A DNA stretch of 64,000 nucleotides, from positions 11,425 through 75,424 of IMG/VR virus record IMGVR_UViG_3300045131_002907. The stretch is one strand, 5' to 3'. The translations under genes and the position numbers were made by a program. Below, piece after piece: positions 1 through 64,000 of the stretch; within the stretch, counting starts at the first letter, position 1, and every line of letters starts with the position of its first letter. Under the pieces are notes generated by a model. That model ran no database searches. It was not told the DNA's origin and saw only the letters and a list, made by a program, of their open reading frames with translations. Source of the DNA: a virus.

Positions 1-942
1 ACGGGGCGTGATGGCGAAGGCTTCCGGATCACCATCAATGGTGTCGCCGCGTATCCCGATGATGCCGTGTTCATCACGACCTCCTTGCTCCGCCTCACCA
101 TGGCAGGGGTGATCAGCGATCGTGATACCGTGAAGGCGAGTTACGATGATACCAAGGGTGACCTCACCAATGCCACGGGTACCTTCCCCGTGGTCACCTT
201 CACTGATCTCGTCGCCACGAATATCTCGAATCATGCAACTCTGCAGGCCGCTGTTATCGCCTTCAGCAAGATTGATCCCGAAGTCCTGACACTGTCGTTC
301 TCGTTACCCGTGGTCTCCACGGATTACAACGTCGGGCTCGAGTTCACCGTCAATGGATTGATTGTCGCCCCCACAGGGATCATCGAAGGCCAGGATCCCC
401 GCGACATCATTGTGACCTTTGCGAACTCCTTTGACTACGATGACACCGTATTGCTCACCTATGATGCCAGCCTGGGGGATTGGACCTCCAATGGCTACCC
501 CCTGAAATCGATTCAGGATCTCGAGGTCATCAATGCCTCCAAGATTGGGACCCCGAACTCGGATTACCCGTTGTCATCTGTGGTCCGTGAACCCCTGGAA
601 CCCAAGAAGGGTTCGGTGTGGGCCAAGGTCGGCATCGACCTCAACTTCATCGACCGCCTCCTCGTCGATCGCTATGGCCCCGCCAATGTCGACTTCGGGG
701 GCACCTTTGGGGCGACCCCAGAGAACATCCAGGGCTGCTTCCTCTACCAAGACATCCGAAGTCTGGTCACCGGGATGCTCGTGGAAAAAGAGTTCTCGGT
801 ACCCGGGCATCCCGATCAGGCCGCAGTCGCCGCCGCGGAATGGCTGGAAGTGGTCACCCAACGTGTTGGTCTCGCCCTGGGCATCCTGCGCACCCAAGAT
901 CGCCACGTCGTCCTCGGCCAACGCACGGCCCGTCAGGTCTAA
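1..942 (+). CDS. Virion structural protein with repeated beta-rich Ig-like modules (5'-truncated)
   Basis: The frame is open from position 1. Two similar segments (LRLTMAGVISDRDTVKASYD and IIVTFANSFDYDDTVLLTYD). Lies at the start of the virion module. Confidence 0.5.
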   Translation, partial: TGRDGEGFRITINGVAAYPDDAVFITTSLLRLTMAGVISDRDTVKASYDDTKGDLTNATGTFPVVTFTDLVATNISNHATLQAAVIAFSKIDPEVLTLSFSLPVVSTDYNVGLEFTVNGLIVAPTGIIEGQDPRDIIVTFANSFDYDDTVLLTYDASLGDWTSNGYPLKSIQDLEVINASKIGTPNSDYPLSSVVREPLEPKKGSVWAKVGIDLNFIDRLLVDRYGPANVDFGGTFGATPENIQGCFLYQDIRSLVTGMLVEKEFSVPGHPDQAAVAAAEWLEVVTQRVGLALGILRTQDRHVVLGQRTARQV

Positions 943-945
943 TCC

Positions 946-1833
946 ATGATCGATCCCGTCGAGATCAGGCCATCATCCAAAGCGGAGACCTGGAAGACCA
1001 TTCGGTGGTTGAACGGGAGCCGCAAGCAAGTCGTCGTCCGCATCGTTGATGAGGAAGGCAGGCCTGTCGACCTCGCCAAGGAACCCGAGAATATCCCAGC
1101 GGCGAAACCTCAGTTTGGTTATCAAACCGAGGTAGCCGCGGGAACCGTGGCGATTCGACTCCTGGTCCTCGACGAGGTCCCCGGTGAACAAAGCAACCGG
1201 CTACTCCTCGATGTCCTCGGTGAACTCATCCCGAACAGCAAGGAATGCCAGGACTGCAAGGGAGTCGTCGAGTTCAAGCTCGAAGCCGGCCAGGACTTCT
1301 GCCCCGGGATCTACAAGGCCCAGATCTCCCGGTTTGTTCATGGTGGCTACCAAGTCGATGCCTACCCCGCCTACCTCGCCATTGAGCCAAATCTGCTGAG
1401 CCCATACCAGGCCAGGGGAATGATTACCTTGGCCGAGATCCGGGCTGCCCTTGGGGACTCCACGCAAGGCGAAGTCAACCTTCTCGATTCCTTTGAGTTC
1501 GATGATACCGAGATCGCCATGGCGATTCGATGGGTTGTCGACCGCTGGAATAACACGCCACCCCCAGTGGACACCTACTCCTATTTCAACTTCCCCTTCC
1601 GGTACTGGTGGCTCAAGGGCACCTGCATCGAGCTCCTGCGCATGGCCGCGAAGCGTTACGCCCGCAACCGGCTGGCCTACCAAGCCGGGGGTATAACAAT
1701 TGATGACCAGAACAAAGCAGCGGAATACCTCCAGATCGCCAACGAAGACTTCAAAGAGTTCGATGAGTGGTTCAAGATGGAGAAGCGGCGTCAAAACATG
1801 AACCGGGCCTGGTCCACCAACTACTACCTATAA
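946..1833 (+). CDS. Putative head-tail adaptor/neck protein
   Basis: The helical C-terminal half (EIRAALGD...FDDTEIAMAI) resembles head completion proteins. Located upstream of the sheath gene. Confidence 0.45.
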   Translation: MIDPVEIRPSSKAETWKTIRWLNGSRKQVVVRIVDEEGRPVDLAKEPENIPAAKPQFGYQTEVAAGTVAIRLLVLDEVPGEQSNRLLLDVLGELIPNSKECQDCKGVVEFKLEAGQDFCPGIYKAQISRFVHGGYQVDAYPAYLAIEPNLLSPYQARGMITLAEIRAALGDSTQGEVNLLDSFEFDDTEIAMAIRWVVDRWNNTPPPVDTYSYFNFPFRYWWLKGTCIELLRMAAKRYARNRLAYQAGGITIDDQNKAAEYLQIANEDFKEFDEWFKMEKRRQNMNRAWSTNYYL

Positions 1834-1834
1834 C

Positions 1835-2776
1835 ATGGCGAACTCCACACCTGATGTCGTCAACTACCCGGGATCCGGGGTTTCCTTTGGTGCTCTACCA
1901 CCAAAGAACACGGATTCATTGTTTGACCCCATTAAACGAATGGTGGTCGAGGGGTGCTATCATCTCGCCGTGGACAAATCCATTAAGGTGTCCTGGGCGA
2001 TGAAGCCTGATTTCGTGGAGCCTGGACCCTACAGGTTCGAGCTCTACCGGGGGCGTGCCATCAACGATGACAACTGGGAGAAGATCTCGGAGATCGTGGA
2101 TCGCCCCTGGTTGTATGACAACCGTCCTGTGCTGCGGCCCCATGAACGCAGCATGTACTACCGTCTCAAGATCACTGATGGCAACGGGGTCATCTACTGG
2201 GGGCACCCCGTAAGTTTTGATGTCATCTGGAATCACAATGACTGGCGTCTGGTCCGCGAAATCGTCCGCAAGGAACTCTTGATCCAAGGGGTCCGCAATG
2301 GACAGGCCAGAGCGCGTGGTGCGGGTACCAAGGGCTGGCTGATCAAGGCCCGCCAATTCGGGGACCCCTGCCCACGCTGCCTCGACAAGAACTCGGCGAC
2401 GGCCACGGATTCCAATTGCCCGATCTGCTTGGGCACCGGGGTCACCAAGGGGTTCTATGACCCCCTGGAGTATTGGGTGATCCAGCAGCCCGGACTCCGT
2501 GCAGTCAAGATCGCGGAGACCGGGGAGACCCGCACCGTGGTCATCGAATCCGTGAGATGCCTGGCCCACCCGGCTCCAGAATCCGCGGATATCTGGGCGA
2601 GCACAGTCGGGGATACCCGGTACATGATTCAAGGCGACATCGAGAAGCTGGCCAGACATCGCGGCGTCGATGTCATCCTGGGGCTCCGATTACTCGAACT
2701 CCCGACAACCCATGTTGCCTACAAGATTCCGTTGCCAAACCAGAGCACGTATGCCTCCCAAGCCAATAATTCGTAA
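1835..2776 (+). CDS. Putative head closure/neck protein with CxxC...CxxCxGxG motif
   Basis: CPRC...CPICLGTG motif and position in the neck region. Confidence 0.45.
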   Translation: MANSTPDVVNYPGSGVSFGALPPKNTDSLFDPIKRMVVEGCYHLAVDKSIKVSWAMKPDFVEPGPYRFELYRGRAINDDNWEKISEIVDRPWLYDNRPVLRPHERSMYYRLKITDGNGVIYWGHPVSFDVIWNHNDWRLVREIVRKELLIQGVRNGQARARGAGTKGWLIKARQFGDPCPRCLDKNSATATDSNCPICLGTGVTKGFYDPLEYWVIQQPGLRAVKIAETGETRTVVIESVRCLAHPAPESADIWASTVGDTRYMIQGDIEKLARHRGVDVILGLRLLELPTTHVAYKIPLPNQSTYASQANNS

Positions 2777-2932
2777 GCCACGTGGGCTCGCCGCGATCCC
2801 GGCACCCCAGACCCTGGATCTCAATAGTCTCCAGCCTGGAGACTCCAGGGGTGTTGCGGAATCCCGAGGGGTCGAGAAGATCTGCACGTCCACGATGTCA
2901 CGCCTCCCGATTCGATCGGTGCTCAAACTCAC

Positions 2933-3712
2933 ATGACTGCCAGCAACGCACAAACCGGCAATGAGAGCTGCTTACCCCCGATGACGGGGTTTGGTGAGCA
3001 AATCGATACGCCTTCCAGTGCGATCGAAGCGGGTACCGTACCCGATAATCCCGGTGGTGGCTGGGTGTGGCGGCATAATCTTGAGAGAACCCGGAACCTG
3101 TGCTCAGTGGGCTTGACCCCGAGAACAATCACTGGCTTGATCATGCGTTTCCTCAAAGACCACTTCTCTGACGCCAGTTTGATCCTGACTCCAAATCTCC
3201 GGCAATTCGTGTATTCCGAGAAGGTTGCTGAATCCAAGATTCGTATTGTGAAATCAGTGATATTTGATCCCTCGGGATCCGGGCAGTACCCCGCCTTGGT
3301 CGTCAAGCGTCTCAACCTGGAATCCATGCGACACAGCATGGATGATCGCGCACAGAGCCATAGCCTGGATCATTCCACGGAACAAATGCAGGGGATCACG
3401 CAGCACAGCAGGTTCATCACAGGTGCCCACCGCATCTTCTGCATCGCTGATGTCGGTGGCGAAGCCGAGGATCTCGCACAAGAAGTCTTCGATTTCCTTT
3501 CGTTTATGTCCCCTGCGATCCGGGATCGCCTGCCATTTCATGACTTCGCGGTCATCGGGATGGGTGAAGAAGGTGCCTTAAATGACACCGCTGCACAGGT
3601 CGGCATCGCAGTTGACCTCAAATACACCTATGAATATGCCTGGGCACTCCAGGCTCTAGCGCCCCGTCTCAAAGCCTTTACCATCGGTGCATCACCACAA
3701 GGAGTCCAGTAA
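2933..3712 (+). CDS. Putative tail terminator/completion protein
   Basis: Directly upstream of the sheath gene (TAATG overlap), with a YPALVV motif and a suitable size. Confidence 0.45.
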   Translation: MTASNAQTGNESCLPPMTGFGEQIDTPSSAIEAGTVPDNPGGGWVWRHNLERTRNLCSVGLTPRTITGLIMRFLKDHFSDASLILTPNLRQFVYSEKVAESKIRIVKSVIFDPSGSGQYPALVVKRLNLESMRHSMDDRAQSHSLDHSTEQMQGITQHSRFITGAHRIFCIADVGGEAEDLAQEVFDFLSFMSPAIRDRLPFHDFAVIGMGEEGALNDTAAQVGIAVDLKYTYEYAWALQALAPRLKAFTIGASPQGVQ

Positions 3713-6408
3713 TGGTCGAACAAATCATGCCTCAGTGGAAGATCAACCAGCTCTTCACGGCATCTGCGGCTGCGACAACTCGCCAACTCCGCCTCTTAGC
3801 ACTGGGTCCCGCGTACCGCGTGCAATTCGCGGTCGCCTTGGGCGCCTACGCTGGAAGCCTGAAATCGTTTGCGTGGCCTCATAAACAGGCCGGTGATATC
3901 GTCGACCAAGCCTACACCAGTGTTGAACTCCGAAATGCGGCTCAGCGTTATAGCTTGATCCCGACCTCGGAAGGTATTCGTACCATTGCTGGTGAAGCCA
4001 ACCGGTTGAAAGCCAATGCGGGCACCTTCAACTGGGTCAACAATGGGTTGTTCACCCGCGATGCCGCGATCCCCTTTGACCCCGTCATTGGTGACTGGGT
4101 TCGCGTCAACAATGGTACCGCTGATTACATCACCTCGATCGTGGGATTCGATGGTGCCGCGGATCCCAACACCCCGATCCCCGGTGTCGGTGGACCCGGT
4201 ATTGTCGCCGTAGGGGGCTCCAATGTGGCCACCCAAGGCGCCACTTCGACACTGACACCACATGCGGATAACACTTCACTGGTAGTCTCCACCCCGTCCG
4301 CATTGAACTACGCCGGACAGGGTGCACGCGCGATGCACGAGACCTACCTCATCGAAGTCATCCAGGGCTCCGAAAGCAACATTCTCGCCAATGTTCGCCT
4401 ACGGGTGACCTCATTGAGTGGCACTGATCCCGAACAGACCATCGCTGGTATTATCTATGAGGTACCGACTCCCATTGGTTCCCGTGGTGCCTCCATTACA
4501 TTTCGCGCGGACGGCGCCACGCCCGGTGAATTCATTGACGACTTTCAAACAGGCGATTCCTGGAGCTGGGCGATCACTCAGGCCTACACCTCCCCCACTA
4601 TCACCCCCGCGGGTTCCTATCCTGAATCAGGGGCCTCGGATACCACCTACGTCGTCACGGTAACCCGTGGTGGCAAATGGACTGACCCCGCGGCGGCCAA
4701 TCGCCCCGAGATCACGGTGACCACCACTGATGCCACTGATGCCGGGGTTCCCGTTGTCGTCGGTGCCACCGCGGTTCCCATTGGTACCAAAGGCATCAGC
4801 TTCACATTCAGCGCTGGCAACGCCATCTTGGTCGCCGGGGATCAATGGACCCTGGATGCCACCGCAGGCGCCATCGGTGATGTCAACGAACTCATCCTGA
4901 GAGACACGCTGCCGCCCTCCTTCCAAGATGTCAATCTCCGTGTCGAACTCGCCATCATCGGTGATCTCGAGATCCCCGCGAATCGTTTGTCGAGTCCCCC
5001 GAACAAGAACTGGGTGACCTCGACGACTGCGCTGACCCTCCAACCCGGTATCACGACCACGCATTTACGTGGTGGCGCCCTGGCCCTGGATGTCGTCTAT
5101 GGTGACGCCGTCATCAACACCCGCGCCTTGAACACTGCTATCGCAAACAAGACGTATGATGTCGCCGACGAAACCACTGCGAATAGTCTGCTCGGCCCCG
5201 ATGTCCTCGACAGTGTTCTCGGTTACGGGGTTCGCCGTAGTCTCGCCATGGCCTCCGGCATGGTTGTCAAAGTTCTTCCCATCGCAAGTGATGACCTCGC
5301 CGGGTATCAGGCCGCCTTGGCCACCCTCAAGGATCGTGACGACTTCTATCGTATTGTTCCCCAGACCCATGACGAAAGTGTTCATGACGCCGTGGTCGCC
5401 GAGATCAACCGTCGCAGTACGGCCACCGCGGGGCGCTGGGCCACTGCGATGTTTGGTAAAGCCTTGGTGACCGAGAAGGTCATCGTTGGGGGTCCCGATC
5501 AAACCCAAAGTTTCGCCACGATCACGGATCCCTTGGGTGGCACCCAGTACAACCGTCTGCACTGCGAAGACGGCCAATTCATCACCAGGGGGGTTGCCCC
5601 CGGTGATCTCGTCCGCGCCAAGTACACCAGTGATGGCTTCGGTGGCACCACTTATTCCACGTTCACCGTGGACTCCGTGGTCTCCGAACAAGACATCGGC
5701 CTCGTGGAATCCGCGACGACTCCATCCGGTGTCCCCTCGCTCTACGAGATCTGGCATCCCCTGAGCATCGACGAACAAGCCGACGATTACGGTCGTCGTG
5801 CGGCTCGTCACGCCAACCGCCGTGTCACCGTTGTGTTCCCTCCGAACCCCGGTCGTGGTGGTGTCAAGGTCCCCAACTACTTCCTCGCCGATACCCTGGC
5901 GGCCTACCGTGGTGCCTCGCTGCCCCATCAAGGCCTCACCAATGCCGAAGTCGCGGATTGGGATGACTTCAGTGAATCCACGGTCACCTTCGCAAACCAG
6001 CTCGATCGGATTGCCAATTACGGGGTCTACATTGTTACCCAGAGCCCCAGTGGTGTCCCCTTCATCCGCAAGCAGCTCACCACTGATCTCTCGGACACCA
6101 AGAAGGCTGAAGACTCCGCAACCGTCAACGTGGACTCGATCTCGTACTACTTCCTGAGTCTGCTTGGCAGATTCATTGGGCGTGCCAACGTGGTCCCCAG
6201 CGCACTGAAGCTCATCGAGACCTCGATCAATCGTGGTATCGAACATCTCGTGACAGACACCGCCACGGATGAGATCGGTGGCCAGCTCACCGATGCGAGT
6301 ATCGTGTATATCCGCCCACACGCCGTACTCCTCGATCGAGTCGTTGTACGTGTCAACGGCACTATTCCGATCCCGTTGAACAATGGTGATATGGATTTAG
6401 TGGTCTGA
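3712..6408 (+). CDS. Contractile tail sheath protein (long, with inserted beta domains)
   Basis: 898 aa. Sheath-like C-terminus (HQGLTN...IRKQLTT...NVDSISY...PLNN). Followed by a tube-sized gene. Confidence 0.8.
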   Translation: MVEQIMPQWKINQLFTASAAATTRQLRLLALGPAYRVQFAVALGAYAGSLKSFAWPHKQAGDIVDQAYTSVELRNAAQRYSLIPTSEGIRTIAGEANRLKANAGTFNWVNNGLFTRDAAIPFDPVIGDWVRVNNGTADYITSIVGFDGAADPNTPIPGVGGPGIVAVGGSNVATQGATSTLTPHADNTSLVVSTPSALNYAGQGARAMHETYLIEVIQGSESNILANVRLRVTSLSGTDPEQTIAGIIYEVPTPIGSRGASITFRADGATPGEFIDDFQTGDSWSWAITQAYTSPTITPAGSYPESGASDTTYVVTVTRGGKWTDPAAANRPEITVTTTDATDAGVPVVVGATAVPIGTKGISFTFSAGNAILVAGDQWTLDATAGAIGDVNELILRDTLPPSFQDVNLRVELAIIGDLEIPANRLSSPPNKNWVTSTTALTLQPGITTTHLRGGALALDVVYGDAVINTRALNTAIANKTYDVADETTANSLLGPDVLDSVLGYGVRRSLAMASGMVVKVLPIASDDLAGYQAALATLKDRDDFYRIVPQTHDESVHDAVVAEINRRSTATAGRWATAMFGKALVTEKVIVGGPDQTQSFATITDPLGGTQYNRLHCEDGQFITRGVAPGDLVRAKYTSDGFGGTTYSTFTVDSVVSEQDIGLVESATTPSGVPSLYEIWHPLSIDEQADDYGRRAARHANRRVTVVFPPNPGRGGVKVPNYFLADTLAAYRGASLPHQGLTNAEVADWDDFSESTVTFANQLDRIANYGVYIVTQSPSGVPFIRKQLTTDLSDTKKAEDSATVNVDSISYYFLSLLGRFIGRANVVPSALKLIETSINRGIEHLVTDTATDEIGGQLTDASIVYIRPHAVLLDRVVVRVNGTIPIPLNNGDMDLVV

Positions 6409-6449
6409 AGCTCAGTTCCGCACATCTTAACCCCCTAAAGGAATGAATC

Positions 6450-6977
6450 ATGGCAGAACAACAAAGTCAAGGTGACGTTTTTGGAACCGACAGTAAGCTG
6501 GGAGGGGTATTCAAGGGGAATAAGTTCTCCATGCAAATCTCTGGCAAGGGAGGGAGTGGTCAGGAGCTCGATTTCGAGGGCGCTCTGGTCCAGAATCTAC
6601 AACTCAATTACCAACGCCAGATCACCAGATTCTGGGCGCTGGGTACACAGAAACAGTATTACATTGAAGGGCGTACCGAGGGGCAGGGCACCCTGGCGCG
6701 AATCGTGGGTCCACAAGGTCTCATCGATGAACTCGTCGAAGTCCTCTCCAACCTCTGTACCCTGAATGACCGTAATCTCACCTTGACGGCTAACTCCAAT
6801 GTACCAGGTGAATGCGTGGGCTGGAAGGGTGCGAATGGCGATTACCCACGAGTCTTGTCAATCTCCCTGTGGGGGGCCATCTCAACCGGTATCAGTTTCG
6901 GTGCAGACGCCCAGCAGTTCGTTATCAATTCATCGTTGGCTCTCATGTTCACTTCTCTGCGTCGTAATAAGTCCTAG
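6450..6977 (+). CDS. Tail tube protein
   Basis: 175 aa after the sheath gene, SD AAGGA, LVQNLQLNYQRQITRFWALG, followed by a terminator. Confidence 0.7.
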   Translation: MAEQQSQGDVFGTDSKLGGVFKGNKFSMQISGKGGSGQELDFEGALVQNLQLNYQRQITRFWALGTQKQYYIEGRTEGQGTLARIVGPQGLIDELVEVLSNLCTLNDRNLTLTANSNVPGECVGWKGANGDYPRVLSISLWGAISTGISFGADAQQFVINSSLALMFTSLRRNKS

Positions 6978-7002
6978 GGCATCGTGGGAATTGGATTGTT
7001 GT

Positions 7003-7036
7003 GACCCCGGTCTCGTCGAGGCCGGGGTCTTTGTTT
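7003..7036 (+). terminator. Rho-independent terminator after the tail tube gene
   Basis: Stem-loop GACCCCGGTCTC-gtc-GAGGCCGGGGTC followed by TTTGTTT. Confidence 0.8.
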
Positions 7037-7063
7037 GAGCACCACCCCAGATAGGATCCCGCC

Positions 7064-9370
7064 ATGCCATTCGACGTCTACCCCGGTCGTGTCATCGAAG
7101 CCTACGCGGGCACCAACTATTATCGCCTCGCCGGACCCTACTGTACGGTTATGGCCACTTGGTTCGGAGATGGTTCGGGGACCACAGGGGTCCGGGGATC
7201 CGGTGGTCTCGCCGTGGGCACCCTGGTCCTCTTCGCCTTGGCAGTTGGCGACAACCCCTCGCGCATCATATGTGTGGATCAAATCCATACGGACCCCAGC
7301 GTTGATCTCTACCTCCCGAGATCCATCTTACAGACCCCGGTCTCCGGGTACTGGGAGGGCAGTTTATCCAAGCAACTCCTCCAGGGTAAGATTCTACGTG
7401 GGCTCCGGGAATCTCGAAACGATGGCATCATTGACCTCGTCCCCGGGGAATGGGCGAAGTCGTCATACTTTGGTGCTGGCATCGGTGTCGAACACTTCCG
7501 GGCCTGGGTGGGCGCCGGCCCCATGGCCGAGCTGTCATTCTTCACGGATACCCAGCTTGGAAGACTCCGGGCGATGCAGTGGGAACACGACACCCTGATG
7601 TCGCAAAGCGCAGATACTTACACAGGCGCCTTCGCTGAGAAAACCTCGAAGCGGTTCTGGACCCCCGCTGAAGCCGTGGATCCCGATGCGCTACCTAGAC
7701 TCATTGAACAAGCCGGACCAGGCCACCTGGGGTCACACCTCTACGGTGCCGGCCCGGGTCAACGCGAGACCCCACGGCGTGCGCTGTGGTCCGACCACGT
7801 CGACGAAAACGGGGTCAGGGTTATCTCGGCGGCCGGTGGGGTCATCCTGGAACGCCGCATCGATCTCGATGTCCCCGAGGAGATCACACCAAGTGATCTC
7901 ACTGAATTAGGCAATGAACTCGTGGAATCCCTGAAGACCCCCAGGGAGCCCCTGAGCTTCGCGGGGGTCATCAATGCGGTGACCTCGGCACAGAGCGTCT
8001 TCGACATCATTGATAGTGTGACCTCTTACCGAGCCCGGAATGCAGTTGATACCGTGAAACAGAGGTGGACCCAGGACAGGTTACCCCCGGAATCCCAGCT
8101 CGTGGGCCCCACTGGCAAGATGTGGGGGGACCTCCCCTCAACGGTCGAGATCCCTGTGGGCCCCGAGAAGACCAAGAAGTTCTACGTGGGCAGATCAGTG
8201 GTTGCCTTGCTCCCCGATGGCAACGTGATCATCGAAAACGCCCATGGGGCCCAGATCCTCGCCGCAGGTCCCAACATCGTGCTCAGTGCTCCCGGTGACA
8301 TCATCGAGCTCTGCGGGGGCTCCAAGCTCACCTATGCCGCGAAGAACGTGGTCATCCAGGGCTACGAGCACGTCCAGGTCGTCGCGAACACGGGACGCAT
8401 GGATCTCAAGGCAGAACGCCAACTCAGCATCCTGGGTGGCAACGATGGTGGCGCCGAAGGTGTCCTCATCGAATCCAAGAGTACGTCGCCGACGTGTCGT
8501 GCCGGTGACGGCCTCGAGGGTTCCGTGGGCGGCGTCGTCATCCTCAGTGAGTCCGGGATCTATGCTGCGGCGAAAGCCGATGTTGGCGTATTCTCCGAGA
8601 ACCGGGTCGACATCCGGGCACTCGATACCTGCATCCTCGATGCCCCCGCTCTCGCCTTCAAGGTTACCAGCCAGTTCCAAGTCTTCGCGGATTCCGATCG
8701 CCCACTTATTGAGCTGGGGGTGGATTCGACGAAGAGCGTACTCAACGTGGCCGGCGACATCATTGCCCAAGGCGACTTCGTTGGCTTCAAGAGCATGCTG
8801 ATCAATTCCAATGCTGTTATAGGTGGTCAACTCGCCACGGGGAAAACCGTGGTCGCCAATGGTGTCAGCGATGTCTCCAAGGATCCCACGGCGGCACGAT
8901 CCCTGGGCACCCAGATCACCGCGAATACCACGGCGATCAAAGCCGCGGTGGCCGCCTTCGAGACCTCAGCGAAGCCATCCCGCAAGGTGGTCGCCGAGTT
9001 CATCAACCGTGATGTCCCCATGACAACCCTGAAGCTCGATGCCTACGGGTTCTCGTTTATCCGCAGCGCTGAATATGGGCTCCCCGGTGATTTCAATTTC
9101 GCGCTACCCGAGATGCGGTGGCAGCAACGCAGTCTTACCAGGGCGCCCTGGGAGGAACGCAAGGTGGATTCCAAAGGCGGGACCCCAACGATGGCATACC
9201 CGGGTTACGAGATCTGGTCGAACCCAGGTCAATACCTGGTGTCCCCCGAGGCCCTCTACTTTGACATCAAGACAGCAACCTCTACTCTGAGTAAACCCGG
9301 GGAGGACCCCGGTGCAGTGGTCCCCGCTGCGGAAGTCGCCAATCTCAACAAACTCGTTAGGAGCCCCTGA
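7064..9370 (+). CDS. Baseplate hub/spike (gp5/VgrG-like) protein
   Basis: OB-fold-like N-terminus and repetitive beta-helix-like middle (GNVIIENAHGAQI...GDIIE) in tail context. Confidence 0.5.
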   Translation: MPFDVYPGRVIEAYAGTNYYRLAGPYCTVMATWFGDGSGTTGVRGSGGLAVGTLVLFALAVGDNPSRIICVDQIHTDPSVDLYLPRSILQTPVSGYWEGSLSKQLLQGKILRGLRESRNDGIIDLVPGEWAKSSYFGAGIGVEHFRAWVGAGPMAELSFFTDTQLGRLRAMQWEHDTLMSQSADTYTGAFAEKTSKRFWTPAEAVDPDALPRLIEQAGPGHLGSHLYGAGPGQRETPRRALWSDHVDENGVRVISAAGGVILERRIDLDVPEEITPSDLTELGNELVESLKTPREPLSFAGVINAVTSAQSVFDIIDSVTSYRARNAVDTVKQRWTQDRLPPESQLVGPTGKMWGDLPSTVEIPVGPEKTKKFYVGRSVVALLPDGNVIIENAHGAQILAAGPNIVLSAPGDIIELCGGSKLTYAAKNVVIQGYEHVQVVANTGRMDLKAERQLSILGGNDGGAEGVLIESKSTSPTCRAGDGLEGSVGGVVILSESGIYAAAKADVGVFSENRVDIRALDTCILDAPALAFKVTSQFQVFADSDRPLIELGVDSTKSVLNVAGDIIAQGDFVGFKSMLINSNAVIGGQLATGKTVVANGVSDVSKDPTAARSLGTQITANTTAIKAAVAAFETSAKPSRKVVAEFINRDVPMTTLKLDAYGFSFIRSAEYGLPGDFNFALPEMRWQQRSLTRAPWEERKVDSKGGTPTMAYPGYEIWSNPGQYLVSPEALYFDIKTATSTLSKPGEDPGAVVPAAEVANLNKLVRSP

Positions 9371-10188
9371 TGTCCCCCCAAATCCCATTGAATCAGCTGA
9401 CCCCTGAAGAGATCGAAAGTCTCGAGGCCGCCGGCAAACTGACCCCCACGGGAGCCCAGGTTCCTCAGGCGTCGCCACAACCCGTAGCGGTGCCCACAGG
9501 GGGAACCAAGAAGGCGGTACCCGCACCAGAGCCCACCCTGGATGTCGTCAAGCGTGCCGAGGCCAGAATCAAAGCACAGACGGCCCTCGAGGGTTCCAGC
9601 TATGAGGTCAAGGATGCCGATGGCAAAACGGTTCTGAAACAAGGTGAAGTCCAAGAAGTGAAGCCAGTGGAACCCGTTGAAGCCGAGGTCGACAAGGTCG
9701 ACAAGGCGGCGTTCCTCGCCCATGTCCTCGGTGCCCCTCGATTCCAGAAAGCATACACTTTCTTCGGAGACACCCTAACCGTTGTTTTCCAAACCCGAAC
9801 TGCTGCCGAAGACGAGGCGTGTTCCCGCCAGGCATTCTATGATGAGGAAATCGATGGTTCATTTGGGACCACGGGATCCGAGCTCAGGAATCACCTGAGA
9901 GTCCAGCGCTACTACGACTACCAGTTCGCGATCTCCTTGCACAGCATCCATCTCAAGGGGTCGACGCCTCGTGTCTTTGATGTCATGAAGACGCGGCCAC
10001 CCGAAGACGTCAAGGGGATCCCGGGCCATACTCCTTTGCGGTATGCCCGACTCGCCTTACTGGATGAGCTCTCGAATCCATTGAAGGCCACGCTGCGGGC
10101 TTCGCACTCCGGTTTTGAGTCCTTGGTCTACAGGCTCATCGCACAGGCCGAATCCCCGGATTTTTGGAAAGCCGATTCCGCTACCTAA
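9370..10188 (+). CDS. Putative tail assembly chaperone (gpG-like)
   Basis: Upstream of the tape measure gene, with slippery site G GAT TTT near the 3' end. Confidence 0.5.
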   Translation: MSPQIPLNQLTPEEIESLEAAGKLTPTGAQVPQASPQPVAVPTGGTKKAVPAPEPTLDVVKRAEARIKAQTALEGSSYEVKDADGKTVLKQGEVQEVKPVEPVEAEVDKVDKAAFLAHVLGAPRFQKAYTFFGDTLTVVFQTRTAAEDEACSRQAFYDEEIDGSFGTTGSELRNHLRVQRYYDYQFAISLHSIHLKGSTPRVFDVMKTRPPEDVKGIPGHTPLRYARLALLDELSNPLKATLRASHSGFESLVYRLIAQAESPDFWKADSAT

Positions 10189-10559
10189 TGGTTCACGCCT
10201 GCGGGGCCGGCTTCGTAGATTTCAAGTCATGGCGGGGTACACACAAGGAATGGCTGGGCCTGCGATTCAGGCTCCAGGCATTTGAGCGCACGCTCACCAA
10301 CAAGATAAGTGAGATCGACACCCTGCGGCAAATCGCGGTGATGTCGATACATACGGATACGAGTCCCGATACCCTCCAGGAATACGCGATAAAAGGGGTC
10401 GAGGGGTTCAGGGGAACCCTGATGCCTTGGTATCGTCTGGGATCTCAACAGAATGCGCATGAACCAATCGACGACATCGTGGATTGGTACCTCACGTTCC
10501 GACCCGACCTCATTGAGAAAGCCCTGAAAGATGGAAACCACCGGTCCACTCAGTCCTGA
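10188..10559 (+). CDS. Putative tail assembly chaperone C-terminal part (gpT-like; -1 frameshift product or TAATG-coupled ORF)
   Basis: In the -1 frame relative to the upstream ORF and open from the slippery site. Confidence 0.45.
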   Translation: MVHACGAGFVDFKSWRGTHKEWLGLRFRLQAFERTLTNKISEIDTLRQIAVMSIHTDTSPDTLQEYAIKGVEGFRGTLMPWYRLGSQQNAHEPIDDIVDWYLTFRPDLIEKALKDGNHRSTQS

Positions 10560-12993
10560 GATGCTACAGGTGCTCATGCGTTCCATGCAGAGCCAGGTGA
10601 ACCCGAGCTTCATGCAGAATCCGGGGTCTGCATCGGGGGCCTATCAACCAAGATTCACGGCCCCCGACATCTCGACGTCACAAGGCTTCAGTTTAGCCCA
10701 GACGTTTGGTCGTTTCGGTGAAGGCCCCGGTATGGCGGGCATGGCTGCGGACATGCTACTCCCCATGTTCTTCAAGTCTCAGGGGGGAGATGGCCTCGAT
10801 TGGCAAAACTTTGTAAATCGTATGAGCCTAGCACGGGGTGTCGCTAACCCAATACGTGAAGTCCAAGCCAGGGAGTACGCTAGGGTCAGGGCCAGTCTGG
10901 GTAATCAGGACTTGGGCAGGGCTGCGGTCAGTGCGCTAGGGATAGATCCTCAAGGCATGTTTGCCAGCACACTGATGTCCAGTGCACCCGTGCTAGATCA
11001 ACTCACAGATGGGCTGGTCTCTGACGCCGCACGCCTTATTGACCCCAATTTAATGACTACGCGTGGCAGTGACGCCCTGATGAATGCACAACGCAGTCGA
11101 AATACGATGTATCGGCTTGATAGCGCAATGGTAGGTCATCTCAAAAATACTCTACAGGAGAGGTCCAGACTTAATACCCGTGGTGAACACTACGGAAACG
11201 TGGGTGGCGATCCCAACGATTTCAAGCTCCGGGATAACGTGTTGACGTCTGGAATGAATCTTGACGATTTCTCTGCGGTCATGGCCGCCGCCGTGGACCT
11301 CAACGCGCTGGACTACTCGGGTAGTCTAGGCGGGGACAAGCTCGATGAAAAAGCAAAGGCAGCTTTAGAAGAACGCGTAGGTAAGGGCAAATATACATCG
11401 GAGCAACTGGCTGCGGAGAAGAAGGCTATACGCCTCGCCGGTGCCACCGTGCAAGGAGGCTCCAATTTGTCACGTGTGGTTGCCACTCTGGGGTCCACAC
11501 TTGGTGAGGGCATGGCAGTAGGTGAACGTGCAAATCTCGCTGCGCAACTTGGAATGGTCCCTGGCAGTAGCGCGGAAGCCTCCAACTTTCAAGACATCTT
11601 ACGAAACCTGAAGGCGCTCGGAGACGCCGCAGGAATGACATCAAAACAGATGTTAGATGCAGGTACCGCAATCACTCGTCAGTACGGTGGAAACCTGCTG
11701 TTTAACACTGCTGCAGCATCGATGGCACAAACTACTATACGCCTAACCGGCCAGTCGTTAAATGATTCAGGGATACGTGGAGGGGCGTCTGCGCTGGAAG
11801 AAGCTGGAAGTCGGCTGGCCACAGAGACCGTGCAGTCAGGGAGTTCTGATCTCACGCGTGCAATGGTGTATGGGTATGCGTCACCAGAGCATCGCAAAGT
11901 GATCAAGGCAGCACTTCAGGACCCCCAAAACGGGGGTAGGATGATCATGGACTATCTGCGGACCCCTGAGGGGATGGGGCTCATAGCTGGTTCCCGCAAT
12001 TTAACAGGCTCAATGGTAAATGATGGCATAAACACACTCAGAGCTATGGGGCATGATGTCAATTCGACTGCGTCCGACGCTATATCAGCAGGCTACGTTG
12101 AAAATCTCAAGCGTTCCAGTCATGTCACACACGAAGGCAAGAAAATTGATCTGGTGGGTCTCTATACCAAGTTCGTTGGTATGGATCTCCCGACTTCGGA
12201 GGCACTGTGGTCTCTTGGAACCAATGCTGTGCAAACCGACGAGGCGGAGGAGAAGTTTAATAAACTCGCGAAGCAGACCGGGCTGAATCTCACGCGCCCC
12301 CAATTATTGGCGGCTATGGTAAGTGGCGAGCAACAGTTAAGTAGCGCGGTATTCCGTTACAACGCCGCGAGAGGTAAAAGGGATCGCAAGCCGGAGCAAG
12401 AAGAAGCTGTTATCAAACAGCAGATAGCTGAGTTGGTGACTGGTACGCTGAACCAAGCCGGAGTGGGTGGGGTACTCGACCAGGTGAGAGGTGGTAAATT
12501 TGATCCCATGAAAGGGGAAAACTGGAAGGCGCTTTTGGACAAATCAAACCTCGCGCTACCCGCTGACCGTGCAAATTTCTTAACCACGTTAGAGGGTGCT
12601 GACAGGAATCGGCTAGATCAATCGAAATCCATACTTGTCGATTTTGTAGCTGCCAGAGATGCCATGTCAGCTGCAAATGGCAACCCTGATAAGATAACAT
12701 CGCTGGCACCTGCACTCGAGAAAGCCGCCGCAAGAGTGAGGAGTGAGCTCGGATTCGAGCCTATAACTGGTTTGAGTGGACTTGGGAAACCAGGCGGCGG
12801 GGCGCAGCCTGTTTCCGGGAATGAGAAGAAGGAGAAGAAGGAGAATTATGAGATAGCGATAACTGTGCACGTTGAAGCCTCAAAACTTATAGATACATAT
12901 TTGACAGCGAGTGAAACCCCCTCCGCTAATAGGGCTGATTTTACAAGTGGGTTGAATAGTGCGCGTCTTACACTAAGGCCGGGGGAGAGGTGA
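10531..12993 (+). CDS. Tape measure-like protein
   Basis: 820 aa, rich in Ala/Gly/Met/Leu, helical, located after the chaperone pair. Confidence 0.6.
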   Translation: METTGPLSPEMLQVLMRSMQSQVNPSFMQNPGSASGAYQPRFTAPDISTSQGFSLAQTFGRFGEGPGMAGMAADMLLPMFFKSQGGDGLDWQNFVNRMSLARGVANPIREVQAREYARVRASLGNQDLGRAAVSALGIDPQGMFASTLMSSAPVLDQLTDGLVSDAARLIDPNLMTTRGSDALMNAQRSRNTMYRLDSAMVGHLKNTLQERSRLNTRGEHYGNVGGDPNDFKLRDNVLTSGMNLDDFSAVMAAAVDLNALDYSGSLGGDKLDEKAKAALEERVGKGKYTSEQLAAEKKAIRLAGATVQGGSNLSRVVATLGSTLGEGMAVGERANLAAQLGMVPGSSAEASNFQDILRNLKALGDAAGMTSKQMLDAGTAITRQYGGNLLFNTAAASMAQTTIRLTGQSLNDSGIRGGASALEEAGSRLATETVQSGSSDLTRAMVYGYASPEHRKVIKAALQDPQNGGRMIMDYLRTPEGMGLIAGSRNLTGSMVNDGINTLRAMGHDVNSTASDAISAGYVENLKRSSHVTHEGKKIDLVGLYTKFVGMDLPTSEALWSLGTNAVQTDEAEEKFNKLAKQTGLNLTRPQLLAAMVSGEQQLSSAVFRYNAARGKRDRKPEQEEAVIKQQIAELVTGTLNQAGVGGVLDQVRGGKFDPMKGENWKALLDKSNLALPADRANFLTTLEGADRNRLDQSKSILVDFVAARDAMSAANGNPDKITSLAPALEKAAARVRSELGFEPITGLSGLGKPGGGAQPVSGNEKKEKKENYEIAITVHVEASKLIDTYLTASETPSANRADFTSGLNSARLTLRPGER

Positions 12994-13484
12994 TACTAAT
13001 GGCAAAGGGAACCGCAATCTTTTCTTCTATGCCTGGGCGAATCATCGCCATCGATGCAGACGCCGAGGCACAGACCTTCAATCTCAGGATTGAAGGTGAT
13101 GCCACGTCAGGTGGCAATTTCGAGAACTCTGGCTTCGTGACCACTGTTGAGCTCAGGGAGAAAGTGCTGGCGCAATTCCAGACTACGCTGGACAAATCAT
13201 TGTTCGCTATCCCATTTGGGGATGATGTCGGAATGATGAGTGTAGGGCTAGTCCATGGTAAGGTCTGCGGTATCAACGGTGCAGAGAGCAGGGATACCGT
13301 GAAGTCCATTCAGGCCTGGTATGGCGCCAACAAGTTTCAAAACAGAAGGCTGAACCCGCTCATCCTCGCCATTGGAGAGAACATCTACGCGGGGTACCTC
13401 CTTGAGTTCGCCATGAACGCGCAGGGACACGATGGTACCGTGGTGCGAAGTCAGCTCCAATTCGCAGCATGGAGTAAGACATGA
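12990..13484 (+). CDS. Tail/baseplate protein (tube-initiator-like)
   Basis: Gene order and GTGA/ATGA coupling. Confidence 0.4.
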   Translation: MILMAKGTAIFSSMPGRIIAIDADAEAQTFNLRIEGDATSGGNFENSGFVTTVELREKVLAQFQTTLDKSLFAIPFGDDVGMMSVGLVHGKVCGINGAESRDTVKSIQAWYGANKFQNRRLNPLILAIGENIYAGYLLEFAMNAQGHDGTVVRSQLQFAAWSKT

Positions 13485-14197
13485 TAAATGACTTCCTGGC
13501 CAGGCTTGATAACATCGCGGGTTCCCCAGGGGACATCGTGTGGCCAAAGTTTACTCCACGCGTCCTAGGTGATGTGGAGGGCGCGGTAAGAAACGTAATT
13601 ATAGGCTCCAACATTGGCAGGCGTGAGCACTTCCTGCGATGCGTTCAGCTCACTTACGGGCTCATGAACTCCCCACTGTCTGAAGTCATCGTGGCAAGAG
13701 ATCCACGGGTAACCTATACAGTGGATACCCTGCGTGCGCTATTTGAGGTCAGTGCAGGAATTGTCACCTCACGTGGCGTCGCCCCTGTACCCACTCTAGT
13801 TTTCGGAACATCTATACGTACCCCTGATATTGGCTCCTGGTTCATTGAGACCATTGCGGTGGGTACGGGTACCGCGGAGATCAGGATAACTGATGATCGT
13901 GGGCGGCAGTCGACCTCTGCATTCACGTACACCGACCGATCGCCGGTGATAGACCTCCCAGATCAGGGCGGGGTGATCACCTTCTATGGTACTCAATTTC
14001 ACCTCCACGACTCGTGGACCCTGACTCGCCAAGTCATCACGACCCCATGGCTCTACCAGGCAGTGTCGCGCCTTCAGACCGTCGAGACTTCATTGTTGGC
14101 GCTGATGTCACCTCGCATTGGCAAAATCTACCGGGCGGCTCCGCTAAGCCTCGACAAGTTGGCGGCAGCAGTGGCAACTCTAGGAGGTGCTGAGTGA
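13481..14197 (+). CDS. Hypothetical tail protein
   Basis: Translationally coupled ORF in the tail operon. Confidence 0.4.
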   Translation: MINDFLARLDNIAGSPGDIVWPKFTPRVLGDVEGAVRNVIIGSNIGRREHFLRCVQLTYGLMNSPLSEVIVARDPRVTYTVDTLRALFEVSAGIVTSRGVAPVPTLVFGTSIRTPDIGSWFIETIAVGTGTAEIRITDDRGRQSTSAFTYTDRSPVIDLPDQGGVITFYGTQFHLHDSWTLTRQVITTPWLYQAVSRLQTVETSLLALMSPRIGKIYRAAPLSLDKLAAAVATLGGAE

Positions 14198-16029
14198 CCG
14201 ACCTTACCCAGTACATGCGCCAGGGAAATCTCCCAACTGTACCCACCCCGTTTTCGGCGTGGGTGACCATCAACGGGGAATCCTATGCTGCCGTGAAAAT
14301 CGTTGTGAGGTACTCTCGCATCGAAACCAGGGCAGTCGTTGATCTCGCAGTAGGAACCAACGCCAGGAAACCAGGGAGAACTAAGGGGATCAAGGCCATC
14401 CCGGCTAATTTTGTATTTGTTAAGGGAGTCCCAGCCAAAGTTGTCATCAGAATTGATTCTGATGTACACTCACTTCATGGTCCACGCGGCGCACCAGACA
14501 AACTATTAAAAGCAGGTGACCACGATTTAATAACAGGTATAATCGACGATGGGGGCCCCAGTGATCTTGCCAACGGAAAGTTTAACTTACGCGTCGTGAT
14601 CGTGTCACGACTGCTGTACCTGGCCACGGGTGCACTGCATTTCTCGAATACAACATCGGCGTATCTGCGAGACGATGAGCTCGTGGAGACAACCAATAAT
14701 AAATACGCTGGATCAATAAATCTCAACATATTTCAACGAGATTTCTGGGAGGGGATCGCAGAAGCGTTTTCGTATATCCTCAAGCACCAAGCCAAAGACA
14801 CATTCGGGATACAGAATAAGTATGTTGAGTTTCTAGCAGATGTGTCTGATGGTGGTAGCAAAGAGGGTGCAGAGGCCGTGCAGAGTTATCGGGCGAAGCC
14901 TGGAACAGTGGCAGCACAGAATGCTTTAGATTTGATTCAGGGAAAATTACAAGGTGGGATCTTTAGCTCAGACATGGCTCAAGTCATATGGGGTTACTTG
15001 AGTGTCGAGTTTCATAAAGACCTTGTTCGGCAGAGTATGTTAGCAAAAGTGCAGGCACTGGCAGATGACTTCTTTTTCGCCATAGTCGAACATGGCAACG
15101 GGATTGGCGTGGTGCCCTACACCCCATTTGCACCCACTGATATGCACAAGTCACTGTGGCCATCCACTGTGATAAGGGCAAGTTGGATTACGCAGAGTAC
15201 ATCGGTTGTCGCCGGATTAGTGTTTATTGATAACCCTAATGGGCCCCACGGTATAGCTGGGTCAGATAGCAAGTCAGTTACTATCCTTGGTGGGTTTAAG
15301 CGAAAAGGTGTCATCCAGGCAAAGAACACTATTGATCCGAACGGTAACTCAGTGGGGCTATTCACCACCCTTCCAGCTCCGGCATGGCTCAAGAGCCCTA
15401 AGATTGGAAACGTCACTAATGCAGATTTCCGGTACTATGGGGATCCCTACGCCAGGGAGATCGCACTGCGGCAGACCTACATGGGGAGACTTCTCGCCGT
15501 GGACTGCCCACTGCGTATGGACATCGGGCTATGCACCCCAGTCAAACTGGTCTACCCAACTATTGCGGGGACCCCGATCGACGAGGCCACATCGATGTAC
15601 GGAGCCGTCGAAGGCATTACGCTGATCCTTGATGCAGCTGCAAAACAAGCTGGAACCCAGTTGGAGATCATGTATGTTAGGTCAAAGCAGCACCAAGACG
15701 CCGATGTCGAAGCAACCCGATTTACTAGATCTCCTGATGGAAAAAAGGGCGTCGCCTTTCAGCATCCGCTATGGGCCGAAGCCTACCGAGGACGACGACT
15801 CGACGAGCACCCCGTCGCAGGGGGAACCAGCACTCCAACAACCACAATCGCATCAACTCCAACCAAGCCGAAACACAGTTCAAACTTCGACAGCGCGAAA
15901 TACAGTTCAGACTTCATCAGCGTCGGCACAGCCCCCAAGGGCTCCGCAAAGGGGACAGGAGAAGCCACAGTCGTCACCACAGAACGTGTGGAGTTCGTCC
16001 CGGACAACACCCCAGAAAACCTGGCATGA
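14194..16029 (+). CDS. Baseplate hub-like protein
   Basis: Gene order and a hub-like C-terminus (CPLRMDIGLCTPVKL...YGAVEGITL). Confidence 0.45.
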   Translation: MTDLTQYMRQGNLPTVPTPFSAWVTINGESYAAVKIVVRYSRIETRAVVDLAVGTNARKPGRTKGIKAIPANFVFVKGVPAKVVIRIDSDVHSLHGPRGAPDKLLKAGDHDLITGIIDDGGPSDLANGKFNLRVVIVSRLLYLATGALHFSNTTSAYLRDDELVETTNNKYAGSINLNIFQRDFWEGIAEAFSYILKHQAKDTFGIQNKYVEFLADVSDGGSKEGAEAVQSYRAKPGTVAAQNALDLIQGKLQGGIFSSDMAQVIWGYLSVEFHKDLVRQSMLAKVQALADDFFFAIVEHGNGIGVVPYTPFAPTDMHKSLWPSTVIRASWITQSTSVVAGLVFIDNPNGPHGIAGSDSKSVTILGGFKRKGVIQAKNTIDPNGNSVGLFTTLPAPAWLKSPKIGNVTNADFRYYGDPYAREIALRQTYMGRLLAVDCPLRMDIGLCTPVKLVYPTIAGTPIDEATSMYGAVEGITLILDAAAKQAGTQLEIMYVRSKQHQDADVEATRFTRSPDGKKGVAFQHPLWAEAYRGRRLDEHPVAGGTSTPTTTIASTPTKPKHSSNFDSAKYSSDFISVGTAPKGSAKGTGEATVVTTERVEFVPDNTPENLA

Positions 16030-16723
16030 CAGCTTCACGGCTTATCAGGGTGACCCCAGGCCGGAGAATCTCAGAGCAGTGGTCAATACCCTGCAGCCCA
16101 CGATTCAGAAGGCGCTGACGAGCTTTGCCCCCGTACAGACCCCTGTGGTCGCCCATAGGGCCAGGCTCATCGCTGCAGAGGCCGTGAAGTCCTTTAACCC
16201 CAATGTGGGCGTCGATCTCAAGACCCACGTGTTCCGGCAGCTCCAGAGGCTCCAGCACGAGGGTCCCAAGATCACGGACCCCTTACCGATGCCGGAGCGC
16301 ATGCGGAAGGACAGCCGGGCTCTCATCGATGCGATCTCCCGAGCCGGCGATGTCGTCGGCACCGAGGTCAGCGATGAACGCCTCGCCGAGATCACGGGGA
16401 TCCCGGTGAAGCGAATCACCAAGGTTCGTGGTCTCATGCGCAAGGGGATCTCGTCTTCTGCATACGAAGATGGTCTCGGTGATGATGACGATGATACCCC
16501 AGAGATCGCGACATCATCCACGGATCCCTACGATGAATGGGTTGATGCGACTTACCACGACCTCGATGAAATCGATAAGGTGATTCTAGCGTATCGTACC
16601 GGTTACCGTGGGGCCCCCAAGCTCTCCAATGGAGCCATTGCGAAACGCCTCAAGCTCACCCCTGGTGCGGTGTCTCAACGCGCCACCAGGATCCAGGAAA
16701 GGTTGGATGCTTTCCATGGCTGA
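15704..16723 (+). CDS. RNA polymerase sigma-70-family factor (FliA/SigF-like), probably the late sigma; start uncertain
   Basis: Region 2-like (AVKSFNPNVGVDLKTHVFRQL), region 3 (SDERLAEITGIPVKRI) and region 4 HTH (LSNGAIAKRLKLTPGAVSQ). Confidence 0.8.
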   Translation: MSKQPDLLDLLMEKRASPFSIRYGPKPTEDDDSTSTPSQGEPALQQPQSHQLQPSRNTVQTSTARNTVQTSSASAQPPRAPQRGQEKPQSSPQNVWSSSRTTPQKTWHDSFTAYQGDPRPENLRAVVNTLQPTIQKALTSFAPVQTPVVAHRARLIAAEAVKSFNPNVGVDLKTHVFRQLQRLQHEGPKITDPLPMPERMRKDSRALIDAISRAGDVVGTEVSDERLAEITGIPVKRITKVRGLMRKGISSSAYEDGLGDDDDDTPEIATSSTDPYDEWVDATYHDLDEIDKVILAYRTGYRGAPKLSNGAIAKRLKLTPGAVSQRATRIQERLDAFHG

Positions 16724-17138
16724 ACCCAAGATTCGTGGTATCCATAAGGACTTCGAGGCCTGGATGTCCCAGCGGCGGGAGTTCCTGGAGGCCACACGTC
16801 AAGGCCTCAACAACGGGGATTTTGCATCCCCACTTGAGCTGGATCCCAGCAAGGACCCCGATCCCGCTGGTATCCAAGCCGAGATCTGGGAGATCTATAC
16901 GGTGCTTGGACAAGGCACCAAAATTGACTACCCCTTGGGGGCATACCCCCAGCTCTATCTCCTCGAGGCCGCGAAGAGAACTGCAGCAGTGGTCAGGGTG
17001 TCCAGGGCCGATGCCCTTGCGAGACTCCTGGGTGAGCTCGAAGATGGTACCCGTAGGGATCTCCAACTCGAAACTCTCGTACTCAACAACGATGTCCCCG
17101 AGGGCATCCCACCGAAGACTGAAGAAGCCACGGTATGA
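16716..17138 (+). CDS. Hypothetical protein
   Basis: ATG overlaps the sigma stop region and the ORF is coupled to the next gene. Confidence 0.5.
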   Translation: MAEPKIRGIHKDFEAWMSQRREFLEATRQGLNNGDFASPLELDPSKDPDPAGIQAEIWEIYTVLGQGTKIDYPLGAYPQLYLLEAAKRTAAVVRVSRADALARLLGELEDGTRRDLQLETLVLNNDVPEGIPPKTEEATV

Positions 17139-17542
17139 CCACGGATCTCGCCATTTTCAGAGAACAGGGTGCGGCTACCCAGGTGGCCTGGGCATCCCCG
17201 GGGCGCGTTCTCGAAAACTCGCCTAAGCTGATTACCCGCTTTGCTTCCATCTTCTTCTCCGACTTCAATGCCACCCGAGATCGCGGCACCGACTTCCCGC
17301 GGCTGTATCGCACTGGCCGCTTGCTCACCACGGCTAAACTACGTCAGCAATTCGCGCTGGCGGCATCTGAGGTCATCAGGCAGCTCGGGGATCAATCCGG
17401 GTACCCAGATCATGAACAGATCGTCCGTGCAGTTCTCGAGTCAGCCACTGTCAACCCAGATTATACGACGAAGCTGGTTGTCAGACTTGTGACGCAAAAC
17501 GGTGATGTCGTCATCACGTTCCCCCTTGAGAGAGTCCCATGA
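17135..17542 (+). CDS. Baseplate wedge subunit (gp25/gpW-like)
   Basis: 135 aa just before baseplate J, with RGTDFP motif. Confidence 0.55.
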   Translation: MTTDLAIFREQGAATQVAWASPGRVLENSPKLITRFASIFFSDFNATRDRGTDFPRLYRTGRLLTTAKLRQQFALAASEVIRQLGDQSGYPDHEQIVRAVLESATVNPDYTTKLVVRLVTQNGDVVITFPLERVP

Positions 17543-19140
17543 CAGTCCTAACCGCACCGATCTCTGCTGAAACCTTTCAGGCCGCCAAGGAGTTCGTGAA
17601 AGCAGTGCTCATCGAACGCGATCCCACCTTGGATCTCGCCGATGGTTCCGCGATCTCTGGTCTCGTCGTCGAAAATGAAGCCCAGATGGCAGCGGTTCAC
17701 GACGCCAACTTTGATGCCCTGAACAAGTCGTTTTCATTGCAGGCCATCGCTGACAACTTGGTAGATGTTGATGACGCCAAAGTGGATTCCCTGATCTCAA
17801 ACTATTACATCACCCGACGCCAGGCCTCCCCGGCATCGGGTCCAGTGCGCATCGTTGTCAACCTCAACACAACTTACGTGATCCCCTCGGGCTACCTCTT
17901 CGGTGCCAACGGGGTCACCTATCAGACCTCTGACTTCATTCGCGTCCTCCGCGCCGGCAGTGGGGTCGCCGAGACTTCAACACAAAAGATTCTGATCCCA
18001 CGTGCCGATGGCAAATACGAGTTCACGGTTCCCGTGATCGCGACGACATCTGGTAGCGCTGGGCTCATCAGTGCGGGTACCGCGCTGACCATCACGGCCC
18101 CTATCGATGGCATGGAAACCGCCATGGCAGCCACGGACTTCACGGGTGGCCAGGATACAGAGACCACCGCTGAACTCTTGGCCAGGGCACAGGATGGTGT
18201 CACCGCGAAGACCTTCGGGGGTCCAGATCACATCCAGGCCGCCTTGAATGCCCAGTTCGCTGGGATCAAAACCGCAGTCATCGGCATCGGTAGTGGTCTG
18301 ATGACCCGGGATCGTGGAAATGTCTTTGGGACCTCGCAGGGCTCCAAGGAAGACATCTGGTGCAAGACCTCAGCGTTTCCAGTGCAGAAGACTTTGAGAG
18401 TCATGGCTACTGCGGGGTCCACGGGGCGCCAACGCGCATTCACGATCTCGAACCCGGACTCCGCAGGGATCTATCGCGTCCAGTTCATCCGCCCAATCAA
18501 GACACCCGGGGCTCAAGGTGACGTCCCCGACAGCGTGGTCCACATGAAGCGTCAGGATCTCATCTTTACCCCGACAACACTGAAGACCTCAGATCTCAAT
18601 TACAGTGGCATCGTTGATCTCCGCGTTGTCTTCACGGACACCACGCTGACCACGGATGTCCCCGCGGGATCCTCAGCAGAGTACGACGTCGATGTCCTCT
18701 ACATGCCATCGATCGATGCCGTCGGGAATTACTCTTACGCCCTCGGGGTTCGCCCCTCTGGAACCGATATCTATGTTCGCGCCGGGGTACCCTGCATGGT
18801 CGGGGTGTCTCTTGAGATCCAGATTCCACCTGGTGGGGTCTCACCGGTTATCGCAGAAGTCCAGACCGCGGTATCCAATGCAATCAATGCGTTGAACTTC
18901 GGGGTTGCCCGTCTTAGCCCCTACACGATTTACACCGCGGTATCCCCCTTGATCGCATCTGGGGAGGTCGCCGACGTTGTCCTCAACGCTACCATCTTGG
19001 CACCTGATCTCACCAACGTGATCCTCGCCAATTCATCGTTCCTCACGATCCCCACGGATTACGCCAAGGGATTCTCTCCTCTAAACACCTTCTTTACGTG
19101 CCCGCCGGCGAACGTGGGGGTAACCATTGTTTCCCGATAG
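17539..19140 (+). CDS. Baseplate J-like protein
   Basis: Motifs RRQASPASGPV and FTGGQDTETTAELLARA. Confidence 0.85.
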   Translation: MTVLTAPISAETFQAAKEFVKAVLIERDPTLDLADGSAISGLVVENEAQMAAVHDANFDALNKSFSLQAIADNLVDVDDAKVDSLISNYYITRRQASPASGPVRIVVNLNTTYVIPSGYLFGANGVTYQTSDFIRVLRAGSGVAETSTQKILIPRADGKYEFTVPVIATTSGSAGLISAGTALTITAPIDGMETAMAATDFTGGQDTETTAELLARAQDGVTAKTFGGPDHIQAALNAQFAGIKTAVIGIGSGLMTRDRGNVFGTSQGSKEDIWCKTSAFPVQKTLRVMATAGSTGRQRAFTISNPDSAGIYRVQFIRPIKTPGAQGDVPDSVVHMKRQDLIFTPTTLKTSDLNYSGIVDLRVVFTDTTLTTDVPAGSSAEYDVDVLYMPSIDAVGNYSYALGVRPSGTDIYVRAGVPCMVGVSLEIQIPPGGVSPVIAEVQTAVSNAINALNFGVARLSPYTIYTAVSPLIASGEVADVVLNATILAPDLTNVILANSSFLTIPTDYAKGFSPLNTFFTCPPANVGVTIVSR

Positions 19141-19159
19141 TCCCAGCCTTCGCGCCACG

Positions 19160-20650
19160 ATGACCACGGACTCCAAGGCGTTGTTCTACGCCTTGGGAGA
19201 GTTCTGGCAGCGGCAACTCAGTGACGCCGACCTCCTCGCCTTGGAAACCTTCGCGGAACTCATGGTCGAAGAGGACGTCAATCTGAGGAACATGGATCTC
19301 ACCGCAGCGATCTCAATTCATACCATTCAGCCCTATCTGACCCGGCAATGGGGACTCCTCGAACTCTTGGAGTCCGGGCTCAACGTGGAGCCCAACATCA
19401 TCGTGTTTGGAGCCGAGGGTCGCAGGTTTGGTGGCAGCTTTGTCTATGGGCAAACCGAAGCCGCGAGCTTTGCCTGGCCGGCGCCATCTCAGCTCAGAAG
19501 TATCGGGATTATCACTGATAGAATCGTGACTCCAACCTATATCTGGGATATCACAAACTTTGCATTCGACGTTGCCTCCGGTGTCCTCCGTTTTAGGGAG
19601 AATCCTTTCAATGTCGTGGACTCTGAAGCCCTGTATAACCCCGATGGTTCTCATAAGACTTACACAGATGCCAAGGGGGTGATTCGGCAGGACCATCGTC
19701 TGAAGCTCTGGATGCGTAACATCGAGATCGATGAACGCACCCCATATCTACGCTTTGGTTCCGTGGTCGGCATCGGTGGAGAATCCTCGCAGGCCTACAT
19801 TGACACCGTGGAGGCCACGTGGTCAATGCTTCTCCAGGGTCCAAGTGTTGAAGCCCTGGAACGCGGGCTTCTCGCCTCAGCGGGTCTCAAGTATGTCGAG
19901 GGCACAGAGGTCGTCGAAGTCGTCGAACTCGACATCGATGGTCTCGTCGTCGTCACGGATAAGACCGTGTACCGTGGCCACGCCAAGGCGACCCCTTTGG
20001 TCAGCGTTGGTGACACCCTGAAGCCAGGTGACTTCGTATTCGATACCGTGGTGGTCACCGATTTCAGCGATGGTAACCCCGACAATATCTCAAATATCAA
20101 TGGTCTCGTCTTGAGTCCTGAACTCACTGATATCACGGGAACCGTGGTGATCCCAAACCGTATGGGATCCTGGAGCGTGCTCGGCATCCGTGATGGGGAA
20201 CCCGAGGTTCGCTTCGAGGTCCTGGGGAGCGATCGGGATGTCTCCGAGTTCTGGGATCGTGTTCACGCCCGAGGGGTCTCCACTGGGAAACCATTGGCAG
20301 ATTTCGTGAATGCCAGTACCCCTGTGAATCCCCTGGCGTTCATACTCGATAACATCCTGGGCAGCAGCTTGGTTTTCATTGAGGTGAAACCACAGGACTT
20401 CCTGAGCCGTGAAACCGGGTTCCTGGGTAGAATAAAATCATTACTGCCCGCTGGGGTCCTGGTCATCACCCAGATTGCCCTGGACCCCGTTGAGGATAGC
20501 CTTTCCATGGCAGAAATCGGGAGTCCTGAACAAGTCTCGGCCCCCGCTGGAGGCACCAATGAAAGCGTTGCTATTACCCCCGGAGTGCTCGCGACGGATA
20601 GTAATTCAATAACTCTCACCGCCTATGAACCGAAAGTGTGGAACGCATGA
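19160..20650 (+). CDS. Baseplate wedge protein (gpI/gp7-like)
   Basis: Follows baseplate J. Motifs GPSVEALERGL and IKSLLPAGV. Confidence 0.55.
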   Translation: MTTDSKALFYALGEFWQRQLSDADLLALETFAELMVEEDVNLRNMDLTAAISIHTIQPYLTRQWGLLELLESGLNVEPNIIVFGAEGRRFGGSFVYGQTEAASFAWPAPSQLRSIGIITDRIVTPTYIWDITNFAFDVASGVLRFRENPFNVVDSEALYNPDGSHKTYTDAKGVIRQDHRLKLWMRNIEIDERTPYLRFGSVVGIGGESSQAYIDTVEATWSMLLQGPSVEALERGLLASAGLKYVEGTEVVEVVELDIDGLVVVTDKTVYRGHAKATPLVSVGDTLKPGDFVFDTVVVTDFSDGNPDNISNINGLVLSPELTDITGTVVIPNRMGSWSVLGIRDGEPEVRFEVLGSDRDVSEFWDRVHARGVSTGKPLADFVNASTPVNPLAFILDNILGSSLVFIEVKPQDFLSRETGFLGRIKSLLPAGVLVITQIALDPVEDSLSMAEIGSPEQVSAPAGGTNESVAITPGVLATDSNSITLTAYEPKVWNA

Positions 20651-21216
20651 AGTCATCTCTCAATCTATCAAGATTTAATAGCATGGTACGTGTGTGGTGC
20701 CCAGAAAACCCATCGAAATCTGTTGTGGGTAAAAACCTGGTGACCTACCAGGGGGCAGACATCGTGGCGCACCTCCTCGCCGGGGATGCCAGGTATCGTT
20801 TGGCTCGTATGTGGTTTGAGTTCGACAACTCAGGACCAGCGCACCCAACCGCAGCACGCGCGGATACCGCTGCAACGGTTCTGGGCGAAGCAGTGCTTTC
20901 ACGTGACATAATTCGTGGACCACTGGTTGCGCAGCCGCTGCTGGAGTCATCGGACCCCACTGAAATCCCCCCTAAGTACACCTCGAATAGAGGTACCTAC
21001 CATGCGATTTCTCAAGGGGTGGAGGGTGAGAAGAACCTGCTGGCTTTCTCCGCAGCCGCGGGGTCAAAAATCTTTGCCATCTGTCTTGTGGCCTCGCCTG
21101 GACCAGGTACCACAATCGCAGATGACCTCATCTATGCCAGGTTTGTTCTGGCCACACATCTCGACGTTGGCAGCTCCGGCCAAGTCGCAGCAACCTGGAT
21201 GACTGAGGCCACCTAA
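20647..21216 (+). CDS. Baseplate/tail-fibre attachment protein
   Basis: NLVTYQGADIVAHLLAG motif and gene order. Confidence 0.45.
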   Translation: MKSSLNLSRFNSMVRVWCPENPSKSVVGKNLVTYQGADIVAHLLAGDARYRLARMWFEFDNSGPAHPTAARADTAATVLGEAVLSRDIIRGPLVAQPLLESSDPTEIPPKYTSNRGTYHAISQGVEGEKNLLAFSAAAGSKIFAICLVASPGPGTTIADDLIYARFVLATHLDVGSSGQVAATWMTEAT

Positions 21217-21217
21217 A

Positions 21218-22999
21218 ATGCTGACACCATACACCAGACTTATTCGTTTCATCGTGGACGGCGAGCCCGTGAATGCTGCGGTGGCCAATCGGCCATCTCA
21301 GGATCTCGCCTGGCGGACACAGAATCTCAAAGAGATCTTGGACGCCCTGGCGGCAGCCCAGATGATCGAGATCCCCGATGCCATCCTGCAATCCGGTGTA
21401 ACCGTGGGGACCCCAGTGTACCTGGATGGGGCCACGAACACCTATAAGCCTGCGAGGTCGGCGACACGTTCTCAGGAAAACGGGAACCCCGCGCTTGCTG
21501 AGAGTTTCTTTGCCGGGATCGTGGTCAGCACTGAAGCCGGGACTCATGGAGTCATCGGTGTCACCGGCCGCTTCATTGGGCTCACTTTAGCACAATGGGC
21601 AGCCCATATTGAAACCAGGGATCTCGTCGGCGGCATCGCGGTACCCGGGCATTATTACCTGTCATCGACTCAGGCAGGGCGCCTCACCCTGACCCCAAGT
21701 GGGCTTGGTGTCTATGTTGGCCAGCTCAGTGCCTCGGGTGCCATGGATGTCCGTGCAGGCAACCCGGATTATGCCTCGCATACCCATCACGAGTTCGTAC
21801 TGAGTCCACTGCCCGCCGCGGATCTCACTAATCCACTCAGCGTTGTGGAGACCTCAGGTGAATGGTCTATCCCCATCCACGATACCACGTATCGCGGTTG
21901 GTTACCAGCGACGACTCAACCCGCAGAGAATGTACCCACGGGGGTCACCGCGGCGTCGTCATTCTGGTATAACTTGGACCACCCCACTGATGCCGCCTTG
22001 CGTGCCCTGTTCCCACCGGTCCCCGTGGATTCCTTTGTTGTCGTCAGGGGCACCGAGATCCAACCCATTGGGCGCATCGTGGTCAATGAGTTCGGGATCT
22101 GGTGGACCCAGAATAAGAATGATGCCACGAATGCGGCGCCGTGGTCAGAGAACGTCAAAGTAGACCCCACTCACGAAGAAAACATTCAGTTCTGGTTCTC
22201 GCGAATCATGTTGGCCACCGATGGTGGCATCGTGCGCTCCCTGAGCGTAAGCTCGACATCTGAACTCGACGCGGCATTCTTGGACCTCGGCGGGAACCCA
22301 GCAACAGATGGCACCCTCCAACTCGCCATCAAATCTTTGAAGGAAGCCACGAATCCCAATCCTGGGGTCCAGGCTTCAGCCCTTGCTGTGAAGGGTATCA
22401 CTGGAAAGCAATTCACCCGGGGGCCCGTGATCTCCAGGGTGAAAGGTACCCCAGGGATCGTGGTCACGGGAAGCCAAGGCAACGCCGCTGATGGCTGGTA
22501 TGGCGATCTCCTGTTCGCACTCAGCAACACTATTCTCACTCAGGGTAACGCAGATATCGCGGATCTCAACAACGCCAAGATCGAGAGCATCTCTGGTCTC
22601 CAAGGCGTCACCTTGGTGGCCCAACGCACCGCAGCACCGGCGTGGACACTGTTCATCCCCCCAGGGCTCGTAAATGTTACGGTCAAGATCAAGTTCTGGG
22701 TGTATGCGAGCACGAACGGTACCCTGTCAACTGCGAAGCCAATACAGTTAAATTACAAAGTGGTTCCCCCTGTAACAACGCCTACGGCGATTCCGGAATG
22801 GTCTTTTCTAGCAGCGTTCACCGATGCCAGTATGGGCATCGGTGGTGAAGGTCGCAGTGGTAAATACGAGGTCACCGATGCTATCTCGATCCTCGGGGTT
22901 CCCGGGGGATCCACTGTAGTCCTCAACCTCACCCGCAATGCCGCCGATGACTACGGTGGTAATCTCACCGTGCTCCGAGTGGAGTACGAACTCGTCTGA
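21218..22999 (+). CDS. Tail fibre/baseplate-associated structural protein
   Basis: N-terminal DGEPVNAAVANRP...L..RT..LK motif resembles fibre N-termini. Confidence 0.55.
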   Translation: MLTPYTRLIRFIVDGEPVNAAVANRPSQDLAWRTQNLKEILDALAAAQMIEIPDAILQSGVTVGTPVYLDGATNTYKPARSATRSQENGNPALAESFFAGIVVSTEAGTHGVIGVTGRFIGLTLAQWAAHIETRDLVGGIAVPGHYYLSSTQAGRLTLTPSGLGVYVGQLSASGAMDVRAGNPDYASHTHHEFVLSPLPAADLTNPLSVVETSGEWSIPIHDTTYRGWLPATTQPAENVPTGVTAASSFWYNLDHPTDAALRALFPPVPVDSFVVVRGTEIQPIGRIVVNEFGIWWTQNKNDATNAAPWSENVKVDPTHEENIQFWFSRIMLATDGGIVRSLSVSSTSELDAAFLDLGGNPATDGTLQLAIKSLKEATNPNPGVQASALAVKGITGKQFTRGPVISRVKGTPGIVVTGSQGNAADGWYGDLLFALSNTILTQGNADIADLNNAKIESISGLQGVTLVAQRTAAPAWTLFIPPGLVNVTVKIKFWVYASTNGTLSTAKPIQLNYKVVPPVTTPTAIPEWSFLAAFTDASMGIGGEGRSGKYEVTDAISILGVPGGSTVVLNLTRNAADDYGGNLTVLRVEYELV

Positions 23000-23037
23000 C
23001 CTCTAAAAAGTCTCCACGTCGAGACTGAGGAACCCCT

Positions 23038-23916
23038 GTGACCACAATCACGAATCCCAACTGGTATGATCTCAACTCGGATCGTGCCTTTCCATTCCTG
23101 GATTCGGCGTCACGGGCTGCAATCGAAGGCGGCTTCGTGCTCCCCGATGATCTCATCGTGGATCTCAGGTTGTCGGCGGCGGCATCCCTGGATCCCACCA
23201 AGTTCTATCTATCTCGAATCGGCGCCATTGGTGGCGGGTTGATGCTCACCTTTGCATGTGATGGCGTCGATGTCGCCACTACTGCTGCACCCTCGATTTC
23301 CACCGAGGAGTACCAGAGTTACATTGTCGCCGGGCTCACCGGGTACGCCGTCAATGGCACCATCGTGCTCGGCGGGGCCTCCGCGGTCCTCGCCGCAGGG
23401 GTCCTGGCTTACACGTTCACGCTCGCTGCAACGCGTATCATACCCACCTTGATTTCCCCCGGACAAACCGGGGTGACCTCGCTGACCGTTGTAGATTCCT
23501 CGGGAAGAACGGTTCGCCTCGTCGGTGACATCACCATGACGCCGGGCCCCAATGCTGAGATGACCGTGGAGGAGCAGGAGATCGCGATTGGGATGGTCTC
23601 CGGGGTTGTAATCAACCCATGTGGATGTGAGGACCCCGGCGGTTTCAACCGTGCCGCGATCCGAAGTATCAACGGGGTAACCCCAGATGTCGATGGTAAC
23701 CTTCAAGTGGTTACCGAGGGCTGCCCGGATCTCACCACGATTACCAATGGCCTCAAACTCACGGATCGCTGTGCTGAACCCTGCTGTGGTGACGCCGAGA
23801 TCGTTGCGGTGGCCACGGCGACACGTGACCTCGACAGACTCCTCGCCGATCTCGCCAACAAGGAAGCCCAGGTTGAAAGCGCGCTTCGTGGCGTCGAAGG
23901 CTGGTTGCAACAATGA
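23038..23916 (+). CDS. Structural paralog 1 (N-terminal ...RxFPF and SINGVxPDxxGN motifs)
   Basis: Shares motifs with the next four ORFs. Confidence 0.55.
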   Translation: MTTITNPNWYDLNSDRAFPFLDSASRAAIEGGFVLPDDLIVDLRLSAAASLDPTKFYLSRIGAIGGGLMLTFACDGVDVATTAAPSISTEEYQSYIVAGLTGYAVNGTIVLGGASAVLAAGVLAYTFTLAATRIIPTLISPGQTGVTSLTVVDSSGRTVRLVGDITMTPGPNAEMTVEEQEIAIGMVSGVVINPCGCEDPGGFNRAAIRSINGVTPDVDGNLQVVTEGCPDLTTITNGLKLTDRCAEPCCGDAEIVAVATATRDLDRLLADLANKEAQVESALRGVEGWLQQ

Positions 23917-25226
23917 CCGCAGGGTTCCTGGAATCCAACCTGGACATCGCGTACCCCTTCGTGGACTCCACGGAGGCCATCAGTGTTGGTGCAGACCCCA
24001 ATGATGTCCTGATTACTTCAGTGGTCGCCGATGCTCTTGTCGTCGGGGACCAAGATGGCCCCTATATCCTCAAGGTCTTCAATCCCAATTACGATCCCAT
24101 GATCGCGGATCCCCTGAGTCTCGCCATGATCCAGGTCTCCGGGGCCACTGGGGTCTTCATCGATACCACTGTGGCGACATCAGTCGATCTCGGTGGGGGT
24201 TTCAGAAGTCTGGATGCCGTGGGTACCGGGGGACAAATCCGGCTTATCGTGAGTACATCTGGAATCGCGGGTCTCGCCGCCCTGGCGTCTCCGGTGGAGT
24301 TCTCAGCCCGGGTGTGCTCCCGCGGGCTCCAGGGGGTCACCTCGATTGAGGGGCTCACCGGCGATGTCGTCCTACATCTCCCCGACTACTCGACTATCAA
24401 GGATACCGGGGAGTCAGTGGAAATCGCTTTCGCGGATCCCGAGGATCGCGTGGACTGCTCGGCGACGCCTTGCGATCACGCGTATTCACTGGGGCAGGCC
24501 GTCGCGGATTCCCAGGGAAGCCTTCACATCGAAGCCGGCCCATGCTACCGTGTTGTCCCCAGCGATAACCCAGCGTTCCCCCATCGCGTTGTCATCAAGA
24601 ATTTTTGCACGCCATGTGTGGACTGTAACGACCTCGTAGTGGTCCAGGACAAACTTGAGGACCAGGCCACCTACTACCACTCCCTGGGTGCCATCTACCA
24701 CAACCAATTCAATAGGTATCAGCACGCTGTCGCCAAGGTGAATGAGAAGATCGAGGAGATCGAGGCCAGGGGTAACATCGTCACCCCCACGGGGCCCATC
24801 AGTGTTGTAGAACGCGTTGTCAACCGGCCCTACTTTACGCAGCTCTACCTCGCCATTGTGAATAACTCGGAACGCAAGATCCGGGTTGCCATGACTGTAA
24901 CCATTACACCTGCGGGGCTCGCCGCACAGCTCCTGTCCCTGCAGGGTTCATGGCTGGTCCAGCACACCTTGAGTGGAGGCGAAGCCTTCGCTGACTTCAC
25001 GGGATTCCCGGGGAGCGCCAGTGTTGACGTCGAGGCCCAGGACAGCATTGGGCTCAACTCGGAGGCCAAGCGCGTCTCGTTTGTAGGCCCAACAACGGGG
25101 CACTGGCATCTCCAGGCCACGATACACTTCATGCACGGGGCCACCGTGCAAGAACTCGCGGGCACCCTCGACATGGATCTCACCCCCGCCATCGATCTTC
25201 TGAGTTCCCCAGCGGTGACCCCATGA
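23913..25226 (+). CDS. Structural paralog 2
   Basis: FLESNLDIAYPF, VTSIEGLTGDV, CTPCVDC. Confidence 0.55.
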   Translation: MTAGFLESNLDIAYPFVDSTEAISVGADPNDVLITSVVADALVVGDQDGPYILKVFNPNYDPMIADPLSLAMIQVSGATGVFIDTTVATSVDLGGGFRSLDAVGTGGQIRLIVSTSGIAGLAALASPVEFSARVCSRGLQGVTSIEGLTGDVVLHLPDYSTIKDTGESVEIAFADPEDRVDCSATPCDHAYSLGQAVADSQGSLHIEAGPCYRVVPSDNPAFPHRVVIKNFCTPCVDCNDLVVVQDKLEDQATYYHSLGAIYHNQFNRYQHAVAKVNEKIEEIEARGNIVTPTGPISVVERVVNRPYFTQLYLAIVNNSERKIRVAMTVTITPAGLAAQLLSLQGSWLVQHTLSGGEAFADFTGFPGSASVDVEAQDSIGLNSEAKRVSFVGPTTGHWHLQATIHFMHGATVQELAGTLDMDLTPAIDLLSSPAVTP

Positions 25227-25975
25227 CCTGGTACGACAACAACGAGCTGATCTCATATCCCCTGGTCGACGACACCAGTGGGCTCGACCACGACATCATC
25301 GTGGATCTCTTGCTCCATGTCCCCGGAGGCTTCGGAGATGTCGTGGTCTCCTCGATCTCGGTGACCGCCTTGGTGGTCAGTGTTGTGATCTCAGCGGGTA
25401 GCGAGGTCATCGCATATATCACCGTGGAGAACACCCCAGAGATTATCCAGACCCCCTTAGACCTCGAACCCGTGGTCTCCGGGGTCTCCGGTACCATAAC
25501 CCTGGGTTCCGGGATCTCCCGCCGGCGGCTGCGCCTCGATGGCGCCTTCGCCGTACTCCCCGAGTGTGTTATAGTTTATCCCCTGGGGGCCAGTGATCCC
25601 ACTGCACGGGTACATGGCATCCCCCTTGGTGGTCGGATCTCATTGGTCGCCGGGGCTGGGATCGAGATCACCGCGGAGACCATGCGGGTCCGCCGCCAAG
25701 ACCTCGTGGTTGAGACCACCACGGTGGCCAAGATCGGGCTCATCGCAACAAACCGACTCGTCGCCATGAATCCCTGTCAGGTCTCCGCTGAAGCCGATGC
25801 CCTGCGGACTCCTCCGATCCGGTCTATCAACGGTGTCCTCCCCGATCTCAATGGAAACCTCGAAGTCGTCTGTATTACCATCATGAAGGCCCCCGGGGAG
25901 CCCGTGGTCTCCATTGTCGACCCCGAAGTCGCCGGCAGGATATTCTTATCAGATCCAGGGGAAACCTGCGCATGA
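25223..25975 (+). CDS. Structural paralog 3
   Basis: WYDNNELISYPL, IRSINGVLPDLNGNL. Confidence 0.55.
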   Translation: MTWYDNNELISYPLVDDTSGLDHDIIVDLLLHVPGGFGDVVVSSISVTALVVSVVISAGSEVIAYITVENTPEIIQTPLDLEPVVSGVSGTITLGSGISRRRLRLDGAFAVLPECVIVYPLGASDPTARVHGIPLGGRISLVAGAGIEITAETMRVRRQDLVVETTTVAKIGLIATNRLVAMNPCQVSAEADALRTPPIRSINGVLPDLNGNLEVVCITIMKAPGEPVVSIVDPEVAGRIFLSDPGETCA

Positions 25976-26679
25976 ACATCTATGGCCAACAATGGGAAGA
26001 CAGTCTCAAGGGGCTCAGTTACCCCTTCCAGGCCTCGGAGCCCCCGGAATCCGAGGGTAACCGGATCCCCGTGGACTTCATCCTCGACGCCGCTTTATTC
26101 ATGAGGTCGTCGACCTCCCGTGCCGTGCTCAGCGAAATCGTGGTGACCCCGGCTCGTGGGATCACCATGGGGTTCGCGGATTCCGCTGGGGATCCCGTGG
26201 GTACCGCTGTTTTCCCGGCCGAAGGCGGGGGTCGAGTCGTCGTCAGCTTTCAAGGGATCCCCGTGGGGTTCATCGTAGCCGACCCTGTTGCCACGGAGAT
26301 CGTGCGATCCTGGTTCCCGAGAACTTATGTGTTCTCGGCTCCCCTGGTCCCCCATGTCGTCGTGGTCTCAGATCCCGCGTGGCGGCGAGGAGTCACGCTT
26401 CCCGATGGCACCACGCTCACCGGGGATGTCTACCTCGTCGGTGCCAATGGCATCCACTTGGAACGCACAACCACGGGGTTCAAGGTCTCCGGTGTCGGCG
26501 ATCCCTACGCCGGCAGAGTCGAAGCCCGGCGCGCCCTCAAGACCATCAACAATGTTCTCCCCGATAGTGCAGGGAACATCTCCTTTGTTGCGATGTCACC
26601 CCATGGTGGAAACCATAGAGTCAGCGTGAGTCCCCTGGGTAGTGGTCGTGTCCGCGTCGAACTCCAGGGGGCGACATGA
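25972..26679 (+). CDS. Structural paralog 4
   Basis: WEDSLKGLSYPF, LKTINNVLPDSAGNI. Confidence 0.55.
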   Translation: MNIYGQQWEDSLKGLSYPFQASEPPESEGNRIPVDFILDAALFMRSSTSRAVLSEIVVTPARGITMGFADSAGDPVGTAVFPAEGGGRVVVSFQGIPVGFIVADPVATEIVRSWFPRTYVFSAPLVPHVVVVSDPAWRRGVTLPDGTTLTGDVYLVGANGIHLERTTTGFKVSGVGDPYAGRVEARRALKTINNVLPDSAGNISFVAMSPHGGNHRVSVSPLGSGRVRVELQGAT

Positions 26680-27755
26680 TCGGAGCCAATCAATTCCTTG
26701 CCGCGAATACGACACGGGATTATCCCTTTGTGTTGGCGCCAACACGTTCGGCAGCCGAACGCGCCTGGCTCGCCGATGCCGCCTTCGTGATCACCGTGGA
26801 TGCCGAGATCTACGCGCAGACCATTCCTCTTGTGCTCTCCCGCATCGTGGTCTCCACTGGGGTCGGCTTCCGTTTCGAGATCCCCAGCGGCCCCCTGGCC
26901 GGCTGGGCCTTCGTATCCAGCCCACAGGCGCTCACGGACCTCCAGAGAGTCAGCGTGGCTCTCGTGGACCCCAGCGATGTCGCGCACCCCGAGATGGGGT
27001 ATGGGTACATCATCGTGGGCATCGCCGCTGAGCTCCCCGTGGTAACCACGAACCCCAACATCGAGATGGTGGTATCAACTATCCGTCTTCTCGAGAGCTC
27101 ACGTGCCCTCCGCATGTGGGTGGCGAATACGCCTTGCTTAGGGGACTCCAATTTCACCGAGGGCCCCGGGGATGCCCATGATATCACGTACACCGGGGTG
27201 GCCTCACAAACCATATCGGGTTGCGTTCAAATCGGGTTGTACCCCGCAGGGGGTCCCAGTGCGGGGTCACCCCTCCCCCAAGTCGCGGTAATCCCGGATC
27301 CCCAGGGGCACACCACTGCTGATATCCCCATTGTACCCCCTGTGGTGTCCACTGACCAGCTCACCGCAGGTGTGGTGACTACAATCAGTGTCCGCGATGC
27401 CGTCATCACGGACACCCTGCCTGGAGACCCCGGTTACGACGCCGAGGTCACCTCGGATGCCGTGGTCGGCGGTGCTGACATCTTAGAAGGCCACAACATC
27501 GACCTCGGCTATGACTCCCCGAGTGGGGTCGTCATCAAGTTCAGACTTGGGGGTGGCGAAGGTTTCTCATGTGATGCCGTCCCGGGGTGCACCCCTGGCA
27601 AAAAAGCAGTGGACACCGTAAAGTCTCTCAACGGAGTCCACGGCGAAAGTATAACTCTTGTCGCGGGTACCGCTGTAGAAGTCCTGGCGTCAGAACTCGA
27701 TCACCGTCTCTACCTCGTCTTCAACGCGGAAAGGCTAAAGGGTGCGGTTACCTGA
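26676..27755 (+). CDS. Structural paralog 5
   Basis: FLAANTTRDYPF, VKSLNGVHG. Confidence 0.55.
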   Translation: MIGANQFLAANTTRDYPFVLAPTRSAAERAWLADAAFVITVDAEIYAQTIPLVLSRIVVSTGVGFRFEIPSGPLAGWAFVSSPQALTDLQRVSVALVDPSDVAHPEMGYGYIIVGIAAELPVVTTNPNIEMVVSTIRLLESSRALRMWVANTPCLGDSNFTEGPGDAHDITYTGVASQTISGCVQIGLYPAGGPSAGSPLPQVAVIPDPQGHTTADIPIVPPVVSTDQLTAGVVTTISVRDAVITDTLPGDPGYDAEVTSDAVVGGADILEGHNIDLGYDSPSGVVIKFRLGGGEGFSCDAVPGCTPGKKAVDTVKSLNGVHGESITLVAGTAVEVLASELDHRLYLVFNAERLKGAVT

Positions 27756-28602
27756 CCTCGATGTCATCGATTTGCCAGACCTGACGTCTGCGGCATACCC
27801 TCGAGTCAACCACAGTGCGACATGTGTTGACGCCGTGATCCCCGCACGCACGTGTTGGCCCCAAACGCTGCAAAACATCGTCAGAGTCCGACCCTATGCC
27901 CTGCCGACGACTCCACTGGGGCACCTCAAGTATCCCTGGATGCGGATCCGGGCATTGTTCCCGATCCCACCTGGGATCGGCCTGCATTGTAGCACCCTGA
28001 AGTCCACGCAGACCTCGGTATCCATGGTTTCGGGGTCTCCTCCGAGTTGGAACCGAACCGTGGAGCCCTGTGATCCCACGGATCCCTGCTGCATCGACAT
28101 CAAAGATATCCTCAACATCCCATGTATCTTCCCCGCGTTCGGTATCGGCAAGGTCTACATGAATGGCGCCGAACTCCTCGGCGCGAGTACAACACACCGG
28201 GTATCCGGTGCGGGGTGCAACATCGGGGTAGCCCTGGATGTCAGCCTCCCCGATCTCAGCGGGGGCACCGTGGAGACCATGGCCCCTCTAGGGTTTCTGA
28301 CCGTGGAATGCCCGGATGTCGACAAACCCACGGGGTGGAACTGGGATACCACGGGGTGCTGTAATGACGGCACCTGTGCATATGAACACGATGCCCAGAT
28401 TCCGAAGGTCGTGGATACCCTGGGAGTCATTGGCCCCGCTGGGTCCGTTTATGACTCCACGGATCCCTTGTGCCCTGCTCAGTTCAAGAATGTGGGCGAT
28501 GACCGCATCTATGGCGGCGACCGCATTCGCATCCAGTTAATCGTGCCACCACCCCCGCTTCCCGCCCCGCAGATCACGATATATCACGTGGAGTCACCAT
28601 GA
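27742..28602 (+). CDS. Cys/Pro-rich hypothetical protein
   Basis: Overlap-coupled ORF with many Cys residues. Confidence 0.45.
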   Translation: MRLPDLDVIDLPDLTSAAYPRVNHSATCVDAVIPARTCWPQTLQNIVRVRPYALPTTPLGHLKYPWMRIRALFPIPPGIGLHCSTLKSTQTSVSMVSGSPPSWNRTVEPCDPTDPCCIDIKDILNIPCIFPAFGIGKVYMNGAELLGASTTHRVSGAGCNIGVALDVSLPDLSGGTVETMAPLGFLTVECPDVDKPTGWNWDTTGCCNDGTCAYEHDAQIPKVVDTLGVIGPAGSVYDSTDPLCPAQFKNVGDDRIYGGDRIRIQLIVPPPPLPAPQITIYHVESP

Positions 28603-28898
28603 ACCCCGAAGCTCCCGCCCCAGTCATCGACCCCAACCTCGCCATCCTGGTTGTTCTCGATTCCCCCCAGCTCGATGGCTTGGCCCCCGAGCTCACCCCA
28701 TTGCGTGTGAAGGCCACCAAGGTCGCCGAGGGCATCAATACAGCGCGGTGTTCGTCCTGCGCCAAGCGTTCGGCGTACCGGGCACTTCTCGCCATTGCAG
28801 TGGAGCTCCGAACCCTGGTGGCCTCGAACCCAAGTCTCCAACGCGTCATCGGGGTCCTCCAGACCGCGGCGGCCCAACCCAAAGCAGCACTGCCATGA
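28599..28898 (+). CDS. Small CxxC protein
   Basis: ATGA coupling and CSSC motif. Confidence 0.5.
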   Translation: MNPEAPAPVIDPNLAILVVLDSPQLDGLAPELTPLRVKATKVAEGINTARCSSCAKRSAYRALLAIAVELRTLVASNPSLQRVIGVLQTAAAQPKAALP

Positions 28899-29311
28899 GC
28901 GACCCCTTACCTCTTGTACCCCCACCACCGGTGGTCTACGCCCTCAACCTCGAGTACCGCGAGAACTCCGTGGTCGTCGATGCACGTACCCAAGGCTACC
29001 GCATCGCAATTACGGCCGCGGTGAAGTCCGGATATCGGGATGCCAACATCTTTCGGTACCAACAGCTCAACGCCGAGGAAGCCCTGTTCACCGGTGTATG
29101 CAGCCCCGCTGATCTCGTCGATTATTCCCAGAACCCTTCCCCCAAGGATGGCTTCTTCCGCAGGAACCTCCTCGACCTCGTCTTTGCCTCGCAGACCCAG
29201 GCTTATGAGATCCGCGATGAAATCCTTGAAGAGCTCAGAATCCTCAGTGAGGAGATGGCCCGGCTGGACAACACTCTAAGTGATGCCCAGACCATTGAGG
29301 TGTCTTCATGA
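28895..29311 (+). CDS. Hypothetical protein
   Basis: ATGA coupling at both ends. Confidence 0.55.
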   Translation: MSDPLPLVPPPPVVYALNLEYRENSVVVDARTQGYRIAITAAVKSGYRDANIFRYQQLNAEEALFTGVCSPADLVDYSQNPSPKDGFFRRNLLDLVFASQTQAYEIRDEILEELRILSEEMARLDNTLSDAQTIEVSS

Positions 29312-29604
29312 CCGAGTCCATCATTCTGAGCAAGGAAACCCTGTATGTTCTCGTCGAGAACTCGGGGTTTAACAGTTACAATTTCCTGGCACCGATTCGG
29401 AGATGGGGGCGTACGGTTCGTGAGGTCCGCCAGGGCTGTGCGAGCTGTCCGCCACGCCGGCGGTATGGTATCTCGGATGGCCAACAAGACGCCATCATGG
29501 CATCCCTGCAGGCCGCGTATTCCAATGAGATCCCGAGGTTGAAGCAGCAGCTTGGAGTCACCGAGCTCATACTTCCCTATACATCAGGGCAGGTCAGGAT
29601 TTAG
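29308..29604 (+). CDS. Small CxxC protein
   Basis: ATGA coupling and CASC motif. Confidence 0.5.
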   Translation: MTESIILSKETLYVLVENSGFNSYNFLAPIRRWGRTVREVRQGCASCPPRRRYGISDGQQDAIMASLQAAYSNEIPRLKQQLGVTELILPYTSGQVRI

Positions 29605-29986
29605 CCAGGATTTCCTGGTAGCCTTCCAGCAACTCGATGCGTTTGAAGAACGCACTGAGGGCAGTGACCTGCTTTTCGAGACTCACGAAACCACGAGACA
29701 CCTCGAGGCGAACCTCGCTTCGGCGTGGTTCTGTCCGCGCAGAGATTCGTGCGAGAACCGCGGCCCTTAGCTTGGCGGCTTCAACGGCGACGTCATCGGC
29801 GGCTCCTCGCAACTCTTCCAGGATATGTGGAAAGTCGGTTACAACTGGGAGCGCTATATTTGTGCCACGTATGGGCTCACGTAAGGTGCCGCGCACGGTA
29901 CGACTCGCCAGTGCCTGAGCCGCCTTGAGCGGAGACACCGCTTTGGGTTGCTTGGTAGTTTTAGATTTACTGCGTTTTGACGCCAT
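29594..29986 (-). CDS. Basic hypothetical protein
   Basis: SD AAGGAG and a Lys-rich N-terminus. Confidence 0.55.
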   Translation of the reverse strand: MASKRSKSKTTKQPKAVSPLKAAQALASRTVRGTLREPIRGTNIALPVVTDFPHILEELRGAADDVAVEAAKLRAAVLARISARTEPRRSEVRLEVSRGFVSLEKQVTALSAFFKRIELLEGYQEILAKS

Positions 29987-30035
29987 ATGATATCTCCTTG
30001 GGGGCGGAGTATCATATGGGTTTACAGTTAGTCAA
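29984..30035 (-). promoter_or_regulatory. Sigma70-like promoter overlapping an RBS-sequestering hairpin
   Basis: Minus strand TTGACT-N16-GATACT. The inverted repeat CATATGATActcc...ggagaTATCATATG covers the SD and ATG. Confidence 0.45.
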
Positions 30036-30049
30036 CCCATGCGGCTATG

Positions 30050-30703
30050 TCAGGGTTTAGGCGATTCAATGCCCAGGAGCTCGAGCTGCTGGGTCAGCGC
30101 CGCCATCTTGCGGGCGACATCTGCATCGAGTTCGTCGGCATGAGCAGCTGAGGACGCCATGGCGCCCTCAAATGCGGCGACATCATTGCTGGCATCCGTC
30201 GCCAAGGGTTGGTGTTCCCGATCCGCGAATCGCAGGCACTGGGGTTCACCGAGGACTCCCTCGGAATCCAAGACGTAGCCGACAACCCTGGCGATATCAC
30301 GCCCCCAAGGGGATTCTGCGCGTGCTGCCAGGGGAGGTTCGGGATCATTGATGACGACCTCGGTAACCGCCCAGGCGACATCATCGGCATCGGGGGTTTC
30401 ATCGAGGTCTAACGCTTTCCGGTTTAGGGCTGCCACTGTGCGCAGGAAAACCATAACAGAGTTATACACGGTATCCGTGGTCATCGCGTTGATCAGGGCT
30501 TCCAGGGATTCGTATTCCCGGCGGCCGAGGTCAACACCGAAGTCCTGTGAGATCTGGGTTCTCCGGGTCAGGGGATCCCAATTCATGGCCCCGGCACCAT
30601 AGGACTTCAAGACGATGGCGACCAAGGTGGATGCAAAAGCAGGTCTGGCGCCGCTGAGAAACTCGGCGGCGTTGCGGCGCCAATCTAGGCCTGCTTGCGA
30701 CAT
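30050..30703 (-). CDS. Hypothetical protein
   Basis: ORF directly downstream of 30707..32398. Confidence 0.6.
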   Translation of the reverse strand: MSQAGLDWRRNAAEFLSGARPAFASTLVAIVLKSYGAGAMNWDPLTRRTQISQDFGVDLGRREYESLEALINAMTTDTVYNSVMVFLRTVAALNRKALDLDETPDADDVAWAVTEVVINDPEPPLAARAESPWGRDIARVVGYVLDSEGVLGEPQCLRFADREHQPLATDASNDVAAFEGAMASSAAHADELDADVARKMAALTQQLELLGIESPKP

Positions 30704-30706
30704 CGC

Positions 30707-32398
30707 TTAGACCCCGAGGCCGTAGGCCGCGGTTCCCGGGCCGGCGTTGGCACCCGGGGGTTGCGTAGCAGGTGCATTCGTAGCGCCCGCGGCAGCATTG
30801 GCTACATTTCCGCTGTTGATGTTACTGCTGGGACCTACTTGCATCTGGCGGGAGTTGAGAATGTTGCCATCACCACCGTTATCAGGAGCCGTATTATTGG
30901 GGGGAACAAGCGGGGAATCAAACAGCCTCTTTCCACCATTGGGGAGTTGGACTGCATCGGGAGGCTTGACGTTTTCACCGGTACCACCTAGGTAAGCCCC
31001 TCCAGTGGAGTTCGGAGAACCATGTTGATCTGGTGTATCCGCTTGTCCCTCTGTTTTCTCGAACACTGAGGCATGGCCGGCGTCAGGTTTAGTCGCTTCC
31101 TGCTGGGCTGGATCCGTGGGTGCCCCGGAGAGCGAGGGTTGCCCCGTAGGACCCTGCGTGGGAGGCTGACCCATAGTACCCATAGTACCCGGAGGCATCA
31201 CAGCCGGCGCCGGCATGGGGGCACCAGAGGTCTTGACCATATTGGGGTCAGTGAGGTGCTGGGGGTTCCCGAGGTTCTTGGCACCCTGGCTTACCGGAGC
31301 CTCAGACTTCGTGAGACTAAGGCGTTTATAGATATCGGCATCCAAGGGATGCGATGCCTTCTTCTGAACCCCTGCGGCCTTGCAGAGCAAGTCGGCGTCG
31401 GGTCGGGGCAGTGTGGGGAGAACTCCGGCGAGTTTGAGCTTCGACATCTTGGCGAGTTCGGGATCCACGACTTCCAGGGCTTCCTTGGTCAGGAAGTGGA
31501 CATTGACTGTGCTACCATTCTGGAGGTCGACTTCACCACCACGGTGGACTTCGCCGGCGTGCTTGATCATTGGGGTTGTCAGATCCAGCATTTCCTCGGG
31601 GAGCGTGACGCCATCATCGGCATCACTGTAATGCGCCGCCAATTTGAGTTCACGATCGAAACGATCGGTGAGGGTGAGGACGTCCTGTACGAGTTCGTGG
31701 TTGTAACGGAGATGTGGGGCATCCGCGATGGCGCCAAGTGCAGCGGCGAGTTTTTCAGAGGCCACTTTCTTGGAACCCGGGAGGCGGTTGAGACGGCATA
31801 CCAAACTGTTCGTGATGGCTTCTTGGGAGGGGAACGCGTAACCCGCGGCTTTGTGCAAATAGGTGCTGACATTGCCGGGGATCTCACCGATGACTCCGAA
31901 TCGAGTCGCCCGAGCAATGAGCTCTTTGGCAGTCTTTTGACGCCAGGGCAACGGATACTTGTGACGGTTGTCATAGAACGCGGAAGCCGCACGAGTCGTG
32001 GTGTCACCATCGTAGGCCGCGTACTTCTTCAACATGGTACCCTGGTGGACTTCGTTGAGTGCGAAGTCGCTGGAGCCCAGGGTTCGGGGTTCCGCGGCCG
32101 CCGCGATCTTTTTCTGTGCGGCGACGACGTCGTCGGTGATCTGCCAGAACCGAGCAAACTTCATGATGCCCTGTTCGGTTTCCGTGTTATAGGGTTTCCC
32201 GGCGGCGCGTGCCGAGGCCACTTTAGCAGCGCTCAGGAACGTGGCCTCCTTGGAATTACAGGGCAGGGTGCCCTGGATGCCATCTGCACAGGCCTGGGGG
32301 AGCACGGGGGCATCCTCGGCGACTTGTTCAGAGGCGGCTTTCACGTAACTTGGACGCCCGGTTACACCAAGCAACACGTGCAGATCGGTAAGTGACAT
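30707..32398 (-). CDS. Hypothetical protein with recurrent KxA motifs and low-complexity C-terminus (possible head/internal protein)
   Basis: SD AAGGAG upstream of the ATG and phage-like codon use. Confidence 0.6.
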   Translation of the reverse strand: MSLTDLHVLLGVTGRPSYVKAASEQVAEDAPVLPQACADGIQGTLPCNSKEATFLSAAKVASARAAGKPYNTETEQGIMKFARFWQITDDVVAAQKKIAAAAEPRTLGSSDFALNEVHQGTMLKKYAAYDGDTTTRAASAFYDNRHKYPLPWRQKTAKELIARATRFGVIGEIPGNVSTYLHKAAGYAFPSQEAITNSLVCRLNRLPGSKKVASEKLAAALGAIADAPHLRYNHELVQDVLTLTDRFDRELKLAAHYSDADDGVTLPEEMLDLTTPMIKHAGEVHRGGEVDLQNGSTVNVHFLTKEALEVVDPELAKMSKLKLAGVLPTLPRPDADLLCKAAGVQKKASHPLDADIYKRLSLTKSEAPVSQGAKNLGNPQHLTDPNMVKTSGAPMPAPAVMPPGTMGTMGQPPTQGPTGQPSLSGAPTDPAQQEATKPDAGHASVFEKTEGQADTPDQHGSPNSTGGAYLGGTGENVKPPDAVQLPNGGKRLFDSPLVPPNNTAPDNGGDGNILNSRQMQVGPSSNINSGNVANAAAGATNAPATQPPGANAGPGTAAYGLGV

Positions 32399-34874
32399 GC
32401 GAATCTCCTTGACGGCTACCCTGGATCAGCTCGGCACCCATGGTGTCGGTATGGCTGCATCTTCGGTGAGATGTCTGATGTGTCAAACCGACCTCGGCCT
32501 CGCCACCCGGGGCCCCCACTACTTGGCATGCAGCCATTGTGGGTTCGTCGGCGACGCCATCCATTACTTCGCCGGGGTCCGCAAGATGTCCATCGCGGAC
32601 GCCATCTCATCCCTGGAGATCGTGGAAGCCGTAACCCCGGATACCCGGCAGGAGGTCAGCGACTACCTATTCGTCGCCGAGGAACAGGCCAGGCTTCGTA
32701 GGCTCCTCAAGGCAGGCCGCAGTTACTACTCAGATTTCCCAGGAAATATCCGACAGATCTGCGAGGATTACGGGTGCTGGTTCAGCGAACCCGCGGGGCA
32801 GGCGGGATCCAACTACCACGTCGCCATGATTGCCCAGATGCTCGAGGATCACGACATCGAGATCCCGAAGTCAGCGAAATCGGCGATGCAGACCTGGGGG
32901 AAGTACGCGGCTATCGCGATTCCCGCATACTCGGAGTGGAGGATTGTGGGGTTCTGGCTTGTCCTCCCCAAGAGGGCGAACCTCGCCGATAAAACCCTGG
33001 CGACATGGACTTACCTCAGTCTCTACCCCGGTAAGGCCATGGGGTACGCCAACCTCGTCGGTGATGATCACGATACCTCATTCGTGGTCAGGGATCCCTC
33101 GGTGGCCTTTCGGTTCAATATGCGGCAGTGGGCCGATGGTGGCATCAAGGCCCCATTCGTGGTCGCCACGGAGACCCCCTCGTTGTTCCACCTCACGGGT
33201 ACCCAGCCCGTTTTTGTTCCCAGCCTCCTCGCCGAACGCGCTGAGGTCTTCCATGGTGCCCTTGGGGTTCTAGGTGCGGGGTGTCTATGGTACTCCCCGG
33301 ATGCCCGGGATGCCCACATCCTCTTTGATTTCTACGAAGGCTTTGGTCGCCCCGGGCTGACCTCCTCAGGTATCGTGAACTCCATGATCCGGGCATCGCT
33401 GCCGCCGCATGAGGCCATGGGAAGACTTCTCCTCGCCCAGGACATCAAGATGGCCCAGAAGATGGTGGCCGCGTACTCGATACCCCTGGCGCACCGCAAC
33501 CAGATCCTGACCTACTTTGAGGGCGCCGATCTCCGGGATCTCAAAGCACTCTTTGTTACCGACGATGCCCCGCGTTCCGTGGACATCGATGGTAAGATTA
33601 TCACGGAACGCAGCGATGGCTGGTACCACGGCAACTCCCTGATCTCATCAGTGATCCTGGTAATCAAGGAGATCACCACGGATCCCGTGAAGAAAACCCA
33701 TGTGGCCTCGGGAACCCTGACCTTCAAAGGGAAGACCTGGAATCTTGATGCAGATTACGATGCCCTCAGGAAGAACCCGGCGAAATGGATCGAGGACTTC
33801 ATCTTGCTCAGGAGTGGCAACGACATCCCGTTTATGAAGCCGGCGTGGGCGCGTGAGCTCCTCAGAATCGCAGCCGCATTCAATGCCCCGACGAGATCCA
33901 CATTGGCAGCGACCTATGGGTGGCAGCGGGATTCCGGGGTGCTCTGCATGCCCCACTTCTCCGTGCTGCCCTCTGGGGTAGTCATGACGGAATCCCGGCT
34001 CAGCGGACCCCAGATCCAGGCCCCAGTCAACCTGGGATCCCGGCAATGGGCGGCCTGGGATTACGTCGAGTTCGCCACGATGGCAGTCGTTCTCACCGGT
34101 AACCTGATGCGGACCCGTGAGGGCCTCGGGGGCACCGGGATCGTGGTCCACAGTGCCCAGCACGTCGTCGAGAAGGTTGCTGGGGTCCTCGGGATCCACG
34201 TGGTCACCGATCCCGACGCCGGCGCCCTGGCCAGGCACGCCGAGAACCCCCTGGTGATGCCGGTGACCTGGAGTTCCCAGGAAGTCATGGAAGCCGCCTT
34301 GAAGCCCCATGGTCCCAAGAACATCTTGGTCTCCGCGGATCGCCTCCAGCACAAGCTGCTCAGGTTGCATCCGGGGTGGGCATGTCTGGATATCTACGAT
34401 GTCCCCTGCGTCGAGAACCTGAACACGATATTCCTACTCCTCCCCGATCTCCTCACGAAATCGAAGTCGGGGTTTGACACCAACCCAGTTGGATTCTACA
34501 GCAGGGTCGCCGGGGATCTCGCCAATGCCTTGCGTGCCCGGAAAGTGGATCCCGCTGCGGTGCTCCAAGCGGGCTCCGACCTCGGCAGGGTGTTTGCGAC
34601 CCCAGATAACTCGGGTGGGCTTGTCCTCGCCCACCTCTGGAGCGGGGTCGACGCCGGGGGGCTCCACGTCGAAACCAAAGAAGGCGTCGTCGTCTTCAAC
34701 CGCACCGAGGTTTCCAGGCTGTTTATGACCCCTGGGCTGCCCAGGCTGGAAATGGCGTTCATTGAGCGCCTCCTGATCCGGGCCAACCTCCTGGTCAAGA
34801 ATACCCCCACGGAATGGGGTATCGAGGAACGCACCCTGAATATCTATTCCTCGATATTCATTGAAACCACTTAA
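32397..34874 (+). CDS. Primase-like protein with N-terminal Zn finger
   Basis: CLMC...CSHCGFVGDAIHYFA resembles the CHC2 Zn-finger of primases. Confidence 0.5.
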   Translation: MRISLTATLDQLGTHGVGMAASSVRCLMCQTDLGLATRGPHYLACSHCGFVGDAIHYFAGVRKMSIADAISSLEIVEAVTPDTRQEVSDYLFVAEEQARLRRLLKAGRSYYSDFPGNIRQICEDYGCWFSEPAGQAGSNYHVAMIAQMLEDHDIEIPKSAKSAMQTWGKYAAIAIPAYSEWRIVGFWLVLPKRANLADKTLATWTYLSLYPGKAMGYANLVGDDHDTSFVVRDPSVAFRFNMRQWADGGIKAPFVVATETPSLFHLTGTQPVFVPSLLAERAEVFHGALGVLGAGCLWYSPDARDAHILFDFYEGFGRPGLTSSGIVNSMIRASLPPHEAMGRLLLAQDIKMAQKMVAAYSIPLAHRNQILTYFEGADLRDLKALFVTDDAPRSVDIDGKIITERSDGWYHGNSLISSVILVIKEITTDPVKKTHVASGTLTFKGKTWNLDADYDALRKNPAKWIEDFILLRSGNDIPFMKPAWARELLRIAAAFNAPTRSTLAATYGWQRDSGVLCMPHFSVLPSGVVMTESRLSGPQIQAPVNLGSRQWAAWDYVEFATMAVVLTGNLMRTREGLGGTGIVVHSAQHVVEKVAGVLGIHVVTDPDAGALARHAENPLVMPVTWSSQEVMEAALKPHGPKNILVSADRLQHKLLRLHPGWACLDIYDVPCVENLNTIFLLLPDLLTKSKSGFDTNPVGFYSRVAGDLANALRARKVDPAAVLQAGSDLGRVFATPDNSGGLVLAHLWSGVDAGGLHVETKEGVVVFNRTEVSRLFMTPGLPRLEMAFIERLLIRANLLVKNTPTEWGIEERTLNIYSSIFIETT

Positions 34875-35737
34875 ATAGAGTAGTCAACGCTGGGAGCATG
34901 CGACCCTGTTAGAAGTTGTGGTGGGTTGTGTTTCATATAGGCATCCCACGCGAACTGCGGGATGCCTAAAGCAATGAATAGTTCATCTACCGTTATTTTT
35001 GAACATAGTAGGAATTTACTAAAACGGTTCCTGATCCTTGTTTCTTTTTTAATGCGATCTACGTTTACTTGGCGTAATTCTCTTTTGACACGTGCTGCCT
35101 CTCGCCGTGCCTCCCTTGTTTCTTTTTTAATGCGATCTACGTTTACTTGGCGTAATTCTCTTTTGACACGTGCTGCCTCTCGCCGTGCCTCCCTTTTAGT
35201 ATTAGCGGCTTTTTTAAGCGCATCTCTTTTAATACGTGTGGCTTCTCTTAAAGCATTACTATGATACGTGCGATGCGCTGTGCGTGGGATGAGTATGCAG
35301 TTTTCGGGGCAGTAATCAGATTTCGGATCGACGCGATGAACGTCACATTCGATGTCTGCACCTTGAGACACGACCCACCCAAGGAAGCTAACAAGTGACT
35401 CGAACTTGTTGGATATCCCCCGTTCGCCATATCGCTTTGCATGTCTATTGCTAGGGTTGCATCGAGAACAAATCCCCTGGTATCTAGCAGTCCATACACG
35501 CCTCACTTTATCATCTGGGATTATTTGCTTGGACGTGCACCCTGCTGCGTCCTTGAGGTAATCGGATCCCAGCTTAATCCCTGCGCATGTGGCGCAGTAG
35601 TGCACCCTACGCTTAACCAGTTTATCCTTTCGATATACCTGGGATCCGCCGCAGGAATCACATTTCCCAAAAACGTATGTCTTGTTGCCTTGTCGGTGAC
35701 TCGACCCGGTTATAGTTATTCCCGAGAAAGATAGCAT
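34871..35737 (-). CDS. Free-standing HNH homing endonuclease
   Basis: RC...YGERGI...F..W...VHRVD...YCPENC pattern, SD AGGAG at ATG 35737, AT-rich relative to flanks. Confidence 0.75.
   Translation of the reverse strand: MLSFSGITITGSSHRQGNKTYVFGKCDSCGGSQVYRKDKLVKRRVHYCATCAGIKLGSDYLKDAAGCTSKQIIPDDKVRRVWTARYQGICSRCNPSNRHAKRYGERGISNKFESLVSFLGWVVSQGADIECDVHRVDPKSDYCPENCILIPRTAHRTYHSNALREATRIKRDALKKAANTKREARREAARVKRELRQVNVDRIKKETREARREAARVKRELRQVNVDRIKKETRIRNRFSKFLLCSKITVDELFIALGIPQFAWDAYMKHNPPQLLTGSHAPSVDYSI
35036..35195. repeat. Perfect 78-bp tandem duplication within the HNH gene
   Basis: Copies start at 35036 and 35114. The peptide REARREAARVKRELRQVNVDRIKKET appears twice. Confidence 0.95.
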
Positions 35738-35933
35738 ATAAACTCCTGTCTGCCACGCATGGCACACCAAAGATACATGGTTACACTGGGGCCACAACCC
35801 CCTAGGATTAGCCCTCCCCCCTGGGGGGAGGTCCCCCCGGGGGGTATCTAAATAAAACCCCGTTTTGTCGTATATTATAGTGATGGAACTAAGTAGTTCT
35901 GGCTCACCCCAGACCTGCATCTCCACCACCCAC

Positions 35934-35973
35934 CAAGGAAACCCTTGCACCTCATCGTGCAAGGGTTTCCTTG
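35934..35973. promoter_or_regulatory. Perfect 17-bp stem-loop
   Basis: CAAGGAAACCCTTGCAC-ctcatc-GTGCAAGGGTTTCCTTG. Confidence 0.7.
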
Positions 35974-35991
35974 TAGTTAGGAGTCCGCGTC

Positions 35992-36023
35992 AACCCTCAA
36001 TGCGCTACGCGCGCACAAAGGAG
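35992..36023 (+). promoter_or_regulatory. Repeated leader motif, copy 1 (hairpin plus SD)
   Basis: AACCCTCAATGCGCTACGCGCGCACAAAGGAG, with a near-identical copy at 36546. Confidence 0.7.
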
Positions 36024-36029
36024 CATAAC

Positions 36030-36353
36030 GTGAAAAACCTGAAAAAACTAATGGAGGCGCATGCCGGGTTTTCCGCCGCCCTAGAATCCATTAAGGGATC
36101 TGGGGAGGAAGAGCTGGAAACCCTGGCACGAGAAGGCCAGGAGATCGCAGGACATCGAATCCAGTGGGCGCTGTGCTATACGCCCACTGCACCGGAAGCC
36201 GCCGAGGCCCGCCTGCTCGTGGCAAAGAATCGAATTGAAGAGCTCGAGGCCGAATACGATCGCCGCAGCGATCGAGGCCTCGACACCTTCGAGACCTCGG
36301 AGGAGCTGGCCAAGCTCCGCGCCGAGGTCTACCAAACCGATGTGGCGGCCTAG
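36030..36353 (+). CDS. Hypothetical early protein
   Basis: SD AAGGAG followed by GTG. Confidence 0.6.
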   Translation: MKNLKKLMEAHAGFSAALESIKGSGEEELETLAREGQEIAGHRIQWALCYTPTAPEAAEARLLVAKNRIEELEAEYDRRSDRGLDTFETSEELAKLRAEVYQTDVAA

Positions 36354-36393
36354 GCCGTCACACTGGATCAAAACCAATAAGGAGGCCAGCCAT

Positions 36394-36539
36394 GCCACCT
36401 GCCCCCTAATCCGGGGCGCACATCGAGAGCACGCCGCAAGGCGTGTAAGACCCCGGCTTCGGCCGGCCCGGTCTCAAGTCCGGGAGTCAGGGGTGGTCCC
36501 CCTGAGTCTTCGGGTTACCCCTACGCCGTTGTAGGTGGC
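36394..36539 (+). ncRNA. Candidate structured RNA
   Basis: 9-bp closing helix GCCACCTGC/GTAGGTGGC enclosing GCAA- and TTCG-tetraloop hairpins. Confidence 0.4.
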
Positions 36540-36545
36540 CCCGCT

Positions 36546-36577
36546 AACCCTCAATGCGCTACGTGCGCATAAAGGAA
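36546..36577 (+). promoter_or_regulatory. Repeated leader motif, copy 2
   Basis: AACCCTCAATGCGCTACGTGCGCATAAAGGAA. Confidence 0.7.
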
Positions 36578-36583
36578 ATCACC

Positions 36584-36958
36584 ATGTCTAGTCTCGAATG
36601 CCTTTTAGCAAGTCATGAAGACCTGGTAGCCGCGCTGCCGGGATGTCCTGACATCGCCTTCCGCGAGGCTCTGTGCCTTGTTGAAGACACCGTGGCGCGC
36701 TGCGAACGCGCCGTCGGGTTGAAGCCTGGACTGAAGGGGATGCCCCACTGGGAACAACGCCTCACCTTCGCCAATGGCGTTGTTCGCGGTGCAGAGACGT
36801 CTCTGCTCCGCAAAAAAGGAACACCTGGCTACAACCAACGCAGTGAGGCCTGGGTTCGTGGTCGCAAGGCGATGATCGCCCAGACCACCAAGGCGGTGAC
36901 CCATGCGGCTCGCCTGTACATGGAAGTAGTACGCCACAACCGCGGCGTCCTCCCATGA
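36584..36958 (+). CDS. Hypothetical early protein
   Basis: SD AAGGA followed by ATG. Confidence 0.6.
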   Translation: MSSLECLLASHEDLVAALPGCPDIAFREALCLVEDTVARCERAVGLKPGLKGMPHWEQRLTFANGVVRGAETSLLRKKGTPGYNQRSEAWVRGRKAMIAQTTKAVTHAARLYMEVVRHNRGVLP

Positions 36959-37158
36959 AAGGGACACTCATCAAAGCTGCGTACAACTGTGCTGCCATGG
37001 CAGGTATCGCAGTTGTGACCACAATCATCGCCTGCGCTGTTGTTGGCATCAATGCCGACAACAGCGCATTCACGGATCTGGTGATCGCTGCCATTGGCGG
37101 CGGCATCACCATTGGAGGCCTCGTCACCGCATTTGGTGGCGATGTCCGCATTATCTAA
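36955..37158 (+). CDS. Small two-TM membrane protein
   Basis: Two hydrophobic segments and ATGA coupling. Confidence 0.55.
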   Translation: MKGTLIKAAYNCAAMAGIAVVTTIIACAVVGINADNSAFTDLVIAAIGGGITIGGLVTAFGGDVRII

Positions 37159-37197
37159 CCCCCTCACGGCGCCATAGCCGCGCCCAAGGAGTATATC

Positions 37198-38061
37198 ATG
37201 GAAAAGTTAATTTATACAAATTCCATCTGCCCCCGTCGTGACGACGTCGGGGCACTCCGCAGCCTCGCTGCGGAAACCATGAAGAAGGGGCTCATCAGCC
37301 GTACCCCAGGGGTCCAGATCGGGAGTGATCTCCTGCTCCGGGCTTCCGGGGCCAAGAAGATCGTGTCCAGGCCGGTCGAATCCGGGAAGGTCAAACTCCC
37401 CAACATCGGGAAGCTGACCGTTTACAAGGTCTACGCCGATGGTGTCGACCTCGGGTACCAGGTCTCGGAGACCGATGCCGAGGGCCATGAGACCTTGGTC
37501 GGCGAAAGGGTGCGAACCCTGGAAGCCGGCAAGGCCTTTGCCAAGAACACGGGCGCCCCCGAGAGCAATCAGTTCGTGGCCTTGTGGGCATCTCACCACA
37601 TTGTCCATGCCACCCGGCGTCTACGCATCCAGCGGAGGTCTGAAGACCGGGTCTGGATCCCTGCAGTGGGTTCCGCCCTGGTCTCCAAAGGGCAACCCCT
37701 GGGATACGTCGACATCAACGACCTCCCTAAAACGGAGGAGGAAGAACGTGAAGAGGAGGCCTGCGCGCTCCTCAAGCACGTGGCTTCTTGGAAAGCCTTG
37801 GAGACACTGGGGCTCCCCGCTCTCCGGCGTATGGCCGTGGCACTGGGGGCGGCTCCGCAAAGCATCTTGGAGCCGAGGGTCATAGACCTGAATGAGCACC
37901 CCGATCTGCTGGGCCTGCGGAACAGCACTGAAAGCCAGGATCTCATGCAGGCCATCCTGCCGCGGATACAGGCTGCATTGAACACGGGGCGTGCCCCCGC
38001 AGGGGTCATCGAAGCCCTGCGTATTTTTGCCACTCAGGGAGTTGAAGCGGGGGTCGCATGA
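37198..38061 (+). CDS. Hypothetical protein
   Basis: SD AAGGAG followed by ATG. Confidence 0.65.
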   Translation: MEKLIYTNSICPRRDDVGALRSLAAETMKKGLISRTPGVQIGSDLLLRASGAKKIVSRPVESGKVKLPNIGKLTVYKVYADGVDLGYQVSETDAEGHETLVGERVRTLEAGKAFAKNTGAPESNQFVALWASHHIVHATRRLRIQRRSEDRVWIPAVGSALVSKGQPLGYVDINDLPKTEEEEREEEACALLKHVASWKALETLGLPALRRMAVALGAAPQSILEPRVIDLNEHPDLLGLRNSTESQDLMQAILPRIQAALNTGRAPAGVIEALRIFATQGVEAGVA

Positions 38062-38246
38062 TTCCCCAACGCAACGTCCAATGGTCAAAAACGCAGCCCA
38101 CGGATAACCCCCCGGGGTATCAGTGGGCTGCGGTCAGGGGCCCCAACGGGGAACCCCTTCGACGCAAGGGAGCCCTGAAATGGGAACTCCTGAGCGTTGA
38201 TAAAAATCCAGGTCGCAAGGCCTGCCCAGCGCAAGCTGGTACATAA
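38058..38246 (+). CDS. Small hypothetical protein
   Basis: ATGA coupling. Confidence 0.45.
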   Translation: MIPQRNVQWSKTQPTDNPPGYQWAAVRGPNGEPLRRKGALKWELLSVDKNPGRKACPAQAGT

Positions 38247-38279
38247 TGAGCCCTCGGGCTTAATTATGAAAAGTTAAAC

Positions 38280-38342
38280 ACATGCCTCCTCTGATATCAC
38301 GGGGTTCCCCTGTGGTATTAGAGGGGGCATGTTGTTTTCTTT
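38280..38342 (+). terminator. Long hairpin terminator
   Basis: 25-bp stem with four G-U pairs and no mismatches, followed by TGTTTTCTTT. Confidence 0.7.
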
Positions 38343-38421
38343 ACCTATGACTAATCCAATAGTCTCGACGCTGGAGACTATTGGGGTAGACAGTGGGCGA
38401 AAACCTGATTTACTGGGAGTC

Positions 38422-38883
38422 ATGTCGCAGCCAGATCTCATCGTGATTGGTGGAGCCGTGGGCGCCCGTTGGGGTGGCCCCGTGGGCTGGGCTGCGTTCA
38501 TCATTGTCCCGAGTACCGGGGAAACCAAGAAGATCGTGGACGGCAGTGCCGAGGCCACTCAGGACGACGCCGACGTCATGCCGTTTGCCGCCGCGATTCA
38601 GTGGTGGCACAACACGCACAACACGGGTCTCAAGAAAACGAGTCCTCAGGTCCTCTGCATCACCGATGCCCCTGATGTCATCACCGCTGGTGTGAACCCC
38701 TGGAAGCGAAACCTGGCCTCGGACTGGAGGTTCATCACCTGGTTTGAGACCCGGGGCTACGAGATCTCGTGGACCTGGGAATCCAGGTATGAACATCTCC
38801 CCATTATCCAGGAGGCCCTCCATGCTCGTCAAAAGTTCCAAGCTGTCGGAGCTTCTACCCCCGGGTGCCTTCAATTTCAGTGA
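38422..38883 (+). CDS. RNase H-fold protein, probably degenerate; start uncertain
   Basis: IVIGGAVG...GWAAFII...VLCITD pattern parallels RNase HI but lacks the first Asp. Confidence 0.5.
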   Translation: MSQPDLIVIGGAVGARWGGPVGWAAFIIVPSTGETKKIVDGSAEATQDDADVMPFAAAIQWWHNTHNTGLKKTSPQVLCITDAPDVITAGVNPWKRNLASDWRFITWFETRGYEISWTWESRYEHLPIIQEALHARQKFQAVGASTPGCLQFQ

Positions 38884-39265
38884 TCTCCGGTCACCCCGGG
38901 CACGAAGACCTCGCAGGGATCACGGGCTTCTCAAGATCACGAAGACGCACATCAAGATTCCATGTGAACTGTTCCCCGAATACGGGGAGCGCTTCACGGT
39001 GTCAGCTGTGTTGTATAACAACTGCATCTGGTTGGTGCCCACCTCGGATGGTCTCCTGGTGACCCGGATGAGCCCCCTTGCCTACCGGATCTATAGGAAG
39101 CCCAGTCATCCCAACATATTCAAGATCGGGGTCTACACCCCGTTCCGGGATGACATCGTTGAGGGGATCAAAGCGGTCAGGATCCCAGGTGCTGTCGCCG
39201 CGGGGGCCCGAGAAATCGACAACATGGCGCATTGGCGTCAGCGGACATCATCTGGTAACCACTGA
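38822..39265 (+). CDS. Hypothetical protein
   Basis: SD AGGAGG followed by ATG at 38822. Confidence 0.45.
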   Translation: MLVKSSKLSELLPPGAFNFSDLRSPRARRPRRDHGLLKITKTHIKIPCELFPEYGERFTVSAVLYNNCIWLVPTSDGLLVTRMSPLAYRIYRKPSHPNIFKIGVYTPFRDDIVEGIKAVRIPGAVAAGAREIDNMAHWRQRTSSGNH

Positions 39266-41082
39266 CGATCCGTGGATTCCACGGTGCCATCAGAGGCCTC
39301 AATAGCCCGCATCTTATGCCAGGCCTGCGCGGTATCCGGCCACTTCCGGCAGTGATGGTATAGTGCCATGACTGCAAAGTTCACGGCATGTACGAAGTCG
39401 TCATGCCGCTTGGATATTCTGTGTACTAAGCGTAAGGCTTGACCTCTTGGGTTATCACGGACCTCCTCGAAGATTGACAGGAAGTCGTTCATCAAGGGGA
39501 CCATGGGGCCTTCATAGGCCGCGAACTTAACCTTACCACACTTGATGAGTTCGCAGAGCATGAGAAGGCTTCGGGCCTTATCGAGGGCCCAGTAATCACG
39601 GACCCCGGTTTCACCCGCAGGTGTATAGCTGACCACGTTTTTATTGGGGCATGACATATAAGTGAATGGGCACAGCATGTCAGTAGGCCAACCCATGTGG
39701 GTCAGAATACTCTCGTGAACATTACCGGCACCACCGTAGTCATGCGCGATATAGTTGACCCCCGCGGTCACCGCGGCTTCCTTGACCATGGAGGCCTCAG
39801 CGAAGTGATCGGCGGCGTAGGGCACCGCGTATCCCCAGGACACCGTCACTGTACCATCAGCGGTGATCCCGGCGAGGGCCAGCGCAGTGTTCGAGATGAA
39901 CTCATCGGCGTCTGTGGTTTTCTCACGACCCTTGCCACCCCAGTCGACACCGAGGATGCTGGCCACCCAATTATTCTTCACGTACTGCGAGGGGCGAATG
40001 TATTTCGCGGTCCCCGCCGCGGTGAGATCCTTGATGGTCATCAGCTTCTGACCGGTATCGTAGCTCTCCCCGAGGACTTCGTTATAGAAGATGTACTTGG
40101 GTTTGTTGCGCAGGGTATCCATGATCTTATCCCACGACAACGGCGAGTTGTAGTGCATGGGAAAGACGACCTGGGGTTCATGGTATCCCGCGAAGGTCAG
40201 CCGGCGGGATGGGAATCTATGGATGAAGTAGCCGAGCCTGGAGTCCAGGGCACCCCCACACTTCGCACACATCAGGGTGCGCACGGAGCCATCCCGGCGT
40301 CTCGTGTTATCCCCGATCATGTTGAGGAGGTCACCTTCGACGCTGCACACGTTTTCGTGCTTGCAGCCTGTTTCCTGACACGGGATGTGCCAGATGCCTT
40401 GAGATGACTGTTCCCAGTATATTTCTATTGGATTATCAAATGTTTTCGGGGTCCCCGCGTACCTCTCGAGCTTGTACGGCGAGGCGTCCAGACAGCTCTG
40501 AATAACAGGGAGAACGTCGATGTCGAAGTCCTGACATTCATCGATCGCGATTTCGTCGGCACTGGTGCCTCTTATACGGTCAGCTGAGTTCGCGGCATAG
40601 TTGTAGAACAGGTTACTGCCGTTGCCAAGAGTGCGCTGGAGAACCTGCTGATCTCCTCGATTATCCATGAGGCGGGACTTCACAATGGATTCTTGCAGGA
40701 AAGGTCGAATATAGTTATTCGAGAACTTTCGGATCTGCTCGAAAAGAGGAGTCACCGAGAGCAGGTTGTAATAGGGGTGGCACGCCGCTCTGATGATGCT
40801 CCCCGCAGCCTTGTTGGTCGACTTCGAGAGCTGACGACCCGCCTTATCGATTTGCCGGCGGGGAATGTTGTGCGTGGCATACTCGTGCTCGAACAGGAAA
40901 TGGGTGTTCGCGATCGAGTATGGTTTTCCCTTCAATTTGAAGATCAGAGGCAGGGCAGCCGATAAGGGCATATTAGGATTGGCTTGCCTTGCCTTGCTAA
41001 GACGTCCGAGGGCATCGTTGTAACTCGGGAGGGCGGCGTCGCCCCCGAGACTCACGTTTTCCTTGGATGCAAGTTCTACCAT
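39238..41082 (-). CDS. Terminase large subunit (GpA-like); start uncertain
   Basis: GRQLSKST, IRGTSADEIAIDECQD (Walker B), GTPKT, FYNEVLG, GVDWG (RNase H nuclease), DDFVHA. Confidence 0.85.
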   Translation of the reverse strand: MVELASKENVSLGGDAALPSYNDALGRLSKARQANPNMPLSAALPLIFKLKGKPYSIANTHFLFEHEYATHNIPRRQIDKAGRQLSKSTNKAAGSIIRAACHPYYNLLSVTPLFEQIRKFSNNYIRPFLQESIVKSRLMDNRGDQQVLQRTLGNGSNLFYNYAANSADRIRGTSADEIAIDECQDFDIDVLPVIQSCLDASPYKLERYAGTPKTFDNPIEIYWEQSSQGIWHIPCQETGCKHENVCSVEGDLLNMIGDNTRRRDGSVRTLMCAKCGGALDSRLGYFIHRFPSRRLTFAGYHEPQVVFPMHYNSPLSWDKIMDTLRNKPKYIFYNEVLGESYDTGQKLMTIKDLTAAGTAKYIRPSQYVKNNWVASILGVDWGGKGREKTTDADEFISNTALALAGITADGTVTVSWGYAVPYAADHFAEASMVKEAAVTAGVNYIAHDYGGAGNVHESILTHMGWPTDMLCPFTYMSCPNKNVVSYTPAGETGVRDYWALDKARSLLMLCELIKCGKVKFAAYEGPMVPLMNDFLSIFEEVRDNPRGQALRLVHRISKRHDDFVHAVNFAVMALYHHCRKWPDTAQAWHKMRAIEASDGTVESTDRQWLPDDVR

Positions 41083-41161
41083 GGTTGACTCATGGTAAAT
41101 CGGCGTGGCAGAGATGCCAGCGCCCTCACCTCCTGAGGCCGAGAGGCCACAAGGAAACTGT

Positions 41162-41296
41162 ATGGCTCCCTTCATCAAACTGCTACTGCTCGTTGCAGTC
41201 GCATATATTTTCCTCAAGTTAGTGCTTTTAGTGCTTGCCATATGTATGATCGTATGGGCGCTAAGAGGCTTTCGTGGTCATCCCTGGAAGGGTTAG
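41162..41296 (+). CDS. Small membrane protein
   Basis: SD AAGGA, 44 aa, strongly hydrophobic. Confidence 0.45.
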   Translation: MAPFIKLLLLVAVAYIFLKLVLLVLAICMIVWALRGFRGHPWKG

Positions 41297-41560
41297 GACC
41301 CCCAGTCGACTCGCTGATGCCGTACTCGGCGAGTCGATCCCAGATTTTATCAACAACCCAGGGAGTACACCTCCCTGGCCCAAAAGTCTCAACGCTGTAG
41401 ACTGTTTCCATGTACTTATCACAGAGTCCCCGTGCGGTACTCCACCGCGCCTATCCCACCCCGAGATATCGGTCCCCGCTCTCAGATCCCACTGTGGCGT
41501 CCACGGATCGCATCCGGACCCCAAACCTGGTCTGTCGCCTGGACCCCAAAGGACGACTTG

Positions 41561-42472
41561 ATGAAACCGCAACCACCAACCTGGGGGGCACGCAAGCACC
41601 AAAAGGGTGAGCGGAGCTCCGAGAAGAACAACCCCGAGAATGACTGTCTGCCCCTAGAGGATCCTCTAGGGGTTTATTATGACCTCGCCGTGGACATGAT
41701 TGGTAACCACCACGAAAACCTCACCCGTGAGTTCCTACGCGGGTTCTGCGCTATGCAGCAAGCCTTCAATGCCCGTGCCTTCGGCGACGTCACCAAAAAG
41801 CATTGTAGAGGCATCCATATCCTCCATGACGCCGACACCGAGGGCTATTGTCGCCACCCCCTGTGTCCGTCGTGCTGGCTCAAAAGGGAACTCGTGATCC
41901 GGGATGTCCTCACCAAGACCCCGGCGCCTCCGCGGTGGATCTACCGGGAGTCCAGCACGTTCCCATTGCGCGAGTTCGACTCCAGGGATGCCGATAAGGT
42001 CTGGGAGGCATTTCGGGCTCGCTATGTCCGCAGCCTCACCCCTTTGGTGTGGTCACTGGAGATCACCCAATTGGAGGAGGGCTACTCGGCTCCTGTGACC
42101 TACGATGAACTCACCAACCTTGGGTTCAGGTACCGTGGTATCTTCGCGGATTCCGGAGGGGGTAGATACAAGTCGATCCCAGTGATGTGTTCGGAGTCCG
42201 GGGTAGTCCCGACTCCAATCGGGAACTACGGCTTCATCTTTGATACCCCCTGTAAGGACTCCGAGATGCTAACCGAGTGGAGGGAGCACGTGATGTCCCC
42301 AGTGAAAGTGATCAGTAATTTTATGCACCACGCCGCACTCCCCGAGATTCCTAAAAGGGTGCACATGGGAAGGCAGTTCTACGCGCTCTCCATGAAGGAG
42401 AAGAAACCCCAAAGTGTTGAAATCTTAGACACCGGAGGGGTAGAATCTCCTGAAGTTCCAGTTGTTCACTAA
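41561..42472 (+). CDS. Hypothetical protein with Rep-like Zn motif; start uncertain
   Basis: CRHPLCPSCW and WSLEIT motifs. Confidence 0.45.
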   Translation: MKPQPPTWGARKHQKGERSSEKNNPENDCLPLEDPLGVYYDLAVDMIGNHHENLTREFLRGFCAMQQAFNARAFGDVTKKHCRGIHILHDADTEGYCRHPLCPSCWLKRELVIRDVLTKTPAPPRWIYRESSTFPLREFDSRDADKVWEAFRARYVRSLTPLVWSLEITQLEEGYSAPVTYDELTNLGFRYRGIFADSGGGRYKSIPVMCSESGVVPTPIGNYGFIFDTPCKDSEMLTEWREHVMSPVKVISNFMHHAALPEIPKRVHMGRQFYALSMKEKKPQSVEILDTGGVESPEVPVVH

Positions 42473-42496
42473 GGTGAACAAAATGTTCTCAAGACT

Positions 42497-42739
42497 TGAA
42501 AAGCATCACATACGGTCCTTTAATATCTTTAACCGCCAGATAGCCAACAGCCGGACATCCGCGCCCGCTGCGCGTGGCGCCACCACCGGTGGAGGCCGTG
42601 ATGTCGAAATCCTCGACGTGTGAATCTCACTGATCTGGGTCGTCACCATCGCCACCTCCGGTGGTGTCGGCGCCACGGTTGGTGGGCTGTTGGCTGTTGG
42701 AAGTTAGATATATTAAAGGACCATATGTGATGCTTTTCA
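42497..42739. ncRNA. ~243-nt long imperfect hairpin (ncRNA, origin or MITE-like)
   Basis: 42497-42526 pairs with 42710-42739 at 29/30 positions, and there are nested inner stems. Confidence 0.55.
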
Positions 42740-42771
42740 GTTTAACCATCTACTAGACAAGGAGTTCCATA

Positions 42772-43902
42772 ATGAAGCCTTCTACCATCGCCTTTATTGG
42801 GGATTTACACCTCTCGTTCACGATCTGGGAGTCTCGAAGAGAGATCACAGGTGACAGTGATCTCGGACTTTCCCAGATCCTGGAGGTATGCAAGTCTCGG
42901 GATATCCGGGACCTCATCCTACCCGGTGATATCTTTGATTCTCCGGATCCTCATCCCGCCTTGGTCTACAAGTTCAGGGACTTCGTGGAGCGTGCTCGGG
43001 AGCAGGGGACATCAGTCTCCTTCATCCAGGGTAACCATGACAAGCGGGTGTTGTCCTGGGGCCAAGCGGTCTCCGGTGATGCCCACTGGATCGGGGATGG
43101 TCAGCTCAGGGAGATCGCGGGTACCGCAGTACGCGCCTTCGATTACACCTCACGAGATGATCTCGCCGCCAAGCTCGCCGAGGTGGGTTCCAATGGGGTC
43201 CCCAGCGACGTCATCGTCATGCACCAGGCGTGTAAGCAGTACCTGGATATCGAGGGTTGCTGGAGCCTGGATCTCGACTGGGTCCCCGAGTTAGCCGGCG
43301 ACATCGTGATGTCCGATATTCATGAGCCCTGGGGATATCCCCGATACGTGGCTCGATGGGCGGGCTACACCGGTGCGATGACCACGAGATCCATCAATGA
43401 GGCCAGGCATCCCAAGTCCGTGTTGCTTCGGCATCCCGGCGGTGTCTTTGAACGCGTCCCGATACTGTCTCGTGCGATCACCCAGTTCGCGGTGACCGCG
43501 GATAACATCGAAGGCTTGATGCCCTCGATTCGGGATTTCATTGCCTACGCGGGTTCCATTCAGGACCTCACCAGGTTGCCTGGTGTCATCTACGTCACCT
43601 ACGACAACTCAATTGTCTCCGCACCGGAGATCATCGCGGACACCATCAAGGCCGCGAAGTCAGATGTCTTCGTGGTCCCCAAGTTCACGGGATCCCAGAA
43701 GGCCGCGATCACCTTTGATCCCAGTGTGGCCGCCGAAGGCGTCCCCGAGATCACCACCTTCGTGTCTGGATTCTTGAAGCCCGAAGATGACCCCCGCGCC
43801 CATGGTCTCGCCCTCGATCTCCTCGATGGCACCCAAGGCAAAGAAGGCATCGTCGCCAAGATTGAATCCGCACGCCAACGCTTCCTCCAGGAGGTCCAAT
43901 GA
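42772..43902 (+). CDS. sbcD: SbcD/Mre11-like metallophosphoesterase nuclease
   Basis: GDLH, GDIFD, GNHD, MHQ and SDIH motifs, SD AAGGAG. Confidence 0.85.
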   Translation: MKPSTIAFIGDLHLSFTIWESRREITGDSDLGLSQILEVCKSRDIRDLILPGDIFDSPDPHPALVYKFRDFVERAREQGTSVSFIQGNHDKRVLSWGQAVSGDAHWIGDGQLREIAGTAVRAFDYTSRDDLAAKLAEVGSNGVPSDVIVMHQACKQYLDIEGCWSLDLDWVPELAGDIVMSDIHEPWGYPRYVARWAGYTGAMTTRSINEARHPKSVLLRHPGGVFERVPILSRAITQFAVTADNIEGLMPSIRDFIAYAGSIQDLTRLPGVIYVTYDNSIVSAPEIIADTIKAAKSDVFVVPKFTGSQKAAITFDPSVAAEGVPEITTFVSGFLKPEDDPRAHGLALDLLDGTQGKEGIVAKIESARQRFLQEVQ

Positions 43903-44216
43903 AATCTGCATTCACCCTTATCGAGATCTTGATCGTAATCGCGGTTATCGCTGTTCTTGGTGTGATGCTTATCCCAGTGATACACGGGGCGGTGTCATCA
44001 AAACCAAAATCTAAAGTGGCCCTGGTTCCCGAGGAGTCCACTCGTTTCGTAGAAACACAGGTGACCCCATCAGGCTTCGGTTACCCCAACCCGGTATATC
44101 TCCTCCGGGATACCAAGACAGGGCAGGAATGGTTGCGAGCCCATCAATACGGGTTCGCGCAGGTCTCCCCCAGTGCATCCACCCCCTTACGCTGTGAAGC
44201 CGAGGTCCCCCGATGA
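43899..44216 (+). CDS. Prepilin-type N-terminal cleavage/methylation domain protein
   Basis: MKSA|FTLIEILIVIAVIAVL. Confidence 0.8.
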   Translation: MKSAFTLIEILIVIAVIAVLGVMLIPVIHGAVSSKPKSKVALVPEESTRFVETQVTPSGFGYPNPVYLLRDTKTGQEWLRAHQYGFAQVSPSASTPLRCEAEVPR

Positions 44217-45046
44217 ACGATGACTCACGTTTCGCTTACTTCAGACTCCCCAATGGGACCACGTTCCATCTCCCCCGGAGTGTCCTCGATCTCGCCGCAG
44301 CCCCGGCGCGGCTGCAAGTCGACTCCCTGATCACCCTCGAAGCCCTAGCCGCCGCGATCCTAGGCGTCCCCGACGTCGATTTCCTGAAGTGGGGGGATTC
44401 CCTCTCCGAGGCCTCAAACGAGCTAGAATCGAAAATGGCGAGGTCCCAGGCCCCTGTTTTGGGGGAGTCCTATGGTGACTCCGATATCGACCGGATCATG
44501 GAGGCCACTTCCGAAATCGAGGGCTACTTCTTTTTGAGTATCAATTACGACCCCGTTGGGGGTGTCTGGGATGTCACGGTAACCCATGGCACCATGGATT
44601 GTGGTAGCAGCACCTATGGGGGTTGCGAAACTGAACTCACCGCTGCGGTGAACTCCACGCTGCGTGCCATCGCGGGTGCGCTGGAATCCGGGAAACTCAA
44701 GAAGCGCCCACCTGCCCCGCCATTCCAGAAACCGCTTGAGATCTGGGGGTACCCCTTGGGTTCCCGGGTCTGGATTGACACCGTGCATGGCTGGCGTCTG
44801 GGTAAGCTCGATGTTGAACCCGCGTGTTCCTATAAGGAGGAGCCCTGCAGTGCCGTGGTTCGCATGGATCACGGTGAGCGCAGTTCGGATTGTATTTCTG
44901 TGTTCCCACGTTCGCCACGTGATATCAAACCCGCGCTGTGCCGGGCGTGTGGGGGCCCCCAGTTCTGGACACCATCGGGGTATTCCTGCAAGAACGGCGA
45001 TGGCGGCGAGATCTCCTTGCCCCATGACCAAACCAGTATCCAATAA
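44213..45046 (+). CDS. Hypothetical protein with C-terminal Zn ribbon
   Basis: ATGA coupling and CRACG...C motif. Confidence 0.55.
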   Translation: MNDDSRFAYFRLPNGTTFHLPRSVLDLAAAPARLQVDSLITLEALAAAILGVPDVDFLKWGDSLSEASNELESKMARSQAPVLGESYGDSDIDRIMEATSEIEGYFFLSINYDPVGGVWDVTVTHGTMDCGSSTYGGCETELTAAVNSTLRAIAGALESGKLKKRPPAPPFQKPLEIWGYPLGSRVWIDTVHGWRLGKLDVEPACSYKEEPCSAVVRMDHGERSSDCISVFPRSPRDIKPALCRACGGPQFWTPSGYSCKNGDGGEISLPHDQTSIQ

Positions 45047-45073
45047 ACCCTGAATCCTGAAAGGATTAACGTC

Positions 45074-45544
45074 ATGGGCAAAATCAGTTCACCTGTTGAA
45101 GCCATCAAGAAGGTTCAGTTCTTTAGGTTCCCGCGCCACCCCATCCAGGCCCGCATCGCCCGTGCCGGGGATGTTGTAGTCGCGCTCTCGAAGTCCGGGA
45201 GGGTCTACACCAATGTGGCCCCGCTGTCGACGTGGGTGTACTGCGATGGCTGCGAGGACTGGGCGCCGGATCTTTTCGAGTGCATGCGTGCCCTGGATCT
45301 CCTGACCCCAGCGGACATCGAGCGCCACACCCGGTACGTCGAAGCCGAGAGCCGTCTTCAGAAGGCGATCTCCTGGCTGGGGGATACCAGGCGCTGGGCG
45401 GGTCACCACGTTTTCAAAACCTCTCTGAAGAAACGCCTCAAGGTCTGGGATTCCCTGGATCCCTGGGGTCAGGAGAAGGCGGCGCGGTACGGTTACATGC
45501 CTGAGGGGGCTGTCCAGAAACCTTTACCGAAAGGGGGTGCGTAA
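45074..45544 (+). CDS. Hypothetical protein
   Basis: SD AAGGA. Confidence 0.55.
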   Translation: MGKISSPVEAIKKVQFFRFPRHPIQARIARAGDVVVALSKSGRVYTNVAPLSTWVYCDGCEDWAPDLFECMRALDLLTPADIERHTRYVEAESRLQKAISWLGDTRRWAGHHVFKTSLKKRLKVWDSLDPWGQEKAARYGYMPEGAVQKPLPKGGA

Positions 45545-45879
45545 TGGGGGCTGCATTCAAAACAGTAAGTGAGGTCCGCGCCGCCAACATCGCCGCTGGA
45601 GGTTGTTTCTTTAGCCGGCCGAACATGTTACACGTTGGCGACACCCTGAGGTCCTTCGCGCTGTGGCGGGATCCTCAGGGGGAACTCTATCTCTACCGGA
45701 AGCCTTCTGCAATCGTAAAGGGGGCTAGTTGCAGGGATGACGAACCCCAGGTACGCCAAGTCGGGTTTGACCCCAAGCTGGGCGCCTTTTGGCTCATTAG
45801 AAGCAGTGGGAGAATGGTTCCCATGGGTTCCGAGGCCACCAGAGAGTTCTACACCAGACTCAAGAAGGAGTCGTCATGA
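45544..45879 (+). CDS. Hypothetical protein
   Basis: TAATG coupling. Confidence 0.55.
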   Translation: MGAAFKTVSEVRAANIAAGGCFFSRPNMLHVGDTLRSFALWRDPQGELYLYRKPSAIVKGASCRDDEPQVRQVGFDPKLGAFWLIRSSGRMVPMGSEATREFYTRLKKESS

Positions 45880-46151
45880 GTCCCTTTCATCGCAACAGCA
45901 CCAAGGTCCTGGTCGGGGTTGAGCCCGATGGCACCCGGGTGTACCGTCACAACAACAAGATCACTCGGGTCACCCCGGATACACGTCAGTACCCCGATGT
46001 TGGATTCTACCCACCCGGGGGTCGCGCGGCACTCTATCGGGGTCGCCAGGATCCCCGGGATACCGTTGAGTTCGCCGAGGGCGTCCGGGAACTCCGGAGT
46101 CGCGGGAAACCCGCGGGGGTCCGCCCGGGGCCACAGTCATTAACTCTCTAA
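45876..46151 (+). CDS. Hypothetical protein
   Basis: SD AAGGAG and ATGA coupling. Confidence 0.5.
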   Translation: MSPFHRNSTKVLVGVEPDGTRVYRHNNKITRVTPDTRQYPDVGFYPPGGRAALYRGRQDPRDTVEFAEGVRELRSRGKPAGVRPGPQSLTL

Positions 46152-46167
46152 CTTAGAAAGGCACACC

Positions 46168-46605
46168 ATGCCAGGTTACACCGCAACTTTTACAGATCGT
46201 GTAAAGCGGACATATGTAATTTACGCACCCACCCTCGCCGAAGCCAAATCGAAAATCAAAACGCTTATCAGCGATGGTGCGAAGCCAGATCATGAACAAA
46301 AATATCTTTGCAAGAGGCCAGAAATCAAACTGTCGAAGTCAGTCGAAATCTCTTCAGAGAAAAAGGATATCATTCGTCAATACCCTTTCCCACAGCTCTC
46401 CTATATTGTGAAAACGCATCTTGGGGTCAAACATCCCCCAGGGATCTTCCAGGAAGATCTTGCCCTGATGCTCATCACTGCGATGGAACAGGGTGAAATC
46501 GATGCGGATGGTATCGACGAGGCCGTCATTGCTTTCGGGAGGTGCCACCGGGCTGTACTCAACAAGATGTCACCGGAGGATCGCGCAATTCTAGGTTTCG
46601 ACTAA
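46168..46605 (+). CDS. Hypothetical protein
   Basis: ORF with SD; lower GC than flanks. Confidence 0.55.
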   Translation: MPGYTATFTDRVKRTYVIYAPTLAEAKSKIKTLISDGAKPDHEQKYLCKRPEIKLSKSVEISSEKKDIIRQYPFPQLSYIVKTHLGVKHPPGIFQEDLALMLITAMEQGEIDADGIDEAVIAFGRCHRAVLNKMSPEDRAILGFD

Positions 46606-46641
46606 GCATTCCAACCAATGCCCTTCGTTAAAGGAGGTTCC

Positions 46642-46983
46642 ATGAAAACACGTTTTCCTAATGGTACACCTTGTTACCTCATTGCACTGAGGCGCTCCAA
46701 GCGCGGTAAACCCTCGGGGCATGCGGTCAGGAGACTGCGCCGTGAGGTCTTCTCCGAGTTCTTTGAATACGCCAAAGAATCTGTTGTTTTCGGCCACAGT
46801 GTTGGTGCCATGGTTTTCCGACTTCGTGATGGTGTCGACCCCCGGGAAGCCCTGCGGTACTGGCCGGATCACGGGGTCTGCCCGGCCTGCTTGCACCGGG
46901 CCATCACAGCGGGGACATGCTGTTTGTGTGGTGCCGACCCCGACAAGGTGGAATCACCATACAAACCAAAGGCGGAGACATGA
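46642..46983 (+). CDS. Zn-finger protein, tandem paralog A
   Basis: SD AAGGAGG and DHGVCPAC...CCLCG motif. Confidence 0.65.
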   Translation: MKTRFPNGTPCYLIALRRSKRGKPSGHAVRRLRREVFSEFFEYAKESVVFGHSVGAMVFRLRDGVDPREALRYWPDHGVCPACLHRAITAGTCCLCGADPDKVESPYKPKAET

Positions 46984-47282
46984 GAGTGCCACTTTGCTAC
47001 GCCGAGGCCCTGAAGCACTCGCGTACAGGGAAGCCGTCTTCTGCGGTTCTCAAGAAGCTACGCGCCGCTGCTCTCGCCGAGTTCTTTGTCTTCGACCCCA
47101 TCAAGTGGGTCTACCAGCTTCGCCCCGGGGTGAAGCCCAAGGAGGCCCTCAAACGTGTCAGTGATCACGGGGTCTGCCCGCACTGCCATCTCCGCTCACT
47201 CACCACGGGGTGTTGCCTGCAATGCGGGAAACGCCCCGATGAAGTCAAGAAGCCCTACAGTGGGCCCCAGGAGATCCCATGA
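46980..47282 (+). CDS. Zn-finger protein, tandem paralog B
   Basis: DHGVCPHC...CCLQCG motif. Confidence 0.65.
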   Translation: MRVPLCYAEALKHSRTGKPSSAVLKKLRAAALAEFFVFDPIKWVYQLRPGVKPKEALKRVSDHGVCPHCHLRSLTTGCCLQCGKRPDEVKKPYSGPQEIP

Positions 47283-47749
47283 AACACTGTACACCGGCGC
47301 CATCGTTTTGCTGTGTTATCACCGAGGGTCAGCGGATTCTTCGCATGAGACCCCCGCGGCGCTCGCTCCCCAAAGCCCAGATGGATGTCGCCCTCTGGAA
47401 GAAAGCCCACCCCGATTATGTCGAACGCCGAGATGGCAGCCTACCCCGTGTTGTCGCCACGCTCACGGGGTTTATCTGGGATGTCGAGGTCCCAGACCGA
47501 TTCAAGTGGACCCGCTTCGTGAAACCAACGCCAGCGGTGGTCGCCCGATATCTCTCGACATATACTCAGACCCCACAGGCGGGTCCGTTTGGGCGTTCCC
47601 AGTACCGTCTCAAGTTGAAGCGAGTTGACTGGAGGGGTTACCTGACATGTAACAACTGGCTCATCAAGGCCTGGGTGGAGTGGCCCCTGGCAGTCGATGT
47701 CAATCTGGTGACCCCGCGAGAAATCGAGTTCATCTGTCCCGTTCTCTAA
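47279..47749 (+). CDS. Hypothetical protein, C-terminus replaced by the TnpB element insertion
   Basis: The last codons lie inside the element's right end. Confidence 0.5.
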   Translation: MKHCTPAPSFCCVITEGQRILRMRPPRRSLPKAQMDVALWKKAHPDYVERRDGSLPRVVATLTGFIWDVEVPDRFKWTRFVKPTPAVVARYLSTYTQTPQAGPFGRSQYRLKLKRVDWRGYLTCNNWLIKAWVEWPLAVDVNLVTPREIEFICPVL

Positions 47750-47885
47750 TTAGTTACCAGAATCTCACAATTCTGGGATTTCATTAGTTCCTGGTTCATC
47801 GACGGCAGTTTCGTATTTGTCCTGCGACGAATACCAGAGCTCCCAGTCTCCCCAGGCGTTGATTCCCGCACACGTGCGGTATTGA
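47720..47885 (-). ncRNA. Predicted omega/reRNA of TnpB with flanking guide
   Basis: Overlaps the tnpB 3' end. Contains ACCGCACGTGTGCGGGAA...GTCGATGAACCAGGAA and the hairpin CCAGAAT..ATTCTGG. Confidence 0.55.
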
Positions 47886-48981
47886 ATAGATTTAAGCCCT
47901 GAGAACGAATGTTCTCAGCGGCGTTTTCATCCCTGTCATGGACTCTTCCACAATGTGGGCAAGCCCACTCGCGAACTGACAGTGGTAGAGATTCCATTAG
48001 AAATCCACAACCACTGCAGGTCTTGGATGATGGAAAGAACCTATCGACTTCTTGGATGGCATCTGCCTTGTACCCAAGTTGTCTCACGATCTCACCCCAG
48101 CCGACATCGCTGATGGCCCTGGCGAGACAGTGGTTCTTCATCATCCCACTGACATTTAAGTCTTCAACACAGATCACACTGAACCGTTTGGTTATCGCGG
48201 TTGTGATTTCGTGCTGCCAGCCCTTTCGGGTCTGGGCTACTTTCCAATGCAGCCTCGATAACTTATTGGCTGCTTTCTTACGGTTCTGAGAGCCCTTGAC
48301 CTTCCGGGATAAACGACGACCCAGACGTTTAAGCCTGGTGATCGCTGATCTCAGTGGTCTAGGGGCCTCGAACTTCTCTCCAGTAGACAGTGTAATCGCT
48401 GAAGTTAATCCAAGATCGATACCAACACAGGATTCCGGGTTGGGGGTCTTTTCGATATCAGGGAGTTCGACCTGAACGGAGATCCACCATCTCTGACCCT
48501 GGAAGGAGAGGCGTGTCGAGATTGGTCTGCCCTCGAACCTGAGTTCTTCCCGCATCTTGATCCAACCTATTTTTGGGAGCTTTATTTTATTACCATCAAA
48601 ACTGAACTTATCGGGGCCATCTTCCAGCCGAGCAGACGCCTTGGAACGATGCCTGGACTTAAAGTCAGGCATTGACATCTTGGGGCCCTTACGTTTACCT
48701 TTAATGGAATCGAAGAAATTTTGATAGGCAATTCCAAGATTCTTAATGGCTTGCTGGACCACTGACTTCGGGACCGCATACATCCATGGAAACTCTACAT
48801 CCTTAATGGAGTTTAATTCCTTTCGGAGTTCAGCTTCATTGGGCTTCTCCCCTGTATCGAAGCGTTCGCGCCATCTATTCAGGGCCCAATTGTAGGCAAA
48901 CCGAGCAGTGCCCACGCAACGCCGGAAGAACTCTTCCTGGGCATCCGTTGGGTCTAGCTGGATGACGTGGGATCGAATCAC
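47746..48981 (-). CDS. tnpB: RNA-guided endonuclease TnpB
   Basis: N-terminal HTH, RuvC motifs GIDLG / VEDL / DRDENAA, and CxxC-CxxC zinc finger. Confidence 0.95.
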   Translation of the reverse strand: MIRSHVIQLDPTDAQEEFFRRCVGTARFAYNWALNRWRERFDTGEKPNEAELRKELNSIKDVEFPWMYAVPKSVVQQAIKNLGIAYQNFFDSIKGKRKGPKMSMPDFKSRHRSKASARLEDGPDKFSFDGNKIKLPKIGWIKMREELRFEGRPISTRLSFQGQRWWISVQVELPDIEKTPNPESCVGIDLGLTSAITLSTGEKFEAPRPLRSAITRLKRLGRRLSRKVKGSQNRKKAANKLSRLHWKVAQTRKGWQHEITTAITKRFSVICVEDLNVSGMMKNHCLARAISDVGWGEIVRQLGYKADAIQEVDRFFPSSKTCSGCGFLMESLPLSVREWACPHCGRVHDRDENAAENIRSQGLNLFNTARVRESTPGETGSSGIRRRTNTKLPSMNQELMKSQNCEILVTN

Positions 48982-49106
48982 TTCTTATCCATCTCACGCT
49001 GAATGAACGTACGTATGACTTCGGAGACCGAGACGCCCCTACGGGTAGCCTCGGCGCGGAGCCACTCCAGCATAGCTGGTGGGAAAAATATCTGTGATCG
49101 TATCAT
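48978..49106 (-). CDS. Ribbon-helix-helix (CopG-like) protein, 42 aa, not in the ORF track
   Basis: MIRSQIFFPPAMLEWLRAEATRRGVSVSEVIRTFIQREMDKK. The stop overlaps the tnpB start (GTGA). Confidence 0.8.
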   Translation of the reverse strand: MIRSQIFFPPAMLEWLRAEATRRGVSVSEVIRTFIQREMDKK

Positions 49107-49110
49107 GTGT

Positions 49111-49140
49111 AGTATCCTACCCCTGTACGGTGTATGTCAA
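49111..49140 (-). promoter_or_regulatory. Sigma70-like promoter at the element left end (near-leaderless mRNA)
   Basis: TTGACA-N18-GATACT followed by ACAC-ATG. Confidence 0.5.
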
Positions 49141-49232
49141 CCCACCACGATGACAGGAAACCGGGTGGTGGTGAATGGCGTGATCTGGTAGTAAACCCAA
49201 CACCGTTACTCTACCTTCTAAAGGACCCAATC

Positions 49233-49601
49233 ATGGAAGTCTCAGCTCCCGTTGTTGCAGTTGTATCCGGGAAGCCCAATAGGGTTCCCCTCCCCATACG
49301 CCCCACGATTTGGGGTCTGGTCCGCGCAGGTGTCGACTTTGATCATAGTGGACCTGATATCGCCGAACTATTCAAGAGGGGGTTCACTGAAGACGACCTC
49401 ATTGAATCCGGGATCTGGCAGCGTGCCAGCAGGGGGCGTCTGGTCCGCACTTTCGGTGGGTTCGTGCAGCAGTGCTATGAGCGCTGTGATTCCAATAGCA
49501 CCGCGGTCCTCGAACTCGCCTCGTTGAACTGGAACCATGGAAACCGAACAATCAACACAGTTAGGAAAGAGCATGGCGTCCATCAAAATCGAAGAAACTA
49601 G
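49233..49601 (+). CDS. Hypothetical protein
   Basis: SD AAGGA followed by ATG. Confidence 0.5.
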   Translation: MEVSAPVVAVVSGKPNRVPLPIRPTIWGLVRAGVDFDHSGPDIAELFKRGFTEDDLIESGIWQRASRGRLVRTFGGFVQQCYERCDSNSTAVLELASLNWNHGNRTINTVRKEHGVHQNRRN

Positions 49602-50478
49602 CATCAAGCTGAGCGCGAGTTTCGCGCTCGGTGCAGCACCACTGTCCTATGACCAAGACGATGGCTTTGCCAAATCGTCTACCAGGGTTCATTACGATGT
49701 CGGCCGCCAACCCCGCCGGATCGATTTCGATGTCGCCTCTGATCTCCTCTCCGAGATGTTGCTTGGTGTCGCCGGCAAGTCTCTCCCCGCGGACCTCATG
49801 CTCAGGGGGGTCGATGAAGTCTATATCAACCCCACGTCTAACTGGAGGGATGATGTACTCGTGAGCATTCAGGCATCAGTGGGAGACGCCGGAGAAATCT
49901 ACGGCCCCTGTTGGAAATCATTGATCGCGGAGAAGATGAAGGGGGTCATCACGCGATTCATCGCGATGACGCAGACCCCAGGAGCCCTGAAGTGGTGGGA
50001 ACGCCGTACAGAACTCGAGCGCCGGCTGAAGGCACATGACAATGCCCACCGGGGGTACATGGCCAGTGATGAGTTCTACAAGCAGCAAGCCGAGATCAGA
50101 GAACACCCCGATTTCGACAACACTGAACCCCCTGACTTCATCGGAGATGTTCTCTTGGCCACCAAGTTCGCCGAGCTCGATATCGCGATTACGGGGAAAC
50201 AGGTCCAGGGTTGGAAAGAGTACCCGCTTCGGTTCGAGGACATCGTGGGATCCCAGGATCTCATCTACCTCAACGATGGGGGCTACTCCCGCATGGGGCT
50301 CTTCATCAACACCGATGATACCATACGGATTGTCATCTGCATGAATGAGAAGTCAGACCACCATGGTCGCCAGCACGACGACGACGTCACCGCGAAGATG
50401 CGGGAGATCCAGGAAGCCGCGACGACGTGGTACCGTGCTGCCCTCAAGGAAGCCGGAGTGGATGCGTCATGCCGCTGA
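49573..50478 (+). CDS. Hypothetical protein
   Basis: Long ORF with SD AGGA. Confidence 0.6.
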   Translation: MASIKIEETSIKLSASFALGAAPLSYDQDDGFAKSSTRVHYDVGRQPRRIDFDVASDLLSEMLLGVAGKSLPADLMLRGVDEVYINPTSNWRDDVLVSIQASVGDAGEIYGPCWKSLIAEKMKGVITRFIAMTQTPGALKWWERRTELERRLKAHDNAHRGYMASDEFYKQQAEIREHPDFDNTEPPDFIGDVLLATKFAELDIAITGKQVQGWKEYPLRFEDIVGSQDLIYLNDGGYSRMGLFINTDDTIRIVICMNEKSDHHGRQHDDDVTAKMREIQEAATTWYRAALKEAGVDASCR

Positions 50479-50753
50479 CCTGGGTAGACAATACCAGAGT
50501 GGTCAATCAGGCACGTGAGGTTCGAGAGCGCCGTGCCCCAGGGTACCACTCGCACTCCAAGATCCTGCATGGGTACACGAACCCCCGGAGCTTCATGGCC
50601 CTCAGCCATGGGGTTTTCGTTGAAGCCGTCGCCGCAGGCAAAGATGGCTTCAGTGCTGTCCAGGATTTCCTGGATGGCACTGAACTCAAACATGGGCACC
50701 CGATAAGAAACCTCATTCTCGCGCGAATCGCGAAGGAGCACCCCAGTGGCTAA
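50469..50753 (+). CDS. Hypothetical protein
   Basis: Overlap-coupled ORF. Confidence 0.45.
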   Translation: MPLTWVDNTRVVNQAREVRERRAPGYHSHSKILHGYTNPRSFMALSHGVFVEAVAAGKDGFSAVQDFLDGTELKHGHPIRNLILARIAKEHPSG

Positions 50754-51012
50754 GAAAGCGAAGAAGACCAAGAAGAAGAAGTCCAACATTGCGACGTTAC
50801 GAGAGACCTTGTTGGTCCTCGAGGATGACGCCGCATTCTCGGGTACCGAGGGGTTCATCCGGCAGTGGAAGGATGTCTCGGATTCCGATTTTGATCTCCT
50901 GGAGAATGGGCATCTCCCCGATGCCTCTCCTGATGTCGAGATCAGCATTATGACCTTGCTTAATGAAGCCAAGGCAGCCGGTCTCCCCTGTGTTAAAAAC
51001 CTGGTTTATTGA
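50746..51012 (+). CDS. Hypothetical protein with Lys-rich N-terminus
   Basis: SD AAGGAG followed by GTG. Confidence 0.55.
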   Translation: MAKKAKKTKKKKSNIATLRETLLVLEDDAAFSGTEGFIRQWKDVSDSDFDLLENGHLPDASPDVEISIMTLLNEAKAAGLPCVKNLVY

Positions 51013-51024
51013 GGAGGGATTACA

Positions 51025-51525
51025 ATGTTCGATGCCACTACATTAGCCAAAATTTGTTACTACGCCCAACAACATGTCAGTGATCCTCAGGCCTGGGATC
51101 ACTCAAAAGAACACCTGGATCACATCTTTCAATGCACATCTTTTACCATTGCTTGCTTCCTTGCAAACAATACTGTAGAGGGAGGTGGCGGTGTCGATTG
51201 GGACATTGTTCAAGAAGAGCTTTGTCAAATGCCCGCAAAGTCTCTCAAGCAGTGGGAGAGAATCATTAAAAAGAAGATTAAGGTTTTCGGAGGCTTAACG
51301 AAAAAGGCACCAACCGCAGCCCTACGTGACTCCATGATTAACATGGTGAACGAGTTGTTAGCCAATGACACCGGTGTTCGTGAGTCCACGTATAACGAAC
51401 TCATCCATCTCGTCAGTCTGATCTTGACAGTTGATGAGGTCGGTTTGCTCAAGAAGCATGTGGAAGCCACCGATGGACAATTCTACTTACCGGAGGGCAC
51501 CTACTTTGATCCACCTAAGGCATAG
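51025..51525 (+). CDS. Hypothetical protein
   Basis: SD GAGGAGG. Confidence 0.6.
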   Translation: MFDATTLAKICYYAQQHVSDPQAWDHSKEHLDHIFQCTSFTIACFLANNTVEGGGGVDWDIVQEELCQMPAKSLKQWERIIKKKIKVFGGLTKKAPTAALRDSMINMVNELLANDTGVRESTYNELIHLVSLILTVDEVGLLKKHVEATDGQFYLPEGTYFDPPKA

Positions 51526-51539
51526 ACCAGGAGGTACCA

Positions 51540-51881
51540 ATGCCACGTAAACCCAACTCTGAATCGCTAGAGCGTCTTGGCTGTCATCACTATAAATCGA
51601 TTTCTGTTCCTGTGATGGCAAAGATAGTTTCTGACTGTGTGGGCTGGTATTCCCACCAGTTGTGTGGGGATAGTTTTCAGCGCGCCGCGGCGCAAGCCCA
51701 GGTGCGCCTGACATCGCAACTCATCGCAGCCTGGGTAGCCCAGCGTTGCCACACCGGGGTTAATCCAGATGACGTCAATCAGGTCTTGGTGCTGGATCAG
51801 CAATACCCCCAGCGCAGTTTTGCCCAATGGGAGTCAAACCTCCGTTTCCTCATCAGCAAATACAAGAGGAGTCCCAAATGA
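51540..51881 (+). CDS. Hypothetical protein (distant paralog of the previous ORF)
   Basis: SD AGGAGGT. Confidence 0.55.
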   Translation: MPRKPNSESLERLGCHHYKSISVPVMAKIVSDCVGWYSHQLCGDSFQRAAAQAQVRLTSQLIAAWVAQRCHTGVNPDDVNQVLVLDQQYPQRSFAQWESNLRFLISKYKRSPK

Positions 51882-52390
51882 GTAATGAACCCGATTTGTT
51901 CAAGGCCCTCGAGGCCACCCACACCCAACGCACCTCAATCATTGTCGCGAACCCTGAGACCGGGGCGATGTGGGCGTTTACCCCACTGCGTGCCCACGAA
52001 AAGTTCCTGGTCGCCGAGTGGGATCCCGTTACCGCGAAGTATGCACGGAGCACAGAGCAGCTCTCATTTCGAGCCGTCATCGAACTGATTTACGATAAGT
52101 GCAAGTGCTGGCGCATCGTCGCGGATTGCTCGCTCCCCGGAAAGATTGAGACCGTTGCGGTTCATCACGCCGATGGTACGGCGACATGGTACGTCGATGC
52201 CCCCGAACATGGCCTCGCCCTACCCCAGGGGTATTCGGTGCACCCCTGCCCCATGCAGGGCGGCCAGGGGACCCCACGCTGGTATGTCAAGGGTCCCGAT
52301 GATCGCGAAGACGGCGATCGCATCATCGAATGTGTTCACACCAGTATTGAAGATGCCGTGGATGCCGCCTGGGATGAGGTGGAGTCGTGA
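51878..52390 (+). CDS. Hypothetical protein
   Basis: SD AGGAG and ATGA coupling. Confidence 0.55.
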   Translation: MSNEPDLFKALEATHTQRTSIIVANPETGAMWAFTPLRAHEKFLVAEWDPVTAKYARSTEQLSFRAVIELIYDKCKCWRIVADCSLPGKIETVAVHHADGTATWYVDAPEHGLALPQGYSVHPCPMQGGQGTPRWYVKGPDDREDGDRIIECVHTSIEDAVDAAWDEVES

Positions 52391-52620
52391 CCAGAACCCG
52401 AAACCTATTCCCGAAGAAGTCTGAGCGCGAGTACAGTATCACGACTCAGGCCGAGCTCCGCCGGGCCTTCTGGGAGTCGAACCCAGAGTTCCAGCGCAAG
52501 GGCAATCAAGGCCAGAACTCCTACAACGCCACGATCCGTTCGGCGTGGTGCTTCTTCGTCGACGCCATGCAAAAGGATGGCCAGATCTCACACGCTCTCT
52601 CCAAGAGAGCCTGCCTCTGA
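52387..52620 (+). CDS. Hypothetical protein
   Basis: GTGA coupling. Confidence 0.55.
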   Translation: MTRTRNLFPKKSEREYSITTQAELRRAFWESNPEFQRKGNQGQNSYNATIRSAWCFFVDAMQKDGQISHALSKRACL

Positions 52621-52630
52621 AGGAGTCCAC

Positions 52631-53053
52631 ATGAGTACAGTCATGATTTCCGACATCGTCCAACGCATTGAAAACCTACCCCCCAGTGTTCTCCATAAGT
52701 TCTTAAAAATGCTCGTCTTGTACATGTACCGGAGTGGGTGCTTCGAGTTCGGGGGGCCCTACGACCCCGTCAACGGTTCGATTGAGAGCACAAGTGAGTT
52801 CCCATCGGGGTCTGATGTCTGCGATGCCATCGCACAGAACATCGAGGAGATGGGGATCCTGGCCCCAAGTCAACTCCCTATCCGGCTGTATCAGGTCGTT
52901 GCGATTTACGCCGACAATAATCAGCGGTACTGCGACGAGTTCTGGGCACCATCACCCCAAGCCGCCGAGGCCGCCGCGAAGGCGAAAGCAGCGATAGATG
53001 ACAACGAACTCATTATCGCCGGGGTGTTCCTCGACGGTAAGGTGGTTTCATGA
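52631..53053 (+). CDS. Hypothetical protein
   Basis: SD AAGGAG. Confidence 0.55.
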   Translation: MSTVMISDIVQRIENLPPSVLHKFLKMLVLYMYRSGCFEFGGPYDPVNGSIESTSEFPSGSDVCDAIAQNIEEMGILAPSQLPIRLYQVVAIYADNNQRYCDEFWAPSPQAAEAAAKAKAAIDDNELIIAGVFLDGKVVS

Positions 53054-53119
53054 AAAATGCAAAAAGCAATTGGCCCTACACCTTACTCTCATCAGCAGCA
53101 CCTCAAGGATGGGTAGCCC

Positions 53120-53311
53120 ATGACTCAGTACGACAACGCTGATTTCCGCCGGTTCTGCGAGCAGGCCACGGATCGCCAGCTCGCCAACATCATTTATTCA
53201 GAGCATCAGAACAACCACGAAGTCGACTGTGGTATCGCCGAGGGCGTCGCCATAGCACGAGGCTTCGATGCCACGCGCATCGAAGAATGCAAGCGAAGGG
53301 AAACCCCATGA
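53120..53311 (+). CDS. Small hypothetical protein
   Basis: Coupled ORF. Confidence 0.45.
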   Translation: MTQYDNADFRRFCEQATDRQLANIIYSEHQNNHEVDCGIAEGVAIARGFDATRIEECKRRETP

Positions 53312-53517
53312 GTATCCCAAAATACGTCTTAAACCGGGATGGCACCGAACGTGGGGAAACCACGGGGTCATCTCGCCTCTGCCGCCTCGAGAGCTGCGGT
53401 GGTCGCTGCATCGGGGTCCGCTGGCCCAAGAAACGTGGGCAGAAACGCGCCCGCATCACTTTCCCGTGCACCAAGGGTCTGCGGGTCGTCGACGCTGAAA
53501 CCGAACAAATCATGTAA
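53308..53517 (+). CDS. Small Cys-containing protein
   Basis: ATGA coupling and CRLESC motif. Confidence 0.5.
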   Translation: MSIPKYVLNRDGTERGETTGSSRLCRLESCGGRCIGVRWPKKRGQKRARITFPCTKGLRVVDAETEQIM

Positions 53518-53534
53518 CCAAGAGGAGGCCGGCT

Positions 53535-53798
53535 ATGCCAGCTAAGAAACCAGTGCTGCCACCACGTGTGAAGCCCAGCACCTGCAAGGGAGTCTATGGG
53601 TTCTCCTACGAGTGGTTCACGCATACAAAAAGCCCAGCGGTTATCAACATTCTACATGGTCATGCGCGTGAACGCGCCGAGCAGTGCATGCGTGAGTGTT
53701 ATGTTGCCGGAGAACTCGTGTATGAGTCTCCTCGGGGCCGCATCTACACGGGGTGGTGGCGAATCATCAAAAAGGAAGACCTCAATGCCAGCACCTAA
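53535..53798 (+). CDS. Hypothetical protein
   Basis: SD GAGGAGG. Confidence 0.55.
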   Translation: MPAKKPVLPPRVKPSTCKGVYGFSYEWFTHTKSPAVINILHGHARERAEQCMRECYVAGELVYESPRGRIYTGWWRIIKKEDLNAST

Positions 53799-54153
53799 AT
53801 TGCCCAGGGTTGATTGCTCCAATGGCGCCCCCATGGGTCGGGCACCATGGCCCCGAAAATCGATATGCAGCGAGGACCTCGACATCACCCAGGTCGAGTG
53901 TTTCAAGGAGCCCGCGTATTGCTTCAAGTTACCCCTTCGGGATGGCTACGATCGCGGGGGTGCCTATTGGGGTGGTCCCAATGATCTCTGGTGTGCCACC
54001 AATGGTTTCGAGGGGGACAACACATTCCAGATGTTCACCAGGGCGGGATCACGCCACGAAGCCCAGTCCAAGTTTGAATACGAGGCCCCGGGTCGCCTCA
54101 TGTGGCGAAAGCGGTCTGTGAACCCAGTACGGAGGCCCCATGCCCGACGGTAA
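53785..54153 (+). CDS. Hypothetical protein (GYDRGGAYWG motif)
   Basis: SD AAGGA. Confidence 0.55.
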   Translation: MPAPKLPRVDCSNGAPMGRAPWPRKSICSEDLDITQVECFKEPAYCFKLPLRDGYDRGGAYWGGPNDLWCATNGFEGDNTFQMFTRAGSRHEAQSKFEYEAPGRLMWRKRSVNPVRRPHARR

Positions 54154-54700
54154 ACCACCAGACGACATCAACCAGTTGTTTCTCAGCATCCTCCACAACC
54201 CTGAGCTATCCAAACAGGCCATGGAGGCTGGCAACGAATATGCTAAGCACATGCTGAACCGACCCTACTCGGTGCGGTTCAGCATACCAGCAGTAGCCCA
54301 CGCCAACGTGTTAGTTGAGGCCGATTCAGAGCTCGCCGCGATGACCAAGGCCCAGGACATCGAGATTGATCACGGTGAATGGCGCTATGGCGGCCCCATT
54401 GATCCCAAGGCGAAACCCCGGCCCACGCAGGTGACGCCGATAGGCTGGGGGGCCATGTTGCCACCTCGTCTACTCAAGCCAGGGGAAACCGCTGATTTCG
54501 AGGTTGTATTCCACAAAGTGGATACCAAGACGTATGTGGTCAACGCGAGTTCTCGTGAACACGCCGCATGCCTCGCCGAGCAACTCCGCCTCGACGGCAC
54601 ACCCCCGATGTCGTCATCAGACGGCATCTGGTCACCGCACATTAAACAACTCAGGAAAAAGGAGAACGCAGATGGGAAAGACCCCACTGGAAATCTTTGA
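54140..54700 (+). CDS. Hypothetical protein with internally duplicated domain
   Basis: SD GGAGG and two VxAxS..A segments. Confidence 0.55.
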   Translation: MPDGKPPDDINQLFLSILHNPELSKQAMEAGNEYAKHMLNRPYSVRFSIPAVAHANVLVEADSELAAMTKAQDIEIDHGEWRYGGPIDPKAKPRPTQVTPIGWGAMLPPRLLKPGETADFEVVFHKVDTKTYVVNASSREHAACLAEQLRLDGTPPMSSSDGIWSPHIKQLRKKENADGKDPTGNL

Positions 54701-55208
54701 CGAATTACAGCAGAGGTTGGCCCGACCAGATGGCACTGAAGCCCGCTTGGTCAGCGATCTCCTCGAGGATCACATCTCGAACTCGGAGACCGTTCACGGC
54801 ACGATCCCAGAGGAAGCCCTGGATCACTTTGATACCATGCTCGAGGAACTCCTGGTGACCACGATGTCGGTGCGGCGAGCGTTCAATAGACTGCGTGAGC
54901 ACCCAGGAAATCAGTGTCCGATCCCATTCACTCTCTGCTCCGCGGGAGGTGATGGCAGTGTTCTCGATGGTCGCATTGAAATCACATGTGACGGCATCGA
55001 GGTCGGGTTTAAGGGGTATGGGACCCCTGAGGTCAAGGGGGGTGCCCCGATACGCATCGAGCAGCAGAACGGTGTCGCCCGGGTTCGTGCTTGTTCAGAC
55101 ATCAATGATCCCCCGGGCTACCCCAGTGGTATCGGGTTAGGATTCGCCCGGGAAGAGTTCCGTATAAACCGCGATCAGGAAGGGGATTTATGTTCATCAA
55201 AACAGTAA
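54672..55208 (+). CDS. Hypothetical protein
   Basis: SD AAGGAG. Confidence 0.55.
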   Translation: MGKTPLEIFDELQQRLARPDGTEARLVSDLLEDHISNSETVHGTIPEEALDHFDTMLEELLVTTMSVRRAFNRLREHPGNQCPIPFTLCSAGGDGSVLDGRIEITCDGIEVGFKGYGTPEVKGGAPIRIEQQNGVARVRACSDINDPPGYPSGIGLGFAREEFRINRDQEGDLCSSKQ

Positions 55209-57598
55209 CATTGCGCAACTACTGCCAGCACGAGGACGTCACCGTTGAACTCGGCGCCGGCCTCAATGGCATCATTGGATCCAATGGTCGCGGGAAGTCC
55301 AACTTCCTCGACGCCATCCGATTCCTGCTCACCGGGGAATCCAACAACCCCGGCAAGAAGGAAGACAATCTCCGCTGGGGTGCGAAGACCGGCTGGGTTG
55401 AGGGCACCATCCGTTTCGGGGATACAGATTACTACCTGAAGCGGTGGATTACCTCGGCGAAGGCCGAGATGTCCTGGAAGGACAACACCGGTGGTGAACA
55501 GAAGCTCACCAAGGTTGCCGAGATACAGAACACCCTCAACGCCCTCACGGGATCCACTGCCAAGGTTCTCCTCGATGCAGTCTTGGTCCCCCAGGGTGCC
55601 ATCAACGCCGTACTCTTCCAGCGCCCCGGGGATCGCCTCAAGGAGTTCCAACGCGTCTTCGGTCTCCAGGGGGTCGCCGATGCCCATCGCTATCTCGGCG
55701 AGGAAGCCGCGAAGTACACGTTGACCCCAGGGCTCTCCCAGGCCCTCAAGGATTCCGCTCAGTTGCTCACCGCGGCGAAAGTGGAGGTCTTGGTCTCCCA
55801 GGAGACCTGTGCAGCCGGCAAGGCAGCCATTGAGGCCCTGGTACCAGCGGAGGATGTCCTGAGACGTGCAGATGCCGCACAACGCCATGGCGCCGCTTTG
55901 GCCCAGGCCACGGGTCGGCATCAAGCCGCACTCCAGGCCCAGGCCACGGCGCGTTCCGAGCTCGCCGCGGCAACAGCAGCCCTGGAGGCCAGGGTTGTCC
56001 AGGGGCTCACTGAAAAAGCGGACGCGATGCGGCAGCGTCGGGCTCAGATCGAAGTCGCGCTTTCCCAGGTCAGCCAACGCCAGAACGCGGCGGCTGCAGT
56101 GGCGGCTTATCAGGCCACTCTGCTCATGAACCCTGAGGTCACCGCAGAGGAAGGCCAGGCCGCGGAGGCCGCAGCGGCCACTGCGGCCGCTGAACTCGCC
56201 ACTGCGGAGAACGCGGCACGGGGTAACCGTGCCCAGACCCCCGCGGAGATCGAAGCCAAGGCAGCCCAGGAAGCCGCGACACGAGCCCTCGACGAAGCCA
56301 AGGCCCGGAATGTTCTCACCGATGCCGATCTCGTGGCATGGTCAGCGGAGATCAACCGGCGCACCGGTGATATCCAGGGTTTCGAGACCGGGTTCTGTCC
56401 GACTTGCAAACAGGAGGTCAAAGGGGGCCCCGCGCACATCGCCGCGATTCGTGCCTCGATCACTGAACTCACCATACAGCGGGAGAAGCGTCGATCCGAA
56501 CTCGAGTTCGCCAGGGGAGAAGAGATCAACCGGTGCATGGGTGACGTGCAGACCGCCGCTGCGAGAGTTCATGCGATCGCAGTCCAGGCCGCAGCATTCT
56601 TCAGCGAGCATCTCAAGGCGGCGACGGCGAAGGCAAATGCGGCATCCGCGGATCTCACGGCGAAGCGGAATGCGGCGTATAAGCGCCACCAGGCCCTCGC
56701 CGGACTCCAGTCCAGTAAGCAACTCCTGGAATCCCTGGGTGGGGTGGCCGCACCGGCTCCAGATGCGATCGAAACCATTGATCGTGAACTCGCCCAGATC
56801 AGGGCTGCCCTGGATGCCCACGCAGGACTCCAGCGCACCCGGGATGCCGCTGTGGTCAAGTTGACTTCAGCTGACAACGAGGTGGCCTCCGCGGAATCCG
56901 CGGTGATCGCCTTGGGTAAGCAGCTCGATGCCCCGAGCCCCCAGGAAGTCGATGCCGCTGTAGCGGATACCAGACGACTCGCCGAGCTCCGGAAGTCGCA
57001 GGCCCAGATCGAGGCCACCCATGCCGCCAATGTTGCCTCGGTGACCATGCGTCAAAGCGAGGCCAACCGTCTCGCGGAGACCGCGCGTCGTGAAGCCCGG
57101 GATCAAGCCTGGGTGGAAACCGTCAACAAGGTCCGTGATATCCTGCATCCCACCAATTTGCCAGCAGTGGCCATGCGGGAGTATGCCGCGATCATCAATA
57201 ACCAGTTGGGGTGGTATCTCGATAAGTGGAATGCCCCATTCCGGCTCTGGATCAATGAGAACATGGAGTTCCGTGCTCTGAAGCCAGATGAAAACGGTGC
57301 CGAAGCCGAAATGGACGCCGCCCGTCTCAGCGGTGGCGAACAAATCGTGGGATCCTCGAGCTTCCGGGTTGCGATGTCAGATACCTTTGCCAGGAATGCT
57401 GGGCTCATCGTTCTCGACGAACCCAGCAGCTACCTCGACAAAACCAATATCCACAATCTGCAAACCGTGCTGCTCGAGCTCAAGAAGGTTTCAGCGGCGA
57501 GTCATCGACAGGTCATCGTGGTCACCCATGAGGCCTCTCTCATGGGATTCTTTGATCAAACCGTAACCATTGGAAACAATGCCGCGTTGGCCTCCTGA
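55190..57598 (+). CDS. sbcC: SbcC/Rad50-like SMC ATPase
   Basis: Walker A GSNGRGKS, Q-loop, CPTC zinc hook, LSGGE signature, LDEP Walker B, VTH. Confidence 0.92.
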   Translation: MFIKTVTLRNYCQHEDVTVELGAGLNGIIGSNGRGKSNFLDAIRFLLTGESNNPGKKEDNLRWGAKTGWVEGTIRFGDTDYYLKRWITSAKAEMSWKDNTGGEQKLTKVAEIQNTLNALTGSTAKVLLDAVLVPQGAINAVLFQRPGDRLKEFQRVFGLQGVADAHRYLGEEAAKYTLTPGLSQALKDSAQLLTAAKVEVLVSQETCAAGKAAIEALVPAEDVLRRADAAQRHGAALAQATGRHQAALQAQATARSELAAATAALEARVVQGLTEKADAMRQRRAQIEVALSQVSQRQNAAAAVAAYQATLLMNPEVTAEEGQAAEAAAATAAAELATAENAARGNRAQTPAEIEAKAAQEAATRALDEAKARNVLTDADLVAWSAEINRRTGDIQGFETGFCPTCKQEVKGGPAHIAAIRASITELTIQREKRRSELEFARGEEINRCMGDVQTAAARVHAIAVQAAAFFSEHLKAATAKANAASADLTAKRNAAYKRHQALAGLQSSKQLLESLGGVAAPAPDAIETIDRELAQIRAALDAHAGLQRTRDAAVVKLTSADNEVASAESAVIALGKQLDAPSPQEVDAAVADTRRLAELRKSQAQIEATHAANVASVTMRQSEANRLAETARREARDQAWVETVNKVRDILHPTNLPAVAMREYAAIINNQLGWYLDKWNAPFRLWINENMEFRALKPDENGAEAEMDAARLSGGEQIVGSSSFRVAMSDTFARNAGLIVLDEPSSYLDKTNIHNLQTVLLELKKVSAASHRQVIVVTHEASLMGFFDQTVTIGNNAALAS

Positions 57599-57622
57599 GG
57601 TCCATCGCGGCGAGGAGTCGCG

Positions 57623-59884
57623 ATGAAAGCAGTGCTGACATATCTGGGGCGCATGCTCTCCCTGAGCCCGGCGCCCCTTGGAAAACAGTTCGAGGATTCC
57701 TGTGTGGTCACCAGGATGATTCAGGTCAATGCTTGTGCTGAGAACGGGTGGCGACAATCCAGGAAACCAGAGGACCACACCCTGTACTGGTATGACACCC
57801 AACCCGATGGTACCCCGGTATTCGTGACCTACTCGGGCTACGGGTACCGGATCCATGCTGAACTCACCAGGCAAGGCCATGAAGTCGAGGTCAGGGACTT
57901 CACCCCGTGTGGGCTCCCGGATCCAGAACTCACCAGACTTCAGGGGATCTCTTGGCGGGGATCCCAGGCCGACGTGGTCTGCAAGCTCCTCGCCAATAGG
58001 TGTGGGGTCATCGATTGCCCCACCGGATGGGGCAAGAGTTTTATCATCCGAATGATTGTGCGGGCATACCCCAATTCCTTGATTGGGGTCACTGTTCCTA
58101 GCACGGATGTCGCCAAAGAAATATATGAGGCCTTGGTCCCCGAGCTCGGATACTCAGTGGGCATCGTGGGTGGAGGTAAGCACAAGCAGCGAAGGGTAAC
58201 CGTAGCGGTTACACACTCGTTGTTAAAGTTGGATCCCAACATCAACTTGCTGATGACCGATGAGTGCTTTGTAGGGGATACTCTGGTGGCGACTCCACGT
58301 GGGCCGGTCACGATTGACAGTGTGCGCAGCGGAGATACTGTGTGCGTAGCCACCGGAACTGGACAAGTCCAGGCAACCTCCGTTAGGCAGACTTTGGAGG
58401 TATGCCATGTTGCGTTTACTGACGGAAGCTCAGTTACTACCACTCCTACCCACCCTTTTTTCACAGAGAGGGGATGGGTACGCGCGGGAGAGCTGGAAGT
58501 CGGACAGATGTTATTCCGCCAGGAAGACATGTGCGTATTGCGGTGTGGTATTCTCCCCGGTGTACCCATCGGGGAGAAGGGAGCCGGAGCACACGTGGAA
58601 ACTGCGAATGTGCTGCTCGAACTCCTGCGCAAAGAAGTTAAAGAACCCAATGCACAACCCAGAGTCACGCGCGAAGATGGCACGCCGGTTATCGGCGATA
58701 GGGCATCAACCACGCGTACGCGGGGGGAACGGGAAGGGGATGACAGCCCCGCAATCAGCTCTATTGGGTGCGTTAGGGGAGGGCTGGTTACCGGAGTTCG
58801 TTGTTCTAACAAGGAAGCCAAGGACCTCCGGGTTTCCAGGCCATTACAAGATCGATATTGCGAACCCTGGTCTGATGATAGCGCTGGAAATCGACGGGAG
58901 GGGTCACCAGTCATTATCTCGCCGGCGGCAGGATCTGAAGAAGGCGACGTTGCTAACTGCCTTAGGGTGGCGGGTATTACACTTGAAAAACTCTCTAGCC
59001 CTCGAGTTGTCTTCAACCTCGCAGTGTCTGGGCACCCTTCTTACTATGCTGGGGGAGTGTTAGTTCACAACTGTCATGCCGTGCTTACCCCAAACTTCAT
59101 CGACATGTTCAATCGGTTCCCCCGCGCCAAGTTCCAGGCATTCACGGCTACCCCCAAGGGACGCAGTGATGGCGCCGATGGGTTCATGGAGGCCTTGTTC
59201 GGACCCGTGATCCACCATGTCCCCTATCAGGAGGCCGTGGAGTCCGGGAACATCTGCCAACTCAGGTATCGGGTCTACGAGAGTAAGATTGGACCCGATG
59301 TCACCGGGATGACCAATAAGGTCGCCAAGGATCGCGTCGCGGTCTGGCGTAATAAGGCGCGCAATGATTTGATTGCGCATGCGGTGAGGCGTGCAGAGAT
59401 CACTGAAGCCCCGGATCCCCAGATCCTGATCATGGTGGAGAAAACGGAACACGCCTTCCTGCTTCAGCAGGTCCTCCCCGAGTTTGTGGTCGTCACCGGT
59501 GAACTCGACGACGACAAGGAAGCGCGGCTGCGCAAAGTTGGGTCCATGCAGAGCACGCAGTCGGCGCCATCCAAAGATGACTGTGCTCGAATGAAGAAAG
59601 AGTTCTCAGCGGGAACCCTCCGCAAAGTCATCGCGACGTATAAGTGGTCCAAGGGGGTCAACTTCTTGGGCCTCGATGTCCTCGTCCGCGCCGAGGGCAC
59701 CTCAACTGAGATCGCGAGTGGTCAGGTCCCCGGGCGTCTGAGTCGTAAGGGCCACGATGGCAAAAAGGAGTATGGACTCCTCATCGATTTCAACGATGTC
59801 TTCAGCACGGATATGAAGGCGCGTTCAGCGAATCGCTTCAAGGTCTACAAGCGGAATGGCTGGATCTACGAGGTGGGCTCATGA
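57623..59884 (+). CDS. Superfamily 2 DNA helicase (UvsW-like) containing an intein
   Basis: PTGWGKS, DE|CH (Walker B restored after splicing), TATP, QxxGRLSR. Confidence 0.9.
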   Translation: MKAVLTYLGRMLSLSPAPLGKQFEDSCVVTRMIQVNACAENGWRQSRKPEDHTLYWYDTQPDGTPVFVTYSGYGYRIHAELTRQGHEVEVRDFTPCGLPDPELTRLQGISWRGSQADVVCKLLANRCGVIDCPTGWGKSFIIRMIVRAYPNSLIGVTVPSTDVAKEIYEALVPELGYSVGIVGGGKHKQRRVTVAVTHSLLKLDPNINLLMTDECFVGDTLVATPRGPVTIDSVRSGDTVCVATGTGQVQATSVRQTLEVCHVAFTDGSSVTTTPTHPFFTERGWVRAGELEVGQMLFRQEDMCVLRCGILPGVPIGEKGAGAHVETANVLLELLRKEVKEPNAQPRVTREDGTPVIGDRASTTRTRGEREGDDSPAISSIGCVRGGLVTGVRCSNKEAKDLRVSRPLQDRYCEPWSDDSAGNRREGSPVIISPAAGSEEGDVANCLRVAGITLEKLSSPRVVFNLAVSGHPSYYAGGVLVHNCHAVLTPNFIDMFNRFPRAKFQAFTATPKGRSDGADGFMEALFGPVIHHVPYQEAVESGNICQLRYRVYESKIGPDVTGMTNKVAKDRVAVWRNKARNDLIAHAVRRAEITEAPDPQILIMVEKTEHAFLLQQVLPEFVVVTGELDDDKEARLRKVGSMQSTQSAPSKDDCARMKKEFSAGTLRKVIATYKWSKGVNFLGLDVLVRAEGTSTEIASGQVPGRLSRKGHDGKKEYGLLIDFNDVFSTDMKARSANRFKVYKRNGWIYEVGS
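58265..59071 (+). mobile_element. Intein (269 aa) inserted in helicase motif II
   Basis: N-terminal CFVGDTLV, block B TPTHPF, block F VFNLAVSGHPSYYA, C-terminal VHN followed by Cys+1. Confidence 0.93.
58407..59063 (+). CDS. Zn-finger/Vsr-like (DUF559-type) endonuclease nested in the +1 frame of the intein
   Basis: SD GGAGGT 5 nt before the ATG. Motifs CAYC...CSNSC and YKIDIA...IALEIDGRGH...QDLKK...LGWRVLHL. Confidence 0.85.
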   Translation: MLRLLTEAQLLPLLPTLFSQRGDGYARESWKSDRCYSARKTCAYCGVVFSPVYPSGRREPEHTWKLRMCCSNSCAKKLKNPMHNPESRAKMARRLSAIGHQPRVRGGNGKGMTAPQSALLGALGEGWLPEFVVLTRKPRTSGFPGHYKIDIANPGLMIALEIDGRGHQSLSRRRQDLKKATLLTALGWRVLHLKNSLALELSSTSQCLGTLLTMLGEC

Positions 59885-60474
59885 AAACGGGCTACAAGAG
59901 AAAGAAAGTCTCCAGCGTCGAGACTGGTTTTGAGCCCGAGTCGGAACCCCAGGTAAGTCCTGAAATCGATCGGGATGCCACTGCCATCGAGCGTGCCTTC
60001 GTCGAGGCCAGGAGAGCAGTGGTCCCTGAATCCACGGGGTGCTCGAAGCAGCAACGCAGGTATTTCATCAAGGCAGCGGAGATCGCGAGGCGTCTCGGGG
60101 AATCCCCGGGGGTCTTCGTGAACACCCAGATCGGGTATCTCCTCAAGACAGGTGCCCAGTTATACCCTCAGGGCTTGGCATCTGAAACCGTGACCACAGG
60201 GGCACGGGATGTCTTGATTAGTACAGCCGATATTGACCTACATCGTTACCAATTACAGCTTGACCGCTGGAAAAGGTATGTCAGCATTGGCTCCCCCGAG
60301 GGTATCCTTCGGACAGTTTGGTTTGAGTTCACACCCCTGATGAGGTTTGTCATGTCCACGCATTATCACCTACCAGGCATCGCTGAGGCATGCCGTGAGG
60401 AGGCTCGACGCGAGTTCCTCGCCTCATCCACCGCTCAGAAGCTCTTTGTAGAGATAGGTGAGGTGTTCAAATGA
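59881..60474 (+). CDS. Hypothetical protein (possible helicase loader)
   Basis: Lies between the two helicases with ATGA coupling at both ends. Confidence 0.55.
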   Translation: MKTGYKRKKVSSVETGFEPESEPQVSPEIDRDATAIERAFVEARRAVVPESTGCSKQQRRYFIKAAEIARRLGESPGVFVNTQIGYLLKTGAQLYPQGLASETVTTGARDVLISTADIDLHRYQLQLDRWKRYVSIGSPEGILRTVWFEFTPLMRFVMSTHYHLPGIAEACREEARREFLASSTAQKLFVEIGEVFK

Positions 60475-61937
60475 ACTTCACACCTCAGCACTACTACATT
60501 GTTATCGGGCACATGTTATACAACCCCAGGTTTTGTAAGGATGCCTCGGCAAACCTACAATCCGAATGGTTTACATCGGAGCCCATTGGGTGCTCGTACT
60601 GGTGTTCCGCGGCGTTCTCCACAATCCAGGCTTATTTCGAGAGGTACAAGGTACCCCCGGATCAGCCCGCATTTAAGGCAGAAATCTTTGCTTTGGCGCA
60701 GCGATTCTTGAATCCATATTCGCCAGAGGCCGCGGCCTTCCAGAACGACACCGAGAACTTTGTTCACGTATTCATGCCCACGGTTACGGATAGCAGCGCC
60801 AAGTTGGCCAAGGCGTTATACGACCACATGATTAGAACGTGTCGGTTTGATGCCCAGGCCAAGGCGCTGATCGAGGAAGCCCAGCGAAACCAGAACAGTG
60901 ACAACTTCTTGAGTGAACTCTCGAAGCGGTCCACTGCGCTCGACATGGAGCGCTCACGGGCCTTCAGTGCCCCGAGCACCGCGTTCAATCCCTATGAGAA
61001 AATCGAGCAGGTTCCTCGTGTTCTCTCCGGTGTCGATTTCCTTGACGTCCGGGTTGGTGGTGGGCGTGGGCTGGTCCAGAGTGCTGCCATGGGGCTCGTC
61101 GCCCCAGGTGGTGGTGGCAAGACCACCCTGGGTAACCAGATCGTTATCGCCCAGGCCATGATGGGGAAACCCGCTATTATGGCGATTGCGGAACAAGGCA
61201 TGGATGCCGATTACCGCAGGAACGTGTTGGCATGTGCAACCGGGTTATCCACGAATACTTTGCTTGACCACGGTGATGACGTCGTCAAGGCAGCGATCGC
61301 GATGAACCTTGATCGGGACATCACCATGGATCGCCTGCAGAAACTGCAGGACAACGTGAAGTTCGTGGATCTCGTCAATGCACATGACGGCGATCTCACC
61401 AGTGTTGAAACCGCTATTGAGATCGCGGCGACCAGTGGTGATGGTCGCTTCCGTATCGCGTATTTTGATTGGGCGGGTGCCATGGGTGAGATGGCGAAGG
61501 CCCGGAAGTTCAGAGGCAACAAGTGGGAGACCGACGATCTCCGTGGACCCACCTCATTCGTGGCCGCCTGGGCAGCCGAGCTCGCCCAAAAGTATAACAT
61601 CTGCATTGTGCTGTCACATCAGATGTCTGGTGATGCCGCGAAGAAAGGTGCGTTCTTCGATTTCGATCAGTATTGTGGTGCGGATTCACGCACCAATTTC
61701 CAGGTCCCCCTCAGGTACTTTGTCACCATTGGCCCCCGTGATCCCAAGACGGGGCGCCAGATCCTGGGGGTACCCAAGGCACGAAATGATAGACCACTTC
61801 GTGGTAACGACCGCGTGGTCTTACGTCACACCGGTGAGTTCGCCTCTTTCGAGGAAGCCAAGGATTACTCGGTTTCCAATGGAAGAATTGCATGCAATAC
61901 GGTGAGCACCAATAAACACTCTGTCCCCAAAGAATAG
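60471..61937 (+). CDS. DnaB-like replicative helicase
   Basis: SGVDFLD, APGGGGKTT Walker A, YFDWAG, LSHQ, KARN. Confidence 0.8.
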   Translation: MNFTPQHYYIVIGHMLYNPRFCKDASANLQSEWFTSEPIGCSYWCSAAFSTIQAYFERYKVPPDQPAFKAEIFALAQRFLNPYSPEAAAFQNDTENFVHVFMPTVTDSSAKLAKALYDHMIRTCRFDAQAKALIEEAQRNQNSDNFLSELSKRSTALDMERSRAFSAPSTAFNPYEKIEQVPRVLSGVDFLDVRVGGGRGLVQSAAMGLVAPGGGGKTTLGNQIVIAQAMMGKPAIMAIAEQGMDADYRRNVLACATGLSTNTLLDHGDDVVKAAIAMNLDRDITMDRLQKLQDNVKFVDLVNAHDGDLTSVETAIEIAATSGDGRFRIAYFDWAGAMGEMAKARKFRGNKWETDDLRGPTSFVAAWAAELAQKYNICIVLSHQMSGDAAKKGAFFDFDQYCGADSRTNFQVPLRYFVTIGPRDPKTGRQILGVPKARNDRPLRGNDRVVLRHTGEFASFEEAKDYSVSNGRIACNTVSTNKHSVPKE

Positions 61938-61945
61938 GAGGAGAT

Positions 61946-63157
61946 ATGGCACGCACGGTATTAAACCCGGCGCTCTTCGATGCCCTGACCTCCATCTTTG
62001 GGAAGGTCAGGGTGACGTCGGAGGGTGAGAACGCGAGATGGGCATGGGATCTGACAAAGACCCCACGAGTACCAAGAATTGAGTACGGTGGTGAGCAGTA
62101 TTATGTGTGTTGTCCGGTATGCGGAGACACCAAGTATCGACTTGAAATCGGGCATCGCCTCCTGACTCCATTGGATCGCAATACAGCACCCGAGATCCTC
62201 AAGTACACTTACAAGTGTCATAACGAGGGCTGCAAGTTTCATACCCACCCCTCATTCGCCGCTGTCGAAGATTACATGAAGAAGCACCCCGATCTCGTCG
62301 GGTTCTCTGTGGCGCGAATAATGAGTTCACAGACTTCAAAACAGAATGGGCCTGAGATCTCGGTTACTCAGGATCTCCCCACCGGAGTCCTACCTTTGCG
62401 GGATCTCCCCAGTGGGCACCCCGCACGGGAGTTCGTGGTCAACAAGTATGGTTTTGACCCCGATGTCATCAGCGACTATTTCAAGGTCGGGTATTGTGCT
62501 ACACCGGATCCCAGGTATCCCGCGGCGTACAATCGGATCATCTTTCCCATCCTACAAGACGGGAAATGGGTTTCCTGGCAGGGGAGATCCCTGGACCCCC
62601 AGGCTACTCAGCGATGGTACTTCCCCACGGGATTCAAGAAGGTGTTATACAACTGGGATAACTTGCCACGCCAACGCGGTGATGTCGTCGTGATCACCGA
62701 AGGCATCCCGGCCTCGATTGCCAGTGGCCCCTCGGCCACCGCGATCTTTGGCAAGGATCTCGATCCCAGGCGGGTAAGCCTCATCGTCAGGGATTTCAAG
62801 ACAGCGGTCATCGCCTTGGATCCCGAGACCATGCTCCCGGATCCCGCAACACGTCGGAAGATAGGAGTCCGGTATGACCCTAATGACAACGGACGTATCT
62901 TTGCGCAGGAGCTCAAGGATCGCTTGGATCGCGCGGGGCTCCGAATCCCTGCCATGCTGCTCAGGTATCCCCCTGATGTCATGGAGGCCGCGAATGCGGC
63001 GGTGAAGCAACGCAAGGCTGAGCAAGATGGCTTGATCCCTAAAATGGAGAAGTCGAAGCGATTGAAGGTTCCTGATCCCGCTGACCTCGGTTGGGCTGTG
63101 ATGCGGGGTCTCCTGCAAGCCCTACCGGCATCCCATAGGAGTGCACACCTTGGCTAA
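61946..63157 (+). CDS. DNA primase (DnaG-like)
   Basis: CPVC...CHNEGC Zn finger, RIIFPI...WQGR, TOPRIM ITEG...ALD. Confidence 0.85.
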   Translation: MARTVLNPALFDALTSIFGKVRVTSEGENARWAWDLTKTPRVPRIEYGGEQYYVCCPVCGDTKYRLEIGHRLLTPLDRNTAPEILKYTYKCHNEGCKFHTHPSFAAVEDYMKKHPDLVGFSVARIMSSQTSKQNGPEISVTQDLPTGVLPLRDLPSGHPAREFVVNKYGFDPDVISDYFKVGYCATPDPRYPAAYNRIIFPILQDGKWVSWQGRSLDPQATQRWYFPTGFKKVLYNWDNLPRQRGDVVVITEGIPASIASGPSATAIFGKDLDPRRVSLIVRDFKTAVIALDPETMLPDPATRRKIGVRYDPNDNGRIFAQELKDRLDRAGLRIPAMLLRYPPDVMEAANAAVKQRKAEQDGLIPKMEKSKRLKVPDPADLGWAVMRGLLQALPASHRSAHLG

Positions 63158-64000
63158 AATCATAGCACAGGCGACCACACGCTCTGTGGTCGCCGAGGTC
63201 ATTGATCTGGATCCCGATCACCTCGCCGCAGTCCGGGTGCTACGACCCGAGCTATCCGAGGAGCAGGCCGCCCAGTACATCTGCAACAGCATCATCACGC
63301 TGCCCGAGGTAAAGCTCCCAGGGCAACCCGTACATCTCCCCGGGTGCATCCTCGACAACCCCCCGGTTTACGAGTGGCGAAAGGGGGTCCCCATTGTTTA
63401 CATCACACCTCCGGCGACCCGGGAGGATCTCAGCATCCAGAGCCACCTCAGCGATGACGTCGGGCTCTGGTTGAGAAACGAGATCGCGGGTTCAGGTCTC
63501 AACCTCAAGGACATCTTCCTGACCGCATCGATTCGGTTCCCACTGGGTGAAGGCATGACCTCGTATCGCGAGGCCCACAAGAAGTCGAATGCGGCCTTGT
63601 TCAGGGCTGACATCCTGGGGCTCAACCCCAGGTTGATCATCGCGAGTGGATCCGAGGCTCTCAAGGGGTTGTTTGGTAGAAATGCCAAGATGGACAACTA
63701 TGAGGGTCAGTTCCACGACTGGCATGGTACCACGGTTCTCGTGGTTCCCAGCCACAACCAGTTCGCCTATGGGCATGCCTCACTCGATGTCTTCCGGAGT
63801 TACCTGGAGCGCGCCCGTGACTTCCTGATCTTTAACGGGGTCAGTCAGGTCCAGGTCGATCGCTCCAAGTACAGGGTCTGCACATCACCGGGGGAAATCG
63901 AGGCGACCTGCAAAGAGGTCATCGCCAAGGTGGAATCCGGTGAAGTCGAAGTCGTCGTTTTCGATACCGAGTTCGGAAACGATGTAGCCCGGGAGGAGGC
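63150..64000 (+). CDS. DNA polymerase with N-terminal UDG-like domain and start of the 3'-5' exonuclease (3'-truncated)
   Basis: SD AGGAG followed by TTG and the frame is open to the window end. UDG-like segment NPRLIIASGSEALKGLFG and ExoI motif VFDTE. Confidence 0.75.
   Translation, partial: MAKIIAQATTRSVVAEVIDLDPDHLAAVRVLRPELSEEQAAQYICNSIITLPEVKLPGQPVHLPGCILDNPPVYEWRKGVPIVYITPPATREDLSIQSHLSDDVGLWLRNEIAGSGLNLKDIFLTASIRFPLGEGMTSYREAHKKSNAALFRADILGLNPRLIIASGSEALKGLFGRNAKMDNYEGQFHDWHGTTVLVVPSHNQFAYGHASLDVFRSYLERARDFLIFNGVSQVQVDRSKYRVCTSPGEIEATCKEVIAKVESGEVEVVVFDTEFGNDVAREE

Follow-up and report, generated by a model that had tools for sequence, protein, structure and literature searches.

The antisense island at positions 47739-49195 (minus strand) of the window, meaning the whole 64,000-nucleotide stretch of viral DNA analysed here, is identified by comparison with related phages and elements as a real non-autonomous TnpB element of the IS607 lineage, residing in a large (jumbo) phage genome. 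It is called real because related phages occur with and without it, and it is considered a non-autonomous IS607 derivative, not a full member of the family, because it contains no serine recombinase. Very probably it is a derivative in which a ribbon-helix-helix (RHH) gene has replaced tnpA, lodged at the 3' end of a jumbo-phage gene, and as such it is a genuine variant, if mostly an expected one, of a known kind of element. The whole explanation, which joins this exchange within the same ends to a full mechanism of expression, cleavage, homing and trans-mobilisation, is given a probability of about 0.55. The element and its surroundings comprise:

47739..49195, minus strand: whole element, 1457 bp (left end, promoter, RHH gene, tnpB, guide-RNA scaffold, right end)
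49196..49199, minus strand: putative transposon-adjacent motif (TAM) 5'-TGGG-3', its final GG being the putative recombinase core dinucleotide
49107..49195, minus strand: left end, with subterminal motif TACCAGATCAC and a 7-bp hairpin (49142-49171), then the promoter
49111..49140, minus strand: sigma-70-like candidate promoter TTGACA-18-GATACT (10/12 matches; one such site is not above what shuffles give)
48978..49106, minus strand: RHH gene (Arc/CopG-like), 42 aa, its TGA stop overlapping the tnpB GTG start as GTGA
47746..48981, minus strand: tnpB, 411 aa, with RuvC residues D189/E273/D351 and a CxxC...CxxC zinc finger
47739..47880, minus strand: predicted guide-RNA scaffold (omega/reRNA; minimum extent), which overlaps the 3' end of tnpB and closes with ...GAGAACGG
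47719..47738, minus strand: predicted guide/target GACAGATGAACTCGATTTCT, the first flank bases past the family-wide AACGG boundary
47279..47749, plus strand: phage gene interrupted by the element, which supplies the final two codons and the stop (GTT CTC TAA)
49196..49221, plus strand: probable displaced former 3' tail of the interrupted gene

A complete related phage provides the natural empty site of the insertion, and presence or absence of the element is polymorphic at this one site. The 216-kb genome of that phage (L002/G001), which is without the element, without TnpB and without a resolvase, is collinear with the window up to 47740 and resumes at 49232, so that synteny breaks between these two positions. 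The sequence-only reading of this DNA had placed the left junction exactly and had suggested looking for related phages with an empty site, of which this genome is one. Four variants of the interrupted gene (the window and three further phage variants) end in ICPVL, the tail made by the insertion, and two, the element-free L002/G001 and P0128, end in ICPYY and a stop. Two of the carriers (P0126 and P0129) are assigned by the ICPVL tail only, and the element itself was located here for P0123, whose contig equals that of the TnpB P0002 in length, and for contigs of run X2. Both junctions are bridged by contigs from an independent run at about 96-97% identity. When viral contigs were scanned with either of the two flank genes, only one relative was returned, a 21-mer scan of viral contigs recovered only that same relative, and blastn against a deposited phage collection gave no match.

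The limits of the element are fixed by its family. The right-end boundary AACGG is common to 14/15 members and the left-end boundary NGGG to 9/9, with flanks reading TGGG (L012, L014, L013 and L022), AGGG (L015 and L020), CGGG (L094) or GGGG (L019). The related left ends begin directly after NGGG with a (C/T)TATCAAC-like sequence, which matches TGGG followed by TTTACTACC at 49195; the left boundary in the window is therefore set by similarity to relatives and not by a second copy of the same element. The ends in the window (TGGG before the left end, AACGG closing the right) show a GG core at both junctions, a G-rich left flank and a right end in ...CGG, i.e., the IS607-family pattern that had been proposed for this island. 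They match the TAM, core and scaffold end of a published IS607 element, CboIStron, in which TGGG is the measured TAM and target, the core is GG and the scaffold ends in ...UCGG (bioRxiv 10.1101/2023.11.20.567912). The GC content of the island (about 0.47-0.52) is below that of its flanks (0.57-0.62), and the element is single-copy in the record. An inverted match between the left end and the right-end hairpin arm (15/19 positions) is weak, being equalled in 27/500 shuffles; its counterpart in L012 extends over 23/26 positions.

Other placements of the left end were discarded. The sequence-only reading had used the CCC (TGGG on the element strand) that does occur at 49143 as the right-hand junction, which is 52 nt too far in, since related left ends place the boundary copy at 49196-49199; its reconstructed empty site was off by 52 nt, and the restored gene tail ...ICPTTMTGNRVVVNGVIW followed by a stop, although arithmetically correct, occurs in no homologue, the two empty alleles ending in ICPYY. 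A left end at 49211, suggested by the gap in L002 alone, would make the TAM ACGG, identical to the right end of the element itself, and was rejected. Joining 47738 to 49196 would instead give ...ICPQHRYSTF, with the stop falling 11 nt ahead of the following ATG (49233). This predicted susceptible allele, with TGGG beside the guide match, was found in none of the databases searched, and no empty-site joint was found among the Logan contigs of four runs, in which rare variants are dropped.

The nuclease is, as far as its sequence tells, intact and under purifying selection. Its Pfam matches are all above cut-off (OrfB_IS605, 6e-28; Cas12f1-like_TNB, 1e-17; HTH_OrfB (HTH_OrfB_IS605), 8e-14), the domain set is complete (HTH/WED-REC, RuvC and zinc finger), and ISDra2 TnpB is matched with an E value of 2e-67. 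D189, E273 and D351, which align with D191, E278 and D361 of ISDra2 TnpB, are invariant among 32 homologues, and the zinc finger is invariant alongside them. Between the copies in L012 and L014 dN/dS is 0.17, and the 36 substitutions in the orthologous P0002 (91% identity) all fall within residues 1-343, with none in the RNA-overlapping residues 344-411. The sequence resembles ISDra2 TnpB, an IS605-family protein, more closely than it does the solved TnpB of IS607 type (ISFba1), and the TAM rules of IS607 may therefore not transfer.

Over the 3' end of tnpB, a conserved and covarying predicted guide-RNA scaffold ends exactly at the element junction, after AACGG. Its structure is judged by covariation, not by single-sequence folding: 91% of cells are paired, against 25-43% in slid controls, double changes occur in 25/32 pairs (equalled in 0/500 shuffles), and 28/32 consensus pairs are kept in the window, whose scaffold folded singly gives z = -2.0 and a fold unlike the family consensus. 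A weak match to RAGATH-18 (Rfam RF03064; 24.7 bits, gathering threshold 44.9) recurs at the homologous place in L018, L023 and L024 (27.8-31.6 bits), and IS607 TnpBs are known to use RAGATH-18-derived guides (PMC11061315). The right end and the guide GACAGATGAACTCGATTTCT put forward in the sequence-only reading both fit the family-wide boundary; the guide, with an assumed extent of 20 nt, is unique within the window and has an exact match in L002.

As judged from the domains of a homologue and from a structural model, the 42-aa ORF upstream of tnpB is a ribbon-helix-helix protein. Its own Pfam matches are below threshold (RHH_5, 19.6 bits against 26), while a homologue at 76% identity (P0122) carries RHH_5 and RHH_1. 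The modelled monomer (pLDDT 86.6) has an extended N-terminal strand region and helices at residues 10-23 and 27-41, in agreement with the strand-helix-helix fold of RHH repressors, which spans some 40-45 aa and has a G-x-S-x-S-E-x-I-R-like turn. Except for one small designed protein, the fold matches listed (TM 0.64-0.81, E about 0.07) are RHH proteins or domains, and the top ones are all CopG, Arc, VapB or NikR. L012 and L014 differ in this gene by five synonymous and no non-synonymous changes (dN/dS 0). An origin as a leftover of the N-terminal HTH domain of TnpA was rejected, there being no similarity, and a profile scan of viral contigs with the RHH protein gave no match. The gene, its GTGA coupling to tnpB, the intact D-E-D triad and the lack of a TnpA had all been recognised from the letters alone, and coordinates, homologue domains, fold matches, the alignment to ISDra2 and the search of the 75-kb record agree with this.

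The left-end promoter proposed earlier is present as TTGACA-18-GATACT, although it is no more than shuffles give, and since the left boundary is at 49195 it sits some 55 nt in from the edge of the element instead of right at it. Its -10 stops 4 nt before the RHH ATG, which would leave little or no leader; L012 and L014 have TTGCGC-16-TACAAT equally distant from their own RHH ATG. Searches for operator repeats of the RHH protein gave nothing convincing. By analogy, autorepression may be envisaged, since Arc has been shown experimentally to repress the promoters of IS605-family transposons (Moon et al. 2026, bioRxiv 10.64898/2026.09.24.754181).

The relatives of the element indicate what was replaced. 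A serine recombinase lies upstream of tnpB in 47 of about 88 fetched family loci, and in the closest relatives (L011, L013 and L015, with 59-62% TnpB identity) tnpA occupies the RHH slot and ends in the same GTGA. The same exchange is found in two metagenomic copies (L012 and L014), whose RHH is 71% identical to that of the window and which share left-end and right-end sequence with the tnpA-bearing L013 and L015. L012 and L014 have different flanks, and runs X2 and X4 contain a second right-end flank for this element type, with diverged copies at other sites; the second copy in run X2 is 84% identical. The flanks of L012 and L013 consist almost entirely of ORFans. Bacterial reference genomes (Competibacteraceae and others) hold relatives at no more than 52% identity. 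Neither a resolvase (PF00239) nor a Y1 transposase was found in the 75-kb record (35% complete), and no serine recombinase that could act in trans was found in that record or in the complete relative. Copies in other flanks cannot arise by homing and therefore imply such a trans-acting serine recombinase.

The current view is that a TnpB element persists by cleaving its own empty sites, and spread from one co-infecting phage or plasmid to another (non-restorative homing) has been put forward. In the proposed mechanism, the left-end promoter would drive the RHH gene, tnpB and the scaffold plus guide as a single RNA, and an RHH dimer would bind near the promoter and keep expression low, like Arc in IS605-family elements. 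TnpB and its guide RNA would cut the locus wherever TGGG stands immediately next to GACAGATGAAC..., whether at the joint left after excision or in the element-free allele of a related phage that infects the same cell, and phage recombination would repair the break from an element-bearing genome, so that the element is kept or copied (restorative or non-restorative homing); the phage encodes an SbcC-like recombination nuclease. ACGG at the right end of the element itself would spare the carrier, and to reach new sites the element would need a trans-acting serine recombinase from a full-length relative that resides in the host or in another co-resident element.

Within this mechanism, homing from one co-infecting phage to another is plausible. 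In the known empty alleles, however, the perfect 20-nt guide match is flanked by TAGG and not by TGGG, and in the one IS607 TnpB tested the G at -3 is the TAM base read most strictly; it is therefore doubtful whether these alleles would be cut, and even the homing target is uncertain. A bolder version, in which the cassette is a phage-adapted, transposase-free RNA-guided homing drive that has already converted all susceptible TGGG alleles of this phage population, with the ICPYY/TAGG genomes as drive-resistance alleles that escaped through a single change in the TAM, is unlikely.

Among the alternatives, an ordinary IS fragment mobilised in trans is the one that survives best, although it too is on the unlikely side. 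Such a fragment would move only through the serine recombinase of a full-length relative, and its TnpB would only restore it after excision, with no spread between co-infecting phages. The retention of both ends with the GG core, the copies in unrelated flanks and the vertical sharing of the element by at least four phage variants are all as expected for it, and the TAGG empty alleles may never have been targets. It is harder to reconcile with the failure to find a recombinase in the 75-kb record or the complete relative, with variant P0123, which looks recombinant near the insertion, and with residence in a lytic jumbo phage, where the usual sister chromosome is missing but many genomes replicate together, so that restoration and spread are hard to separate.

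Much less probable is a toxin-antitoxin-like or inhibitor pair, as proposed for an archaeal RHH/MazE-TnpB clade (Altae-Tran et al. 2023, PMC10691335), in which the RHH protein would bind TnpB, or both repress and neutralise it, and the pair would persist as an addiction module. RHH proteins are often antitoxins, the fold matches include the antitoxins VapB and MazE, and the two genes are tightly coupled translationally. However, the RHH protein consists of a 42-aa DNA-binding core only, without a C-terminal toxin-binding tail, and transposon ends and guide scaffold are conserved. The published clade also resembles the window in having a small RHH gene directly upstream of tnpB and a guide-capable 3' region, but it is archaeal, was judged immobile and has a rearranged RuvC-III (RIIIr-4, D to H), where the window has a canonical triad (HDRDENAA, with D351).

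A decaying relic, i.e., an immobile and functionless IS607 remnant left after transposase loss, is less probable still: the missing transposase and the single copy in the record would fit, but ORFs, catalytic residues and zinc finger are intact, both genes are under purifying selection, the RNA-overlapping part has no substitutions between orthologues, 28/32 scaffold pairs are kept and diverged copies occur at other sites. Least probable of all is an exapted TldR-like phage regulator or weapon that binds a host or competitor sequence and does not serve the element. Phages do encode regulatory derivatives of TnpB (TldR; PMC13418256), but TldR proteins are nuclease-dead and D-E-D is kept here, the guide is simply the insertion flank, unique in the window, and the transposon ends are retained.

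The preferred reading, a non-autonomous IS607-lineage element with homing potential, has close counterparts among known systems. IS607 TnpB elements (CboIStron, bioRxiv 10.1101/2023.11.20.567912; ISFba1, PMC11061315) share with it the TGGG left flank, the GG core, the (A/U)CGG end, an intact RuvC triad and, possibly, a RAGATH-18-like guide-RNA core over the tnpB 3' end (in the window a weak match, below the gathering threshold), and its nearest relatives carry an upstream serine recombinase with the same overlap; unlike them, it has an RHH gene in the tnpA slot, has no group I intron and resides in a jumbo phage. Arc-like RHH genes with TnpB are already published: Arc accessory proteins of IS605-family elements were first noted in bioRxiv 10.1101/2023.11.20.567912 and, as described in bioRxiv 10.64898/2026.09.24.754181, are likewise small (at most 50 aa), often unannotated and located beside the promoter inside a TnpB element, a likeness drawn here from their description. 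A Y1 tnpA is still present in those elements, whose arc is as a rule transcribed divergently from tnpB, whereas the RHH gene of the window is co-directional with tnpB, translationally coupled to it and set in a serine-recombinase lineage from which tnpA has gone. The free-standing homing endonucleases of T4-like phages offer a further parallel, with a nuclease gene present or absent between conserved phage genes, phage recombination functions and an element-free allele as predicted cut target, although recognition in the window would be RNA-guided. 'Transposon non-restorative homing' has been reviewed (PMC13565253), TnpB homing between phages being so far a proposal, and no worked-out natural phage case was found in the literature.

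Because its parts are all of known kinds, and phage and host are uncultured, the value of the locus is that of a good test case and not of a new principle. With carriers and non-carriers among closely related jumbo phages, it is a natural test system that offers a defined predicted guide, a putative TAM and an empty allele whose difference falls on the TAM position likely to count most. The locus also shows that an Arc-like RHH gene can occupy the transposase slot in a serine-recombinase lineage, extending the Arc regulation described for IS605 elements.

The source record is a 75,424-bp IMG/VR virus rated 35% complete by CheckV, and genes in the window code for a baseplate wedge protein, an SbcC-like nuclease and helicases. 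Between the plus-strand genes lies a minus-strand island (GC ~0.47-0.52 vs 0.57-0.62 around it) with two genes, tnpB and an RHH ORF; the gene that it interrupts is listed with them:

47279-47749, plus strand, interrupted gene, seven database homologues
47746-48981, minus strand, tnpB (411 aa), three TnpB Pfam domains, all above cut-off
48978-49106, minus strand, 42-aa ribbon-helix-helix (RHH) ORF, stop overlapping the tnpB GTG as GTGA

The island is inserted DNA, and a related phage naturally lacks it at this site. Locus L002 comes from a record of 216,043 bp that has terminal repeats and a completeness rating of 100%. It aligns collinearly with the window (83-94% identity) up to window 47740 and again from 49232, with 17 nt in L002 and 1,491 nt in the window between these points; both TnpB and resolvase are absent from the complete L002 genome. 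Four distinct variants of the interrupted gene end in ICPVL, the final two codons and stop being supplied by the element, and two end in ICPYY. The ICPVL variant P0123 and P0002, a TnpB 91% identical to that of the window, probably share one contig, since both contigs are 2,045 bp long. In an independent sequencing run (X2), contigs ~96-97% identical to the window span both junctions. The empty L002, the two kinds of gene end and these contigs indicate that the element is common to one sub-lineage of these lake phages and missing from another.

The surroundings also differ from L002. A 478-nt, low-GC (~0.47) segment at 46143-46620 with an ORF at 46168-46605 (145 aa) is missing there and is another small indel or moron, and 50470-51539 (ORFs 50746-51012 and 51025-51525; GC ~0.45-0.50) is replaced by an unrelated ~260 nt (L002 7683-7943), making the neighbourhood a gene-replacement hotspot between the two phages. 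Two adjacent 121-aa ORFs, 46618-46983 and 46917-47282 (+), both present in L002, are apparent tandem paralogues with a common zinc-ribbon-like C-terminal motif (...DHGVCP.C..R..T.G.CC.CG...P).

The sequence-only reading had described a small ORF coupled to tnpB by GTGA and an intact D-E-D RuvC site, and both hold: the overlap is present, and D189, E273 and D351 are invariant among 32 aligned homologues and pair with the catalytic D191, E278 and D361 of ISDra2 TnpB. In a sequence search of solved structures, the window TnpB, of a serine-recombinase lineage, is much nearer to ISDra2 TnpB of IS200/IS605 (E 2e-67) than to 8iaz ('Transposase', 384-aa chain; E 5.5e-37), presumably the IS607 TnpB structure; the best match overall is 9yyg, an AI-designed nuclease. 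The 42-aa ORF alone scores under threshold for RHH-family Pfam models. Its identity as an RHH protein is supported by homologues at 98%, 76% and 71% identity (the 76% homologue carrying RHH_5 and RHH_1), by a predicted model with an extended N-terminus and two helices (pLDDT 86.6), by the fold matches listed, which apart from one small designed protein are CopG, Arc, VapB, CdbA, NikR, ParG and other RHH proteins, and by two diverged copies with 5 synonymous and 0 non-synonymous differences. No similarity was found between it and the TnpA N-terminus.

In the loci of the closest TnpBs (L011, L013 and L015; 59-62% identical) and of many distant relatives, an IS607-type serine recombinase of ~190 aa lies directly upstream of tnpB, ending in the same GTGA overlap; it is found in 47 of ~88 fetched loci. 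L012 and L014, both from a single metagenome, have in its place an RHH gene 71% identical to that of the window. Their termini agree on both sides with those of the tnpA-bearing L013 and L015, so that within what is otherwise a normal IS607-type frame the RHH gene has replaced tnpA.

Boundaries were set by comparing copies in different flanks. On the right, 14 of 15 members show a hairpin, a few bases and (A/C)AACGG before the flanks diverge; the window reads ...CCAGAATTGTGAGATTCTGGTAACTAATTAGAGAACGG|GACAGATG, which places the final element base at 47739, and the guide proposed earlier, GACAGATGAACTCGATTTCT, directly adjoins this family-wide boundary. In runs X2 and X4, loose contig ends join this right end to a different flank. 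On the left, all nine members begin immediately past NGGG with a (C/T)TATCAAC-like start, in the window ...GGTGTTGGG|TTTACTACCAGATCAC at 49195. The junction placed by the sequence-only reading at an inner TGGG (49141-49144) was 52 nt too far in, and those 52 nt hold a motif inverted relative to the right-end hairpin, together with a 7-bp hairpin that lies shortly before the -35. The inverted match is weak in the window (15/19 positions, equalled by 27/500 shuffles) and strong in L012 (23/26), so the family gives good support for a left end at 49195 but no proof of it in the window copy. This layout of ends (TGGG, GG core, CGG scaffold end) matches that of the experimentally defined IS607 CboIStron, with its TGGG target and transposon-adjacent motif (TAM), GG core and scaffold end ...UCGG (bioRxiv 10.1101/2023.11.20.567912). 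Four nt outside the TGGG, GAGTAACGG at 49203-49211(-) closely resembles the element right end GAGAACGG, with no equivalent beside the left ends of L012 or L014; this may be due to chance, to a pseudo-site for the recombinase or to an earlier event that left a scar.

The guide RNA scaffold is conserved as well. A sub-threshold Rfam match to RAGATH-18, from which RNAs guiding IS607 TnpBs derive (PMC11061315), lies at 47788-47856(-), and L018, L023 and L024 give similar matches at the corresponding place. An alignment of the last ~125 nt of 14 sequences gives a consensus of 32 pairs, with 91% of cells paired (25-43% with partners slid 1-3 columns) and both-sided changes in 25 pairs, values reached by 0/500 shuffles. 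The window retains 28/32 pairs, its outer helix being CCUGG/CCAGG and that of relatives CCUGU/GCAGG. The 36 amino-acid differences to the 91% TnpB orthologue all fall in residues 1-343, with none in the RNA-overlapping residues 344-411, where ~6 would be expected by chance.

Copies also occur in unrelated flanks (L012 vs L014, and the other flank joined to the right end in X2 and X4). A 14.6-kb X2 contig (record 12) has one end in the element's left half and at the other, in inverted orientation, a stretch 84% identical to tnpB 48365-48940. It points to a related phage with an apparent second, diverged element at a distance of ~12.8 kb, the equivalent of window ~62,000; the window's own record has a single tnpB. 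None of these copies can have come from homing, and they imply a serine recombinase in trans, which was not found in the 75-kb record or in the complete L002 genome. Non-autonomous is thus a better term for the element than transposase-independent.

If the IS607 rule is applied, 47738 meets 49196 to form ...ATCTGTC|CCCAACACCGTTACTCTACCTTCTAA, and the gene would end in ...ICPQHRYSTF*, with the stop 11 nt before the next gene's ATG. No homologue in the databases carries this tail or the one restored earlier, ...ICPTTMTGNRVVVNGVIW; the L002 tail, CCC TAC TAT TGA, has TAC T(C/A)T codons in common with the rebuilt one. Read on the element strand, L002 has ...AATAGTAGG|GACAGATGAACTCGATTTCT at this site, where a perfect 20-nt match to the guide follows TAGG instead of TGGG. 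As GGG precedes the left end in 9/9 family members, and the -3 G is the most strictly read TAM position in the one IS607 TnpB tested, known element-free alleles may be poor targets. TAGG empty alleles fit either insertion only at an existing TGGG or a history in which all susceptible alleles were converted and resistant ones remain.

Most likely, RHH, tnpB and scaffold-plus-guide would be made as one transcript from a predicted left-end promoter (TTGACA-18-GATACT), whose -10 ends four nt short of the RHH ATG and which RHH would repress, as Arc represses the transposon promoter in IS605-family elements (bioRxiv 10.64898/2026.09.24.754181); TnpB and its guide RNA would cut flank copies adjoining TGGG, after which repair by recombination would bring the element back or copy it. 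That such elements home from one co-infecting phage to another is an existing proposal (PMC13565253), for which the support here is only indirect: the presence/absence polymorphism, machinery that is intact and under selection, a phage-encoded recombination nuclease, and the carrier variant P0123, whose gene is empty-like over most of its length but has carrier-type N125 near the insertion, a single diagnostic site. Two haplotypes are mixed in the interrupted-gene variants P0123-P0129 (P0123, for example, resembles L002 at residues 3, 20, 54-55, 69, 73, 76 and 107, and carriers at 125 and in the tail), a pattern that indicates recombination within this gene among these phages.

Solo TnpBs and TnpBs in phages are already published, as are Arc-like RHH genes with TnpB, noted in 2023 and tested in 2026, and a clade of archaeal RHH/MazE-TnpB pairs (PMC10691335). 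The novelty lies in how these features come together: in an element of serine-recombinase lineage, RHH sits precisely where tnpA would be, the active site is canonical and both ends are kept, while related jumbo phages differ in whether they carry the element and an empty allele has a variant TAM.

Follow-up and report, generated by a model that had tools for sequence, protein, structure and literature searches.

A phage SF2 helicase gene in the 64,000-nt window (the whole stretch of DNA that was analysed) very probably carries a mobile class-1 intein at its DE^CH motif whose homing endonuclease is encoded, not by a fused domain, but by a separate +1-frame gene lying over the intein centre. 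The case for this reading is built from the anatomy of the element, the folds of its two products, frame-specific selection, recurrence of the layout in relatives, and a presence/absence polymorphism of the intein.

A helicase intein and the gene nested in its centre

The precursor (Table 1) matches the DNA helicases of PHROG 16 (1.3e-34). Its Pfam matches to ResIII, DEAD and SWI2_SNF2 are weak, and the host ORFs of homologous loci match ResIII and Helicase_C. Intein-less homologues have 484 aa, that is, 753-269. The precursor reads ...LLMTDE^CFVGD...VLVHN^CHAVL... (with ^ marking the junctions), such that the 269-aa intein splits DECH of the phage SF2 helicase exactly where the first-pass annotation had placed it. 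Intein residues C1, T60, H63, H268 and N269 are invariant across 15 relatives, and the +1 Cys is present. In its own frame the intein matches only HINT families in Pfam (PT-HINT with 41.9 bits against a cut-off of 27.7, and also Intein_splicing and Hint_2); a LAGLIDADG or HNH match was absent from the Pfam results for this frame. In the AF2 model of the intein, which was not itself compared with solved structures, residues 1-95 and 230-269 have a pLDDT >90 and form beta-strands, as expected of HINT, whereas residues 130-229 have a pLDDT of ~28 and are predicted to be disordered. The earlier impression that the central intein holds no LAGLIDADG or HNH motif in its own frame agrees with the Pfam search.

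Table 1. Coordinates of the element and its parts in the window
Feature	Position	Strand	Basis or description
Helicase precursor ORF, 753 aa	57623..59884	+	SF2/UvsW-like DNA helicase split by intein; ORF list
N-extein, ends ...LLMTDE (Walker B / motif II)	57623..58264	+	Junction confirmed by empty alleles L026, L027 and the X1 contig
Class-1 intein, 269 aa	58265..59071	+	Cys1, block B T-x-x-H (TPTH), C-terminal His-Asn, +1 Cys (C of DECH)
Shine-Dalgarno-like GGAGGT	58396..58401	+	5 nt before nuclease ATG; from intein codons Leu-Glu-Val (TTG GAG GTA)
Nested +1-frame gene, 218-aa Vsr-like (EDxHD/DUF559) putative homing endonuclease	58407..59063	+	ORF, homologues, AF2, purifying selection
Putative zinc ribbon CxxC...CxxxC (C42, C45, C70, C74)	58530..58628	+	Conservation, profile match
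NPM...R.K helix and GGNG motif, nuclease residues 80-109	58644..58733	+	Presumed DNA-binding linker
Nuclease catalytic domain, residues 107-218	58725..59060	+	D150, E161, D163, H167, D176, K179; fold matches
Host-frame intein linker, residues ~96-229	58550..58951	+	Off-frame read-through of nuclease gene, kept only stop-free
C-extein, begins CHAVLTPNF...	59072..59884	+	Sequence

The +1-frame ORF is a real gene. As had been described, it lies wholly inside the intein, and its TAG stop falls 8 nt short of the intein end. Homologues of its product were found in 19 clusters among 5.8 billion (best 6.8e-53; 46-53% identity). The proposed Vsr/DUF559-type core was recovered by several methods. In Pfam the protein scores 21.9 bits against DUF559 (PF04480; cut-off 20.6) and also matches MTES_1575, and PF04480 and PF18741 are present in most of its homologues. 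Its AF2 model (pLDDT 85.9) has a Vsr/DUF559 fold, and for its C-terminal half VIA-align gave a Z of 9-10 to the folds of DUF559 (3HRL; Z 10.3, rmsd 2.7, 86 aligned residues), Vsr (1CW0; Z 9.6) and I-Bth0305I (3R3P; Z 9.1). Foldseek against the PDB returned 3R3P and 3HRL as its top matches, none reaching E <= 0.001, and a profile search against the PDB returned 3hrl (6e-9) and 3r3p (4.7e-3). Among relatives that are just 34-50% identical, D150, H167 and D176 show no variation and E130 shows almost none. An HMM alignment equates H167 with H213 of I-Bth0305I and D176 with D222; the equivalences of D150 with D196 and of E130 with E170 are by fold position, not by residue-by-residue alignment. The catalytic Asp, His and Asp of the nuclease thereby correspond to I-Bth0305I residues that were mutated to inactivate that enzyme (D150, again, by fold position).

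The part of the protein that precedes the catalytic domain is conserved as well. Across 16 loci C42 and C45 never vary and C70 and C74 hardly do, and the nuclease profile matches L24e-type zinc ribbons (E 0.004-0.007), in keeping with the Zn finger suggested at first, which we regard as putative. N80 and P81, and the NPM motif across the family, are nearly invariant, G106-G109 are invariant, and the AF2 model shows a helix at residues 85-97. The 'NUMOD-like' label that had been attached to NPMHNPESRAKM was not borne out in Pfam, where no NUMOD family matched the nuclease at E <= 1.

A promoter scan of 57400-59300 found no sigma-70-like site, so expression of the nuclease would hinge on internal initiation on a translated mRNA. 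(In RNA run X9, two 151-nt contigs cover only 58492-58796; they carry no information on strand, transcript ends or level, and may stem from DNA carry-over.) The nuclease ORF is equipped with a start codon of its own, as a rule shortly after a stop in the same frame, and in the window GGAGGT is indeed present within the intein codons ahead of it. The equivalent Glu-Val codons yield GAGGT in L001, L002, L007 and Vibrio phage CP-T1. Of 64 distinct loci, 34 have an SD-like 4-mer at -18..-4 relative to the first start codon, and stricter or looser scoring puts the share of loci with an SD-like sequence at anything from about half to two thirds.

That SD-like motifs are missing or poorly spaced in some relatives might favour another route to the nuclease, in which programmed +1 ribosomal frameshifting yields an N-intein-nuclease fusion in place of a free protein made from its own start. 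In the window, the 19 codons that precede the ATG (58350-58406) are also free of stops in the +1 frame, and a shift there would produce such a fusion. We consider frameshifting very improbable nonetheless. In many relatives (L007, L014, L018, L005 and CP-T1) a nuclease-frame stop abuts the start or precedes it by a few codons, so close that no space is left for a shift site, and in every locus an ATG, GTG or TTG follows that stop. Moreover, the offset between the nuclease start and intein block B is 142-157 nt in one subfamily and 217-316 nt in the other, and such variation between subfamilies fits an independent gene. Neither a frame-0 stop nor a hungry-codon context for +1 shifting was seen. 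Initiation at the nuclease gene's own start is therefore the reading that we carry forward.

Selection on two overlapping frames

The host frame contains no stop over the nuclease gene in 16/16 diverged loci, compared with 4.6-19.6 stops expected (P(0) <= 0.003 for each), while stops in the third frame match expectation. Similarly, in the window, 2000 synonymous-codon shuffles of the +1 ORF left a mean of 5.0 stops in the host frame, with P(no stop) = 0.001, and the third frame has 14 stops versus 16.5 expected. That both frames are open, as had been pointed out at the start, is not a matter of chance, and the host frame is held stop-free by selection.

Purifying selection on the +1 frame is supported by the distribution of changes over codon positions. 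Variability in the nuclease core is 0.41, 0.36 and 0.63 at nuclease codon positions 1, 2 and 3. In the intein flanks host codon position 3 is the most variable (0.71-0.72), whereas in the host-frame linker that position varies least and host codon position 1 varies most. Translated in the host frame, the linker DNA has a mean pairwise identity of 23%, compared with 48% in the nuclease frame. Recent changes follow the same pattern: the 24 nt changes between the close pair L102/L106 cause 4 aa changes in the nuclease frame and 19 in the host frame, and in the close pair L035/L038 the aa changes number 0 and 5, respectively. Over the intein centre selection thus acts on the nuclease frame, and towards the two ends it acts on the host frame; the centre needs the host frame only to be stop-free. 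The per-frame contrast that the first-pass annotation had anticipated is thus seen both in codon-position variability and in the changes between close pairs, and its dual-coding interpretation fits the conserved nuclease gene, the disordered in-frame centre and the frame-specific selection alike.

Distances between nucleases correlate with those between splicing domains (rho 0.56, from non-independent pairs), which does no more than hint at their joint inheritance. A 358-aa antisense ORF (57940-59016) was also considered as a third coding layer and was rejected because in relatives that phase stays open for no more than 25-145 codons.

Recurrence of the layout and intein-free alleles

Searches of IMG/VR, with a conserved-stretch search based on a 16-row alignment, gave 21 relatives in a first pass and then 365. 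The nuclease is nested in the +1 frame at 19/21 of the first-pass loci and at 80/80 of the best 80 of the 365 relatives (64 distinct), and neither in the window nor in those best 80 does a host-frame stop interrupt the element. Other inteins therefore do hold an alternate-frame nuclease, as had been suspected. The same nesting is found in three MAG contigs and in the cultured phages Vibrio phage CP-T1 (gp10), Pseudomonas phage MR14 (gp44) and Corynebacterium phage phi673 (gp43). Among the host genes are those for SF2 helicases, helicase-methylases and, in L018, a clamp-loader-like ATPase, and nearly all insertions are at DE^C...HN^CH.

Since the window stems from a metagenome assembly, one might ask whether compensating sequencing or assembly frameshifts mask an ordinary in-frame endonuclease intein, or whether the +1 ORF arose by chance. 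Either is so improbable as to be negligible. The frame relation is identical in all of the best 80 relatives, which are independent contigs, as well as in the finished cultured-phage genomes and the three MAGs; contigs of two separate studies do not differ anywhere in the start region; the nuclease ORF both starts and stops within the intein; and a true in-frame version, the UvrD intein in L019/L020, looks different. A chance ORF is excluded by homology, fold and codon-position statistics.

The nuclease gene is unannotated in the RefSeq/GenBank records of CP-T1, MR14 and phi673, and in 40 phage records the helicase (or an unnamed protein) is the sole annotation across the match. Consistent with the expectation that gene callers would miss the nuclease, homologues number 19 clusters at the protein level and 365 relatives at the DNA level. 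Censuses of phage mobile elements therefore undercount homing endonucleases.

Whether +1 nesting is the ancestral, long-maintained state of the whole clade, and not a short-lived step towards a fused or split intein, seems to us evenly balanced. The clade comprises at least 365 IMG/VR loci and its nuclease has diverged to about 35% identity, all 80 of the loci examined are nested, and an in-frame derivative, the L019/L020 UvrD intein, is among its members. If nesting is ancestral, a single nuclease family would, once the split 'fractured gene' forms (Dassa et al.) are added, span all three stages by which free-standing endonucleases turn into intein domains.

Two relatives, L026 (94-97% nt identical) and L027 (88%), are without exactly the 807 nt of the intein. 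The motif at the empty site is DECH in L026 and DEAH in L027, and the C-extein protein is 99% identical to that of L026 and 94% to that of L027. In lake-sample run X1 the intein allele has a depth of 13.5 and a contig that skips 58265-59071 a depth of 3.9. The N-extein diverges from L026 by 11.7%, compared with about 1% further upstream. Co-conversion from a diverged donor fits this divergent tract, which could also reflect ordinary phage mosaicism.

The polymorphism could reflect precise loss of the intein instead of gain, and there is only one copy of the element in the 75-kb record. Both would be compatible with a relic that no longer homes and is inherited vertically, its frames having stayed open for want of decay time or with the nuclease put to another use. 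We think this unlikely, given that the catalytic residues have stayed invariant despite the low identity between relatives, that purifying selection is evident in old and recent comparisons alike, that the same element occupies unrelated host genes at a common DE^CH motif, and that intein-plus and intein-minus alleles occur together in one sample. An element that is still mobile probably accounts better for these observations, although the nuclease may conceivably have been domesticated for another use.

A model for the element and its known counterparts

From this arrangement we infer internal initiation, cleavage specificity, splicing and ongoing homing, as follows. Helicase mRNA read in frame 0 would give the 753-aa precursor, in which the HINT halves (residues 1-95 and 230-269) would fold around a ~130-residue disordered off-frame linker and splice in cis to release the 484-aa helicase. 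Other ribosomes would begin translation at the internal GGAGGT-N5-ATG, and their product would be a free protein of 218 aa that combines a zinc ribbon and an NPM/GGNG linker with a Vsr-like EDxHD nuclease. The nuclease may then cut intein-less helicase alleles near DE^CH, and recombinational repair would copy the intein, along with its nested gene, into the cut allele. As the family includes cultured phages, the uncoupled expression of nuclease and intein is directly testable, and these phages, together with the natural intein-plus/intein-minus pair, provide tractable material for work on free-nuclease-driven homing. The family also offers a clean natural case of a frame selected only for the absence of stops.

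The novelty that the first-pass annotation had implied for this architecture was set too high, because intein endonuclease ORFs that are out of frame or antisense are already in print (Gorbalenya 1998; two Gogarten-lab preprints, 2025-26). Papers citing Gorbalenya's 'Non-canonical inteins' credit it with the first description. For the sense-strand +1 Vsr-like form in particular, we found no report in the literature. Close in layout are the non-canonical actinobacteriophage inteins of Gosselin, Arsenault & Gogarten (bioRxiv 10.1101/2025.01.02.630785), which likewise combine a contiguous intein with a separate endonuclease ORF overlapping its centre and an in-frame centre in which no structure is recognisable; those authors proposed that a free-standing endonuclease gene had invaded an intein. 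In their survey, however, VSR-like endonucleases are antisense only, the sense out-of-frame case is endonuclease VII-like and in frame 3, and the inteins reside in DNA polymerase, minor capsid, terminase and thymidylate synthase genes. Here the endonuclease is Vsr-like/EDxHD, on the sense strand, in the +1 frame, and at hundreds of loci, with SF2 helicases as hosts at DE^CH. Overlapping out-of-frame homing endonuclease genes in inteins are thus no rare oddities, and in this helicase-intein family they are the rule (80/80 examined).

A published dnaX intein shares the sense overlapping endonuclease ORF, an upstream SD, a disordered in-frame region and frame-dependent selection, as well as the presence of intein-containing and intein-free alleles within one population. 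That ORF encodes a LAGLIDADG endonuclease in the +2 frame of a cellular host, whereas the present one is Vsr-like, +1 and found in phage helicases (in L018, in a clamp-loader-like ATPase gene). The hidden HNH insertions of the ShiLan type in phage methylases (PMC11855218) also place an out-of-frame endonuclease ORF across an open host frame. Those insertions have no detectable splicing domains and carry HNH in frame 3, unlike the elements described here, whose HINT domains are clear.

With respect to the enzyme itself, the prototype of the EDxHD homing endonucleases, I-Bth0305I (Taylor et al. 2011, PMC3239194; PDB 3R3P), has the same Vsr-like catalytic fold, with the general-base His and the metal-binding Asp conserved, and an N-terminal part that is likewise presumed to bind DNA. 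The gene for I-Bth0305I lies in a group I intron, and the protein combines two NUMOD2 motifs with an HTH, whereas the nuclease described here resides in an intein, has a putative zinc ribbon and NPM/GGNG in their place, and is only 15-18% identical to it.

The 'fractured genes' of Dassa et al. (2009, PMC2677866) are, like the present elements, found in phage DNA-metabolism genes. They are split inteins whose halves flank a free-standing Vsr-like or GIY-YIG endonuclease gene, and the 3' end of that gene overlaps the downstream intein part. Their host frame is broken by a stop, followed by a non-coding spacer of 27-51 nt and a new Met, and they splice in trans. In the elements described here the host frame runs unbroken through the nuclease gene, and splicing must therefore be in cis. 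The helicase-intein family thus links split-intein fractured genes to contiguous inteins through the same Vsr-like type of nuclease.

A nuclease gene within a helicase intein

The IMG/VR record behind the window is 75 kb long and is estimated by CheckV to be 35% complete. The first-pass annotation had described an intein splitting the helicase DECH motif, and this element is present with exactly the extent claimed (...LLMTDE/CFVGDTLV...GGVLVHN/CHAVL) and with all of the class-1 hallmarks, namely Cys1, block B TPTH, His-Asn and Cys at +1. Consistent with the claims that the intein lacks an in-frame LAGLIDADG or HNH motif and that its centre reads like off-frame text, its translation matches only HINT families in Pfam, and an in-frame AlphaFold2 model made with 15 relatives has a pLDDT above 90 at residues 1-95 and 230-269 and of about 28 at residues 130-229.

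Features of the helicase locus and sequences matched to it (window positions)
Feature	Positions	Length	Details
Helicase precursor ORF	57623-59884	753 aa	SF2 DNA helicase; PHROG 16, 1.3e-34
N-extein	57623-58264	642 nt	
Intein	58265-59071	269 residues	Pfam PT-HINT, 41.9 bits (cut-off 27.7)
Nuclease ORF	58407-59063	218 aa	+1 frame; ends 8 nt short of intein end
Antisense ORF	57940-59016	358 aa	- strand; covers N-extein and most of intein
Metatranscriptome contigs (two)	58492-58796		identical to window
Soil contig match (run X3)	59029-59070	42 nt	last 42 nt of intein (block F/G)

The +1 ORF that had been placed wholly inside the intein was found there. Modelling of both frames had been suggested as a check; the +1 product gave a confident model (pLDDT 85.9; 34-sequence alignment), in contrast to the in-frame centre. 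The proposed Vsr/DUF559-type core is borne out by a DUF559 match above the Pfam threshold and by superposition of residues 107-218 on the DUF559 protein 3HRL (Z 10.3), Vsr 1CW0 (Z 9.6) and I-Bth0305I 3R3P (Z 9.1), structures that also top the Foldseek list. The ORF has 19 protein homologues (46-53% identity; best E 6.8e-53), and among PDB sequences the family profile matches 3HRL (6e-9) and 3R3P (4.7e-3). In the profile alignment the invariant residues H167 and D176 align with H213 and D222 of I-Bth0305I, the general base and a metal ligand, respectively (Taylor et al. 2011); D150, E161, D163 and K179 are likewise invariant. The N-terminal half contains the anticipated zinc finger, as a putative CxxC...CxxxC zinc ribbon, together with an NPM helix and GGNG (invariant). 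Of the sequence features in the first-pass annotation only the name "NUMOD-like", applied to the NPM motif, was not confirmed, as Pfam reported no NUMOD family in the nuclease. The +1 ORF is a genuine nuclease gene.

Constraint and expression signals in the overlapping frames

Both frames had been claimed to stay open. When the nuclease ORF was shuffled among synonymous codons, 4.6-19.6 stops were expected in the host (helicase/intein) frame, whereas none was observed in any of 16 non-redundant loci (P(0) <= 0.003 each); the third frame holds as many stops as the shuffles predict. The predicted switch in conservation, with the +1 frame conserved in the centre and the host frame at the ends, is also seen. 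Variability in the nuclease core is 0.41/0.36/0.63 at nuclease codon positions 1/2/3, such that host position 1 is the most variable and position 3 the least, whereas across the splicing domain and exteins that flank the core it is host position 3 that varies most (0.71-0.72). This shift among diverged loci is supported by the same pattern in recent pairs: L102/L106 differ by 24 nucleotides (20 at nuclease position 3), with 4 amino acid changes in the nuclease frame and 19 in the host frame, and L035/L038 by 5 nucleotides, with 0 and 5 changes, respectively. Mean pairwise identity is highest in the nuclease core (48%), intermediate in the splicing domains (34%) and lowest in the host-frame linker (23%). 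The host frame over the nuclease gene is junk that is obliged to stay open. (Note that the antisense frame of the 358-residue ORF is open for just 25-145 codons in 15 relatives; that ORF is probably due to chance.)

The internal Shine-Dalgarno sequence claimed for the nuclease, GGAGGT, is present with a 5-nt spacer. At nearly all loci examined, a nuclease-frame stop is followed closely by ATG, GTG or TTG. A suitably spaced SD-like motif is present at roughly one half to two thirds of loci; in the window's subfamily it is made up of the intein codons for Glu-Val (GAG GTN). Relative to intein block B, two subfamilies place the start differently, upstream in one (offset 142-157 nt) and downstream in the other (217-316 nt). 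A scan for a promoter-like site internal to the gene found none. The two freshwater metatranscriptome contigs hint weakly at transcription of the nuclease region, their strand being unassignable and DNA carry-over possible.

Distribution of the nested arrangement

A first scan of IMG/VR returned 21 related loci, 19 of which keep the +1 relation, with the nuclease ORF inside an open frame of 430-1170 codons. In the other two (L019 and L020), the nuclease core shares the reading frame of the UvrD-like helicase intein that contains it, as a fusion. A wider scan returned 365 relatives; the 80 best of these, 64 of them distinct, all had the nested +1 layout, and junctions were DE/C in 54 of the 64 and HN/CH in 58. 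Hosts are mainly ResIII/Helicase_C helicases, with helicase-methylase fusions and, once, a clamp-loader-like AAA+ ATPase (L018), all interrupted at a common DE^CH motif. Three cultured phages with finished genomes also have the layout: Vibrio phage CP-T1 (gp10), Pseudomonas phage MR14 (gp44) and Corynebacterium phage phi673 (gp43). In these only the helicase is annotated, as expected if gene callers miss the nuclease. Thus, +1 nesting is a family trait rather than a one-off.

Individual loci show further arrangements. The L019 intein (2795-5305; DE/C...HN/CQ), like that of L020, carries the family's nuclease core (GGNG + HYKIDIAN) in frame, without the zinc-ribbon/NPM part and with the remaining two frames closed. 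These are canonical-style inteins with a Vsr-like endonuclease domain, a form described as unreported outside split inteins (bioRxiv 10.1101/2025.01.02.630785). A single helicase ORF in L015 (2140-5652) has two inteins, the upstream one with an in-frame HNH_3 domain (residues 200-411) and the second of the DE^CH type with a nested +1 Vsr-like gene. In L009 (3983-4981), the nuclease-frame ORF extends about 100 codons beyond the intein end (CLVHN/SS) into the helicase-methylase C-extein, so that the overlap includes extein coding sequence. A Nitrospirales MAG contig (L030:2-6613) encodes a SNF2/methylase-like ORF of more than 2200 aa with a nested-nuclease intein after DEGH, one residue beyond the usual site. 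In Proteus phage PM2 (MF001355.1, 101152-103437) and Salmonella phage CF-SP2 (OM912978.1, 156113-158422), the helicase match is in two pieces separated by a hypothetical protein, the pieces being annotated either as uvsW_1 and uvsW_2 or both as "DNA helicase"; these could be fractured-gene or intron arrangements.

Empty alleles and relation to published systems

Two closely related phage contigs have the helicase without the element, with breakpoints exactly at 58265/59071: L026 (GATGAA TGT CAT, DECH; flanks 94-97% identical to the window) and L027 (GATGAG GCC CAC, DEAH; 88% identical). In the lake-water run that is the probable source of the window, the intein-containing allele (depth 13.5) occurs with a contig lacking exactly 807 nt (depth 3.9); the DEAH allele is present in a soil run, and a separate study's lake run has an identical intein piece, nuclease start included. 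Relative to L026, the N-extein is 11.7% diverged, versus about 1% upstream of the helicase start and about 2-3% in the C-extein, and forms a sharply bounded recombinant tract adjoining the intein. The tract possibly reflects co-conversion during homing, with which it is compatible, though it is no proof. In the soil metagenome run X3, sequence on either side of the match in a 151-nt contig is unrelated; the contig is presumably a related intein within another gene.

The nested nuclease gene is real, with good support. The best reading, which we consider very probable as a proposed mechanism, is that the intein would splice in cis around the off-frame linker and that a free homing nuclease would be translated independently of the precursor.

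Among published systems, the actinophage inteins of Gosselin et al. (bioRxiv 10.1101/2025.01.02.630785) have LAGLIDADG or VSR-like endonucleases on the antisense strand, or endonuclease VII-like ones in frame 3; by those authors' account, VSR-like enzymes were otherwise known from split inteins only. The Vsr-like gene of the window is instead on the sense strand, in +1. The cyanobacterial dnaX intein of Phillips et al. (bioRxiv 10.64898/2026.09.14.751524) shows frame-dependent dN/dS and has a LAGLIDADG ORF in +2, in contrast to a Vsr-like one in +1; that preprint credits the first proposal to Gorbalenya 1998. In the split inteins of Dassa et al. 2009, a Vsr-like gene stands free between the two intein parts, whereas here it lies inside a contiguous intein. 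In the literature on inteins with DUF559, EDxHD or out-of-frame endonucleases, we found neither a sense-strand +1 Vsr-like endonuclease in a contiguous intein nor a report of the window's helicase-intein family. The element thus represents a new, large group within an already known kind.
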